Source: Gammaproteobacteria bacterium (GTDB lineage: Bacteria > Pseudomonadota > Gammaproteobacteria > Poriferisulfidales > Oxydemutatoraceae). Taken from it: a stretch of DNA of 38,075 bases. Under the pieces are notes generated by a model. That model saw only the letters and a program-made list of their open reading frames with translations. It searched no databases and was not told where the DNA came from. Position numbers and translations under genes: made by a program. Positions 1-38,075 of this stretch are shown here, piece by piece (position 1 is the first letter of the stretch; every line of letters starts with the position of its first letter). Location: assembly GCA_007570905.1 (NCBI GenBank), contig RKSI01000028.1, forward strand, positions 1 through 38,075, read 5' to 3'.

Positions 1-145
1 CCGACCACTGTTGCGTCGTCAGTTCGTTGGCCGCCTGCTCCAGTTGCAGCGGGTTGGAGCAATACGGGCATTGCAGCGGGCAGCGGTGCGTCAATTCAAA
101 CAGAATGGAGACCGGCATGCCGATGGTTTTGTCTTTTGCGCTCAT
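1..145 (-). CDS. pqqE: PqqE radical-SAM enzyme, N-terminal fragment (gene continues beyond window start)
   Basis: Reverse translation from the ATG at 143-145 gives [47 protein letters not shown]. It has the CxxxCxxC radical-SAM motif at the position typical of PqqE. The start makes an ATGA overlap with the pqqD stop, and the gene follows pqqABCD. It is not in the ORF track because it is truncated. Confidence 0.85.
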
Positions 146-414
146 ATAGAGATGAAGTCCTTGTCGGCCAGATCCTGAATCAGCGCCGTGATGTCGGCCA
201 GAATCCGCTCCTCCGGCGCATTATAGGACCTGGCGAAGGTTTGCGCGATGCTGCGAAGCGTGGTTTTGCCGTCGCAAAGGCGCAAAATGCCGAGCGCCGT
301 CTCGTCCGGCTCCAGCAGGCGCTCCGGCGCCAGCAGCACCCAGCGCTCGCGCGTCTTGTCGTGGTGCAGTTTTATATGTGCCGGCAATGACGGCATGGAC
401 TCCGCCGAAACCAT
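142..414 (-). CDS. pqqD: PqqD, PQQ precursor peptide chaperone
   Basis: This is the C-terminal part of track ORF 142..618: ...[81 protein letters not shown], typical PqqD size and pattern. It lies between pqqC and pqqE. The start is ambiguous: ATG at 414, or ATG at 396 which has GGAG upstream. Confidence 0.8.
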
Positions 415-436
415 GCGGCGTTCGCGGCTGTTTTCT

Positions 437-1183
437 TCAGCGGCCATTGGCGACAAAACAGTCCGGCGGCACGATGCGCGGATCCACATATGAAAAATAC
501 AGCGCGTCCAGTTGGCTCCACAGCACATCGCACTTGAAGCGCAACGCGGCCAGCACGCCGTGTTGCCGCTCCAGCGTGTTCGCGTTGTCAAGGACATATT
601 GCAGCGCGAAGTCCACATCGCGGCGCGCCTGCGTCAGGCGCGGCTTGAAATAGGCCATCGTCTCCTCGGTGATGAAGTCATAGCCGGCCAGCATCCCGGA
701 CATTCTCTCGGCGATGATGACGGGCGAGAAAATCTCGGTCAGCGACGACGCCACGGCGTCGAGCAACGGCATCTCCGAGACAAAATGCACATATCCGCCG
801 ACCGCGAACTTCGTCGCCGGCAGCGCGCCCTCGCGCGACATCACATAGTCGCGCTCAAGCCCCAGCCCGTCGGTGAGTTTCAGCCAGCGCTCGATGCCGC
901 CGCCGCCGTCCTCGCCGCCGTCGTGGTCGGCGATTCGCTGGCGCCACTCGCGGCGCAGCGTGTGGTCGGGAATGCGCGCCATCAGCCGCGCATCCTTGAC
1001 CGGAATCGCCGCCTGGTAGCAGTAGCGGTTCAGCGCCCACGCCTGCACCTGGCCCTTGTCCAGTTGGCCGGTGTGCAGCAGGCGGTGGAAGGGGTGCTTG
1101 TCGTGGTAGTAGTTCTCGCCGATTTCGCGCAGGCGCCGTTCCAGGTCGCCGCGGCTCAGCAAACTGCCGGGGCGCAGGTTCAC
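437..1183 (-). CDS. pqqC: PqqC, pyrroloquinoline-quinone synthase
   Basis: Track ORF 437..1312 contains YYHDKHPFHRLLHTGQLDKGQVQAWALNRYCYQ and the rest of the PqqC pattern. I place the start at GTG 1181-1183, which overlaps the pqqB stop (GTGA). This gives 248 aa, the normal PqqC size. Confidence 0.9.
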   Translation of the reverse strand: MNLRPGSLLSRGDLERRLREIGENYYHDKHPFHRLLHTGQLDKGQVQAWALNRYCYQAAIPVKDARLMARIPDHTLRREWRQRIADHDGGEDGGGGIERWLKLTDGLGLERDYVMSREGALPATKFAVGGYVHFVSEMPLLDAVASSLTEIFSPVIIAERMSGMLAGYDFITEETMAYFKPRLTQARRDVDFALQYVLDNANTLERQHGVLAALRFKCDVLWSQLDALYFSYVDPRIVPPDCFVANGR

Positions 1184-2109
1184 AGGTCTATCACCTGGCC
1201 GTCGCGCGACACCGTCCAGCCCGCCTGTTCCACTATCTTGCGCTCCGGCGAATTCTCGACCAGCACCGGATTGGTGTTGTTGATGTGAATGAAGATTTTG
1301 CGGTCTATGCACAGGTCGCGGAAAGCCGCGAGCGAGCCGTCTTCGCCGTTCATGCTGATGTGCCCCATGCGCCGGCCGGTCTTTTTGCCGACGCCCATCG
1401 TAATCATCTCGTCGTCGCGGAACAGCGTGCCGTCAAAAAACAGCAGGCCGCTGCCATCCAGGCGTTGCCGCAGCGAGTCGGTGAGGCCGGCACAGCCGGG
1501 AATGTAGTGGAACGAGGCGCCGCTCTCCGGGCTGCGGACATGCAGGCCGACGGTGTCGCCTTCCTCGGTGCCGAAATCGCCGCCGCGGCTTGCATCCTCA
1601 AGGAACAGCGCGACCTTGCCCGGCACCGCAAACGCCTCCACCTCAAGCCCGAGCGGGCGCCCGTGCGCATCTTCGGGGCGGAAAGGCGCCGACAGCGCGA
1701 TGGTGTGGCGCCGGACATACTCCGGGTTCAGCACATTGAAAATGGAATTGGTCGTGAGAATCCGGTGCACGCGGGCGGAGGCGTAGATGCTGAAAGGTTC
1801 GCTCTCACGCATCGTCAGCAGGCCGGCGATGTGGTCCACATCGCCGTTCGTCAGCACGACGGCCTTGACCGGGCTGCTGCGCAGCCCTTCGCGCGGATGC
1901 AGCGGTTCGGTCTGGTTCAACTGCTGCCGCAAATCGGGCGAGCAGTTCAGAAGCAGGTAACGGGAGCCGTCTGCGGTGACGGCGAGTGAAGACTGGGTTC
2001 TTGGGAAGGCCCGAGTACTGTCGTTTCTTGCGAGACGGCAGTACTCAGAATTGCAGTTCCATTGCGGGTACCCCCCTCCTGCCGCAGAGCCTAAAACGAT
2101 GATACGCAT
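1180..2109 (-). CDS. pqqB: PqqB (metallo-beta-lactamase fold)
   Basis: 309 aa beginning MRIIVLGSAAGGGYPQWNCNSEYC..., with VLTNGDVDHIAGL, the characteristic PqqB N-terminus. It sits between pqqA and pqqC. Confidence 0.92.
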   Translation of the reverse strand: MRIIVLGSAAGGGYPQWNCNSEYCRLARNDSTRAFPRTQSSLAVTADGSRYLLLNCSPDLRQQLNQTEPLHPREGLRSSPVKAVVLTNGDVDHIAGLLTMRESEPFSIYASARVHRILTTNSIFNVLNPEYVRRHTIALSAPFRPEDAHGRPLGLEVEAFAVPGKVALFLEDASRGGDFGTEEGDTVGLHVRSPESGASFHYIPGCAGLTDSLRQRLDGSGLLFFDGTLFRDDEMITMGVGKKTGRRMGHISMNGEDGSLAAFRDLCIDRKIFIHINNTNPVLVENSPERKIVEQAGWTVSRDGQVIDL

Positions 2110-2176
2110 TAGAGTCGGGAATCACCGCTTTATCCATGAGGCCCGGCGAACAAGAGAGAGGGACCAACAACGTTTT

Positions 2177-2193
2177 GATTACTTGCGGTAATC
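2177..2193 (-). other. Stem-loop (GATTAC-N5-GTAATC) 11 nt after the pqqA stop
   Basis: A perfect 6-bp inverted repeat is seen in the pqqA-pqqB spacer with no U-run. It is a possible transcript-stabilising or processing hairpin of the kind often found after pqqA. Confidence 0.3.
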
Positions 2194-2203
2194 AGGGCCG
2201 TAA

Positions 2204-2287
2204 TCAGGAAATTTCGGCGCAGGCATAGCAGTTGATTTCCATGCCGACGGAAATTTCTCTAATTGCGGGTGTTTTCCATTCTTTCAT
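2204..2287 (-). CDS. pqqA: PqqA, PQQ precursor peptide (27 aa)
   Basis: Hand translation gives ATG AAA GAA TGG ... TCC TGA = MKEWKTPAIREISVGMEINCYACAEIS. It has the conserved E-x-x-x-Y (EINCY) cross-linking motif and the methylotroph-like EI.VGMEv..Y..AEI pattern. An AGGAGG RBS lies 9 nt upstream, and the gene is directly upstream of pqqB. It is too short for the ORF track. Confidence 0.85.
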   Translation of the reverse strand: MKEWKTPAIREISVGMEINCYACAEIS

Positions 2288-2349
2288 CAGTAGATACCTC
2301 CTGATAGTGTTGAAATGCTAATTAGCGATTTGTGCATAAGCACAATGGC

Positions 2350-2358
2350 ATATTATCA
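2350..2358 (-). promoter_or_regulatory. Candidate extended -10 promoter element (TGaTAATAT) for pqqA
   Basis: The minus strand reads caTGaTAATATgcc about 63 nt upstream of the pqqA ATG, in an AT-rich spacer. The -35 is weak. Confidence 0.35.
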
Positions 2359-2459
2359 TGAAGACCGGCGAACAATCATTGAATTTTTCAATCTATCCGT
2401 CCGGTTTTGCGGCAGTATTATGGCAAAATAGCCTATAATATCAACCACTTGCGCCGTTT

Positions 2460-2834
2460 TCAGAAGCAGCGCACCTCGGCCTCGGCCTGCGCCGCCCGGA
2501 GTTTGTCCACCGCCTGCCGAAGCCATTCGGCGGTGCGGAACGCGGCGACGCGCTCGCCCTGCACCTGGCGCATGCGAAGCACCGTTTCCGCCTCCACATA
2601 TGCGTCGTATTTCATCTGCTCGGCAATCGCGTCTATCGTGCACGAGCATTTGTTCAGTATCTCCATGGACTGGCCGTTGGTGCTCATGCAGGCAAACACG
2701 AACTCGGCGCGCGCGCTGGTCGGAAAGTCGTTGGCGGCGGCGCCGGAAGCGGCGCACAAAAGGGCCGGCGCAAGACAGGCCGCGAGGCCCCCGTTCCGGG
2801 CGCGGAAGTTTGCGCGGCGTTTCGTTGCTTTCAT
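2460..2834 (-). CDS. Hypothetical small periplasmic Cys-containing protein (last gene of xox operon)
   Basis: The start is at MKATKRRANF..., with an AGGAGG RBS spanning the stop of the upstream gene. It has a signal peptide (LAACLAPALLCAASGAAA) and 4 Cys in the mature part. I recognise no family. Confidence 0.6.
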   Translation of the reverse strand: MKATKRRANFRARNGGLAACLAPALLCAASGAAANDFPTSARAEFVFACMSTNGQSMEILNKCSCTIDAIAEQMKYDAYVEAETVLRMRQVQGERVAAFRTAEWLRQAVDKLRAAQAEAEVRCF

Positions 2835-2835
2835 G

Positions 2836-3561
2836 TCAGCGTTCCTCCTGTGTGAGATGGCCGGAGAAGGCCGTCGGCGGCTCAATCCGGCTGAATTTCA
2901 TCTCGGTGTGTTCCAGAGCCTCGTCTTCAGGCGCGTCGCCGGGCAACCGCGTTGCAATGCTGTAAATCCCGCCGGGAATATCGTCGGCCAGCACAAACTC
3001 ATAGCGCTTGGCCGGATAACTCTTGTAGCGGTCGTCGCCCTTTTTGGAGGCGAGCGGCTCAAAAAACACCTTGTGCCCGTTGATGCGACGCCCGTCGTGG
3101 GTGAAGGTAATCTCCTCGCTTGCGGCGGCGCTCAGAAACGCCTGCTTAATCAGGTTGCGTAAGTAATGGCGGCTGATGTCGCTGTCGCGGCCCATTTTAC
3201 CCACATCCCACTCGAGGAAATACATAATCAGCGGATTGCCGTGAAAATCCTCAATGGCGTAGTTTTTGCCGTTCGCGCCGCTTAAAAACTCGGTTTCCAC
3301 ATCCTTGCCGCCGCGCTCCGTCAGGCCGGTAATCTTCAGCGTAACATGGTTTTCAATGGCCTCCGTTTGCGCGCCGCGCTGATGAAAATCATAATGCAGC
3401 GCCGCCGCAGACCGGATATTCCGGAGATGCGGCGTGTCAAACAGCAGCAGTTGCTCTTTGCTGTAACCGTCGCCGACTTCCTGCGCGGGCGCGAGCGGCG
3501 CAAGCAGCAGCGCCAGCGCGACAAGGTTCGGCAAGAGGCGCCGCTTGCCGTTCCGTTTCAT
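2836..3561 (-). CDS. Hypothetical secreted protein (241 aa), xox operon
   Basis: It has a signal peptide MKRNGKRRLLPNLVALALLLAPLAPAQE and a GGAGG RBS. Its start makes an ATGA overlap with the stop of the upstream CXXCW gene. The family is not recognised. Confidence 0.65.
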   Translation of the reverse strand: MKRNGKRRLLPNLVALALLLAPLAPAQEVGDGYSKEQLLLFDTPHLRNIRSAAALHYDFHQRGAQTEAIENHVTLKITGLTERGGKDVETEFLSGANGKNYAIEDFHGNPLIMYFLEWDVGKMGRDSDISRHYLRNLIKQAFLSAAASEEITFTHDGRRINGHKVFFEPLASKKGDDRYKSYPAKRYEFVLADDIPGGIYSIATRLPGDAPEDEALEHTEMKFSRIEPPTAFSGHLTQEER

Positions 3562-4145
3562 CGCTGTTCCTCCATCAATTCCGGGAATTCCGGCGGCATC
3601 TTCACAACCTTGCCGACGGCCAGTTCATGCCCCGCCTCTTTCCACTCATCCACGCCGCCGGGAAACCAGTGGACATTGCGAAAGCCGTACTCCATCGCCC
3701 TTTTCGCCGCGTTCCATGACATCCAGCAGTTGGCGTCGCAGTAGAAGACCAGAATCCGCCCTTCGCGGTGGGTCGTCAGCATCTCCAGGTTGTCCATGAA
3801 ATAGCGCTCGCGGGCGTCCGAGATGCGGCCATAACCGACATTCGGCAGCCACACGCTGCCCGGCAGGTTGTGGCGCGTAGGCGGGCGCCACAGGCGGTCG
3901 GCGGGAAAGTCGGGGGGTTTGCGGTCGCGCGGCAGCACATCAATCAGCGCGACATCCATGTTGCCGTCGTTTGCAAGCAGCGCGTGCAGCGCCGCGGCGT
4001 TGAGCACGGTCGCGCCTTTCAGCGTTGCCGGCACCGGCGCGCGGTAATCGCTCATGCGGTAGTCCCGCGGCTCGGCGACAACGCCGGACGCAACCGCCGG
4101 CGGCGCCAGCACCGCGCTTGCGGCAAGCAGCAGCGAGAGCATCAT
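3558..4145 (-). CDS. PQQ-dependent catabolism-associated CXXCW-motif (rhodanese-like) periplasmic protein
   Basis: The start is at MMLSLLLAASAVLAPPAVA (signal peptide), in an ATGA overlap with the xoxJ stop. The motif ILVFYCDANCWMSW matches the CXXCW family found next to quinoprotein dehydrogenases. Confidence 0.75.
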   Translation of the reverse strand: MMLSLLLAASAVLAPPAVASGVVAEPRDYRMSDYRAPVPATLKGATVLNAAALHALLANDGNMDVALIDVLPRDRKPPDFPADRLWRPPTRHNLPGSVWLPNVGYGRISDARERYFMDNLEMLTTHREGRILVFYCDANCWMSWNAAKRAMEYGFRNVHWFPGGVDEWKEAGHELAVGKVVKMPPEFPELMEEQR

Positions 4146-4960
4146 CTTTCCGCCACCAGCGGCACGCCGTATTCGCGCAACAGCGCGTCCAGTTTGTCCC
4201 GGTTCTTGCGTATGAAGCGGTTGAGTTGGCGCTTCCATTTAATTTCATTCGGGCGCACGCCCATCGTAATCCGGTAAATCATGCGGTGCTTTTCCGAGTG
4301 GTCGGCGACCAGCGGCGCCACCTTCAGGCGCGAGTCGTGCCGCTTGTTCAGGTAGCCCGCAATAGGCCCCCACAGGACGGCCACATCCAGTTTGCCGGCC
4401 AGCAGGTCCTTCACAATCTGCTCCGAAGGCGAATCAACCCGGGTGTCCACGACCAGATGGTAGGAGGCGACCTGCTCCATCAAGTCGTTTTCAAGCAGCA
4501 GGCTCGTCGGCGGCGTCCCGGCAATCAGGCCGATTCGCAATTTCGCGTCTTTCAGTTTCGGGTCCGACAGCGAGGCCGGTTTGTGGCCGGCGTCGGCGGG
4601 ATAGACCAGCGCAAATGCCGACGAGTAATACGGGTTGGTGTTCAGCAGCAGTTCGTTGGCCGCCGAGATGCCGACGACAAGATCGCAGCGCCTCGCGCTC
4701 AATGTCGTTCGCACAAAGCCCATGCTTTGCGGAAACCAGTAGTAGGAAAGCGGAATGCCGAGATCCGCGGCGATGAGTTCGGCGATTTTGTTCTCAAACC
4801 CCGTTTGCGCCCTGTTTGAGTAGGGCATATTGTTCGGGTCCGCGCAAACGCGCAGGACAGTTCGTTTTGCTACTTCGGTGCCGCCATCAGCGGCAAACAG
4901 CGCTTGCGGGCTGCAAACAAGGATTGCGGCAGCGGCGGCAAGCAGGCGCGCTCCGTTCAT
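4142..4960 (-). CDS. xoxJ: XoxJ/MxaJ-type periplasmic binding protein (quinoprotein dehydrogenase-associated SBP)
   Basis: 272 aa with a signal peptide. The pattern LRVCADPNNMPYSN...GFENKIAELIAADLG is the family-3 SBP fold typical of MxaJ/XoxJ. It makes an ATGA overlap with the xoxG stop. Confidence 0.8.
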   Translation of the reverse strand: MNGARLLAAAAAILVCSPQALFAADGGTEVAKRTVLRVCADPNNMPYSNRAQTGFENKIAELIAADLGIPLSYYWFPQSMGFVRTTLSARRCDLVVGISAANELLLNTNPYYSSAFALVYPADAGHKPASLSDPKLKDAKLRIGLIAGTPPTSLLLENDLMEQVASYHLVVDTRVDSPSEQIVKDLLAGKLDVAVLWGPIAGYLNKRHDSRLKVAPLVADHSEKHRMIYRITMGVRPNEIKWKRQLNRFIRKNRDKLDALLREYGVPLVAER

Positions 4961-5469
4961 AAATCGCCGAAGCAGGCTTTTTCATTCTCTGCCGCTTCCG
5001 GCGGCTTGCCCGTGTGCTTCGGACGATCCATGCCGATGGCGCCGTCGGCCCTTGCGACCAGGTAGGTGTAAATGTCGTCCACAAAACACATAACATTGAG
5101 ATTGGTTGCAAACCCCGGCATCACATTCTGCGTGGCCGCGTCCACATTGACCCGGCCATTGACGACCACTTCCAGATATTGTTCATAACTCAGGCGCTTG
5201 ATGGACTCCAGCAGGTTGGGCGCGAAAGAACTGCCCAGCCCGCCAGGCCCGTGACAAACATGGCATTCGGAATGGTAGCGGCGGTAGCCGCTGAATGTCG
5301 GCCAGTTCACCTTGCCGTCGGCGTTCACCTTGTATGGCTTTTCGCCTTCCGCGGCAAAGGCGCCTGGCGCCGCCAGGCAGGCCGCGAAGGCCGCCGTCAG
5401 CAACACGCCAAACCGGTGGCGAGATAAAAGAGCCCGGCAAACCGGGCGTTGTTGAGTTGTCGCCGGCAC
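4957..5469 (-). CDS. xoxG: XoxG / PedF-type c-type cytochrome (electron acceptor of XoxF)
   Basis: It has a signal peptide and a single CHVCH heme-binding motif, is about 170 aa, and lies between xoxF and xoxJ. The start is GTG at 5467-5469 (longest ORF). Confidence 0.8.
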   Translation of the reverse strand: MPATTQQRPVCRALLSRHRFGVLLTAAFAACLAAPGAFAAEGEKPYKVNADGKVNWPTFSGYRRYHSECHVCHGPGGLGSSFAPNLLESIKRLSYEQYLEVVVNGRVNVDAATQNVMPGFATNLNVMCFVDDIYTYLVARADGAIGMDRPKHTGKPPEAAENEKACFGDL

Positions 5470-5497
5470 CGCGTTTGTCCCGAAAAATCCTGTCCTG

Positions 5498-5538
5498 AAA
5501 AAAATCCGGCCCCCGAACCGGACGGTGCGGGGGCCGGA
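5498..5538 (-). terminator. Intrinsic terminator/attenuator between xoxF and xoxG
   Basis: A perfect 11-bp GC stem (TCCGGCCCCCG / CGGGGGCCGGA, 12-nt loop) is followed on the minus strand by U7. It lies 17 nt after the xoxF stop. Confidence 0.7.
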
Positions 5539-5554
5539 CCAAACAACATCGAAG

Positions 5555-7363
5555 TTACAGGGTAAAGACCGTCAGGCCGCCACCCAGCCGGGTGTAGTTC
5601 TGCAGGTGGCGGTAGCCGCCTACAGCGCCCAACCCGTCACGATCGCCGGTCAGACCAGCGGCCATGCCGATACCGGCCCAGCCGCCAATGCCCGAATAAA
5701 CGGCCACATGCTGCTTGCCTTTGTGCATGTAGGTCATGACATTGCCGATGATGCCGGAAGGCGTCTTGAACTTGAACAGTTCTTCGCCGCTCTTGGCATC
5801 CACCGCTTTCAGGTAGCCCTCAAGCGTGCCGTAGAAGACCACATCGCCGGCGGTCGCCAGCGCGCCGCTCCAGACGGAGAACTTCTCGTCAATCGCCCAC
5901 ACTTCCTTGCCCTTGTCGGCATCCCAGGCGATGAACCGGCCCATATGGGGGCCGCGGTCCGTGCCGCCCGGGCGCGTCGGCGCCGGGAACATGTCGAGGT
6001 TCGCTCCAACATATGGCTGACCCACCGTGTAGCTGACCTTGAAAGGCTCATAGTTCATGCAGACATGGTTTGTCGGCACATAAAACAGCCTCGTCCGCGG
6101 TGAAAAAGCCGCCGGCTGCTGGTCTTTTGTTCCCAGCGCCGCCGGGCAGATGTCCTTTGAAAGCACATCTTCGCCGTTGTACTCGGTGCGGTACTTGTTC
6201 ACCATGTTCGGACGGCCGGTTTTCATGTCGATGTCCGTCGCCCAGTTGACCACATCGTCGAATTTCTCGGCGACCAGCAGTTCGCCGTTCACACGATCCA
6301 TGGTGTAGGCGAAGCCGTTGCGGTCAAAGTGCACCAGCACCTTGCGGGTCTGGCCCTTGACCGGGATGTCGGCGAGTATCATCTCGTTGATGCCGTCGTA
6401 ATCCCACTCGTCGTGAGGCGTCATCTGATAGACCCATTTGGCCATGCCGGTGTCGGCGTCACGCGCGAAAATGGTCATCGACCAGCGGTTGTCGCCGGGG
6501 CGCTGAACCGGGTTCCATGTGCTCGGGTTGCCCGTGCCGTAATAAACCAGGTTCAGGTCGGGGTCGTAGGAAAACCAGCCCCAGGTTGTGCCGCCGCCGA
6601 TTTTCCACTGATCCCCTTTCCAGGTGTTGGTGCCGGAATCCTTGCCGACCGGCTCGCCGAGATGAGTGGTCTTCTTCGGATCAATCAAGGTGTCGGAATC
6701 GGGACCCATTGAATAACCGCGCCAGACCCGCTTGCCGGTCTTGGTGTTGTAGGCGGTCAAATGTCCGCGAACGCCGAATTCACCGCCGCTGATGCCGACA
6801 TAGACCTTGTCCTTGACGACCATCGGCGCCGCGGTTCCGGTCTGGCCCTTGGCGATGTCGCCATTCTTGGCGCTCCAGACTTTCTTGCCGGTCTTGGCGT
6901 CCAGCGCAACCAGCGTCGTGTCGGCCTGATACAGGAAAATCTTGCCGTCGGCGTAGGCGACGCCGCGGTTGACGGTGTCACAGCACATCACCGGAATCGT
7001 CGCCGGATCCTGTTGCGGCTTGTATTCCCAGACGATGCCCGCGTCTTTGTCCAAATCGAGCGCATACACGATGTTGGGGAACGGCGTATGAACATACATC
7101 ATGTTGCCGACAACCAGCGGGTTGCCTTCGTGCCCGCGCAGAACGCCGGTCGAGAAAGTCCATGCAACCTTCAGGTCCTTGGCATTCTTTGAGGTGATTT
7201 GCTTCAGTTCCGAATAACGGTGGTTGGCGTAGTTTCCGGTCGGCATCACCCACTGATTGGCGTCATCCGACATCCTCATCAGTTTGGTGTTTGCATGCAG
7301 ACTGGAAGCTCCGGCCAGAGCGACCGCTACCGCAACCAAGGCAATAGTTCGTCTCCCTTTCAT
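5555..7363 (-). CDS. xoxF: XoxF-type lanthanide-dependent PQQ methanol dehydrogenase
   Basis: Track ORF 5555..7495 is trimmed to [21 protein letters not shown] (signal peptide, GGAGG RBS). It shows the MDH N-terminus [19 protein letters not shown], the vicinal disulfide [11 protein letters not shown], and [11 protein letters not shown]. That last block has the D-x-D feature: the extra Asp two residues after the catalytic Asp is diagnostic of lanthanide-binding XoxF/PedH rather than MxaF (D-x-A). Confidence 0.92.
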
Positions 7364-7552
7364 TCCATAGTCCTCCAATGTGTTGGGGTTTTGTTTTTTT
7401 ACGGGTTGCCGGGCGGCAACCGATATGTCTATTCTTACATAAATAGCCAATAAGATATACGAAATTTTCAATCGGATTGTTCGTACATTCGGCAAAAGGC
7501 ATGTTTCCTTGATTTAACGGCAATTTTTGCCAAATCCGGCCCACGCAAGACC

Positions 7553-7580
7553 TTGATGACTTGCAGCCCGGCCTTATAAT
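7553..7580 (+). promoter_or_regulatory. Candidate sigma70 promoter TTGATG-16-TATAAT for the BI-1/YccA-like gene
   Basis: A consensus -10 TATAAT at 7575-7580 and TTGATG at 7553-7558 lie about 32 nt upstream of the ATG at 7612. Confidence 0.45.
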
Positions 7581-7611
7581 AAGGGCATCCCAACACAATG
7601 GAGGAACCCTG

Positions 7612-8271
7612 ATGGAACAAACCATTTCACGCGCGCAGACCCCGGTTCTGGCGAGCAACCGGGTCATACGCAACACCTACCTGCTGCTGACGCTGACGCT
7701 GCTGACCAGCGCCGCCGCCGCCGGCTTTGCGATGGCCGCCGGCGCGCAGCCGATTAACTGGTTCATCATGATCGCGGTCTTTATCGGCATGCCGTTCGTG
7801 ATTTACCGGTTCCGCGACAGCGCCTGGTCGCTGGCGCTGACTTTTCTGTTCACCGGCTTCATGGGCTATGTGCTGGGGCCGATACTGTCGCTCTATCTCG
7901 GGCTGCCGAACGGGCCGCAGATTGTGATGTCGGCGTTCGCGACGACGGCGGTGATGTTCACCGGTCTGTCGGTATATGCGCTGGCGACGCAGCGCGACTT
8001 CAGTTTCATGGGCGGCTTTCTGTTCGTCGGCGTGATTGTCGTGCTGCTGGCCATCGTCGCCAACCTGTTTCTGGCAATCCCGGCGCTGTCGCTGACCATC
8101 TCGGCGGTGGCGGTCATCCTGATGTCGGGGCTGATACTGTACGACACCAGCCGCATGTTGCACGGCGGCGAGACCAACTATGTCGTGATGACGGTGTCGC
8201 TGTACGCCAACATCTATGTGATGTTCACGCACCTGCTGAACCTGTTCACGGCGCTGGGCGGCCACGAGTAA
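7612..8271 (+). CDS. Bax inhibitor-1/YccA family inner-membrane protein
   Basis: The start is at MEQTISRAQTPVLASNRVIRNTYLLL, with a GGAGG RBS. It has about 7 TM segments and the C-terminal ...YDTSRMLHGGETNYVVMTVSLYANIYVMFTHLLNLF pattern typical of the BI-1 family. Confidence 0.85.
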   Translation: MEQTISRAQTPVLASNRVIRNTYLLLTLTLLTSAAAAGFAMAAGAQPINWFIMIAVFIGMPFVIYRFRDSAWSLALTFLFTGFMGYVLGPILSLYLGLPNGPQIVMSAFATTAVMFTGLSVYALATQRDFSFMGGFLFVGVIVVLLAIVANLFLAIPALSLTISAVAVILMSGLILYDTSRMLHGGETNYVVMTVSLYANIYVMFTHLLNLFTALGGHE

Positions 8272-8340
8272 CCGCGAGCAGCCGCAGCAGCCGCGGGCAG
8301 CATTCGTTTGCGCCGTCCCGCCGCAGGCGCGGGGCGGCGC

Positions 8341-11300
8341 TCAACCGCCGGACTTAAGGCGCGCCTTCGGCGCGCCGATGAATTTCACTTGCGGGTTTTC
8401 CCAACTGCCCTTCAGCGCATAGCGCAGCGTGATGACCCGGTCCACCCGGCGGCCCAGGCGCGCGGCCTTGTCCACGACAAAAACAATGGCGCCGGCGAGC
8501 GGGCCGGCGAACAGCGCCGACATCAGCGGCAGCGTTGAACTCAGGTTCGGCACCACATCAATCCGCTGGTCGTAGTCGCGCGCGGCGATGCCGGTGCGCC
8601 CGCTGATGGACAGGTTCAGCGCGGGGCCGTCGATGACGAAGTTCTCGGTCATCATGTCGCCGCCGCCGAAAACCAGGCGCCCGCTCATCGTGTCAAAGGC
8701 GAGGCCCTTGTCGAACACATCCTTGAAATCAAGCGTGAAGCGCTGCACTATCTCCGAGATGTTCAGCAGTCCCAGCAGTTTGCCGACGCCGGGCTTGAGC
8801 GTCTCGACGGTGCCGTCTTCGGTGTCAATCACGACCTCTCCCTCGAGTTTGCCGAGGCCGAAGCGCGGCAGCGAATCGTTCCACGCGACATCGCCGCGCA
8901 GCGTGCCGCGCGCGCCCTTCAAACCGGTCTGAAACCCCCACAGCCGCAGCAGTTTTCCGTAGTCGCCGCTTTCCGCCTCCAGTTTCAGTTCGCTGCGCTG
9001 CCGGTCGCCGCCGTTCCAGCGCCCGCTGAGCCGCACCTCGCCGATTGTCGTGCCGTCGGCGACTTTGCTGAAAGACGCCCTTGAAATCGCCAGGCCCGGT
9101 TGCGCCGGGTTGGTCATCACGCGCAGGTTGTTGACGGCAATCTCGTCAAACCGGAACTCGCCCACCCGAATCGCCAGCGGCGGCAGGCCGGCGGGATCGG
9201 GCGCGCCGCCGTCAGCGCCGGCGCCGATGTCCGCAAACATCGCCTCGCCAAGGCCAAGACGCTCAAAGTCGAGATAAACGCGCGGGTTGGCGGCCTGCGC
9301 CTGCGGGAAAATAACGCCGCCCTTGACCGGTTCGGAATCAACGCGCAACTCCAGCCGTCCGTCCGGCAGGCGCGCGGTTTTCAGCGCCAGTTTGCCCAGC
9401 GCCTGCCCGCCGAACGCGGCCTGCCCGATGACGACATCCACCGCGCCCGGCACGACCGGCGCCGCGCCGCCGCCGATGCGGTCGCCGTGCGTGCGCCACC
9501 ACGCCAGCCACTCGCCGAAGTCCAGATGCTCAATCGCGCCGCGCACGACCGGCGCCGCGCCGGTCGCGGCACGGTGCGGGCCGGGGCCGAGCAACAACTC
9601 GCCCGGCGCACCGCCCGGCGGCGGCAGCGCCCAATCAAACACATCGCCATAAACGACCCGGCGCGGCGCCGCGCCCAGCCCGGTCTCAAACACAAAAGTC
9701 TCGGCCTGTTCGCCGTCCCTGCCGAGCGGCGCCGGCAGGTTGACGCGGATGCCGCGCAGGTCGGAAGTCAGTTTAATCCTGAAGCCGCCGCCCGCCTGCA
9801 CCGCGGCGCCGGGGTTCGGCACCAGCACTTCGGCGCGCCACCCCGCCTCGCCGCCGACAAAATCTTCCAGCGCCGGCGGCGCGGCGGCGGCCATCAGGTC
9901 GGCAAAGTCCGGGTACGGCGCCAGCGTCGCGCTCAGGTCCAGCGCGGTGCCGCCGGCGACACGGCGCGCCGCAATCGTCACCGGGCGCCCCCTGAGTTCG
10001 GCGTTGATGTCGTCGGCGGCGGCGCCGGCGCGGTTGAACGCAAGACGCCCGCGCAGTTTGTCAAAGTCCAGGCCCAGCACCGGAAAAGCGAGGCCGGAAT
10101 TGTCGAAATCCAGCGTGCCGGAAACCACGGTCTTGTGCTTTACCTTGCGGCTCAGCGGCACTTCCAGGTTCAGCCGCAGGCGGCTGTCGCCGCTTGCGGC
10201 GAGGTGGGCGGGCGTCAGTCCGTAGGCGTCGAACAGTTTCAGATGATGCAAATGCGCCAGCACATCGGCAAGCGGCCCGCGCCCGCCGGCGGTGACGGCC
10301 AGCACCGGGCGGCGAACATCGGCGATGGCGACGACGGCGTCTTCGGAACGGGTGTCGAGAACCCGCAGGCGCGAGATGTCGGCGCGCAGCGCGCCGTTGC
10401 CAAACACCAGATCCGCATCCACGCCGCGCAGCGGCGGCTGGCCCTTGCGGTAATTCAGTTCGGCATCGGCGATGGCGGCGGTGATGCGCACGCCGTCGAG
10501 AAAAGAGAAGTCCGACGGCGCGCCGGCATAAACCACCCGCGCCTGCGTCACGCGCCCCGCGACCGGCGCGCGCCGCAGCCATGCATCAAGCGCCGCCGGC
10601 AGTTTCCCTTCGGGCAGCCAGTTGGCGATGCGGTTCAGCGGCAAGTCTTCAAGCGTCGCCAGAAACGCCAGATGTTCCGCCGCGCCGCGCGACCATTGCA
10701 CGCCGCCGCTGAGCGGAAAGGCCTCCTGCGGCGACGCCGCGGCGCCGGGCTGCAACGCGCCGCCGGTCAGCGCGAGTTGCACGCCGCCGGCGCCGGCGCG
10801 CCCGTGCAATTCGCCCGAAACCCGCCCTTCCCAGCAGCGTTCGCCGGTCGCCAGTTCACAGCCGCCGCCAATCTCAACGCCGTCCAGTTCCATCTGAAAC
10901 TCCACCGCGTCCGGCGCGGCGGCATCGCGCACATCGCCGACAAAGCGCAGGCGCCGCCCGAGTGCGGGCGGCAAGTCCGCCTCTACCAGCACGCGCAGGC
11001 CGCCGTCGGCGGACCCCGGGCGCTGCAACACGATGCGCGCGTTGTCAAAGCGGCGCGTCTTGCCGGCGGCGGTGTCGCGCCAGTTGATTGCCACATCCTC
11101 AATCTGCAAATGCGGAAAGGCCGACAGCAGCGCCGGCGACAGCCCGGCAACCACGCCGGAAGTGCCGCCGGCGGGCGGGCGCAGGCCGTCGGTGGCGATG
11201 TCGAGTTCAACGCCGGCGGCGTACACGCCGGAAATTTCCGGGCGCATCCGCAGCAGCGACCGCAGCGCGTCCAGTTCAACCGCCGCGCTTTGCACCGACA

Positions 11301-11559
11301 CCGGCCCCAGCACCAACCCCGACGCCAGCACGCCGAGGTCGCCGCCGCGCAGCAGCGCGCGCACCGAATCCACCCGCACCTCGACGCCGAGCGCCTCGCT
11401 TGCGGCGGACGCGAACTCGCCGCGGTAGTCGTCCACCGAGGCCAGAAACCACCGCGCCGCGAGCGTCAGCACGGCCAGCAGCGCCAGCAACGCGGCGAGC
11501 GCGACCAGCGCGTAATAAGCCGCCCTGCGCGGCGCCGAAATCAAATCGCGGTCTGCCAC
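8341..11559 (-). CDS. YhdP/AsmA-like large envelope protein (DUF3971-type, 1072 aa)
   Basis: It has an N-terminal TM anchor and a long Ala/Gly-rich beta-type body. The C-terminal block ...VPNLSSTLPLMSALFAGPLAGAIVFVVDKA...ITLRYALKGSWENPQV is typical of the YhdP family. Confidence 0.7.
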   Translation of the reverse strand: MADRDLISAPRRAAYYALVALAALLALLAVLTLAARWFLASVDDYRGEFASAASEALGVEVRVDSVRALLRGGDLGVLASGLVLGPVSVQSAAVELDALRSLLRMRPEISGVYAAGVELDIATDGLRPPAGGTSGVVAGLSPALLSAFPHLQIEDVAINWRDTAAGKTRRFDNARIVLQRPGSADGGLRVLVEADLPPALGRRLRFVGDVRDAAAPDAVEFQMELDGVEIGGGCELATGERCWEGRVSGELHGRAGAGGVQLALTGGALQPGAAASPQEAFPLSGGVQWSRGAAEHLAFLATLEDLPLNRIANWLPEGKLPAALDAWLRRAPVAGRVTQARVVYAGAPSDFSFLDGVRITAAIADAELNYRKGQPPLRGVDADLVFGNGALRADISRLRVLDTRSEDAVVAIADVRRPVLAVTAGGRGPLADVLAHLHHLKLFDAYGLTPAHLAASGDSRLRLNLEVPLSRKVKHKTVVSGTLDFDNSGLAFPVLGLDFDKLRGRLAFNRAGAAADDINAELRGRPVTIAARRVAGGTALDLSATLAPYPDFADLMAAAAPPALEDFVGGEAGWRAEVLVPNPGAAVQAGGGFRIKLTSDLRGIRVNLPAPLGRDGEQAETFVFETGLGAAPRRVVYGDVFDWALPPPGGAPGELLLGPGPHRAATGAAPVVRGAIEHLDFGEWLAWWRTHGDRIGGGAAPVVPGAVDVVIGQAAFGGQALGKLALKTARLPDGRLELRVDSEPVKGGVIFPQAQAANPRVYLDFERLGLGEAMFADIGAGADGGAPDPAGLPPLAIRVGEFRFDEIAVNNLRVMTNPAQPGLAISRASFSKVADGTTIGEVRLSGRWNGGDRQRSELKLEAESGDYGKLLRLWGFQTGLKGARGTLRGDVAWNDSLPRFGLGKLEGEVVIDTEDGTVETLKPGVGKLLGLLNISEIVQRFTLDFKDVFDKGLAFDTMSGRLVFGGGDMMTENFVIDGPALNLSISGRTGIAARDYDQRIDVVPNLSSTLPLMSALFAGPLAGAIVFVVDKAARLGRRVDRVITLRYALKGSWENPQVKFIGAPKARLKSGG

Positions 11560-11885
11560 AATTCCTCGAGGTCGTAAAACCTGCGCGCGGCGGCCTGCAT
11601 TACATGAACGACGACATCGCCCAGGTCTATCAGTATCCAGTCGGCGGTGTCGCGGCCCTCGACGCCGAGGGGCCGGACGCCGTTCTCGCGCGCGGTCTCG
11701 ACGATGCGGTCGGAAACGGCCTGGGCGTGGCGGTTGGAGGTGCCGGTGGCGATGATGAAGCGGTCGGTGATGGCGGTCTTGCCGCGCACATCCAGGTCGG
11801 CCACATCGCGCGCCTTCATGTCGCCGAGGCAGTCGAGCACCAGGCGGCGCAGGCGCTCAGACGTCACGGGGTTCGTTCCAGCCAT
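11541..11885 (-). CDS. rsfS: Ribosome silencing factor RsfS (iojap family)
   Basis: 114 aa, with ...LDCLGDMKARDVADLDVRGKTAITDRFIIATGTSNRHAQAVSD...DWILIDLGDVVVHVM. It is downstream of nadD, as is usual. Confidence 0.9.
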   Translation of the reverse strand: MAGTNPVTSERLRRLVLDCLGDMKARDVADLDVRGKTAITDRFIIATGTSNRHAQAVSDRIVETARENGVRPLGVEGRDTADWILIDLGDVVVHVMQAAARRFYDLEELWQTAI

Positions 11886-12492
11886 ACAGACGGTGTCGGC
11901 ATATGTAGTTCCAGACCGCGCCCGGCAGCAGGTAGCGCGGCTGCTCGCGCCGCCCGATCATCGCGCGGATGGCGCCGGACGACGCGGCAAACTGGCGGTT
12001 GTGCGCGCGGTACGCGCAACCGGCGGGGCTGGCCGCAAGCGCCGCCAAATCTTCGGTGCGCCGCCACGCCGCCGGCAACTGGCAGTCGCCGCAATCCGGG
12101 CGCGCCAGCACAATCAGGTGGGCCAGCGCCGGCAGGCGCGCGGCGCACTTCCAGGTGTGCATCTTCGCCGCCGTGTCCTGGCCGGCGACAAACGCAATCG
12201 GCTGTTCGCCGCCGACCTCGTCGCGCAACCGCCCAAGCGTGTCCGCGGTGTATGACACGCCGTCGTGCTCCAGTTCGCGGCCATCCACGACCAGGCCGGC
12301 GCCGGCGACCAGTTCCAGCATTTGCAGCCGGTGGCGCGCGCCGGCGCCGGCCTCGCCCTTGTCCGGATGGACGCGGCACGGCATCAGCCGCACCTGCGAG
12401 ATTTGCGGGCGCGCCAGCAGTTCAAGGGCGGGCTTGATGTGGCCGAAGTGAACCGGGTCAAAGACTCCCCCCATGACCGCAATCACCGGCAA
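11857..12492 (-). CDS. nadD: Nicotinate-nucleotide adenylyltransferase
   Basis: The N-terminal GGVFDPVHFGHI is the (H/T)xGH nucleotidyltransferase motif. The gene lies in holA-nadD-rsfS synteny. Confidence 0.88.
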   Translation of the reverse strand: MPVIAVMGGVFDPVHFGHIKPALELLARPQISQVRLMPCRVHPDKGEAGAGARHRLQMLELVAGAGLVVDGRELEHDGVSYTADTLGRLRDEVGGEQPIAFVAGQDTAAKMHTWKCAARLPALAHLIVLARPDCGDCQLPAAWRRTEDLAALAASPAGCAYRAHNRQFAASSGAIRAMIGRREQPRYLLPGAVWNYICRHRLYGWNEPRDV

Positions 12493-12508
12493 TTCCCCGG
12501 CAACTTCG

Positions 12509-13792
12509 CTACTCGCGCACCTGGCCGCCGCCGAAGACGACGAACTTCTGCGTCGTCAGCCCTTCCAGGCCGACCGGCCCGCGCACATGCAGCACATCGG
12601 TGCTGATGCCGATTTCGGCGCCCAGGCCGTATTCGTGGCCGTCGGAAAAGCGGGTCGAGGCGTTGATGATGACCGAACTGGAATCCACCTCGCGCAGAAA
12701 ACGCATCGCGCGCGCGTGGTCGCGGGTGACGATGGCGTCGGTGTGCTTCGAGCCATAGGCGCCGATGTGTCCGATCGCCTCGTCCATGCCGGCCACCGTC
12801 TTCACCGACAGCACCGGCGCCAGGTATTCCTCGCGCCAGTCGCCGTCGCTTGCGGCGGCGATGTCCGGCAGCACGCGGCGCGTCTTGTCGCAGCCCCGCA
12901 ACTCGACCTTGCGCTCCTTCATGCGTTCGGCGAAGCGCGGCAGAAACTCCGCGGCGACGCTGTCGGCGACCAGCAGCGTCTCCATCGCGTTGCACACGCC
13001 GAAGCGCTGCGCCTTGGCGTTCTCGGCGATGTCCAGCGCCATGCCGATGTCGGCGCCGTCGTCCACATAGACATGGCAGATGCCGTCCAGGTGCTTGATG
13101 ACCGGAATCTTCGACTCGGCGGCGACGCGCTCAATCAGCCCCTTGCCGCCGCGCGGGATGATGACATCAATGCAGTCGTCCAGCGCCAGCATCGCGCTGA
13201 CCGATTCGCGCCCCGGCGTCTTGACGACCTGCACGCAGGCCGCCGGCAGGCCGGCTTCTTCAAGGCCGCGCTCGATGCACGCGGCGATGGCGCGGTTGGA
13301 GCGTATCGCCTCCGAGCCGCCGCGCAGAATAGAGGCGTTGCCGGATTTCAGGCACAGCGCCGCGGCGTCCGCCGTTACATTCGGGCGCGCCTCGTAGATG
13401 ATGCCGACAACGCCCAGCGGCGTGCGCATGCGCCCGACGCGAATGCCCGAAGGGCGCGCCTGCACGCCGCCAATCTCGCCGACCGGGTCGGGCAAATCGG
13501 CTATCTCGCGCACGCCGGCTATCATCGCGTCGATGCGCGCGGCGTTCAGTTCAAGCCGGTCGAGCATCGCGCCGGCGGTGCCGCGTTCGCGCGCGGCCTT
13601 CAAGTCTGCGGCGTTTTCCCGCATCAGATGGTCGCGCGACTGGTCCAACTGCCGCGCAATCGCGTGCAGCGCGCCGTTCTTGACCGGCGTTTCGGCGGCG
13701 CCGATGACCGCGGCGCAGGTTCTCGCCGTCTCGCCGATTTGCCTCAGGCTGGCGCGAACATCGGCGCCGGAATCTTGCGTTGTATCGTTCAT
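12509..13792 (-). CDS. proA: Gamma-glutamyl phosphate reductase
   Basis: 427 aa with full-length ProA pattern: [68 protein letters not shown]. Confidence 0.93.
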
Positions 13793-13809
13793 CGTTCAGT
13801 CACTCCCCG

Positions 13810-14826
13810 TCAGGCGGCGGGCGCCCTTCGCAATGCGCCGGCGCCGGACGCGCGCAGCACCAGTCTCAGCAATTCATGCCAGGCGTCGTCGGCGCCGTGG
13901 CCCTTGACGGCCCGGTCGGCCTCGTGGCATGCATACAGCACGCCCCACCAGCGGTGGCGCAGGCCGCGCGCCAGCGCCTTGCGGTACACCGGCTGTTTGG
14001 CCTTCCACACCGCCCGCAGCACCGACTCGCGGCTGTCGCCGGCGGCCAGGCGCCGCTCCATCAAAAGCAGGCGGCGCACCTGGTCGGCCAGCGCCCACAG
14101 CACCAGCGGCTCGGGCGCGCCCTCGCCGCGCAGCCCTTCCAGCACCTGCACCGCGCGGCGGCCATCGCCGCCGACCGCGGCGTCGGCCAGGTCATAGACG
14201 CTGTAATGGGCGCTGTCGCCGACTATCCTGCCGGCCTCGTCCGCCTCCAGCGTGTCGTCGCCGCACAGCAACTTCAGTTTTTCCACTTCCTGCGCCGCCG
14301 CCAGCAGGTTGCCCTCGGCGCGCTCGGCGATGAGTTCGGCGACGCCCTCGCCCGCGGCGACGCCGGCGCGCGCCATGCGCTCGCGCAGCCACGCCCTCAA
14401 TTCGACCGGGTTCTTCGCATACACCTGCACCCACACACCGTGTTCGGTGGCGCGCCGCACCCACGCCGCGCGCCCGTCCACCTTGCGCGCCTGCACCAGA
14501 AACAGCACCTGCTCCGGCGGCGACTCCAGCACTTCCCTGAAGAATTCCGCGCCGCGCGCCGGCAGTTTGTCGCCGGGCAGCCGGATGTCCATGAAACGCC
14601 GCTCGGCGAACAGCGACAGGTTGCCGGCGGCGGCGGCGAGGCGGCTCCAGTCAAAGTCCGGCTCAATGAAGAAAAACTCGCGGTGGCCGTAGCCCTGCGC
14701 CGCGGCTTTGGCGCGGATTTTGTCGGCGGCCTCCATCTGCTGCAAAGGCTCCTCGCCCGACACCAGGTAAAACGGCGCGAGGCCCTTGTCGAGCAGCCCC
14801 GGCAGTTGGTTAAAATAGGCTTTCAT
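13810..14826 (-). CDS. holA: DNA polymerase III delta subunit
   Basis: 338 aa beginning MKAYFNQLPGLLDKGLAPFYLVSGEEPLQ...; the size and synteny fit HolA. Confidence 0.85.
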   Translation of the reverse strand: MKAYFNQLPGLLDKGLAPFYLVSGEEPLQQMEAADKIRAKAAAQGYGHREFFFIEPDFDWSRLAAAAGNLSLFAERRFMDIRLPGDKLPARGAEFFREVLESPPEQVLFLVQARKVDGRAAWVRRATEHGVWVQVYAKNPVELRAWLRERMARAGVAAGEGVAELIAERAEGNLLAAAQEVEKLKLLCGDDTLEADEAGRIVGDSAHYSVYDLADAAVGGDGRRAVQVLEGLRGEGAPEPLVLWALADQVRRLLLMERRLAAGDSRESVLRAVWKAKQPVYRKALARGLRHRWWGVLYACHEADRAVKGHGADDAWHELLRLVLRASGAGALRRAPAA

Positions 14827-14853
14827 CCCCCTATCATATCGGAATCACAGACA

Positions 14854-15729
14854 ATGGAAAAAATCGCATTCATCGGGCTTGGCATCATGGGCCGGCAAAT
14901 GGCCGCCAACCTGCTTGCCGCAGGCCACAAGTTGTTCGTCCACGCGCGCCGCGCCGCGGCGATGGCGCCGCTGGTTGAACAGGGCGCCACAGCCTGCCGC
15001 AGCCCCGCCGACGCCGCGCGCCAGGCCGGCGTCTGCATCACGATGGTGTCGGACACGCCCGATGTCGAGGAGGTGCTGTTCGGCGCCGGCGGCGTCATCC
15101 ACGCCGCCGCCGCCGGCAGCCTGGCGGTGGACATGAGCACCATCTCGCCGGAGGCGACGCGCGGGTTCGCCGCGCGCCTCTCCGAAAAAGACATCACGCT
15201 GCTCGACGCGCCGGTGTCGGGCGGCGAGGCGGGCGCCGTTGAGGGCGCGCTGTCCATCATGGCCGGCGGCCCGAAGGCGGCGTTTGAGCGCGCGCTGCCG
15301 CTGCTGCGGGTGATGGGCAAACACATCGTGCACATCGGCGGCAGCGGCGCCGGGCAGGTCGCAAAGGCATGCAACCAGATTCTCGTCGCCCAGACGATAC
15401 TCGCTTGCGCCGAGGCGCTGGAGTTCGCCGCCGCCGCCGGCGTGGACGCCGCGCGCGTGCGCGAGGCGCTGCTCGGCGGCTTCGCCAACAGCAGGATACT
15501 GGAAGTCCACGGGCGGCGGATGCTGGAAGACGATTACCGCCCCGGCTTCAAGGCGGCGCTGCACTGCAAGGACCTTCGCAACGCCTCGGCGTCGGCGGCG
15601 GCGATGGGCGTGCGCCTCGACGGCCTCACGCTGGCCGCCGAACGCATGCGCGAACTGGTGGACGCAGGCGGCGGCGACCTCGACTCGGCGGCGCTCGCCA
15701 AGGTTGTGCGCGACAATCTTCGCCGCTGA
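14854..15729 (+). CDS. NAD(P)-dependent 3-hydroxyisobutyrate / 2-hydroxy-3-oxopropionate reductase family oxidoreductase
   Basis: This is the in-frame tail of track ORF 13780..15729. The real start is MEKIAFIGLGIMGRQMAANL (Rossmann GxGxxG). The DAPVSGG and GSGAGQVAKACNQ blocks are typical of the HIBADH family. Confidence 0.85.
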   Translation: MEKIAFIGLGIMGRQMAANLLAAGHKLFVHARRAAAMAPLVEQGATACRSPADAARQAGVCITMVSDTPDVEEVLFGAGGVIHAAAAGSLAVDMSTISPEATRGFAARLSEKDITLLDAPVSGGEAGAVEGALSIMAGGPKAAFERALPLLRVMGKHIVHIGGSGAGQVAKACNQILVAQTILACAEALEFAAAAGVDAARVREALLGGFANSRILEVHGRRMLEDDYRPGFKAALHCKDLRNASASAAAMGVRLDGLTLAAERMRELVDAGGGDLDSAALAKVVRDNLRR

Positions 15730-15739
15730 CAGGCGGCGG

Positions 15740-16015
15740 TTACTGCCGCATCAAGGTGCAATTGAAGGCCATCGGCCTGTCGCCGCGGTCGTCCGCGCCG
15801 AGCCGCTCCATTGCGGCGGCGGCGCATTCATCGCGCGTGTCAAACGGGCCGAACATCTCGGTGGATGCGCCGCCCGCGCTGTACAGCGAGGCTTGCCACG
15901 GGCCGTAGCCACCGGCGCCGGCGTGCTGGCGCGCGCCGTCCTCGGTGACACAGCCGAATAAAGACGCCGACGCGACCAGCGCGCCGGCCATTGCCGTGCG
16001 TATTTTCATTGTCAT
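15740..16015 (-). CDS. Hypothetical small lipoprotein
   Basis: MTMKIRTAMAGALVASASLFGC has a lipobox-like LFGC. No family is recognised. The start is ambiguous (16015, 16009 or 16042). Confidence 0.45.
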   Translation of the reverse strand: MTMKIRTAMAGALVASASLFGCVTEDGARQHAGAGGYGPWQASLYSAGGASTEMFGPFDTRDECAAAAMERLGADDRGDRPMAFNCTLMRQ

Positions 16016-16049
16016 CCGGGGTTTTGGGTTCATCGGAAACATAAAGTTA

Positions 16050-16772
16050 TCATTTTCCGGGCCAAATACAACCCTTGCGCGATTCGCGCTCCAGCCTTTC
16101 CAGGAATTTGGCGTGGCGCGCGGTCTCGGCGGGGCTGGCCGGGATGACCGGCAAACTGCCGGCCTGCGCGCCGCCGAGACCGGCCAGTTGCGTCAGATTC
16201 CCGTCCGCCGGGGCGCCCTGCGCCTGCTGAAACATCGCCGTCTGCCCGCCGGTCATCGCCAGGTAAATCCTGGCCAGCAGGTCGGCGTCAATCAGCGCGC
16301 CGTGGTGCTCGTCGCGCGCCGCGCGGTCTATGGAAAAGCGGTCGCTCAGCGCGTCTATGCTGTTTTGCAGGCCCGGGAACTCGTTGCGCGCCAGCGCCAG
16401 CGAGTCGCACACCGTGCAGCCGGTCTGCTCGACAAAGCCGGGCTGGCCGAGCCGCTCCAGTTCGGCGTCGAGAAACGCGAGGTCAAATTCGGCGTTGTGG
16501 ATGATCACCTCGGCGCCGCGCACAAACTCGCAAAGGTTCTGCCAGATGTCGCCGAAGAGCGGCTTGTCGGCCAGAAACGCATCGGTCAGCCCGTGCACCT
16601 CCAGCGCGCGCGGGTCGCTTCTGCGCCCGGGATTGACATAGCGGTGAAACTGCTCGCCGGTCATCGCGCGCCCGGCCAGTTCGAGGCAGGCAATCTCTAC
16701 GATGCGGTGCCCGGCGCCCGGCTCCAGCCCCGTCGTCTCGGTGTCGAGAACGATTTGCCGCGCGTTCTCCAT
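16050..16772 (-). CDS. dnaQ: DNA polymerase III epsilon subunit (3'-5' exonuclease)
   Basis: It begins MENARQIVLDTETTGLEP (Exo I motif). It also carries the IHNAEFDLAFL and HGALIDADLLARIYL motifs. Confidence 0.92.
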   Translation of the reverse strand: MENARQIVLDTETTGLEPGAGHRIVEIACLELAGRAMTGEQFHRYVNPGRRSDPRALEVHGLTDAFLADKPLFGDIWQNLCEFVRGAEVIIHNAEFDLAFLDAELERLGQPGFVEQTGCTVCDSLALARNEFPGLQNSIDALSDRFSIDRAARDEHHGALIDADLLARIYLAMTGGQTAMFQQAQGAPADGNLTQLAGLGGAQAGSLPVIPASPAETARHAKFLERLERESRKGCIWPGK

Positions 16773-17219
16773 TCACGCCCCGCCGGGAATGTTGCGCCGC
16801 GCCAACTCGTCCACCCGCTCGTTCTCCGGGTGCCCGCTGTGGCCGCGCACCCAGCGCCAGTCAATGTCAAAACGCTGCGTCAGGCGGTCGAGTTCCTGCC
16901 ACAAATCCATGTTCTTGACCGGCTTTTTGTCGGAGGTGCGCCAGCCGTTTTCCTTCCACCGCGCAAGCCACTGCTCGACGCCGTTTTTCACATACTGCGA
17001 ATCGGTGACGACGCGCAGCGGGCATCGCCGCCGCACCGCCGACAGCGCGCCGATGGCGGCCTGCAATTCCATCCGGTTGTTGGTCGTGTTCATCTCGCCG
17101 CCGCTGACCACCTTCTCGCGCCCGCGGTAAATCAGCAGCGCGGCCCAGCCGCCCGGCCCGGGGTTGCGCGAGCAGGCGCCGTCGATGTAGATGTCCAGGC
17201 GCTCTTCAGGCATGGTCAT
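16773..17219 (-). CDS. rnhA: Ribonuclease HI
   Basis: This is the tail of track ORF 16773..17471. The start is at MTMPEERLDIYIDGACSRNPGPGGWA, and TNNRMELQAAI and VRGHSGHPENERVDELAR are present. Confidence 0.92.
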   Translation of the reverse strand: MTMPEERLDIYIDGACSRNPGPGGWAALLIYRGREKVVSGGEMNTTNNRMELQAAIGALSAVRRRCPLRVVTDSQYVKNGVEQWLARWKENGWRTSDKKPVKNMDLWQELDRLTQRFDIDWRWVRGHSGHPENERVDELARRNIPGGA

Positions 17220-18003
17220 CCCGCCGCCGCGAAAGGCGCGGCGCGCGGCGTTCAAATGTCGTCGGCTGCACGCTTTTGCCGGCCAGCACCTTGCCGGGCG
17301 ACCACGAGCCTGCGACGGGCACGACGCGCGACAGCCGCTTGACCGCGAGCAGCGCGAACAACGCGCCGCTGAACGGCAGCACCCGCCGGCACAGCCGCGA
17401 CGCCCGCCGCGCCGCCTTCTTCCTTGAGAACGACAGCGGGAACGCGAAATAGCGCGTTTTCTCGACATCAAAGCCGAGCACCGACAGCCATTCCCGAACG
17501 CGCAGCGCCGGGTAGAAACGCCCGCCCCACGGCGGCGCCAGGCGCGGCTTGAACCATTTCAGCAGGCCGTGGACGCCGAGCGGGTTGAAGCCGACGACAA
17601 TCAGCCGCCCTTCCGGAATCAGCGTGCGGTCCACCTCGCGCAAAAATTCGTGGGGGTCGGCGCAGAATTCCAGGATATGGTGCGCGACAACCAGGTCGAG
17701 GCTGCCGGAATCAATCGGCAACCGCGAAAAATCGCCGACCACCTGGCTGTCGGCCTGGCGCGCGCAACTGATTGCGAAATGCGAGTGAATCAGGCCGTTG
17801 TCCAGCCACCGCCGCCCGGACTCGAACGAGCGGATGTCCAGCGCGAAATAGCCGACCGCCTGCTCCACCCAGTCGGCGACGACGGCCTCGGTGTCGTCCA
17901 GCAGTTGGCCGCCGTAGTCTTCGTGGTACCACGGCGACAGCAGCGGCGACACCTGCGGCAGCGTCAGGTGCAGGGCGCCGCGTTTGCGGAAAAATCCCGT
18001 CAT
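17206..18003 (-). CDS. Class I SAM-dependent methyltransferase (YafS-like, rnhA-adjacent)
   Basis: 265 aa with LDLVVAHHILEFCADPHEFLREVDRTLIPEGRLIVVGFNP, the methyltransferase type 11 pattern. Its position next to rnhA matches enterobacterial yafS. Confidence 0.7.
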   Translation of the reverse strand: MTGFFRKRGALHLTLPQVSPLLSPWYHEDYGGQLLDDTEAVVADWVEQAVGYFALDIRSFESGRRWLDNGLIHSHFAISCARQADSQVVGDFSRLPIDSGSLDLVVAHHILEFCADPHEFLREVDRTLIPEGRLIVVGFNPLGVHGLLKWFKPRLAPPWGGRFYPALRVREWLSVLGFDVEKTRYFAFPLSFSRKKAARRASRLCRRVLPFSGALFALLAVKRLSRVVPVAGSWSPGKVLAGKSVQPTTFERRAPRLSRRRDDHA

Positions 18004-18045
18004 GCCAAATCCCGTCGTGTCATCGCGTTATGCCGTTGGCGCCTA

Positions 18046-19671
18046 TTATGCGGCAAAAGCGGGCAGCGCGGGCACCGCCGACAGCAATTCCCTGGTATAG
18101 CGGTGGCCCGGCGCGTCCAGCAGCGGTTCGGTCTCGCCCTGCTCGACGATGCGCCCGCGGTACATCACGGCCACTTCGTGCGCCATATAGGCCACCACCG
18201 AGATGTCGTGCGTGATGAACAGATAACTCAGGCCCAGGTCGGCCTGCAAGCGCTGGAACAGATCCAGAATGCGCGCCTGCACCGAGACATCCAGCGCGCT
18301 GGTCGGCTCGTCCCAGATAATCAACTCCGGCTCCACCGCCAGCGCCCGCGCGATGCAGATGCGCTGGCGCTGGCCGCCGGAAAACTGGTGCGGATGGCGG
18401 TGCATGCAGTCGGGCGGCATGCCGACCTGCTCCAGCAGCGCCGCCACCCGCTCGCGCAGCGCGCCGCCGCGCGCCGCGCCGCGCGCGCGCAAACCCTCGC
18501 CAATCAACTGCTCCACCTGCATTTTCGGGTTCAGCGACGAGAACGGATCCTGAAAGACGATTTGCGCGCGCCGCCGCAGACGCCGCCAGGCGTTGCCGGC
18601 GCCGGGCTGCGCGAGACGCAGTTCGCCCGCGCTCGGCTCGACCAGGCCGAGCAGCGCGCGCGCTATCGTCGTCTTGCCGCTGCCGGATTCGCCGACCAGC
18701 GCCAGCGTGCGCCCGCGCCGCAGCGCGAACGAGACGCCGTCCACGGCCTTGATGTGGCCGACGGTGCGCTTGAACAGGCCCTTCCTGACCGGAAAATGAA
18801 CCGCGAGATCATGCACTTCGGCCAGCGCTTCGCCGCCGCGCGGCGGCGGCAGGCGCGCGCCGTCAAACAGCGACACGCCGCGCTTGCCGCGGTCCGGCAG
18901 CATCGCGCACAGGCGGCGGCTGTAGTCGTGGCGCGCGCGGCTGAAAAACTCGCCGGCGCCGGCCTGCTCCAGTATCCCGCCGTCGCGCATCACCGCGATG
19001 CGCCCGGCGATGCACGACACCACCGACAGGTCGTGCGATATGAACAGCATCGCCATGCCGCGGTCGGCTTGCAGTTTCTTCAGCAGGTCGAGCACCTGCG
19101 CCTGAATGGTCACATCGAGCGCCGTCGTCGGTTCGTCGGCTATCAGCAACTCCGGCTCGCCGGCGAGCGCCGCCGCGATCATCACGCGCTGCTTCATGCC
19201 GCCCGACAATTCGTGCGGATACGATGCGAACACGCGCCCGGCTTCGTCTATGCCGACCTCGTCCAGCAGTTGCAGCGCCGCGCGCCGCGCATCGCGCCCG
19301 CGCACGCCGCGGTGCAGGCCGAGCGCCTCGGTCAACTGGCGGCCCGCCGTCATCACCGGGTTCAGCGAGGTCATCGGCTCCTGGAAAATCATGCCGATAC
19401 TGCCGCCGCGCACATCGCGCATCGCCGTCTCCGGGCGCCGCAGCAGGTCTTGCCCGTGCAGCCGCACCTCGCCGGCGCGCACGCGCAGGCCGTCGGGCAG
19501 CAGGCGCAGGATGGACAGCGCCGTCAGCGACTTGCCGGAACCCGACTCGCCGAGCAGCGCGAAACTCTCGCCGGGGGCGATGTCAAACGCGATGTCGCGC
19601 AGCAGCGTCTCGCGGCGCCCCGGCGGCGCCGTCTCGACGCGCAAGCCGCGCACGCTCAGGAGCGGTTCCAT
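18046..19671 (-). CDS. yejF: Peptide ABC importer, fused double ATPase (YejF-like)
   Basis: 541 aa with two Walker A motifs (GESGSGKS, GESGSGKT), two LSGG signatures (SGGMKQR, SGGQRQR) and Opp/Dpp-type C-terminal extensions. Confidence 0.85.
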   Translation of the reverse strand: MEPLLSVRGLRVETAPPGRRETLLRDIAFDIAPGESFALLGESGSGKSLTALSILRLLPDGLRVRAGEVRLHGQDLLRRPETAMRDVRGGSIGMIFQEPMTSLNPVMTAGRQLTEALGLHRGVRGRDARRAALQLLDEVGIDEAGRVFASYPHELSGGMKQRVMIAAALAGEPELLIADEPTTALDVTIQAQVLDLLKKLQADRGMAMLFISHDLSVVSCIAGRIAVMRDGGILEQAGAGEFFSRARHDYSRRLCAMLPDRGKRGVSLFDGARLPPPRGGEALAEVHDLAVHFPVRKGLFKRTVGHIKAVDGVSFALRRGRTLALVGESGSGKTTIARALLGLVEPSAGELRLAQPGAGNAWRRLRRRAQIVFQDPFSSLNPKMQVEQLIGEGLRARGAARGGALRERVAALLEQVGMPPDCMHRHPHQFSGGQRQRICIARALAVEPELIIWDEPTSALDVSVQARILDLFQRLQADLGLSYLFITHDISVVAYMAHEVAVMYRGRIVEQGETEPLLDAPGHRYTRELLSAVPALPAFAA

Positions 19672-21062
19672 TCGCTCCTCGGGTCAAACGCGTTGCGCAC
19701 GCCGTCGGCGAACAGGTTGGCGCACAGCACCAGGCCGAACAGAAACACCATGGCGGCGAGCAGCGGCCACCACACCGCCGGCTCGCGCGCCATCTCAAGG
19801 CGCGCGCTGTTGATCATGTTGCCCCAACTGTGCATCGCCGGGTCCACGCCGATATTCACATATGAAAGCACCGCCTCGGCCAGCACCAGCCCGCTGAAAT
19901 CAAGGGCCACGGTGATGACGACGATGTGCATCACATTCGGCAGGACATGGCGCAGCAGTATCAGCGGGCGGGCGACGCCGAGCGCGCGCGCCGCGTCAAT
20001 GTAGTCCATCTCCCTGACTTTCAGCGTCTCGGCGCGCAGCAGCCGGCACAGCCCGGTCCAACTGGTGATTCCCAGAATGGCGCACAAAAACAGCAGCCGC
20101 GTGTCGGCACGCGTGACCAGGTCATTGAAGCGGTCGCCGTGCTGGTCCATGTAGAGTTGCAGCATCAGCACCATCGCCGCCACCAGCAGCACGCCCGGAA
20201 TCGAGTTCAGCGTGGTGTACAGATACTGGATGACATCGTCCACCCACCCCAGAAAATAACCGGCGCAAACGCCGAGCGCCAGCGCGAACGGCAGCATAAT
20301 CAGCGTCGTCAGCGTGCCAATCAGAAAACCGGTGCGCACGCTCTTCAGCGCCTGGTACAGGACATCGCCGCCGATCTTGTCGGTGCCGAGCAGATGGTAT
20401 TCGCGGCCAATGCCGGCAGTGATGAAGACCGCGACGACAATCAGCGCAATGGTGACGGCGACGGCGCGCAGCGGCAGGCCGCCGGTGGCGTTGCGGACGA
20501 CGGCGCGCATCGCCGCCGGCGCGCGCCGCGGCCCGGCCACGACGGCGCACACCAGCGCCAGCAGCGCGGCGCACGCCAGCAGCCCGGCAAGGCCCCACAC
20601 GGCGGCGCGCCGCGCGATGTCCGCCGCCGCCAGGTCCGGTTCGGCCAGCGCCGCGCCGCCGTATTGCAGGCGCGGATAGATGTGGCGGCGCACGCCGTCC
20701 TCCTCAACCATCTCCTTGACATAGCCGCGCACCGCCAGCGGCGCGGAATAGGTCTTCTCAAAACGCTCGCCGAGAGGCGACACCAGCCGGTCAAACACGC
20801 TGACGACCTCGTTGGAATAGACGGCCTCGCCGCCCTGCGCGGTTTCGGCGGTCTCGATGAGCGGCCTGAAATGCAGCGAGTCGAGCAGCGCGACGGCGAA
20901 GTAAAACGCGATGACCGTCAGCGACACCATCGCCGAACGGTCGCGCGCCAGTTTGCGCCACGCCGCCTGCAAATGCGGCCTGCGCGACACATAAAACGCA
21001 TACAGCGCGGTCAGCGCAATCAGCGCGAAGAAAAAGGCGTCGGTGAGCAGCACCACCGGCAT
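19656..21062 (-). CDS. yejE: Peptide ABC importer permease (YejE-like) with long N-terminal extension
   Basis: Track ORF 19656..21710 is trimmed to ATG 21060-21062 (MPVVLLTDAFFF...), which overlaps the yejB stop by 1 nt. It has the BPD-transport core ...TSWTGLCRLLRAETLKVREMDYIDAARALG. At 468 aa it is about 120 aa longer than the E. coli YejE I remember (341 aa). Confidence 0.8.
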   Translation of the reverse strand: MPVVLLTDAFFFALIALTALYAFYVSRRPHLQAAWRKLARDRSAMVSLTVIAFYFAVALLDSLHFRPLIETAETAQGGEAVYSNEVVSVFDRLVSPLGERFEKTYSAPLAVRGYVKEMVEEDGVRRHIYPRLQYGGAALAEPDLAAADIARRAAVWGLAGLLACAALLALVCAVVAGPRRAPAAMRAVVRNATGGLPLRAVAVTIALIVVAVFITAGIGREYHLLGTDKIGGDVLYQALKSVRTGFLIGTLTTLIMLPFALALGVCAGYFLGWVDDVIQYLYTTLNSIPGVLLVAAMVLMLQLYMDQHGDRFNDLVTRADTRLLFLCAILGITSWTGLCRLLRAETLKVREMDYIDAARALGVARPLILLRHVLPNVMHIVVITVALDFSGLVLAEAVLSYVNIGVDPAMHSWGNMINSARLEMAREPAVWWPLLAAMVFLFGLVLCANLFADGVRNAFDPRSEWNRS

Positions 21063-22039
21063 CAGCCCAGCCTCACGCGCGGGTCGACAAAAGTGTAGGA
21101 AATGTCGGTCAGCAGCAGGCCGGCGATGTACAGCACCGAGCCGAGAAAAACCATGGAGCGCACGATGGAAAAGTCCTGGCGCGCAATCGCGTCTATCGTG
21201 TAACTGCCGAGGCCGGGAATGCCGAAGAAAGACTCGATAATCAAACTGCCCATGAACAGCAGCGGCAAAATCACGACGACGCCGGTCAGTATCGGTATCA
21301 GCGCGTTCGGCAGGATGTGGCGGAACAGCACCGTGAACTCGCCGACGCCGCGCGCGCGCGCGGTTCGCACATAATCCTTGCCCGCCTCCTCGAGAAATAT
21401 CGTGCGGTACCAGCGGCTGCCGGCGCCGATGCCGGAGACGACGCCGATGACCACCGGCAGCAGCACGAAGCGAAACGCCGACCAGCCGCCGTAATAGCCC
21501 GATATCGGCACCAGTTTCAGCAGTTTGCCGACCGCATACTGGCCGCCGATGATGTAGAACAGCCCGGAGACGGACATCAGCACGATGCACAGCATCACCG
21601 ACCAGAAATCCACATATGTGGCGCGGAAGAAAACCATGATCAGCGCGAAGGTGATGTTGACGAGGATGCCGATGAGCAGCGTCGGCACCGCGATGGCGAG
21701 GCTCGGCCACATGCGCTGGCGAATGTCGTGGCCGATGTCCCTGCCGCTGTCGGAGCGCCCGAACTCAAACACGAACAGGCGCAGCGACTCGTCGAAGAAA
21801 ATCGTGTCGGACAGCCGCGCCGCCCCCGCCGCCGCGGCGTTGTAGAACAGCGGGCGGTCGTAGCCGCGCTCGCGCTTCCACGCATCCACCTGCTGCTGCG
21901 TGATATGGCGGTCCCCCAGTTGCATGCGCGCGATGTCGTCGGGCGAGTTGACGATGAAGAACAGCGAGAAGGTCAGCACATTGACGCCGACCAGTATCGG
22001 CAGCGCATACAGCGCGCGGCGGACGATGTAGGCGATCAC
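21062..22039 (-). CDS. yejB: Peptide ABC importer permease (YejB-like)
   Basis: Its GTG start makes a GTGA overlap with the SBP gene stop. It begins (V)IAYIVRRALYALPILVGVNVLTFSLFF, the classic OppB/DppB/YejB N-terminus, and carries the EAGKDYVRTARARG EAA motif. Confidence 0.85.
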   Translation of the reverse strand: MIAYIVRRALYALPILVGVNVLTFSLFFIVNSPDDIARMQLGDRHITQQQVDAWKRERGYDRPLFYNAAAAGAARLSDTIFFDESLRLFVFEFGRSDSGRDIGHDIRQRMWPSLAIAVPTLLIGILVNITFALIMVFFRATYVDFWSVMLCIVLMSVSGLFYIIGGQYAVGKLLKLVPISGYYGGWSAFRFVLLPVVIGVVSGIGAGSRWYRTIFLEEAGKDYVRTARARGVGEFTVLFRHILPNALIPILTGVVVILPLLFMGSLIIESFFGIPGLGSYTIDAIARQDFSIVRSMVFLGSVLYIAGLLLTDISYTFVDPRVRLG

Positions 22040-24195
22040 AGCGCGGTCTCGCGGCGGCGCCTGCGGTAAATCACCACCGCCGGCATCAGGAACAGCGCCA
22101 GCGCGCCGGCGAGCACCGCGACCGGGCCGGTGCGCGGGCGGTTCCATTCGTCGCGCAGGCCGGCGCGCCGCGCGGTGTCGAGTTTCAGGTATTTAAGCCC
22201 GTTGTGCGACATCAGGTTCGGCTTGGCGTTGGCCAGCCAACCGTGGTGCAGCACGAAGGACTTGGGGTGAAATCCCCAGATCCACGGCGCGTCGCGGCGC
22301 AGCACTTCGGTCATCTCGTCAATCAACTCCGTGCGGCGCGGCGTGTTCGGCAAACTCCGCATCTCCTCAAACAACTCGTCAAAGCGCGGGTTGCGGTAAT
22401 TCGCGGCGTTCTCGCCCTGGTGCGCCACTTTGGAGTTCGGCCCGTAAAGCAGGAAAAAAAAGTTCTCCGGGTCGGGGTAGTCGGCGTTCCAGCCGAGCCG
22501 GAAAATCTGCGCGTTGCCTTTCCGTATCTTGTCCTGAAAACGGTTCCAGTCGGTGCTGCGCATGACCAGTTGAATGTCGAGTTTCGCAAACTGCTTGCGG
22601 ACCCAGTTCAGCCACGATTTGGCGTCGGGGCCGGCGCTGGCCGAGTCGTAGTAAAGCACCAGCGGCTTGCCGGTCTCGCGGTCGATGCCGCCGCGGTAGC
22701 CGGCCTCGGCGAGCAGGCGCCGCGCCTCGTCCAGCGGCTTGCGCACGGCGCGCCCGCCGCGCCAGTCATAGACATAAGGGTTAACCCCGGCCTCGCCGTC
22801 GCGGTGGCCGAAGATGCCGGGCGGCAGCGGCCCCTGCGCCGGAATGCCGCGCCCGTTCTGGAAAATAGAGATGAACTCGCCGGTGTCCATCGCAATGGAC
22901 AGCGCGAGGCGCAGTTTGCGCGCGCGCTCGCCGCCGGCGGCGCCGACGACCGGGTCGAGCATGTTGAAGCCGGTGTAGAAAACGGATGTTGAGTAGGTGA
23001 CCGACAGGGATATGCCGCGCTCGCGCATCGCGCCGGTCAATTCAAACTCGCCGCCCTGCCCCAGTTGCACCGCCTGGTCAAAGCTGTCGGAACTGATGCC
23101 GGCGCGGTCGTAATAGCCCTGCAAAAACTTGTTCCAGTAGGGAATGTTCTCCTTCTCCAGGCTGTAGATGACCTTGTCGATAAACGGCAGTCTGGCGCCG
23201 GCGTCTTGCAGCAGGCCGCGCGCGGCGTCGCCGTCCTCGCCCTCAAGCGGGTAGTAATCGGCGCGGAAGTTGGGGTTGCGCTCCAGCACCATGCGCAGGT
23301 TGGGGTTGTTCTCGGTCAGCATGTAGGCGCCGGTGCCGACCGGGTACCAGTCGAGCGTCAGGTTGCGCTCCTTGAAACCGGGCTGGCTGTGGAAGGCGTC
23401 GGCCTCCCACGGCATCGGCGCGAAGAACGGCATCGCCAGCCAGTATATGAACTGCGGGTAGCCTGCGCGCACCGTAATCCGGTAACGGTGCGGCCCGACC
23501 ACCGTGACGCCTTCCATGTCAAACGCGCGCAAGTCCAGCCATTCGCCGGGCGCGAGCGCCTCGCGCGCCGCGGCCAGGCGCGCGCGCAAATCGGCGAAAC
23601 CGACGAGGTGGCGTTCCAGTATCCCGGCAATCGGCGAATGCACCGCGGGGTCGGCGAGGCGCTTAATCTGGTAGGCATAGTCGGCGGCGCGCAGTTCGCG
23701 GCTGCCGGTCCCGGCGAAATCCGCCAGTTCATACACGCCGTCCAGTTGCGCCGGGGCGACGGGCCGGTAACGGTAGTTGCCGCCGGCGAAGCGCGCGAAA
23801 GCCGGGTGCGGCTGGTAGCGAATGCCGGGGCGTATCTCGATGTCGTAGGCGGTGGTGGCGACGGCGCCGGTGTCGCGCGTGACGCGCCCGCCGGCGTCGT
23901 AGTGCGTCACCCGCGGCATCACCGCCGCCGTCAGCGGCTCCAGTTGATACGGGCGCTTCAGGTAATGGTAGTGCAGCACCGGCTCAACGACCTGGCCCAG
24001 CACCGCGTATTCATTGGAACTGTAGGAGCGCGCCGGGTCAAAGTGCTTGGGGCGCTCGGCAAAGGCCGAATAAAGGATGTCGCCGTCGGCGTCGCCGGCG
24101 TAGGGGTTGTTCCACGCGCCCTCGCCGCAACCCGCCTGTGACAGCGCCGCCGCGGCCACAACGCAAATCCGGCAGATTCGGAGAGAGGCGGCCAT
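22036..24195 (-). CDS. Family-5 (Opp/Dpp/YejA-type) extracellular solute-binding protein, 719 aa, with C-terminal hydrophobic tail
   Basis: It has an N-terminal signal with a possible lipobox (AAALSQAGC) and family-5 SBP blocks (NPNFRADYYP, GWNADYPDPENFF). The last ~35 aa, GPVAVLAGALALFLMPAVVIYRRRRRETAL, look like a TM anchor. Confidence 0.8.
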   Translation of the reverse strand: MAASLRICRICVVAAAALSQAGCGEGAWNNPYAGDADGDILYSAFAERPKHFDPARSYSSNEYAVLGQVVEPVLHYHYLKRPYQLEPLTAAVMPRVTHYDAGGRVTRDTGAVATTAYDIEIRPGIRYQPHPAFARFAGGNYRYRPVAPAQLDGVYELADFAGTGSRELRAADYAYQIKRLADPAVHSPIAGILERHLVGFADLRARLAAAREALAPGEWLDLRAFDMEGVTVVGPHRYRITVRAGYPQFIYWLAMPFFAPMPWEADAFHSQPGFKERNLTLDWYPVGTGAYMLTENNPNLRMVLERNPNFRADYYPLEGEDGDAARGLLQDAGARLPFIDKVIYSLEKENIPYWNKFLQGYYDRAGISSDSFDQAVQLGQGGEFELTGAMRERGISLSVTYSTSVFYTGFNMLDPVVGAAGGERARKLRLALSIAMDTGEFISIFQNGRGIPAQGPLPPGIFGHRDGEAGVNPYVYDWRGGRAVRKPLDEARRLLAEAGYRGGIDRETGKPLVLYYDSASAGPDAKSWLNWVRKQFAKLDIQLVMRSTDWNRFQDKIRKGNAQIFRLGWNADYPDPENFFFLLYGPNSKVAHQGENAANYRNPRFDELFEEMRSLPNTPRRTELIDEMTEVLRRDAPWIWGFHPKSFVLHHGWLANAKPNLMSHNGLKYLKLDTARRAGLRDEWNRPRTGPVAVLAGALALFLMPAVVIYRRRRRETAL

Positions 24196-24385
24196 TGCGC
24201 GCCCATTATATGCGCCGCGCCCGCGTCGCGCACACCGGCGGGCAAAAAGGCGCGGTCAGCCGGACGCCGGCGGCGGCGGCGGCCCGGCCTGCGGCGGCTG
24301 ACACTGGAGACCGCCCGGCGGAATGCAGCAACCGTCCGGCGGCAGCGGCTGGTCAGCCGCGCCGGCCGGCGCGCCGCATTCGGGC

Positions 24386-24412
24386 AAAAAAGAGACCGCG
24401 AATCGCGGCCTC
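24386..24412 (-). terminator. Rho-independent terminator of the NHLP-type precursor gene
   Basis: The minus-strand RNA GAGGCCGCG-AUU-CGCGGUCUC forms a 9-bp stem (one G-U pair) followed by U6. It starts 29 nt after the TAG stop. Confidence 0.75.
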
Positions 24413-24440
24413 GTGAAAGAAATACATCCGGCGCGGCGCG

Positions 24441-24959
24441 CTAACTGGCGTGCCCCACCGTGACTTCCTGGTCGCCGGCGAAATGCCCAAGCCCGGCTGC
24501 GATGCCGACGCCGACGCCCGTGCCGACAGCGGCCACGGTGGCCGTCAAGCCGACGACGGTGGCGGCGCCGATGGCGACCGCCACGGTATTGGCAAGCGCC
24601 CCGGCCTTGACCGAGCCGATGAAGATGGTCGCCGTGACGACCCCGATGACCGAAAGAGCACAGGTAATCTCGAAAGCGCCTCCGCTGATTTTGGCCAACT
24701 GCTCATCCGTCAGGTTTTCCCCGAGATGCTCGAGAACGGAATAATCCGGCACGCAAATGTGCATCACATCCGCGGTGTTCTGCTCCGCCCTGACAGCGAT
24801 GTCGTCGCCGATGGACAAACCTTCCGGCAAACAGGAAATCACAGCCGCCTTCGCGTCATCGCGCATCGCCGCCATGAATTCCCCGTTGTTCACGCAACGC
24901 GCCGCCAGATGAATGGAAACCAGTTCATTAAGCGCCGCGATGGTATTGTCTTGTTGCAT
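24441..24959 (-). CDS. NHLP-like leader / double-glycine bacteriocin-RiPP precursor with 78-aa Gly/Ala/Val-rich hydrophobic core
   Basis: 172 aa. Residues 1-94 resemble the nitrile-hydratase-like leader peptide domain (EFMAAMRDDAKAAV...IAVRAEQNTADVMHICVP) and end in LTDEQLAKISGG. Residues 95-172 (24444-24677) form a glycine-zipper-rich hydrophobic peptide. The gene has an AGAGAGG RBS and its own promoter and terminator. Confidence 0.75.
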   Translation of the reverse strand: MQQDNTIAALNELVSIHLAARCVNNGEFMAAMRDDAKAAVISCLPEGLSIGDDIAVRAEQNTADVMHICVPDYSVLEHLGENLTDEQLAKISGGAFEITCALSVIGVVTATIFIGSVKAGALANTVAVAIGAATVVGLTATVAAVGTGVGVGIAAGLGHFAGDQEVTVGHAS

Positions 24960-25027
24960 ATTCGCGATTACCTCTCTGTGTAAGTCCCGATTGGTTTGAT
25001 TCCGGACCCGTGCCGGAATGCAAAGAC

Positions 25028-25056
25028 AATATAGCCCCTGCCCCTCTCCTGTTCAA
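25028..25056 (-). promoter_or_regulatory. Candidate sigma70 promoter TTGAAC-17-TATATT for the precursor gene
   Basis: On the minus strand, TTGAAC lies at 25051-25056 and TATATT at 25028-25033, with an exact 17-nt spacer. This implies a ~60-nt 5' UTR containing a 7-bp hairpin ATTCCGG-N7-CCGGAAT (24999-25019). Confidence 0.5.
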
Positions 25057-25115
25057 CCCCGCCCCCGGTTCAATCACTTGTGGCAGCGCGCTTCTGCTAT
25101 GATAGGCCGCGAAAA

Positions 25116-25346
25116 ATGGAACTTCAGGACATTGTCAGCGCAGGCGCCGTCGTCTTCTACAACCGGGAAACCGACATCCTGGTGGCGTGGGACGGCGGCA
25201 TTGAATTCCCGGTTTATGCCGGCAAATTCAACGGCGACTACGACCAGATTGACGCCTTCTACAAGGAGGTGCGTTCGGTCGCCGCCGCCGCCAAAGCCGC
25301 CGAAATGTGGTTCCAGGAACACGCAACCTTCAACCCCGGCCCGTGA
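25116..25346 (+). CDS. Hypothetical small soluble protein (76 aa)
   Basis: [52 protein letters not shown]... shows strong GC3 codon bias consistent with coding, but has no clear SD. It is divergent from the precursor gene and lies 23 nt upstream of fabI. The family is not recognised. Confidence 0.5.
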
Positions 25347-25369
25347 GGCCGCTGCATGGAGCAACCCTG

Positions 25370-26152
25370 ATGAAACTGCTGGACGGAAAACGCGCGCTGA
25401 TTACCGGCATCGCCGGCAACCGCTCGATCGCGTGGGGCATCGCGCAGGCGATGCAGCGCGAAGGCGCCGAACTGGCCTTCACCCACCAGAACGAGCGGCT
25501 GCGCGGGCGCGTCGAGGAACTCGCCGCGCAATGCGGCTCCGACATCACGCTGCCGTGCGATGTGCAGAACGACGGCGAAATCGCCGCGCTGTTCAAGGCG
25601 CTCGGCGAACGCTGGCCGCAACTGGACATCCTGGTGCATTCCATCGCCTACGCGCCGCGCGAGGAACTCGGCGGCGACTACGCCGCAAACGCCAGCCGCG
25701 CCGGTTTCACGGCGGCGCACGAGACCAGTTGCTACAGCCTGACGGCGCTGGCGGCGGGCGCCAGGCCGCTGATGCGCGGCGGCGGCGCGGTGCTGACGCT
25801 GACCTACTACGGCGCCGAGAAAGTCGTGCCGAACTACAATGTGATGGGGCTGGCCAAGGCGAGCCTCGAGGCCAATGTGCGTTATCTGGCCGACTGCCTG
25901 GGGCCGGAGGGCACGCGCGTCAACGCCATCTCGGCGGGGCCGATCAAGACGCTGGCCGCCTCCGGCATCGGCGATTTCCGCAAGATGCTGGAGCATGTCG
26001 AGCGCACCGCGCCGCTTCGCAAAAATGTCTCAATCGACGAGGTCGGCAACGCCGCGGCCTTTCTGTGCTCGGACTTCGCCAGCGGCGTCACCGGCGAAAT
26101 CCTGCATGTGGACGCCGGCTACAACCTCGTCGGCATGAGCGCGGGCCGCTAG
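25370..26152 (+). CDS. fabI: Enoyl-ACP reductase (NADH) FabI
   Basis: It begins [28 protein letters not shown], and [19 protein letters not shown] carries the Tyr-x6-Lys catalytic pair. A GGAG RBS is present. Track ORF 25307.. is trimmed. Confidence 0.93.
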
Positions 26153-26219
26153 CAGGCGGGCGCAGGCCGGCAGCACGCAGGCGGGCGCCAGGCCAAAAGT
26201 TGCCGCCCGCAGGCGGGCG

Positions 26220-27479
<1,260 letters not shown>

Positions 27480-27531
27480 GTCGGCGCTCCGCTCAGGTTT
27501 CAGGTTTCGTGTTCCCGGCCCGTGTCCGGGT

Positions 27532-29418
27532 TCACAGGGATTCGGTCAACTTCTGCAATTCGTCCCTGTCCAGCCTCACTTCAAACACATCGCGCAGGCT
27601 TTCCAGCACGGCCTGCGTCTCGCGCCCGGCGAACGACAGCGGCTCCGGCTCCAGTTCGTCGCCTTGGCGCACCGCCGACACCTCGACGATGGCCGGCTCG
27701 CCGCCGTCCTGCGCGGCGGCATAAACCGGCGGCCCGGCGGCGGGCGCGTCCGTCACAAAGGCAACCTTGACGACATCGGCTGGCAGTTCGCTGTCGTAGC
27801 GGTTGATATAGCCGGCGTCCACGACTTCAAACGCGCCGTCGCCCGTCAATTCGTCCAGCGTCCTGGCGCCGGTTCGCAGCAGGTTCAGCCACTCCTGGTG
27901 ACGCCGGCGCGCGGCCTGAGCGGCGCGCCCGGCGACCAGCGCCGCGACGACATCTTCCTTCACTTCGTCAAACTTGAACTGCCTGGACGGCTGCCGCTCG
28001 TCAATGGAGAAAAACAGCGCGTGGCCGTGCTCCACCTCGACCATGCCGCTGTTCAGTTCCTCGCCTGCCAGCAGCCGCGTCAGCGCCACCTGCCTGGCCC
28101 GCGGCCACGCCAGCAACCCCTCCTCCTTGCCGGCGTCAAGCCACGGCGTCACCCGTATCGGAATGCCCGAATACGCCTGCGCCATGATGCGGAAAAACAA
28201 CTCGCCCTGCTCGTAGGAGATGCGGTTGATGTCGGTGACCAGCCCGGCGTATTGCTGCTCGGCGCGCTCGTATTTCAGCGCCTCTTCCAGTTCGTCGCGC
28301 ACCTCGTCAAATGTTCTTTCCTCGCGCGGCGTGATTTCTGCGAGTTGAAAGATACGGTAGCCGAATTCGCCTTCTACCGGCTCGCTGACCTCTCCCTCGG
28401 CAAGGCCGAAGACGGCGTCGCGGACGGCCTCGTCGGTGACATCGTCCTCCGACATCGGCGGCAATTCACCGCCGGATTCGGCGGTCAGCGCGTCGTCGGA
28501 ATATTCCCGCGCCAACCCGGCGAAGTCGGCGCCTGCGGCGATTTTGCCGCTGATTTCACGCAGGCGCGCAGCCATCTGCTCGTCGTCGCGCTGTTCGGCG
28601 GAAACGAGGATGTAGCGGGCGCGGCGTTGTTCCGGCGTCGCAAACTCGTCGCCGCGGGTGTCGTAGTATTCCCGCACCTGCTCTTCATTGACGGCTTGGT
28701 CGGAGACCAGGTCGTCCGTCTTGATTTCAATGTAGCGAAAGCGCACCTTCAGCGGCGACCGGTATTGATCCCTGTTCTGCTCGTAATACGCCTGCGCCTG
28801 TTCGTCGCCGACGCCGCCGGGTTCAAGAAAGTTGTCGGCGGTGACGGTCACATAGCGCACTTTGCGCTCCTGGCTGAACAACTTCTCGTACTGCTCGCGC
28901 TCGCTCTTGAGGACAAAACTCGACTCGCGTATCACCTCAAGAAACTGCGAGCGCTTCAACTGGCTGCGGTAGTTGTTCTCAAAGGCGGTCTTCGGTATGC
29001 GCTGCGACTGCAAGAACAGCGTGTACTGGCCGGGGTCGAAACGCCCGTCGTTCTGGAACTGCGGCAGTTCGGAAATCATCTTCGCCAGCGTCGCATCCGC
29101 CACCTCGTAGCGGTAGCGGTCGGCGGCCTGGCTCAGCAATTCCTGGCCGAGGCGGTCGCTGATGACCTGCGACAAAATGGCGTCGTCCGGCGGCATCGCG
29201 GCGCCCTGCGACCCGGCCTCGATGTCGCGCTTGCGCTGCGTGAAACTGCGCGCGATCTGGGCGCTGCTGATCTCTACATCGCCGATGGAAAGCGCCGTCG
29301 GCGCGTCGCTCCAGCCGAAATACTGTTGAATGCCCCACAGCGCGAAAGGTATCGCAATCAGCGTTACGATGGTGTAGGCGATCCAGCCGGTCGCCTTTTC
29401 CCTGATTTTCAGAAGCAT
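27532..29418 (-). CDS. ppiD: Periplasmic chaperone / peptidyl-prolyl isomerase PpiD
   Basis: It begins MLLKIREKATGWIAYTIVTLIAIPFALWGIQQYF (an N-terminal anchor like PpiD), is 628 aa, and sits at the lon-hupB-ppiD synteny position. Confidence 0.85.
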   Translation of the reverse strand: MLLKIREKATGWIAYTIVTLIAIPFALWGIQQYFGWSDAPTALSIGDVEISSAQIARSFTQRKRDIEAGSQGAAMPPDDAILSQVISDRLGQELLSQAADRYRYEVADATLAKMISELPQFQNDGRFDPGQYTLFLQSQRIPKTAFENNYRSQLKRSQFLEVIRESSFVLKSEREQYEKLFSQERKVRYVTVTADNFLEPGGVGDEQAQAYYEQNRDQYRSPLKVRFRYIEIKTDDLVSDQAVNEEQVREYYDTRGDEFATPEQRRARYILVSAEQRDDEQMAARLREISGKIAAGADFAGLAREYSDDALTAESGGELPPMSEDDVTDEAVRDAVFGLAEGEVSEPVEGEFGYRIFQLAEITPREERTFDEVRDELEEALKYERAEQQYAGLVTDINRISYEQGELFFRIMAQAYSGIPIRVTPWLDAGKEEGLLAWPRARQVALTRLLAGEELNSGMVEVEHGHALFFSIDERQPSRQFKFDEVKEDVVAALVAGRAAQAARRRHQEWLNLLRTGARTLDELTGDGAFEVVDAGYINRYDSELPADVVKVAFVTDAPAAGPPVYAAAQDGGEPAIVEVSAVRQGDELEPEPLSFAGRETQAVLESLRDVFEVRLDRDELQKLTESL

Positions 29419-29444
29419 CTTCGGTGACGGAAAAAATTCTGCGG

Positions 29445-29479
29445 AAAAAACAATGGGGGCAGTGCGACCGCCCCCATTG
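29445..29479 (-). terminator. Rho-independent terminator after tRNA-Asp (hupB-tRNA transcription unit)
   Basis: A perfect 10-bp stem CAATGGGGGC/GCCCCCATTG with a 9-nt loop is followed on the minus strand by U6. It ends 26 nt upstream of the ppiD start codon. Confidence 0.65.
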
Positions 29480-29524
29480 CAAAAATCAGACTACCGGCCA
29501 TTGCCACGGAAACCGCGAAACCGG

Positions 29525-29601
29525 TGGCGGAGTGGACGGGACTCGAACCCGCGACCCCCGGCGTGACAGGCCGGTATTCTAACCAACTGAACTACCACTC
29601 C
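29525..29601 (-). tRNA. tRNA-Asp (anticodon GTC), CCA encoded
   Basis: The reverse complement GGAGTGGTAGTTCAGTTGGTTAGAATACCGGCCTGTCACGCCGGGGGTCGCGGGTTCGAGTCCCGTCCACTCCGCCA is near-identical to the E. coli tRNA-Asp that I remember. Confidence 0.95.
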
Positions 29602-29610
29602 CCTGACCGA

Positions 29611-29683
29611 TGGGTGCTGAGGGACTTGAACCCCCGACTTCCGCCTTGTAAGGGCGGTGCTCTACCCGCTGAGCTAAGCACCC
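29611..29683 (-). tRNA. tRNA-Val (anticodon TAC), CCA not encoded
   Basis: The reverse complement GGGTGCTTAGCTCAGCGGGTAGAGCACCGCCCTTACAAGGCGGAAGTCGGGGGTTCAAGTCCCTCAGCACCCA folds as a cloverleaf with anticodon loop CTTACAA. The 3' flank is TCG rather than CCA. Confidence 0.92.
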
Positions 29684-29699
29684 CAAACCCGGCGGGGCG

Positions 29700-29972
29700 T
29701 CAGTTCAGCGACTCCTTCAGGCTCTTGCCGGCCTTGAAAGCGGGCACCCTGCTGGCGGCAATCTGGATGCTCTCGCCGGTGCGGGGATTCCGCCCGCTGC
29801 GGGCGCTGCGCTGACGGACCAGGAAAGTGCCAAAACCGACGACGGTTACCTGCTCTCCCTTCCGCAGACTGCGGGTTATACAGCCGACAAAGGCGTCCAC
29901 CGCACGCGATGCGTCCGCCTTGGACAAATCCGCATCATCCGCGACTGCTTCAATTAACTCAGATTTATTCAT
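29700..29972 (-). CDS. hupB: DNA-binding protein HU-beta
   Basis: MNKSELIEAVADDADLSKADASRAVDAFVGCITRSLRKGEQVTVVGFGTFLVRQRSARSGRNPRTGESIQIAASRVPAFKAGKSLKESLN is 90 aa with an AAGGAG RBS. Track ORF 29700..30074 is trimmed. Confidence 0.93.
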   Translation of the reverse strand: MNKSELIEAVADDADLSKADASRAVDAFVGCITRSLRKGEQVTVVGFGTFLVRQRSARSGRNPRTGESIQIAASRVPAFKAGKSLKESLN

Positions 29973-30205
29973 TATTCTTTGTTTCTCCTTGTTCTGGATA
30001 ATGAAAGTTACGTTTTTATGCCGCCGGTTACTTCCCCGTCGCCCAACGCCGCCTGAAACCAGGCGCCGCCGCACAACGCTTTCCGCTTGCGCAGGCAGTC
30101 AAAAGTCTTGCGGCGGGGGCAATTCTACAATAAAAAACGGCCCGGCAAGGGATTTGTGCCCCACAAGGCGCAGAGCGCCCCGCAGCAGGGCGCCCGGAGG
30201 CCGCA

Positions 30206-32668
<2,463 letters not shown>

Positions 32669-32708
32669 TGGGATTACCTCACAAAAAAAACAACGGGTTG
32701 TCCCCCCA

Positions 32709-32735
32709 TTATGGGGGCAATTCCGGCCATTGCAA
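32709..32735 (-). promoter_or_regulatory. Candidate sigma32-type heat-shock promoter for lon (TTGCAA-13-CCCCATAA)
   Basis: On the minus strand, TTGCAA lies at 32730-32735 and CCCCATAA at 32709-32716. This resembles the sigma32 consensus cTTGAAa-N13-15-CCCCATnT, about 40 nt upstream of the lon ATG. Confidence 0.4.
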
Positions 32736-32768
32736 TTGGCCGGCGAACTTCGGCGTCACACGGCCTTT

Positions 32769-32792
32769 TCAGACCGCCCCTCAGACCGCCAT

Positions 32793-32804
<12 letters not shown>
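32769..32804 (-). repeat. Three tandem 12-bp units (nnGGCGGTCTGA) spanning the clpX stop codon
   Basis: The minus strand reads AAGGCGGTCTGA ATGGCGGTCTGA GGGGCGGTCTGA. 10 of 12 positions are identical, and each unit ends in an in-frame TGA. The first TGA is the clpX stop. Confidence 0.85.
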
Positions 32805-34055
<1,251 letters not shown>

Positions 34056-34111
34056 GAAAACCCCCGGCCCGACGCCCTCAATAAAACACAAACGGCGGCG
34101 TTTGGCAAACC

Positions 34112-34720
34112 TCAGGACTCCCGGTGCAGCAGGATTTTGTCCACAATGCCGTAGTCACGGGCTTCCTGCGAATCCATGAAACGGTCGCGCTCGGTGTCGC
34201 GGGCGATGCGCGCGGCGTCCTGGCCGGTGTGCCCGGCGAGGATGCGGTTGAGTTGGTCGCGCGCCTTCAGGATTTCCCTGGCGTGGATGTCCACATCGGT
34301 GGCCTGCCCCTGAAAGCCGCCGAGCGGCTGGTGAATCAGGATTTTGGAGTGGGGCAGCGCATGGCGCTTGCCGTGTGCGCCGCCGGCCAGCAGCAGCGCG
34401 CCCATGCTCGCCGCCTGGCCGACGCACAGCGTGCTGACATCGGGTTTTGCGAACTGCATCGTGTCATAAATGGCAAGCCCCGCCGACACCGAGCCGCCGG
34501 GGGAGTTGATGTACAGCGAGATGTCCTTTTCCGGGTTCTCGGACTCGAGGAAAAGAATCTGCGCGATGACAAGGTTCGCCATCTGGTCTTCAATGGCGCC
34601 GACGACGAACACGACGCGCTCTTTCAGCAGGCGCGAGTAGATGTCATATGAACGCTCGCCGCGCGAGGTCTGCTCGACGACGATGGGAACCAGGGCGGCG
34701 GCGGGTTCACTGCGCGGCAT
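34112..34720 (-). CDS. clpP: ATP-dependent Clp protease proteolytic subunit ClpP
   Basis: The start is at [38 protein letters not shown]. The catalytic [11 protein letters not shown] (Ser) and HQPLGG (His) blocks are present. It overlaps the tig 3' end by 14 nt. Confidence 0.95.
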
Positions 34721-36083
34721 CGGCGGTTTTCTCCTGGCCGGGGTGAACGATTTCATCGAAGGAGCGGGGTTTTTCATCGACCTGCGCCGTTTCAAGCACC
34801 CGCGCCACGACCTGGTCCTCTACCGCAAGAGCCTCGACGGCGCGGCGCATCCGCTCGTTGGCGCGGTAATGGTTCTTGACGCTTTCGGGGTCTTCGTACG
34901 AGGCCGCCAGTTTGTCCAGGCGCGCCTCAAACGACGCGCGGTCGGCGCGGATGTCGTGCTGTTCGGCGTAGCGGTGCAGCAGCAGGCCGAGGCGCACGCG
35001 GCGCAGCGCCTCGTCGCGGAACAGGTCCGCCGGCAGGTTCGCGGCGTCTTCTTCCGCCATCCGGAAGCGGCTCGCCGCCTCCTTGCGCAGCGTGCCGATT
35101 TCATGCTCAACCATCACCGCGGGCACCTCAAACCGGTTGTGTTCCAGCAGCGCGGCCATCACGCGCTGTTTCAGCAGTTGCGCGAGGCGCGCGCGCAATT
35201 CGTTTTCCATGCCTTCGCGCAGCATCGCGCGCAACCCGTCCAGGCCGCCTGACTCGACGCCGCAGGCGCTGAAAAACGCGTCGTCCAGCGCCGGCACGAC
35301 GGGTTCCGCGACCGCGCGCACGGTCACATCGCGCTGCGTCTCGCCGCCGTCGCCGCCGGCCATCCGCACGCGGCGGGTCTCGCCGGCGCACACGCCGGCA
35401 AGGTCTTCGTTGAATGCGGGCGGGACGCCGGGCGCGCCCAGTTCCACCGTGACTTCCTGCGGGCGGTCGGACGCCGCGCCCTGCCGGGCGTCATCGGCGG
35501 CGTGCCGGCCACTCTCGCCGCCCCCGGCGCCTTCGCCGCCCCCGCCGACGTCTTCATCCGTGTCATCACCGGCGCGGCCAAAATCCAGCGTCAGGCGGTC
35601 GCCGGCGCGCGCCGGGCGTGAAACCGCCTGCCAGTCGGCGCGGTTTTTGCGGACGCGCTCCACCATGTTGTCCACATCCGCTTCGGTGACCGCGGCCACC
35701 GGCTTTTCAATCACGGCGCCGTCCATCGCCGCCGCCTCAAACTCCGGATACACCTCAATGCTGGCGGTGAACTCCAGGTCGCGGCCCGGCTCCGCGCGGA
35801 CTTCCTCAAAACGCGGGTAGCCCGCCGGTTTCAGCAATTCCTTTTGCAGCACCTCGGTGTAATTGGATTGCATCAAATCGCTTGCGACCTCGCTGAAAAC
35901 TTTTTTGCCGAAACGCTGCTCGACAATTCGCAGCGGCGCCTTGCCGGGGCGAAAGCCGTCGAGGCGCACGCTCTTGCACAACTGGCGCAGGCGCTTGTCA
36001 ACCTGCCCGCGCACATCCGCGGCGGCGACCCGGATGCGCAGTTTGCGCCCGAGAGGCCCCGCCGTTTCAACCGAGAAATCCAT
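34707..36083 (-). CDS. tig: Trigger factor
   Basis: [24 protein letters not shown]...[18 protein letters not shown] carries the ribosome-binding GFRxGxxP signature. The gene is upstream of clpP. The alternative TTG start at 36092 is the one the track used. Confidence 0.9.
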
Positions 36084-36177
36084 CAATGCCAATCATGGTT
36101 GCGCCGCGGCGCAAATCCTGCCGCGCGCGCCGCAGGGGATTATAACCCCGAACGCGCGCGCCATCCGCGCGCGGCGA

Positions 36178-36267
36178 TGGTGCGAAAGGAGAGATTCGAA
36201 CTCTCACAGGGATTTGTTCCCCACCGGCTCCTAAAGCCGGCGCGTCTGCCGGTTCCGCCACTTTCGC
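36178..36267 (-). tRNA. tRNA-Leu (anticodon TAG), long variable arm, CCA encoded
   Basis: The reverse complement is GCGAAAGTGGCGGAACCGGCAGACGCGCCGGCTTTAGGAGCCGGTGGGGAACAAATCCCTGTGAGAGTTCGAATCTCTCCTTTCGCACCA. It has a 7-bp acceptor stem, an anticodon stem CCGGC/GCCGG with loop TTTAGGA, and a GTTCGAATC T-loop. Confidence 0.9.
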
Positions 36268-36278
36268 ACGCCGCAAAC

Positions 36279-36284
36279 ATTATA
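36279..36284 (-). promoter_or_regulatory. Possible -10 box (TATAAT) for tRNA-Leu
   Basis: A consensus TATAAT on the minus strand ends 11 nt upstream of the tRNA 5' end. No convincing -35 was found. Confidence 0.3.
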
Positions 36285-36296
36285 AAGCCCGGCGCC

Positions 36297-36611
36297 TCAG
36301 CGCGGCGCCTGCTGCATGATTCTGGCCCTGTACTGCCGCCAGTTGGCGCCCATCAGGCGCAGGCCGTCGCCGTCGGCGGCGTAGCGGCGGCGGTTCAGGC
36401 GGTAGGCGATATAAGGAATCTTGTAAAACACCAGGGCCAGAAACATGATGGCGAGGCCGACGCCGGGCTTGTGCTCGTCCAGCAGCGGCACGCCGCCGCG
36501 CCACAGCAGCACCCCGGCCAGGCACACCGCGGCGGCCAGCGCCACCGTCAGCAGACGGTTGTAGCGGTCGTGGGAGCGCTTGATTTGCGCCAGCAGTTCA
36601 ATGGTTTCCAT
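36297..36611 (-). CDS. Hypothetical small membrane protein (104 aa, 2 predicted TM)
   Basis: METIELLAQIKRSHDRYNRLLTVALAAAVCLAGVLLW...GLAIMFLALVFYKIPYIAY has two hydrophobic helices. No family is recognised. Confidence 0.45.
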   Translation of the reverse strand: METIELLAQIKRSHDRYNRLLTVALAAAVCLAGVLLWRGGVPLLDEHKPGVGLAIMFLALVFYKIPYIAYRLNRRRYAADGDGLRLMGANWRQYRARIMQQAPR

Positions 36612-36713
36612 CGCCGCCCGCCGCCGCCGCGCCGCCGCCCTCCAGCGGCGCGAAATTCCGGTTGTTTTGCGTCATTGCCGGCATGGATAGTACAACATCA
36701 TGCTATGCTGTGC

Positions 36714-37066
36714 GCGAGTCGGCCGGACGGTCGCTGTGATTGCACAGAGGAAAGTCCGGGCTTCACAGGGCAGGGCGCCAGGTAACGCCTGGAAGGCGCG
36801 AGCCTATGGAAAGTGCCACAGAAAATACACCGCCGCGCCCGCGGGCGCGGTAAGGGTGAAAAGGTGCGGTAAGAGCGCACCGCGCCGGTGGCAACACCGG
36901 CGGCAGGGTAAACCCCGCCTGAAGCAAGGTTGAATAGGGAGGCAAGCGCGTTGCGCGTCACACGGCCCGTGTGCGCTTCCGGGTAAACCGCAAGAGGCGC
37001 ATGGCGACATGCGTCCCAGATGAATGACCGTTCACGACAGAACCCGGCTTACAGGCCGACTCACCC
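36714..37066 (+). ncRNA. rnpB: RNase P RNA, bacterial type A (ends approximate, +/- 5 nt)
   Basis: Universal blocks are present: GAGGAAAGTCCGGGCT, CAGGGCGCCAGGTAACGCCTGG, ACAGAAAATACACCGCC, GGTAAGGGTGAAAAGGTGCGGTAAGAGCGCACCGC and AGATGAATGACCGTTCACGACAGAACCCGGCTTAC. P1 pairs GAGTCGGCC (36716-36724) with GGCCGACTC (37054-37062). Confidence 0.92.
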
Positions 37067-37148
37067 GAACCGAAGTCCGGTATAATCCGGCGACAACGCG
37101 GGCGGCGCAAAACCGCCCTTCAACGCAACTCAAAAAAGGAGAAACATC

Positions 37149-37436
37149 ATGTCCAGAAACAAGACCTTCACCTCGACGCTCGCCGGAGTCCTGGCGCTCG
37201 GCGCGGGCGCTTTCGCCACCCAGGCGGCGGCGGTTCCCGACGCGCCGAAGATGTGGGAGAAATGCGCCGGCATCGCCAAGAAAGGCATGAACGACTGCGG
37301 CTCGCTTGACGGCAAGCACGGCTGCGCCGGGCAGGCCGCGATGGACAACGACAAAAACGAGTGGGTCTATGTGCCCGAAGGCACCTGCGCGAAAATCGCC
37401 GGGGGCGAGGTCGTCGCGACCAGGCCGGCGAAGTAA
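37149..37436 (+). CDS. DUF2282-type Sec-exported four-Cys peptide (bufferin/HvfA-like RiPP precursor)
   Basis: A strong RBS AAAGGAG precedes the start. It has a signal peptide [28 protein letters not shown]. The mature domain carries Cys in EKCAG, NDCGS, HGCAG and EGTCAK contexts plus [11 protein letters not shown], the DUF2282 pattern. A DUF692 gene follows directly. Confidence 0.8.
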
Positions 37437-37445
37437 TTCGCTCGC

Positions 37446-37483
37446 GGCCCGGGCGCCCTCGCCTTGCGGCGGCGCCGCGGGCC
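37446..37483 (+). promoter_or_regulatory. GC-rich stem-loop between precursor and enzyme genes (possible attenuator/processing site)
   Basis: GGCCCGGGCGCC (37446-37457) pairs with GGCGCCGCGGGCC (37471-37483), with a one-base bulge and a 13-nt loop. There is no U-run. Confidence 0.4.
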
Positions 37484-37499
37484 AATCCGGCATCCGGCA

Positions 37500-38075
37500 T
37501 TGAAAGGGGAAATTAACGGCGTCGGCATCGGCCTGCGCTCGCCTCATGTCGCCGAGATTGCGCGCGGGCGGCGCGATGTCGGCTGGCTGGAAATTCTGGC
37601 AGACAACTATCTCGCGGAAGGCGGGCGCTGCCGCCGCGACCTTGAAAGGGTGCGCGAAAACCACGCCTGCACCTTCCACTGCGTCGGCATGTCGGTCGGT
37701 TCCGCCGACGAACTCAACGACGGCTATCTCGGCCAGATCAAGGAGTTGGCCGACCGCTACCAGCCGGCGTGGGTCTCCGACCACCTGTGCTTTGTGTCGG
37801 CGTGCGGCGAGTACCAGCACGACCTGCTGCCGCTGCCGCGCACCGAAGAGGCGGTGCGCCACGCCGCCGAACGCATCGGGCGGATACAGGAACGCCTGCG
37901 GCGGCGCATACTGATAGAGAACATCTCGTGCTATCTGGATTTCGGCCACTCAATGATGAGCGAGGCGGAATTCGTCAACGCCGTTTGCGAGCGCGCCGAC
38001 TGCGGCCTGCTGCTGGACATCAACAACCTTTATGTCAACCAGGTCAATCTCGGCGCCGACGCGCGCGATTTTCTG
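37500..38075 (+). CDS. DUF692/UPF0276 family enzyme (MbnB/HvfB-like multinuclear non-heme iron oxidase), 5' part, runs off window
   Basis: Hand translation of the frame containing 37518 gives (TTG)KGEINGVGIGLRSPHVAEIARGRRDVGWLEILADNYL...TFHCVGMSVGSADEL...PAWVSDHLCF...HDLLPLPRTEEAV...RILIENISCYLDF...CGLLLDINNLYVNQVNLGADARDFL. The frame has no stop to the window end, so it is absent from the track. The start is assumed to be TTG at 37500, which is uncertain. Confidence 0.85.
   Translation, partial: MKGEINGVGIGLRSPHVAEIARGRRDVGWLEILADNYLAEGGRCRRDLERVRENHACTFHCVGMSVGSADELNDGYLGQIKELADRYQPAWVSDHLCFVSACGEYQHDLLPLPRTEEAVRHAAERIGRIQERLRRRILIENISCYLDFGHSMMSEAEFVNAVCERADCGLLLDINNLYVNQVNLGADARDFL

Follow-up and report, generated by a model that had tools for sequence, protein, structure and literature searches.

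Introduction

Research on NHLP leaders has treated them as platforms that RiPP tailoring enzymes recognise. The precursors which carry them, including the proteusins, combine an acidic leader of about 90 aa, homologous to the alpha subunit of nitrile hydratase (NHase) and with a tri-helical N-terminal fold, with cores that are short, hypervariable and rich in Cys, Ser and Thr. Polytheonamide cores are rich in Gly, Val, Ala and Thr and form membrane channels, and known proteusin producers live in sponge-associated habitats. Two leaders of this kind have solved structures, MprE7 (8TB1) and DprE2 (9CJX). In the published layout of a proteusin leader, for which a helix alpha-4 is seen in the solved structure, LxxxxL at positions -12 to -7 is followed by GG (PMC10858898). 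Conservation is expected for the element recognised by C39 peptidases (Haft 2010, PMC2887384; LahT work cited in PMC10858898). NHLP and N11P precursors are furthermore described as multi-copy and scattered, lying far from modification and export genes and served by a distal exporter (Haft 2010, PMC2887384).

Glycine-rich peptides with double-glycine leaders are also known from other systems. Cdz-like proteins are defined by a length of 60-151 aa, a leader ending in G[G/A/S], one or two segments of glycine zipper with charged residues or Pro at their sides, and a C-terminal region that is short and either polar or charged (PMC5380434). Class II microcins such as colicin V, MccE492, MccH47 and MccL are anionic, hydrophobic and Gly-rich, with mature parts below 10 kDa and GG/GA leaders of 15-19 aa that undergo double-glycine processing, and their genes are clustered with those for a PCAT, an MFP and immunity. 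The lactobin A/cerein 7B family (TIGR03949) consists of Gram positive bacteriocins of the two-peptide type, whose leaders are short and whose cores have about 30-40 aa; a Gly/Ala-rich helix follows the GG leader. Prochlorosin-type N11P precursors have a Nif11 leader, many scattered orphan paralogues and hypervariable, Cys/Ser/Thr-rich cores that are lanthipeptide substrates.

Here we describe a gene in a 38,075-nucleotide stretch of gammaproteobacterial DNA (the window). Judging from homology and motif conservation, it encodes a probable double-glycine-type secreted-peptide precursor of the NHLP clan.

Results

The precursor gene and its expression signals

An earlier reading of the window, made without database searches (the sequence-only reading), had proposed a self-contained orphan gene of 172 aa, and the open reading frame indeed yields exactly the translation quoted there. 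The gene and its signals are the following:

24441..24959, minus strand: precursor coding sequence, 172 aa (coordinates include the stop codon)
25028..25056, minus strand: sigma-70-like promoter TTGAAC-17-TATATT, from sequence scan and conservation
24999..25019, minus strand: 5'-UTR stem-loop ATTCCGG-N7-CCGGAAT, seen in the sequence
24971..24976, minus strand: GAGAGG resembling a Shine-Dalgarno sequence, conserved in relatives and separated from the ATG by 11 nt
24386..24412, minus strand: intrinsic terminator, with a 9-pair stem at 24412..24392 that includes seven GC pairs and one G.T, and then T6

The codon-position GC content is coding-like (GC1 0.64, GC2 0.45, GC3 0.76), and both the promoter and the terminator, the latter proposed as a 9-bp stem plus U6, were located in the sequence. 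Promoter-like sites number 2 against 0.2 expected from shuffled sequence. The -35 box (TTGACG in relatives) and the -10 box are kept in the filled loci of three relatives (L001, L002 and L004), and so are the terminator and the stem-loop, which in L001 carries a compensatory T-A to C-G change. The stem-loop has no Rfam match, and the cassette as a whole has no credible one. The ribosome binding site had been called good; GAGAGG is present, but the label is generous because 11 nt is a rather long distance from the start codon. With its own promoter, its own terminator and no partner genes in the window, the gene stands alone as had been proposed. Pfam scans of the credible ORFs scanned in the window confirmed that it holds no C39 exporter, HlyD, LanM or cyclodehydratase, and no gene for an immunity-like membrane protein was found in its 38 kb, unlike the clustered arrangement of class II microcins.

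Leader and double-glycine junction

24678..24959, minus strand: NHLP-type leader, residues 1-94 (10.0 kDa, pI 4.3), from homology and AF2 model
24678..24713, minus strand: LxxxxL helix and double-glycine cleavage motif LTDEQLAKISGG, residues 83-94, from homologue alignment and family logo

Judged by its profile matches, the leader is a true homologue of NHLP and NHase alpha, which bears out the NHLP-type assignment of the sequence-only reading. TIGR03793 matches the precursor with 23.1 bits (E=5e-5), below its curated trusted cut-off of 50.9 bits, over residues 17-94 and model positions 8-77 of 77. All eight close homologues are matched as well, each below the threshold, as are 29 of the 51 members of the broad family alignment A2 (best E=2.5e-10), and four family members match TIGR01323 (nitrile_alph). 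Searched against the PDB, the A2 profile finds 8TB1, annotated as 'NHLP leader peptide family natural product' (E=1.9e-9), NHase alpha subunits (from 2.6e-6 for 1V29 to 1e-3) and 9CJX (1.8e-3). The AF2 model of the leader is confident (pLDDT 81-96 for residues 11-70) and predicts a three-helix bundle (residues 11-24, 26-34 and 36-43) with a further helix over L83-L88; this predicted layout matches that of the published proteusin leader (PMC10858898). In a Foldseek search of the PDB with the leader-only model 8TB1 ranks top at a non-significant level (E=1.7, TM 0.32-0.37), and the full-length model was uninformative. The precursor is like NHLP precursors and proteusins in its acidic leader of about 90 aa, NHase alpha homology, predicted tri-helical N-terminal fold and LxxxxL-GG arrangement. 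Compared with the proteusins polytheonamide, aeronamide and landornamide, it has the NHLP leader and lacks an adjacent tailoring gene.

The sequence-only reading placed Leu-12, Leu-7, Ile-4, Gly-2 and Gly-1 in LTDEQLAKISGG, which can be read directly off the sequence. The motif is invariant in eight of eight close homologues, down to 38% identity, and its position corresponds to helix alpha-4 of the solved proteusin leader (PMC10858898). In a motif scan of 157 family sequences we found G-1 in all 157, G-2 in 139, I/V-4 in 144, L-7 in 106, D-10 in 110 and L-12 in 109, with Glu as the usual residue after GG. No other part of the protein is as well conserved as the junction, in a very divergent family whose sequences are otherwise about 25-35% identical. 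Homologues lacking a conserved GG junction had been named beforehand as grounds for giving up the precursor interpretation, and what we find is the junction at the top in conservation.

The core peptide

24444..24677, minus strand: predicted mature core, residues 95-172 (78 aa, 7221 Da, pI 5.3, GRAVY 1.29)
24480..24524, minus strand: double glycine-zipper motif G-T-G-V-G-V-G-I-A-A-G-L-G-H-F, residues 146-160, from family conservation
24444..24479, minus strand: polar C-terminal tail AGDQEVTVGHAS with the subfamily motif V-x-V-G-H/L-A-S, from homologue conservation

The composition of the core is as first described, with Gly, Ala or Val at 44 of its 78 positions and a single Cys; its modifiable residues are this Cys, three Ser and nine Thr. 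Its low Cys content and richness in G/A/V/I make it atypical as a thiazole or lanthionine substrate, in line with the sequence-only reading. Cys100 is unlikely to be a modification site, since it is unconserved outside the close homologues and 116 of the 157 family cores have no Cys at all. Hydrophobic segments lie at about 96-116, 121-141 and 142-160, and both the hydropathy profile and the AF2 model point to long helices over residues 96-116 and 122-157; for the core, this model has low confidence (pLDDT <50). There is only one Lys or Arg in the core, and this near-absence makes it atypical for a resident polytopic membrane protein.

The proposed glycine zipper is only modestly supported by the single sequence, in which small-xxx-small-xxx-small patterns occur 10 times against 5.0 in shuffles (P=0.026) and GxxxG 4 times against 1.9 (P=0.09), but it is clear at the family level. 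A double zipper, G148-G152-G156 and G146-G150-A154-G158, is conserved; the subfamily alignment (A3) shows no variation at G150, V151, G152, A154, G158 and F160, and in A2 Gly occurs at position 148 in 38, at 152 in 41, at 156 in 36 and at 158 in 45 of the 51 members. The tail motif is kept down to homologues of about 30% identity, and the core ends in HAS in 14 and in LAS in 7 of 157 sequences.

By the published description of Cdz-like proteins (PMC5380434), three of the four peptide characteristics are seen in the precursor: the leader ends in GG (residues 93-94), the zippers lie between K118 and D163, and the tail is GDQEVTVGHAS. The fourth is length, where the precursor exceeds the range of 60-151 aa with its 172 aa because the leader is 94 aa long; the predicted mature part has 78 aa. 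The two also share one or two glycine-zipper segments with charged residues on either side, a hydrophobic and aggregation-prone nature, and an expected export by a type I system with a C39 peptidase. The likeness to CdzC and CdzD is a comparison by description (Garcia-Bayona et al. 2017, PMC5380434), and these proteins have short leaders with cdzAB (T1SS) and the immunity gene cdzI adjoining, whereas here there is a folded 94-aa NHLP leader and neither is nearby. The resemblance to class II microcins lies in the anionic, hydrophobic and Gly-rich mature part (here 7.2 kDa) and in double-glycine processing, with a conserved C-terminal module recalling class IIb in particular. The folded leader of 94 aa sets the precursor apart from them, its VxVGHAS C-terminal motif is unlike their Ser-rich siderophore-attachment tail, and no microcin model in Pfam or NCBIfam matches it. 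The match to TIGR03949 lies just below the cut-off (21.0 bits against 21.5, E=2e-4) and covers residues 82-121, which is the junction plus no more than the first 27 residues of the core; seven of the eight close homologues are matched too (best E=7e-5). As in that family, the GG leader of the precursor is followed by a Gly/Ala-rich stretch predicted to be helical.

A broad family of orphan precursors

An exhaustive HMMER search found 165 cluster representatives (50% identity) that share the leader-GG-core architecture. The sequence-only reading did not know this architecture as a described system and called the core unusually long; the precursor in fact belongs to a broad unnamed family and is not singular, and cores in this family are generally long (median 66 aa, range 19-102). 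The core motif G-x-G-V-G-I-A-A-G-x-G-A-[FIL] is conserved across the family, and Cys and Asn make up 0.5% and 1.3% of core residues. In contrast to the cores of known NHLP precursors, the core presented here is thus 78 aa long, conserved, G/A/V/I-rich and almost free of Cys. No family member has a Pfam domain, the window precursor having no match even at E<=10, and the few sources that name members call them 'hypothetical proteins'. Literature searches combining NHLP with 'glycine zipper' found no paper, and those combining NHLP leader, glycine-rich and PCAT found nothing describing such an architecture.

Among the matches listed for GTDB representative genomes, profile A1 gave no relative and profile A3 gave one, a Porisulfidus MAG. 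A metagenome scan with the junction pattern gave four loci, none of them a close family member; one of these (L028) appears from its ORF translations to be a YcaO/TfuA-linked NHLP.

In nine independent contexts, the window and eight others inspected to about 10 kb or the contig end, each member is an orphan or part of a tandem array, with housekeeping genes around it and no C39 exporter, HlyD, modifying enzyme or immunity-like gene beside it. No NHLM genes (TIGR03794 HlyD, TIGR03796 and TIGR03797 ABC) occur in the window or the eight other contexts, and no PCAT is found next to a member on 12 contigs examined, one of which (P0050) is only 1.3 kb long. The orphan status claimed for the gene is confirmed, but it is not peculiar to this locus, being a property of the whole family in the nine contexts. 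Multi-copy tandem arrays and scattered paralogues exist in other genomes, the MAG of a close relative carries paralogues too, and some members come from sponge-associated metagenomes or MAGs. NHLP and proteusin precursors may likewise be distant from processing genes and present in several copies per genome, but no YcaO, LanM, radical-SAM or halogenase gene lies near members in the contexts examined. Prochlorosin-type N11P precursors share the scattered orphan paralogues and the LxxxxL-GG motif, and differ from the family in lacking its NHLP leader and conserved core motif.

These contexts bear on the question whether the product could be a proteusin-like RiPP, with a G/A/V/T-rich core that would be heavily modified by enzymes encoded elsewhere before leader removal, so that a modified peptide results. 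Candidate modifications would be radical-SAM epimerisation and C-/N-methylation, as in pore formers of the polytheonamide/aeronamide type. We consider this unlikely, even though the leader is of the NHLP/proteusin type with a proteusin precursor as its top PDB match, sponge-associated sources are represented in the family, NHLP precursors distant from their modification genes are on record (Haft 2010, PMC2887384), and the channel-forming polytheonamide cores have a similar Gly/Val/Ala/Thr-rich make-up. No RiPP-type radical-SAM, YcaO, LanM or methyltransferase gene adjoins members in the nine contexts, and the only RiPP enzyme in the window, which is MbnB-like, is paired with its own BufA1 precursor. 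The cores are furthermore two to three times as long as known proteusin cores and poor in Asn and Cys, and they conserve an alpha-helical i/i+4 glycine-zipper pattern rather than being hypervariable.

Presence/absence polymorphism and selection

24244..25088, minus strand: presence/absence cassette of 845 bp that holds the precursor gene with its promoter and terminator as well as some 150 bp of spacer, from global alignment with the empty-site relative L022

In L022, 9 bp (12385..12393) stand in place of window positions 25088..24244, between flanks that are 91-94% identical. The cassette ends show no mobile-element signatures in the form of target-site duplication, terminal inverted repeats, tRNA or integrase; the only feature there is a 10-bp direct repeat, TTTTTGCCCG, flanking the spacer after the terminator, and the spacer is absent in L001. 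The gene is cleanly absent in MAGs of an equally close sister lineage and is therefore dispensable. At least four lineages, separated by dS 0.2-0.37, carry an intact, in-frame ORF.

The whole gene has a pN/pS of 0.57-0.70, significantly below 1 (Fisher p 0.002-0.04), and the leader is under significant purifying selection (0.45-0.58), whereas the core, at 0.72-0.84 among close relatives, is not significantly below 1. The dN of the gene is 3-10 times that of its neighbours, and dN/dS is 0.5-0.65 for the gene and 0.67-0.80 for the core against 0.09-0.37 for the neighbours. Selection on the core is relaxed or diversifying. Precursors of bacteriocins and RiPPs typically combine a variable core with a leader that is conserved.

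An alternative is an uncleaved small membrane protein, in which a cytoplasmic NHLP-like domain would be held by the C-terminal hydrophobic region as an anchor of two or three helices and serve a housekeeping or regulatory role with no secretion. The gene is always found among housekeeping genes with neither transport nor immunity partners, the core motif is conserved instead of hypervariable, and the predicted long helices at 96-116 and 122-157 would suit an anchor. We nevertheless find this rather improbable. Such a protein offers no obvious rationale for conservation peaking at a C39-type recognition and cleavage motif, its core has hardly any Lys or Arg to follow the positive-inside rule, and a dispensable, fast-evolving and tandem-amplified gene is typical of secreted effectors and not of membrane proteins with housekeeping roles. 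That the gene is a decaying orphan, a functionless and weakly constrained relic whose exporter and modification cluster are gone and which is itself being lost, agrees with the raised dN/dS, the core pN/pS, the clean absence in sister-lineage MAGs and the missing partner genes, but it is very improbable given the significant purifying selection on gene and leader, the intact ORF with conserved promoter, ribosome binding site, 5' hairpin and terminator in at least four lineages, and the junction and C-terminal motifs kept at only about 25-35% family identity.

Discussion

We prefer the reading that the precursor gives rise to a membrane-active peptide which is exported, probably without modification, and which resembles Cdz proteins or class II microcins; we see the chances for it as evenly balanced. 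The gene would be transcribed monocistronically from its own promoter. The acidic, folded leader, with its predicted three-helix bundle, Pro-containing linker and LxxxxL helix at -12 to -7, might keep the very hydrophobic core soluble and inactive in the cytoplasm. The LxxxxL-x4-GG element would be recognised by a C39-peptidase ABC transporter of the NHLM/PCAT type with an HlyD/TolC-like partner, presumably encoded elsewhere, which would cut after Gly94 and export a 78-residue, 7.2-kDa peptide starting AFEITC that is probably not heavily modified. The peptide may then enter membranes and self-associate via the G148-G152-G156 and G146-G150-A154-G158 zippers. Its putative activity, which could be antibacterial, would be that of Cdz proteins and class II microcins, as a pore-forming or depolarising agent or as a cell-surface aggregate. 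An adjacent immunity gene is normal for bacteriocin toxins, and the absence of such a gene beside any member in the nine contexts weakens a strictly bacteriocin reading. Further points that speak against the preferred reading are the missing C39 and HlyD genes in these contexts, the scores below the cut-offs of TIGR03793 and TIGR03949, the non-significant Foldseek match of the leader, the low confidence of the core model, the core pN/pS and the dispensability of the gene.

A wider hypothesis, which we put forward tentatively and hold to be possible but doubtful, is that the family represents a widespread unrecognised class of type-I-secreted, unmodified glycine-zipper peptides of 60-100 aa that form pores or aggregates, with the NHLP domain acting as an intramolecular solubility chaperone or antitoxin instead of a dock for tailoring enzymes. 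If so, such peptides could be produced in an immunity-free manner from mobile single-gene cassettes that lie scattered and share a single distal C39 exporter. Uncultured Gammaproteobacteria, in part sponge-associated, would be the main carriers of this class, and the C-terminal module G-x-G-V-G-I-A-A-G-x-G-A-F ... V-x-V-G-H-A-S would specify oligomerisation or target recognition.

In this family the hydrophobic core that follows the NHLP-type leader is long, conserved and modification-poor, and none of the contexts covered has an enzyme gene next to a member. On this basis NHLP biology would extend to membrane peptides of the class II bacteriocin or Cdz-like kind, and Gram negative uncultured lineages would gain a large unannotated reservoir of candidate membrane-active peptides, with at least 165 clusters. 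The family would also be a clean test case for the role of a 10-kDa folded leader that has nothing to modify, and the combination of a presence/absence cassette with a fast-evolving core could serve as a tractable marker for antagonism at the strain level or for interaction with a host in these communities. Should the peptide not be exported, the finding would be of modest interest.

Neighbouring genes in the window

We rejected a functional tie of the precursor to the SBP_5/YejA-like peptide ABC importer, to fabI or to a 76-aa ORF, because the sister-lineage MAGs keep all three while lacking the precursor; in L022 they retain 87-97% amino acid identity. The terminator stands between the precursor gene and the SBP_5 importer gene downstream of it, for which a separate TATAAT box is present, and these signals also speak against such a tie. 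The genes lon, clpX, clpP and tig were assigned in the window from a 99%-identical contig (L007). At the right end of the window (37149-38075) lies an unrelated RiPP locus, missed by the sequence-only reading, which consists of BufA1 and the MbnB-like enzyme.

A family of NHLP-type precursors

The 172-residue precursor belongs to a sizeable NHLP-clan subfamily that is unannotated and has a long, conserved glycine-zipper core. The sequence-only reading had described its anatomy, which is real, and the structural interpretation holds; the gene is not unique but has a large family. A word-indexed search gave only 9 relatives; an exhaustive profile search with HMMER over 1.84 billion cluster representatives gave 165 proteins at E<=1e-3, 50 of them at E<=1e-10. 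They are mostly 120-210 aa long and align across leader and core, with a median leader of 93 aa and a median core of 66 aa (core range 19-102). No Pfam domain is found in any of them, the few that are named in their source are all called 'hypothetical protein', and we found no paper joining NHLP with glycine zippers.

Leader and predicted cleavage site

The assignment of the leader to the NHLP type is borne out by several profile matches. TIGR03793, the NCBIfam model of the NHLP leader, matches residues 17-94 of the precursor with E=5e-5, so the proposed check against this model gives a match, although its 23.1 bits lie far under the curated cut-off of 50.9 bits. Sub-threshold matches are likewise found in all 8 close homologues and, among broad family members, in 29 of 51 (best E=2.5e-10), and Pfam has no match to the precursor. 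A search of all PDB sequences with a profile of the 51 members matched 8TB1_A, an 'NHLP leader peptide family natural product' (E=1.9e-9), nitrile hydratase alpha subunits (E 2.6e-6 to 1e-3) and 9CJX, a second NHLP leader (E=1.8e-3). By these profiles the leader, which is acidic (15 D/E vs 5 K/R), belongs to the NHLP clan as a divergent branch.

The AlphaFold2 model of the leader is confident (pLDDT 81-96 over residues 11-70) and has helices at 11-24, 26-34 and 36-43, a Pro-containing non-helical stretch and a helix over L83-L88. The solution structure of the MprE7 proteusin leader comprises a tri-helical bundle, two strands, a Pro-rich region and helix alpha-4, which bears LxxxxL at -12 to -7, followed by four residues and GG (PMC10858898). 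The modelled leader shares this layout. In a Foldseek search with the leader-only model, 8TB1 ranked first yet was not significant (E=1.7, TM 0.32-0.37), and therefore the claim of homology stands on the sequence profiles. The likeness to MprE7 raises the reading of a proteusin-like modified product, which we consider unlikely; the window contains no YcaO.

The double-glycine junction is confirmed across the family. In a logo of 157 sequences, Gly is present at -1 in all 157 and at -2 in 139, I/V at -4 in 144, Asp at -10 in 110, Leu at -12 in 109 and Leu at -7 in 106, with S/T at -11, E at -9, Q/E at -8 and S/A at -3 as further positions. After the junction, position +1 is Glu in 100 sequences, and I/F/V come next.

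The glycine-zipper core

As had been counted, 44 of the 78 core residues (95-172) are Gly, Ala or Val, with one Cys; there is also one Lys and zero Arg, and the GRAVY is 1.29. Family cores consist of 22% A, 19% G, 14% V, 10% I and 0.5% Cys, and 116 of the 157 are Cys-free. The proposed glycine zipper is well founded at the family level, but in the single sequence the excess over composition-matched shuffles is modest: 10 small-xxx-small-xxx-small patterns vs 5.0 (P=0.026) and 4 GxxxG vs 1.9 (P=0.09). The broad alignment preserves the motif G148 x G150 V151 G152 I153 A154 A155 G156 x G158 A [F/I/L]. On a helix this gives small-residue faces that interleave, G148-G152-G156 with G146-G150-A154-G158. 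The precursor's subfamily has in addition a polar tail with the ending V-x-V-G-H/L-A-S. So hydrophobic a core could also belong to an uncleaved membrane protein, a reading that we also consider unlikely, slightly more so than a modified product; the conservation of the junction speaks against it.

The locus

The gene was found as predicted, with a translation identical to the 172 aa first read, and a consensus scan picked up the proposed promoter and terminator.

Features of the precursor gene
25056-25028, minus strand: promoter-like TTGAAC-17-TATATT
24999-25019, minus strand: 5'-UTR stem-loop ATTCCGG-N7-CCGGAAT, 7-bp stem
11 nt 5' of the ATG: Shine-Dalgarno GAGAGG
24441-24959, minus strand: precursor ORF
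24412-24392, minus strand: terminator, 9-pair stem, 3-nt loop, T6
24244-24392, minus strand: GC-rich spacer of ~150 bp, terminator to importer promoter

The codon-position GC (GC1 0.64, GC2 0.45, GC3 0.76) fits a real gene in a 65% GC contig. Promoter, hairpin, RBS and terminator are all preserved across the filled loci L001, L002 and L004, which are diverged orthologues. In L001 a T-A pair of the hairpin has become C-G by a compensatory change; Rfam has no match for the hairpin.

The window is an unremarkable piece of chromosome. It runs from pqqDCB and a PQQ-dependent dehydrogenase with cytochrome c and an SBP_3 partner to YhdP, RsfS, NadD and ProA; DNA polymerase III delta subunit, an RNase T-family exonuclease and a methyltransferase; a four-gene peptide ABC importer, the precursor, a 76-aa ORF and fabI; SDF symporter, PpiD, HU, Lon, ClpX, ClpP and trigger factor; and a bufferin locus (BufA1 and MbnB-like). 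In an HMM search of all window ORFs the precursor was the sole family member, and, as first noted, the window holds no C39 ABC transporter, HlyD, LanM or membrane immunity candidate.

Orthologues P0003-P0007 (71-78% identity) occupy exactly the same position. In sister-lineage MAGs (e.g. GCA_028816675.1) the gene order is kept and the precursor is missing; this marks the precursor as a dispensable cassette of one gene, for whose function the neighbours do not matter. In one such MAG (locus L022), whose neighbouring proteins are 87-97% identical to those of the window, 9 bp correspond to the 845 bp at 24244-25088, with flanks of 91-94% nucleotide identity. No transposon-like features were seen at the cassette ends. 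The 76-aa ORF (25116-25346, plus strand), directly upstream of fabI, encodes a soluble, conserved protein without a Pfam match; it is kept in relatives with and without the precursor (88-92% identity) and thus lies outside the cassette. The ~150-bp spacer is flanked by the direct repeat TTTTTGCCCG; L001 lacks the spacer and has terminator and importer promoter directly adjacent.

Selection

Against L001, L002 and L004, dN/dS is 0.51-0.65 for the precursor vs 0.09-0.37 for its neighbours, at similar dS. The pN/pS is 0.57-0.70 for the whole gene, significantly below 1 (p=0.002-0.04), 0.45-0.58 for the leader (significantly below 1 in 2 of 3 comparisons) and 0.72-0.84 for the core, not significantly below 1 (p=0.12-0.27). 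Bacteriocin and RiPP precursors typically show this combination of a constrained leader and junction with a core that evolves fast, although the core may instead be under relaxed constraint. The pattern argues against a pseudogene, and a decaying relic, which the raised dN/dS might suggest, is the least likely of the alternatives.

Proposed function

The reading with the best support is a double-glycine precursor with a distal C39 exporter and a membrane-inserting product. A distal C39-peptidase ABC system would cleave and export the precursor, releasing a presumably unmodified, anionic and highly hydrophobic peptide of 78 aa and 7.2 kDa, which may insert into membranes and oligomerise via the conserved double zipper. 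Haft et al. described a distal exporter for NHLP/N11P precursors (PMC2887384), and the orphan status across the family is compatible with this model without demonstrating it. Distant members likewise sit among housekeeping genes in each of eight further contexts, which lack an exporter, a modifying enzyme and any immunity-like gene.

By analogy, the closest functional counterparts would be Cdz-like glycine-zipper bacteriocins, which are defined by a G[G/A/S] leader end, one or two charge-bounded zippers and a short polar tail (PMC5380434). The precursor has the leader end, zipper and tail but not the length (PMC5380434). Class II microcins and class IIb lactobin/cerein-type peptides (TIGR03949, 21.0 bits vs cut-off 21.5) are also near. 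From all three groups the precursor is set apart by its folded NHLP leader of 94 aa and by having no linked export or immunity genes at all.

Paralogues and other loci

Housekeeping contexts of distant family members
Porisulfidus MAG OY843752.1 (L008): 5 family copies, three in tandem duplication
OXU34 gammaproteobacterial MAG: two family loci
JGI sample series that includes L007, a contig near-identical to the window: a family locus
Sponge-metagenome contig: 3 tandem copies
Further contig: 5 tandem copies

The three tandem paralogues of L008 (8100-11800) are spaced by duplicates of a 101-aa 3' fragment from the upstream gene, a hexapeptide-repeat (gamma-carbonic-anhydrase-like) gene, which points to a recent segmental amplification; two additional paralogues lie at 433-885 and 1522-2010. 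The NCBI accession block of the OXU34 paralogues MDD9807561 and MDD9807590 includes Lon MDD9807245 and SDF MDD9807242, which are at least 90% identical to those of the window, and tetranucleotide usage of their contigs correlates with the window as closely as that of known relatives (r=0.98-0.99). Soft as this evidence is, it makes it probable that several scattered paralogues occur in relatives of the window organism. A 393-aa AAA_16/AAA_22 ATPase gene (L015-L017, L019-L021), directly upstream of family protein P0159 and ~4 kb from P0071, probably owes its position to conserved synteny and not to a functional tie.

Contig L028 (2422-6263) encodes an NHLP-type precursor of 147 aa that carries a GG site, then ORFs of 253, 472 and 419 aa that look like candidate oxygenase-like, TfuA-like and YcaO-like proteins. 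If these identities are right, the locus would represent a separate branch of the NHLP clan, one linked to enzymes.

Other loci in the window
37149-37436, plus strand: BufA1/DUF2282 precursor of a bufferin-type RiPP locus (PF10048, E=2.5e-23)
37518-38075, plus strand: MbnB/TglH/ChrH-family enzyme, cut by the window end (PF05114, E=1.3e-70)
142-7495, minus strand: PQQ biosynthesis and use cluster
142-618, minus strand: pqqD
437-1312, minus strand: pqqC
1180-2109, minus strand: pqqB
4142-4960, minus strand: SBP_3 protein
4957-5469, minus strand: c-type cytochrome
5555-7495, minus strand: PQQ-dependent alcohol/methanol-type dehydrogenase

The bufferin locus (37149-38075) is unrelated to the NHLP precursor gene; its BufA1 and MbnB-like pair also adjoins trigger factor in the relatives L024-L027. 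The combination of PQQ dehydrogenase, cytochrome and SBP_3 protein suggests a XoxF/MxaF-like module.

Follow-up and report, generated by a model that had tools for sequence, protein, structure and literature searches.

Gene Content at the Contig End

The window, meaning the whole stretch of 38,075 nt that was analysed, ends in a short series of features on the plus strand, in which the RNase P RNA gene is followed by a gene for a small Cys-rich precursor (bufA) and by the 5' part of a gene for a multinuclear non-heme iron oxidase (MNIO; bufBC), with GC-rich hairpins in the two intervals:

36715..37067, plus strand: rnpB, class A RNase P RNA, immediately 5' of bufA (Rfam RF00010, 330 bits, full length)
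37100..37118, plus strand: GC hairpin GGGCGG-cgcaaaa-CCGCCC between rnpB and bufA (from the sequence; conserved in the related contig L010, partly in L012)
37149..37436, plus strand: bufA, 95-aa Buf1-type (DUF2282) bufferin precursor (PF10048)
37446..37483, plus strand: intercistronic GC-rich stem-loop, about 10 nt past the bufA stop and 5' of bufBC (from folding)
37500..38075, plus strand: 5' part of bufBC (aa 1-192 of 607), cut by the contig end (PF05114; start TTG 37500)

An earlier note on this DNA had described a DUF2282 precursor and a DUF692 enzyme right after rnpB in a supposed XoxF/PQQ methylotroph. The layout is borne out, and a PQQ cluster is present at 437-7495 on the minus strand, where pqqC and pqqB are accompanied by genes for a PQQ dehydrogenase of the methanol/ethanol family, a methanol-related cytochrome c, and a MoxJ-like protein. 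The bufBC frame is absent from the list of open reading frames because frames running off the end were left out of it. Both bufA and the MNIO frame are supported as real coding sequence by their GC3 values (0.88 and 0.82, respectively).

The Bufferin Precursor

The bufA product matches the whole Pfam model PF10048 (DUF2282, now BufA1) with an E-value of 2.5e-23 and 82.2 bits against a cutoff of 22.4 bits, covering profile positions 1-52 of 53; PF10048, and not PF09490 as the earlier note had it, is the correct accession. Homologues are abundant (1168 at E<=1e-5), and PF10048 is found in all of those listed. The gene and its product carry the following elements:

37136..37141, plus strand: Shine-Dalgarno sequence AAGGAG, 7 nt 5' of the bufA ATG (from the sequence; invariant in the four-lineage alignment)
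37149..37232, plus strand: putative Sec signal peptide, BufA aa 1-28 (sequence features and hydropathy)
37263..37388, plus strand: four invariant Cys codons of bufA (conservation in 120 homologues)
37263-37265, plus strand: C39 codon, predicted disulfide partner of C80
37296-37298, plus strand: C50 codon, predicted thiooxazole site
37323-37325, plus strand: C59 codon, predicted thiooxazole site
37386-37388, plus strand: C80 codon, predicted disulfide partner of C39

The N-terminus, judged by inspection and hydropathy, has the features of the Sec-type signal proposed earlier, with a basic n-region (R3, K5), a 13-residue hydrophobic core, and A-A-A before V29. Since A28, V29, and P30 vary little or not at all among 119 homologues, cleavage is placed tentatively at about A28|V29, and a cut after A26 would also be possible. 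The four Cys residues lie in EKCAG, NDCGS, HGCAG, and EGTCAK contexts, and their conservation is complete: C39, C50, C59, and C80 are each present in 100 % of 120 homologues, 116 of which contain exactly four Cys, and W36, E37, K38, and H57 are likewise invariant. No EGKCG repeat occurs in the BufA sequence. An AlphaFold2 model of BufA built with 119 homologues was poor (pLDDT 51, pTM 0.28) and does not confirm a Buf1-like fold of the peptide.

The earlier note had all precursor Cys residues converted into metal ligands. In Buf1 bufferins, however, only the two central Cys become 5-thiooxazoles while the outer pair forms a disulfide (PMC11626156, PMC12452194), and the predicted roles of C50 and C59 as thiooxazole sites and of C39 and C80 as a disulfide are assigned by homology to Caulobacter vibrioides Buf1 (PMC11626156, PMC12452194).

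A different view would be that the DUF2282 protein is not the substrate of the adjoining enzyme, or not the sole one, and is instead an unmodified small periplasmic or membrane protein, as in older annotations, some other Cys-rich peptide being modified in its place. A sizeable share of bufferin precursors is indeed encoded away from an MNIO and some MNIOs may take more than one substrate (PMC12452194), and the RREs associated with DUF2063 lack a defined recognition motif (PMC12710340). In all lineages examined, distant fused systems included, however, bufA and bufBC are strictly adjacent and only some 60 nt apart, the BufA Cys residues do not vary, and modification of BufA1 by BufB1 and BufC1 of the same family has been reconstituted in vitro (PMC11626156), which makes another substrate highly improbable.

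The Fused Maturase

The frame starting at TTG 37500, a start position conserved in L010 and L012, stays open to the last base of the window, in agreement with the earlier description of a locus cut by the contig end. Its match to PF05114 (MbnB_TglH_ChrH) has an E-value of 1.5e-70 and spans model positions 1-186 of 263, and all the DUF692 motifs noted earlier are present. Nine metagenome contigs from JGI encode an identical BufA protein and match the window tail at 99.3-99.9 % identity. Contig L004, 99.86 % identical over 2129 nt, extends beyond the window end, and the full-length bufBC sequence was taken from L004 and not from the window contig.

On L004, the MNIO frame is a single chain of 607 aa composed of an MNIO TIM barrel, a linker, and a DUF2063/RRE-like partner (BufC/PME1). 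The DUF2063 partner that had been expected downstream is thus found beyond the window, not as a separate gene but as the second half of this one ORF. PF05114 covers residues 7-267 (332 bits) and PF09836 (DUF2063) residues 354-444 (77-81 bits), with another 160 aa following. The linker of about 70-85 aa is rich in Ala, Pro, and Arg and consists of tandem hexapeptide units of the approximate form A-P-R-[A/T]-[N/D/G]-x, with a DNA period of 18/36 nt. Its copy number runs from about 2 to about 12 between strains, and the flanking domains are conserved.

Equivalog models discriminate between MNIO subfamilies. The full-length protein passes the MNIO_BufB model NF050167 (335.7 bits, cutoff 310) and fails the HvfB model NF003818 (243 bits, cutoff 360), the MbnB model TIGR04159 (52.6 bits, cutoff 325), and the cutoffs for ApyH and ChrH; its partner half matches the HvfC model NF050145 weakly, at 37.9 bits and below the cutoff. 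Because the BufB cutoff is passed and the HvfB cutoff is not, the enzyme is assigned to the Buf1 type and not to the HvfA/EGKCG-oxazolin type. The residues H60, H95, E140, D173, N176, H204, D217, H219, and E246 show no variation among 37 fused homologues, and in a phmmer alignment to 3BWW three of them (N176, D217, and H219) correspond to the "site 3" residues N175, D242, and H244 of HvfB, mutation of which abolishes HvfBC activity (10.64898/2026.07.17.739211).

AlphaFold2, run with 37 fused homologues, modelled the bufBC protein with a pLDDT of 87 and a pTM of 0.84. In the model, residues 1-273 form a TIM barrel, 274-344 are disordered, and 345-607 make up a helical plus beta/winged domain with pLDDT above 90. 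Foldseek matched the N-terminal half to TglH, MbnB, and 3BWW (target-normalised TM 0.86) and the C-terminal half to TglI (8hi7_A, E 1.3e-5), the partner protein of the TglHI complex. A sequence-profile search of the PDB did not reach the DUF2063 structure 3DEE from the C-terminal half; this half is tied to a partner protein, TglI, through the fold search only.

Reality and Distribution of the Fusion

The joining of MNIO and partner in one frame could in principle be an artefact of assembly or gene calling, with the linker a mis-assembled intergenic region between separate bufB and bufC genes. The linker is a GC-rich tandem repeat (18/36-nt period) of the sort that breaks assemblies, the JGI contigs L003 and L007 stop at or within it, in one related MAG the DUF692 and DUF2063 halves are recorded separately and marked "partial", and the two genes are separate ORFs in 71 of 80 species-representative loci. 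Against this, the frame runs on uninterrupted through linkers of unequal length in P0001-P0010, P0316, P0319, P0321, and contig L001, which are independent assemblies from different samples and lineages down to 63 % identity and include contigs of 0.5 and 1.5 Mb; neither a stop codon nor a start codon nor a ribosome-binding site lies between the halves; and genomes of cultured Massilia, Duganella, Burkholderia, and Methylophilus also encode fused proteins. An artefact is therefore scarcely credible, and bufBC is treated here as one gene.

When 1.84 billion cluster representatives were searched exhaustively with HMMER, 1139 proteins matched at E<=1e-30. Both halves are present in 101 of the best 150 of these, although the ranking is biased toward proteins with two domains. 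Of the 80 top-scoring loci in GTDB species representatives, only six are fused, and these belong to Duganella, Pseudoduganella, an Oxalobacteraceae strain, Methylophilus sp. 42, and Burkholderiaceae MAGs. A BufA1 gene precedes the fused gene in Massilia, Burkholderia cenocepacia, and another genome, and in one of these three a DoxX gene lies 3' of it, which is absent in the other two. The fused MNIO-DUF2063 protein is a recurrent minority architecture. Searching genome contigs with the fusion protein as a single query recovered no relative, and a profile search gave only matches of at most 50 % identity.

The distribution suggests, but does not prove, that the fusion arose repeatedly. In a neighbour-joining tree of MNIO domains, fused and unfused forms are interleaved, with 31 state changes over 153 tips, a tree whose resolution is too low for independent fusion events to be counted from it; it is used here only for the observation that the nearest MNIO domains outside the window's clade, at 52 % identity, are unfused. 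Natural MNIO-DUF2063 fusions went unmentioned in the main texts of those bufferin and MNIO papers that were searched and in the supplements of the landscape paper, which is not proof that they are unreported. An engineered HvfB-HvfC fusion, by comparison, is active, and more so than the co-expressed pair (10.64898/2026.07.17.739211).

Comparison With Known Systems

Taken as a whole, the locus is very probably a two-gene Buf1-type bufferin cluster, bufA-bufBC, whose product would be a copper-buffering thiooxazole peptide; captophorin cluster and MNIO-PME1 cluster are alternative class names for it. The earlier assignment to an HvfABC/bufferin class is thereby narrowed, the bufferin part standing with the BufB score of 335.7 bits against 310 and the HvfA part falling with the HvfB score, and its four-gene layout is replaced by one of two genes.

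The founding Buf1 system is buf1ABCD of C. vibrioides (CCNA_03363-03366; PMC11626156), with which the window locus shares a four-Cys precursor of the DUF2282 family, an MNIO of the BufB type, a DUF2063+RRE partner, and the order precursor, MNIO, partner; the Sec signal of the precursor would be a further common feature. The window locus differs in that BufB and BufC form a single chain with a repeat linker of some 70 aa between them, and in that it adjoins rnpB and has neither a bufD (DoxX) gene nor neighbouring sigF/nrsF genes. The earlier note had also listed DoxX for such loci, and no DoxX gene was found around bufBC in the window's lineage (L004) or its three closest relatives (L010, L012, and L013) in the retrieved regions of up to about 8 kb on each side. 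DoxX genes are frequent in Buf1 clusters but not required for function; in C. vibrioides DoxX is dispensable (PMC11626156), and the buf2 cluster of that species also lacks it. The gig operons of Cupriavidus metallidurans and Legionella pneumophila (PMC10304878, PMC5413113) belong to the same cluster family (PMC12452194); they are named for their induction by gold, whereas the window locus comprises two genes with a fused maturase.

The EGKCG-type captophorins, namely HvfABC/oxazolin of Haemophilus influenzae, fontiphorin, and gonophorin, likewise combine an MNIO with a DUF2063 (PME1) partner and share with Buf1 the conversion of a Sec-exported Cys-rich precursor into a 5-thiooxazole copper ligand (PMC11252979, PMC13097082). 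An HvfA-type reading of the locus was rejected on the HvfB equivalog score (243 vs. 360) and the lack of the EGKCG repeat, the window precursor being a DUF2282 protein with four Cys and not an EGKCG repeat protein. The oxazolone-thioamide product offered as one option in the earlier note is not the current reading, as the modifications of HvfA itself have been reassigned from oxazolone-thioamides to 5-thiooxazoles (10.64898/2026.07.17.739211). The engineered HvfB-HvfC fusion joins the MNIO C-terminus to the DUF2063 N-terminus, as in bufBC, and is active in vivo and, in vitro, more active than the co-expressed pair; it is artificial, linkerless, and built on HvfB, whereas bufBC is natural, has a long, variable, and disordered repeat linker, and belongs to the BufB subfamily (10.64898/2026.07.17.739211 for HvfB-HvfC).

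With the methanobactin system MbnABC, the locus would have in common the MNIO TIM barrel and its conserved metal ligands, the involvement of a partner protein, and the oxidation of Cys to a copper-binding heterocycle. The identity between bufBC and MbnB is only about 18-21 %, however, and MbnABC has an MbnA leader peptide that is not a Sec signal, an oxazolone-thioamide product, an MbnC partner, and a secreted chalkophore. A methanobactin-type reading was rejected, with an MbnB score of 52.6 against 325 bits, DUF2063 instead of MbnC as the partner, and DUF2282 as the precursor.

That only a few members of the class have been studied, as the earlier note put it, is right for experiments but not for bioinformatic mapping, in which thousands of Buf1 bufferins and about 14,000 MNIOs have been collected (PMC12452194). 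With Buf1 bufferins already in the thousands, one more locus changes little: this one is an ordinary member of a large and already mapped family, with the fused maturase as its one unusual trait. The by-product of the analysis is that nature seems to have fused the MNIO to its DUF2063 partner repeatedly, in at least 101 clusters at 50 % identity, and that in the window's clade the fusion has a long repeat linker and the cluster is a minimal one of two genes. Natural fusions of this kind are ready-made single-chain enzymes for biochemistry and spectroscopy, which now rely on engineered HvfBC, and they support a 1:1 complex of MNIO and partner as the functional unit.

Proposed Maturation Pathway

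The analysis shows which genes are present, how their domains are arranged, that ligand and Cys residues and synteny are conserved, and what fold is predicted; the chemistry, export route, metal bound, and physiological role are inferred by homology, as follows. Translation of bufA would yield the 95-aa precursor, on which the cytoplasmic single-chain BufBC would act with O2, converting Cys50 and Cys59 into 5-thiooxazoles with a loss of 4 Da each. The modified BufA would then be exported via Sec, its signal peptide removed at about A28|V29, and a disulfide formed between Cys39 and Cys80. In the periplasm, the product of about 67 aa is predicted to bind copper 1:1 through the thiooxazoles (2N/2S) and to buffer excess copper; members of the Buf1 family bind Cu2+ 1:1 and depend on Sec for export (PMC11626156). 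The fusion would enforce a 1:1 stoichiometry of enzyme and partner, which separate BufB and BufC have to achieve by forming a complex.

Genomic Neighbourhood and Physiological Role

The gene order tig-clpP-clpX-lon, then, further on, a tRNA gene, a 104-aa membrane ORF, rnpB, bufA, and bufBC, with csrA and an aspartate kinase gene further downstream, is conserved in L010/L011, L012, and L013, whose BufBC proteins are 82, 68, and 63 % identical to that of the window's lineage; rnpB directly adjoins bufA in L010, L012, and L013 as well. The gene after bufBC in L004 and L010 is a convergent glycosyltransferase gene, followed on L004 by csrA and the aspartate kinase gene. BufA is 80-94 % identical among these syntenic relatives. 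No copper-responsive regulator adjoins bufA-bufBC.

This placement amid housekeeping genes, in conserved synteny, agrees with constitutive or core use no less than with a stress island. The same chemistry might serve a constitutive, housekeeping periplasmic metallochaperone or metal acquisition factor, which could for example supply or scavenge copper or another metal for periplasmic enzymes, instead of a copper-stress-induced buffer. Pointing this way are the retention of the rnpB-bufA-bufBC order, in a housekeeping neighbourhood, in relatives with BufBC identities of 82, 68, and 63 %, the much stronger conservation of BufA than of BufBC (63-85 %), the lack of an adjacent sigF/nrsF-type regulator or DoxX gene in the window's lineage, and fusions of the bufferin domain to MerC, which point to metals other than copper (PMC12452194). 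All characterised members, however, protect against excess copper (PMC11626156, PMC13097082), and regulators may act in trans, as does SigF in Caulobacter (PMC11626156). Relative L012, moreover, has an ECF sigma gene that begins within the 3' end of bufBC, an arrangement to be expected under stress control. Next to it lies a gene for a single-pass membrane protein of 208 aa that matches no family and is a putative anti-sigma factor; the pair echoes the SigF/NrsF control of Caulobacter and is absent after bufBC in the window's lineage. On balance, a housekeeping role is unlikely, and buffering of excess copper is the role preferred here.

A combined view would hold that the fusion is functionally tuned by its hypervariable, disordered Ala/Pro/Arg tether, for example through the effective concentration of the RRE or through a membrane or Sec contact coupling modification to export, and that co-transcription with rnpB makes the bufferin a constitutive core factor of periplasmic metal handling; we consider this combination unlikely.

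A scan for sigma-70 promoters in the rnpB-bufA interval found nothing, and no ECF-type promoter could be defined from the four sequences. A TATAAT at 37081-37086 recurs in the closest relative only and has no -35 element. The hairpin at 37100..37118 could be a 3' terminator or processing hairpin of rnpB, or part of the bufA 5' UTR.

The 69-nt spacer between bufA and bufBC has a minimum free energy of -37.7 kcal/mol, and no T-run follows its stem-loop at 37446..37483 in the window. Stem-loops of differing sequence lie at the same place in L010, L012, and L013 (z -2.0, -4.9, and -3.1, respectively); that of the window, with a z of only -1.6, folds no better than shuffled sequence, and for L012 and L013 none of 200 shuffles folds as well. 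By analogy with other RiPP operons, the element is probably an intercistronic attenuator or stabiliser that would make precursor mRNA more abundant than maturase mRNA. An alternative bufBC start codon, TTG 37464, falls within this hairpin.

The bufBC linker repeat and assembly breaks

The linker that joins the BufB and BufC portions of the fused BufBC protein is encoded by a tandem repeat, which lies past the window end and is read in L004, the near-identical JGI metagenome contig that supplies full-length bufBC.

L004 2376-2540: bufBC linker tandem repeat, 18/36-nt period

The repeat encodes A-P-R-x-x-x hexapeptides, and its copy number varies among strains and species, giving proteins of 531 to 639 aa. 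Two further JGI contigs near-identical to the window tail (L003 and L007) terminate at or within this repeat, and bufBC of one related MAG is deposited as two separate "partial" records; the repeat therefore probably disrupts assembly. At 38,075 nt, the longest contig on record with the exact BufA protein matches the window in length; the window is thus probably an entire deposited contig, its edge being a true contig end within bufBC.

Sigma factor gene downstream of bufBC in a relative

In L012, a relative's contig with a BufBC 68% identical to that of the window's lineage, the bufBC stop codon is overlapped by an ECF sigma factor gene, followed by a gene whose 208-aa product is predicted to contain a single transmembrane helix.

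L012 9640-10736 (+): ECF sigma factor gene and 208-aa protein gene, 3' of bufBC

The 208-aa protein has no family match and may be an anti-sigma factor other than NrsF, the partner of SigF in Caulobacter regulation. Both genes are absent in the window's lineage.

Other features of the window

A further putative precursor is encoded elsewhere in the window.

24441-24959 (-): 172-aa ORF, GC3 0.76

It has no Pfam match, and its scores fall below the NCBIfam cutoffs both for TIGR03793, the NHLP leader-peptide RiPP precursors (23 bits against 50.9), and for TIGR03949, the class IIb bacteriocins (21.0 bits against 21.5). Its sequence, "...LTDEQLAKISGG/AFEITC...", contains a leader with a terminal double glycine, past which extends a hydrophobic core of ~80 aa rich in Gly, Ala, Val, and Thr. 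Neither a maturase nor a C39 peptidase exporter is found next to it. The ORF may represent a second RiPP or bacteriocin precursor, unrelated to the bufferin.

The window also carries a PQQ cluster.

437-7495 (-): pqqC, pqqB, an unassigned 241-aa ORF, and four further genes

Of the remaining members, TIGR03865 identifies a PQQ-associated CXXCW protein, TIGR03871 a MoxJ-like binding protein, and TIGR03874 a cytochrome c of methanol metabolism; the fourth is a 646-aa PQQ dehydrogenase of the methanol/ethanol family (TIGR03075, 768 bits). XoxF is defined by its lanthanide-ligand Asp. The cluster is compatible with a xoxFGJ-like arrangement, in which the dehydrogenase would be a candidate XoxF.

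Finally, a conserved ORF lies upstream of rnpB.

36297-36611 (-): 104-aa ORF, between a tRNA (36181-36267, -) and rnpB

Its product, which matches neither Pfam nor NCBIfam, has two predicted transmembrane helices, and the ORF occupies the same position in six of the near-identical JGI contigs (L001-L006) and in the relatives' contigs L010, L012, and L013.
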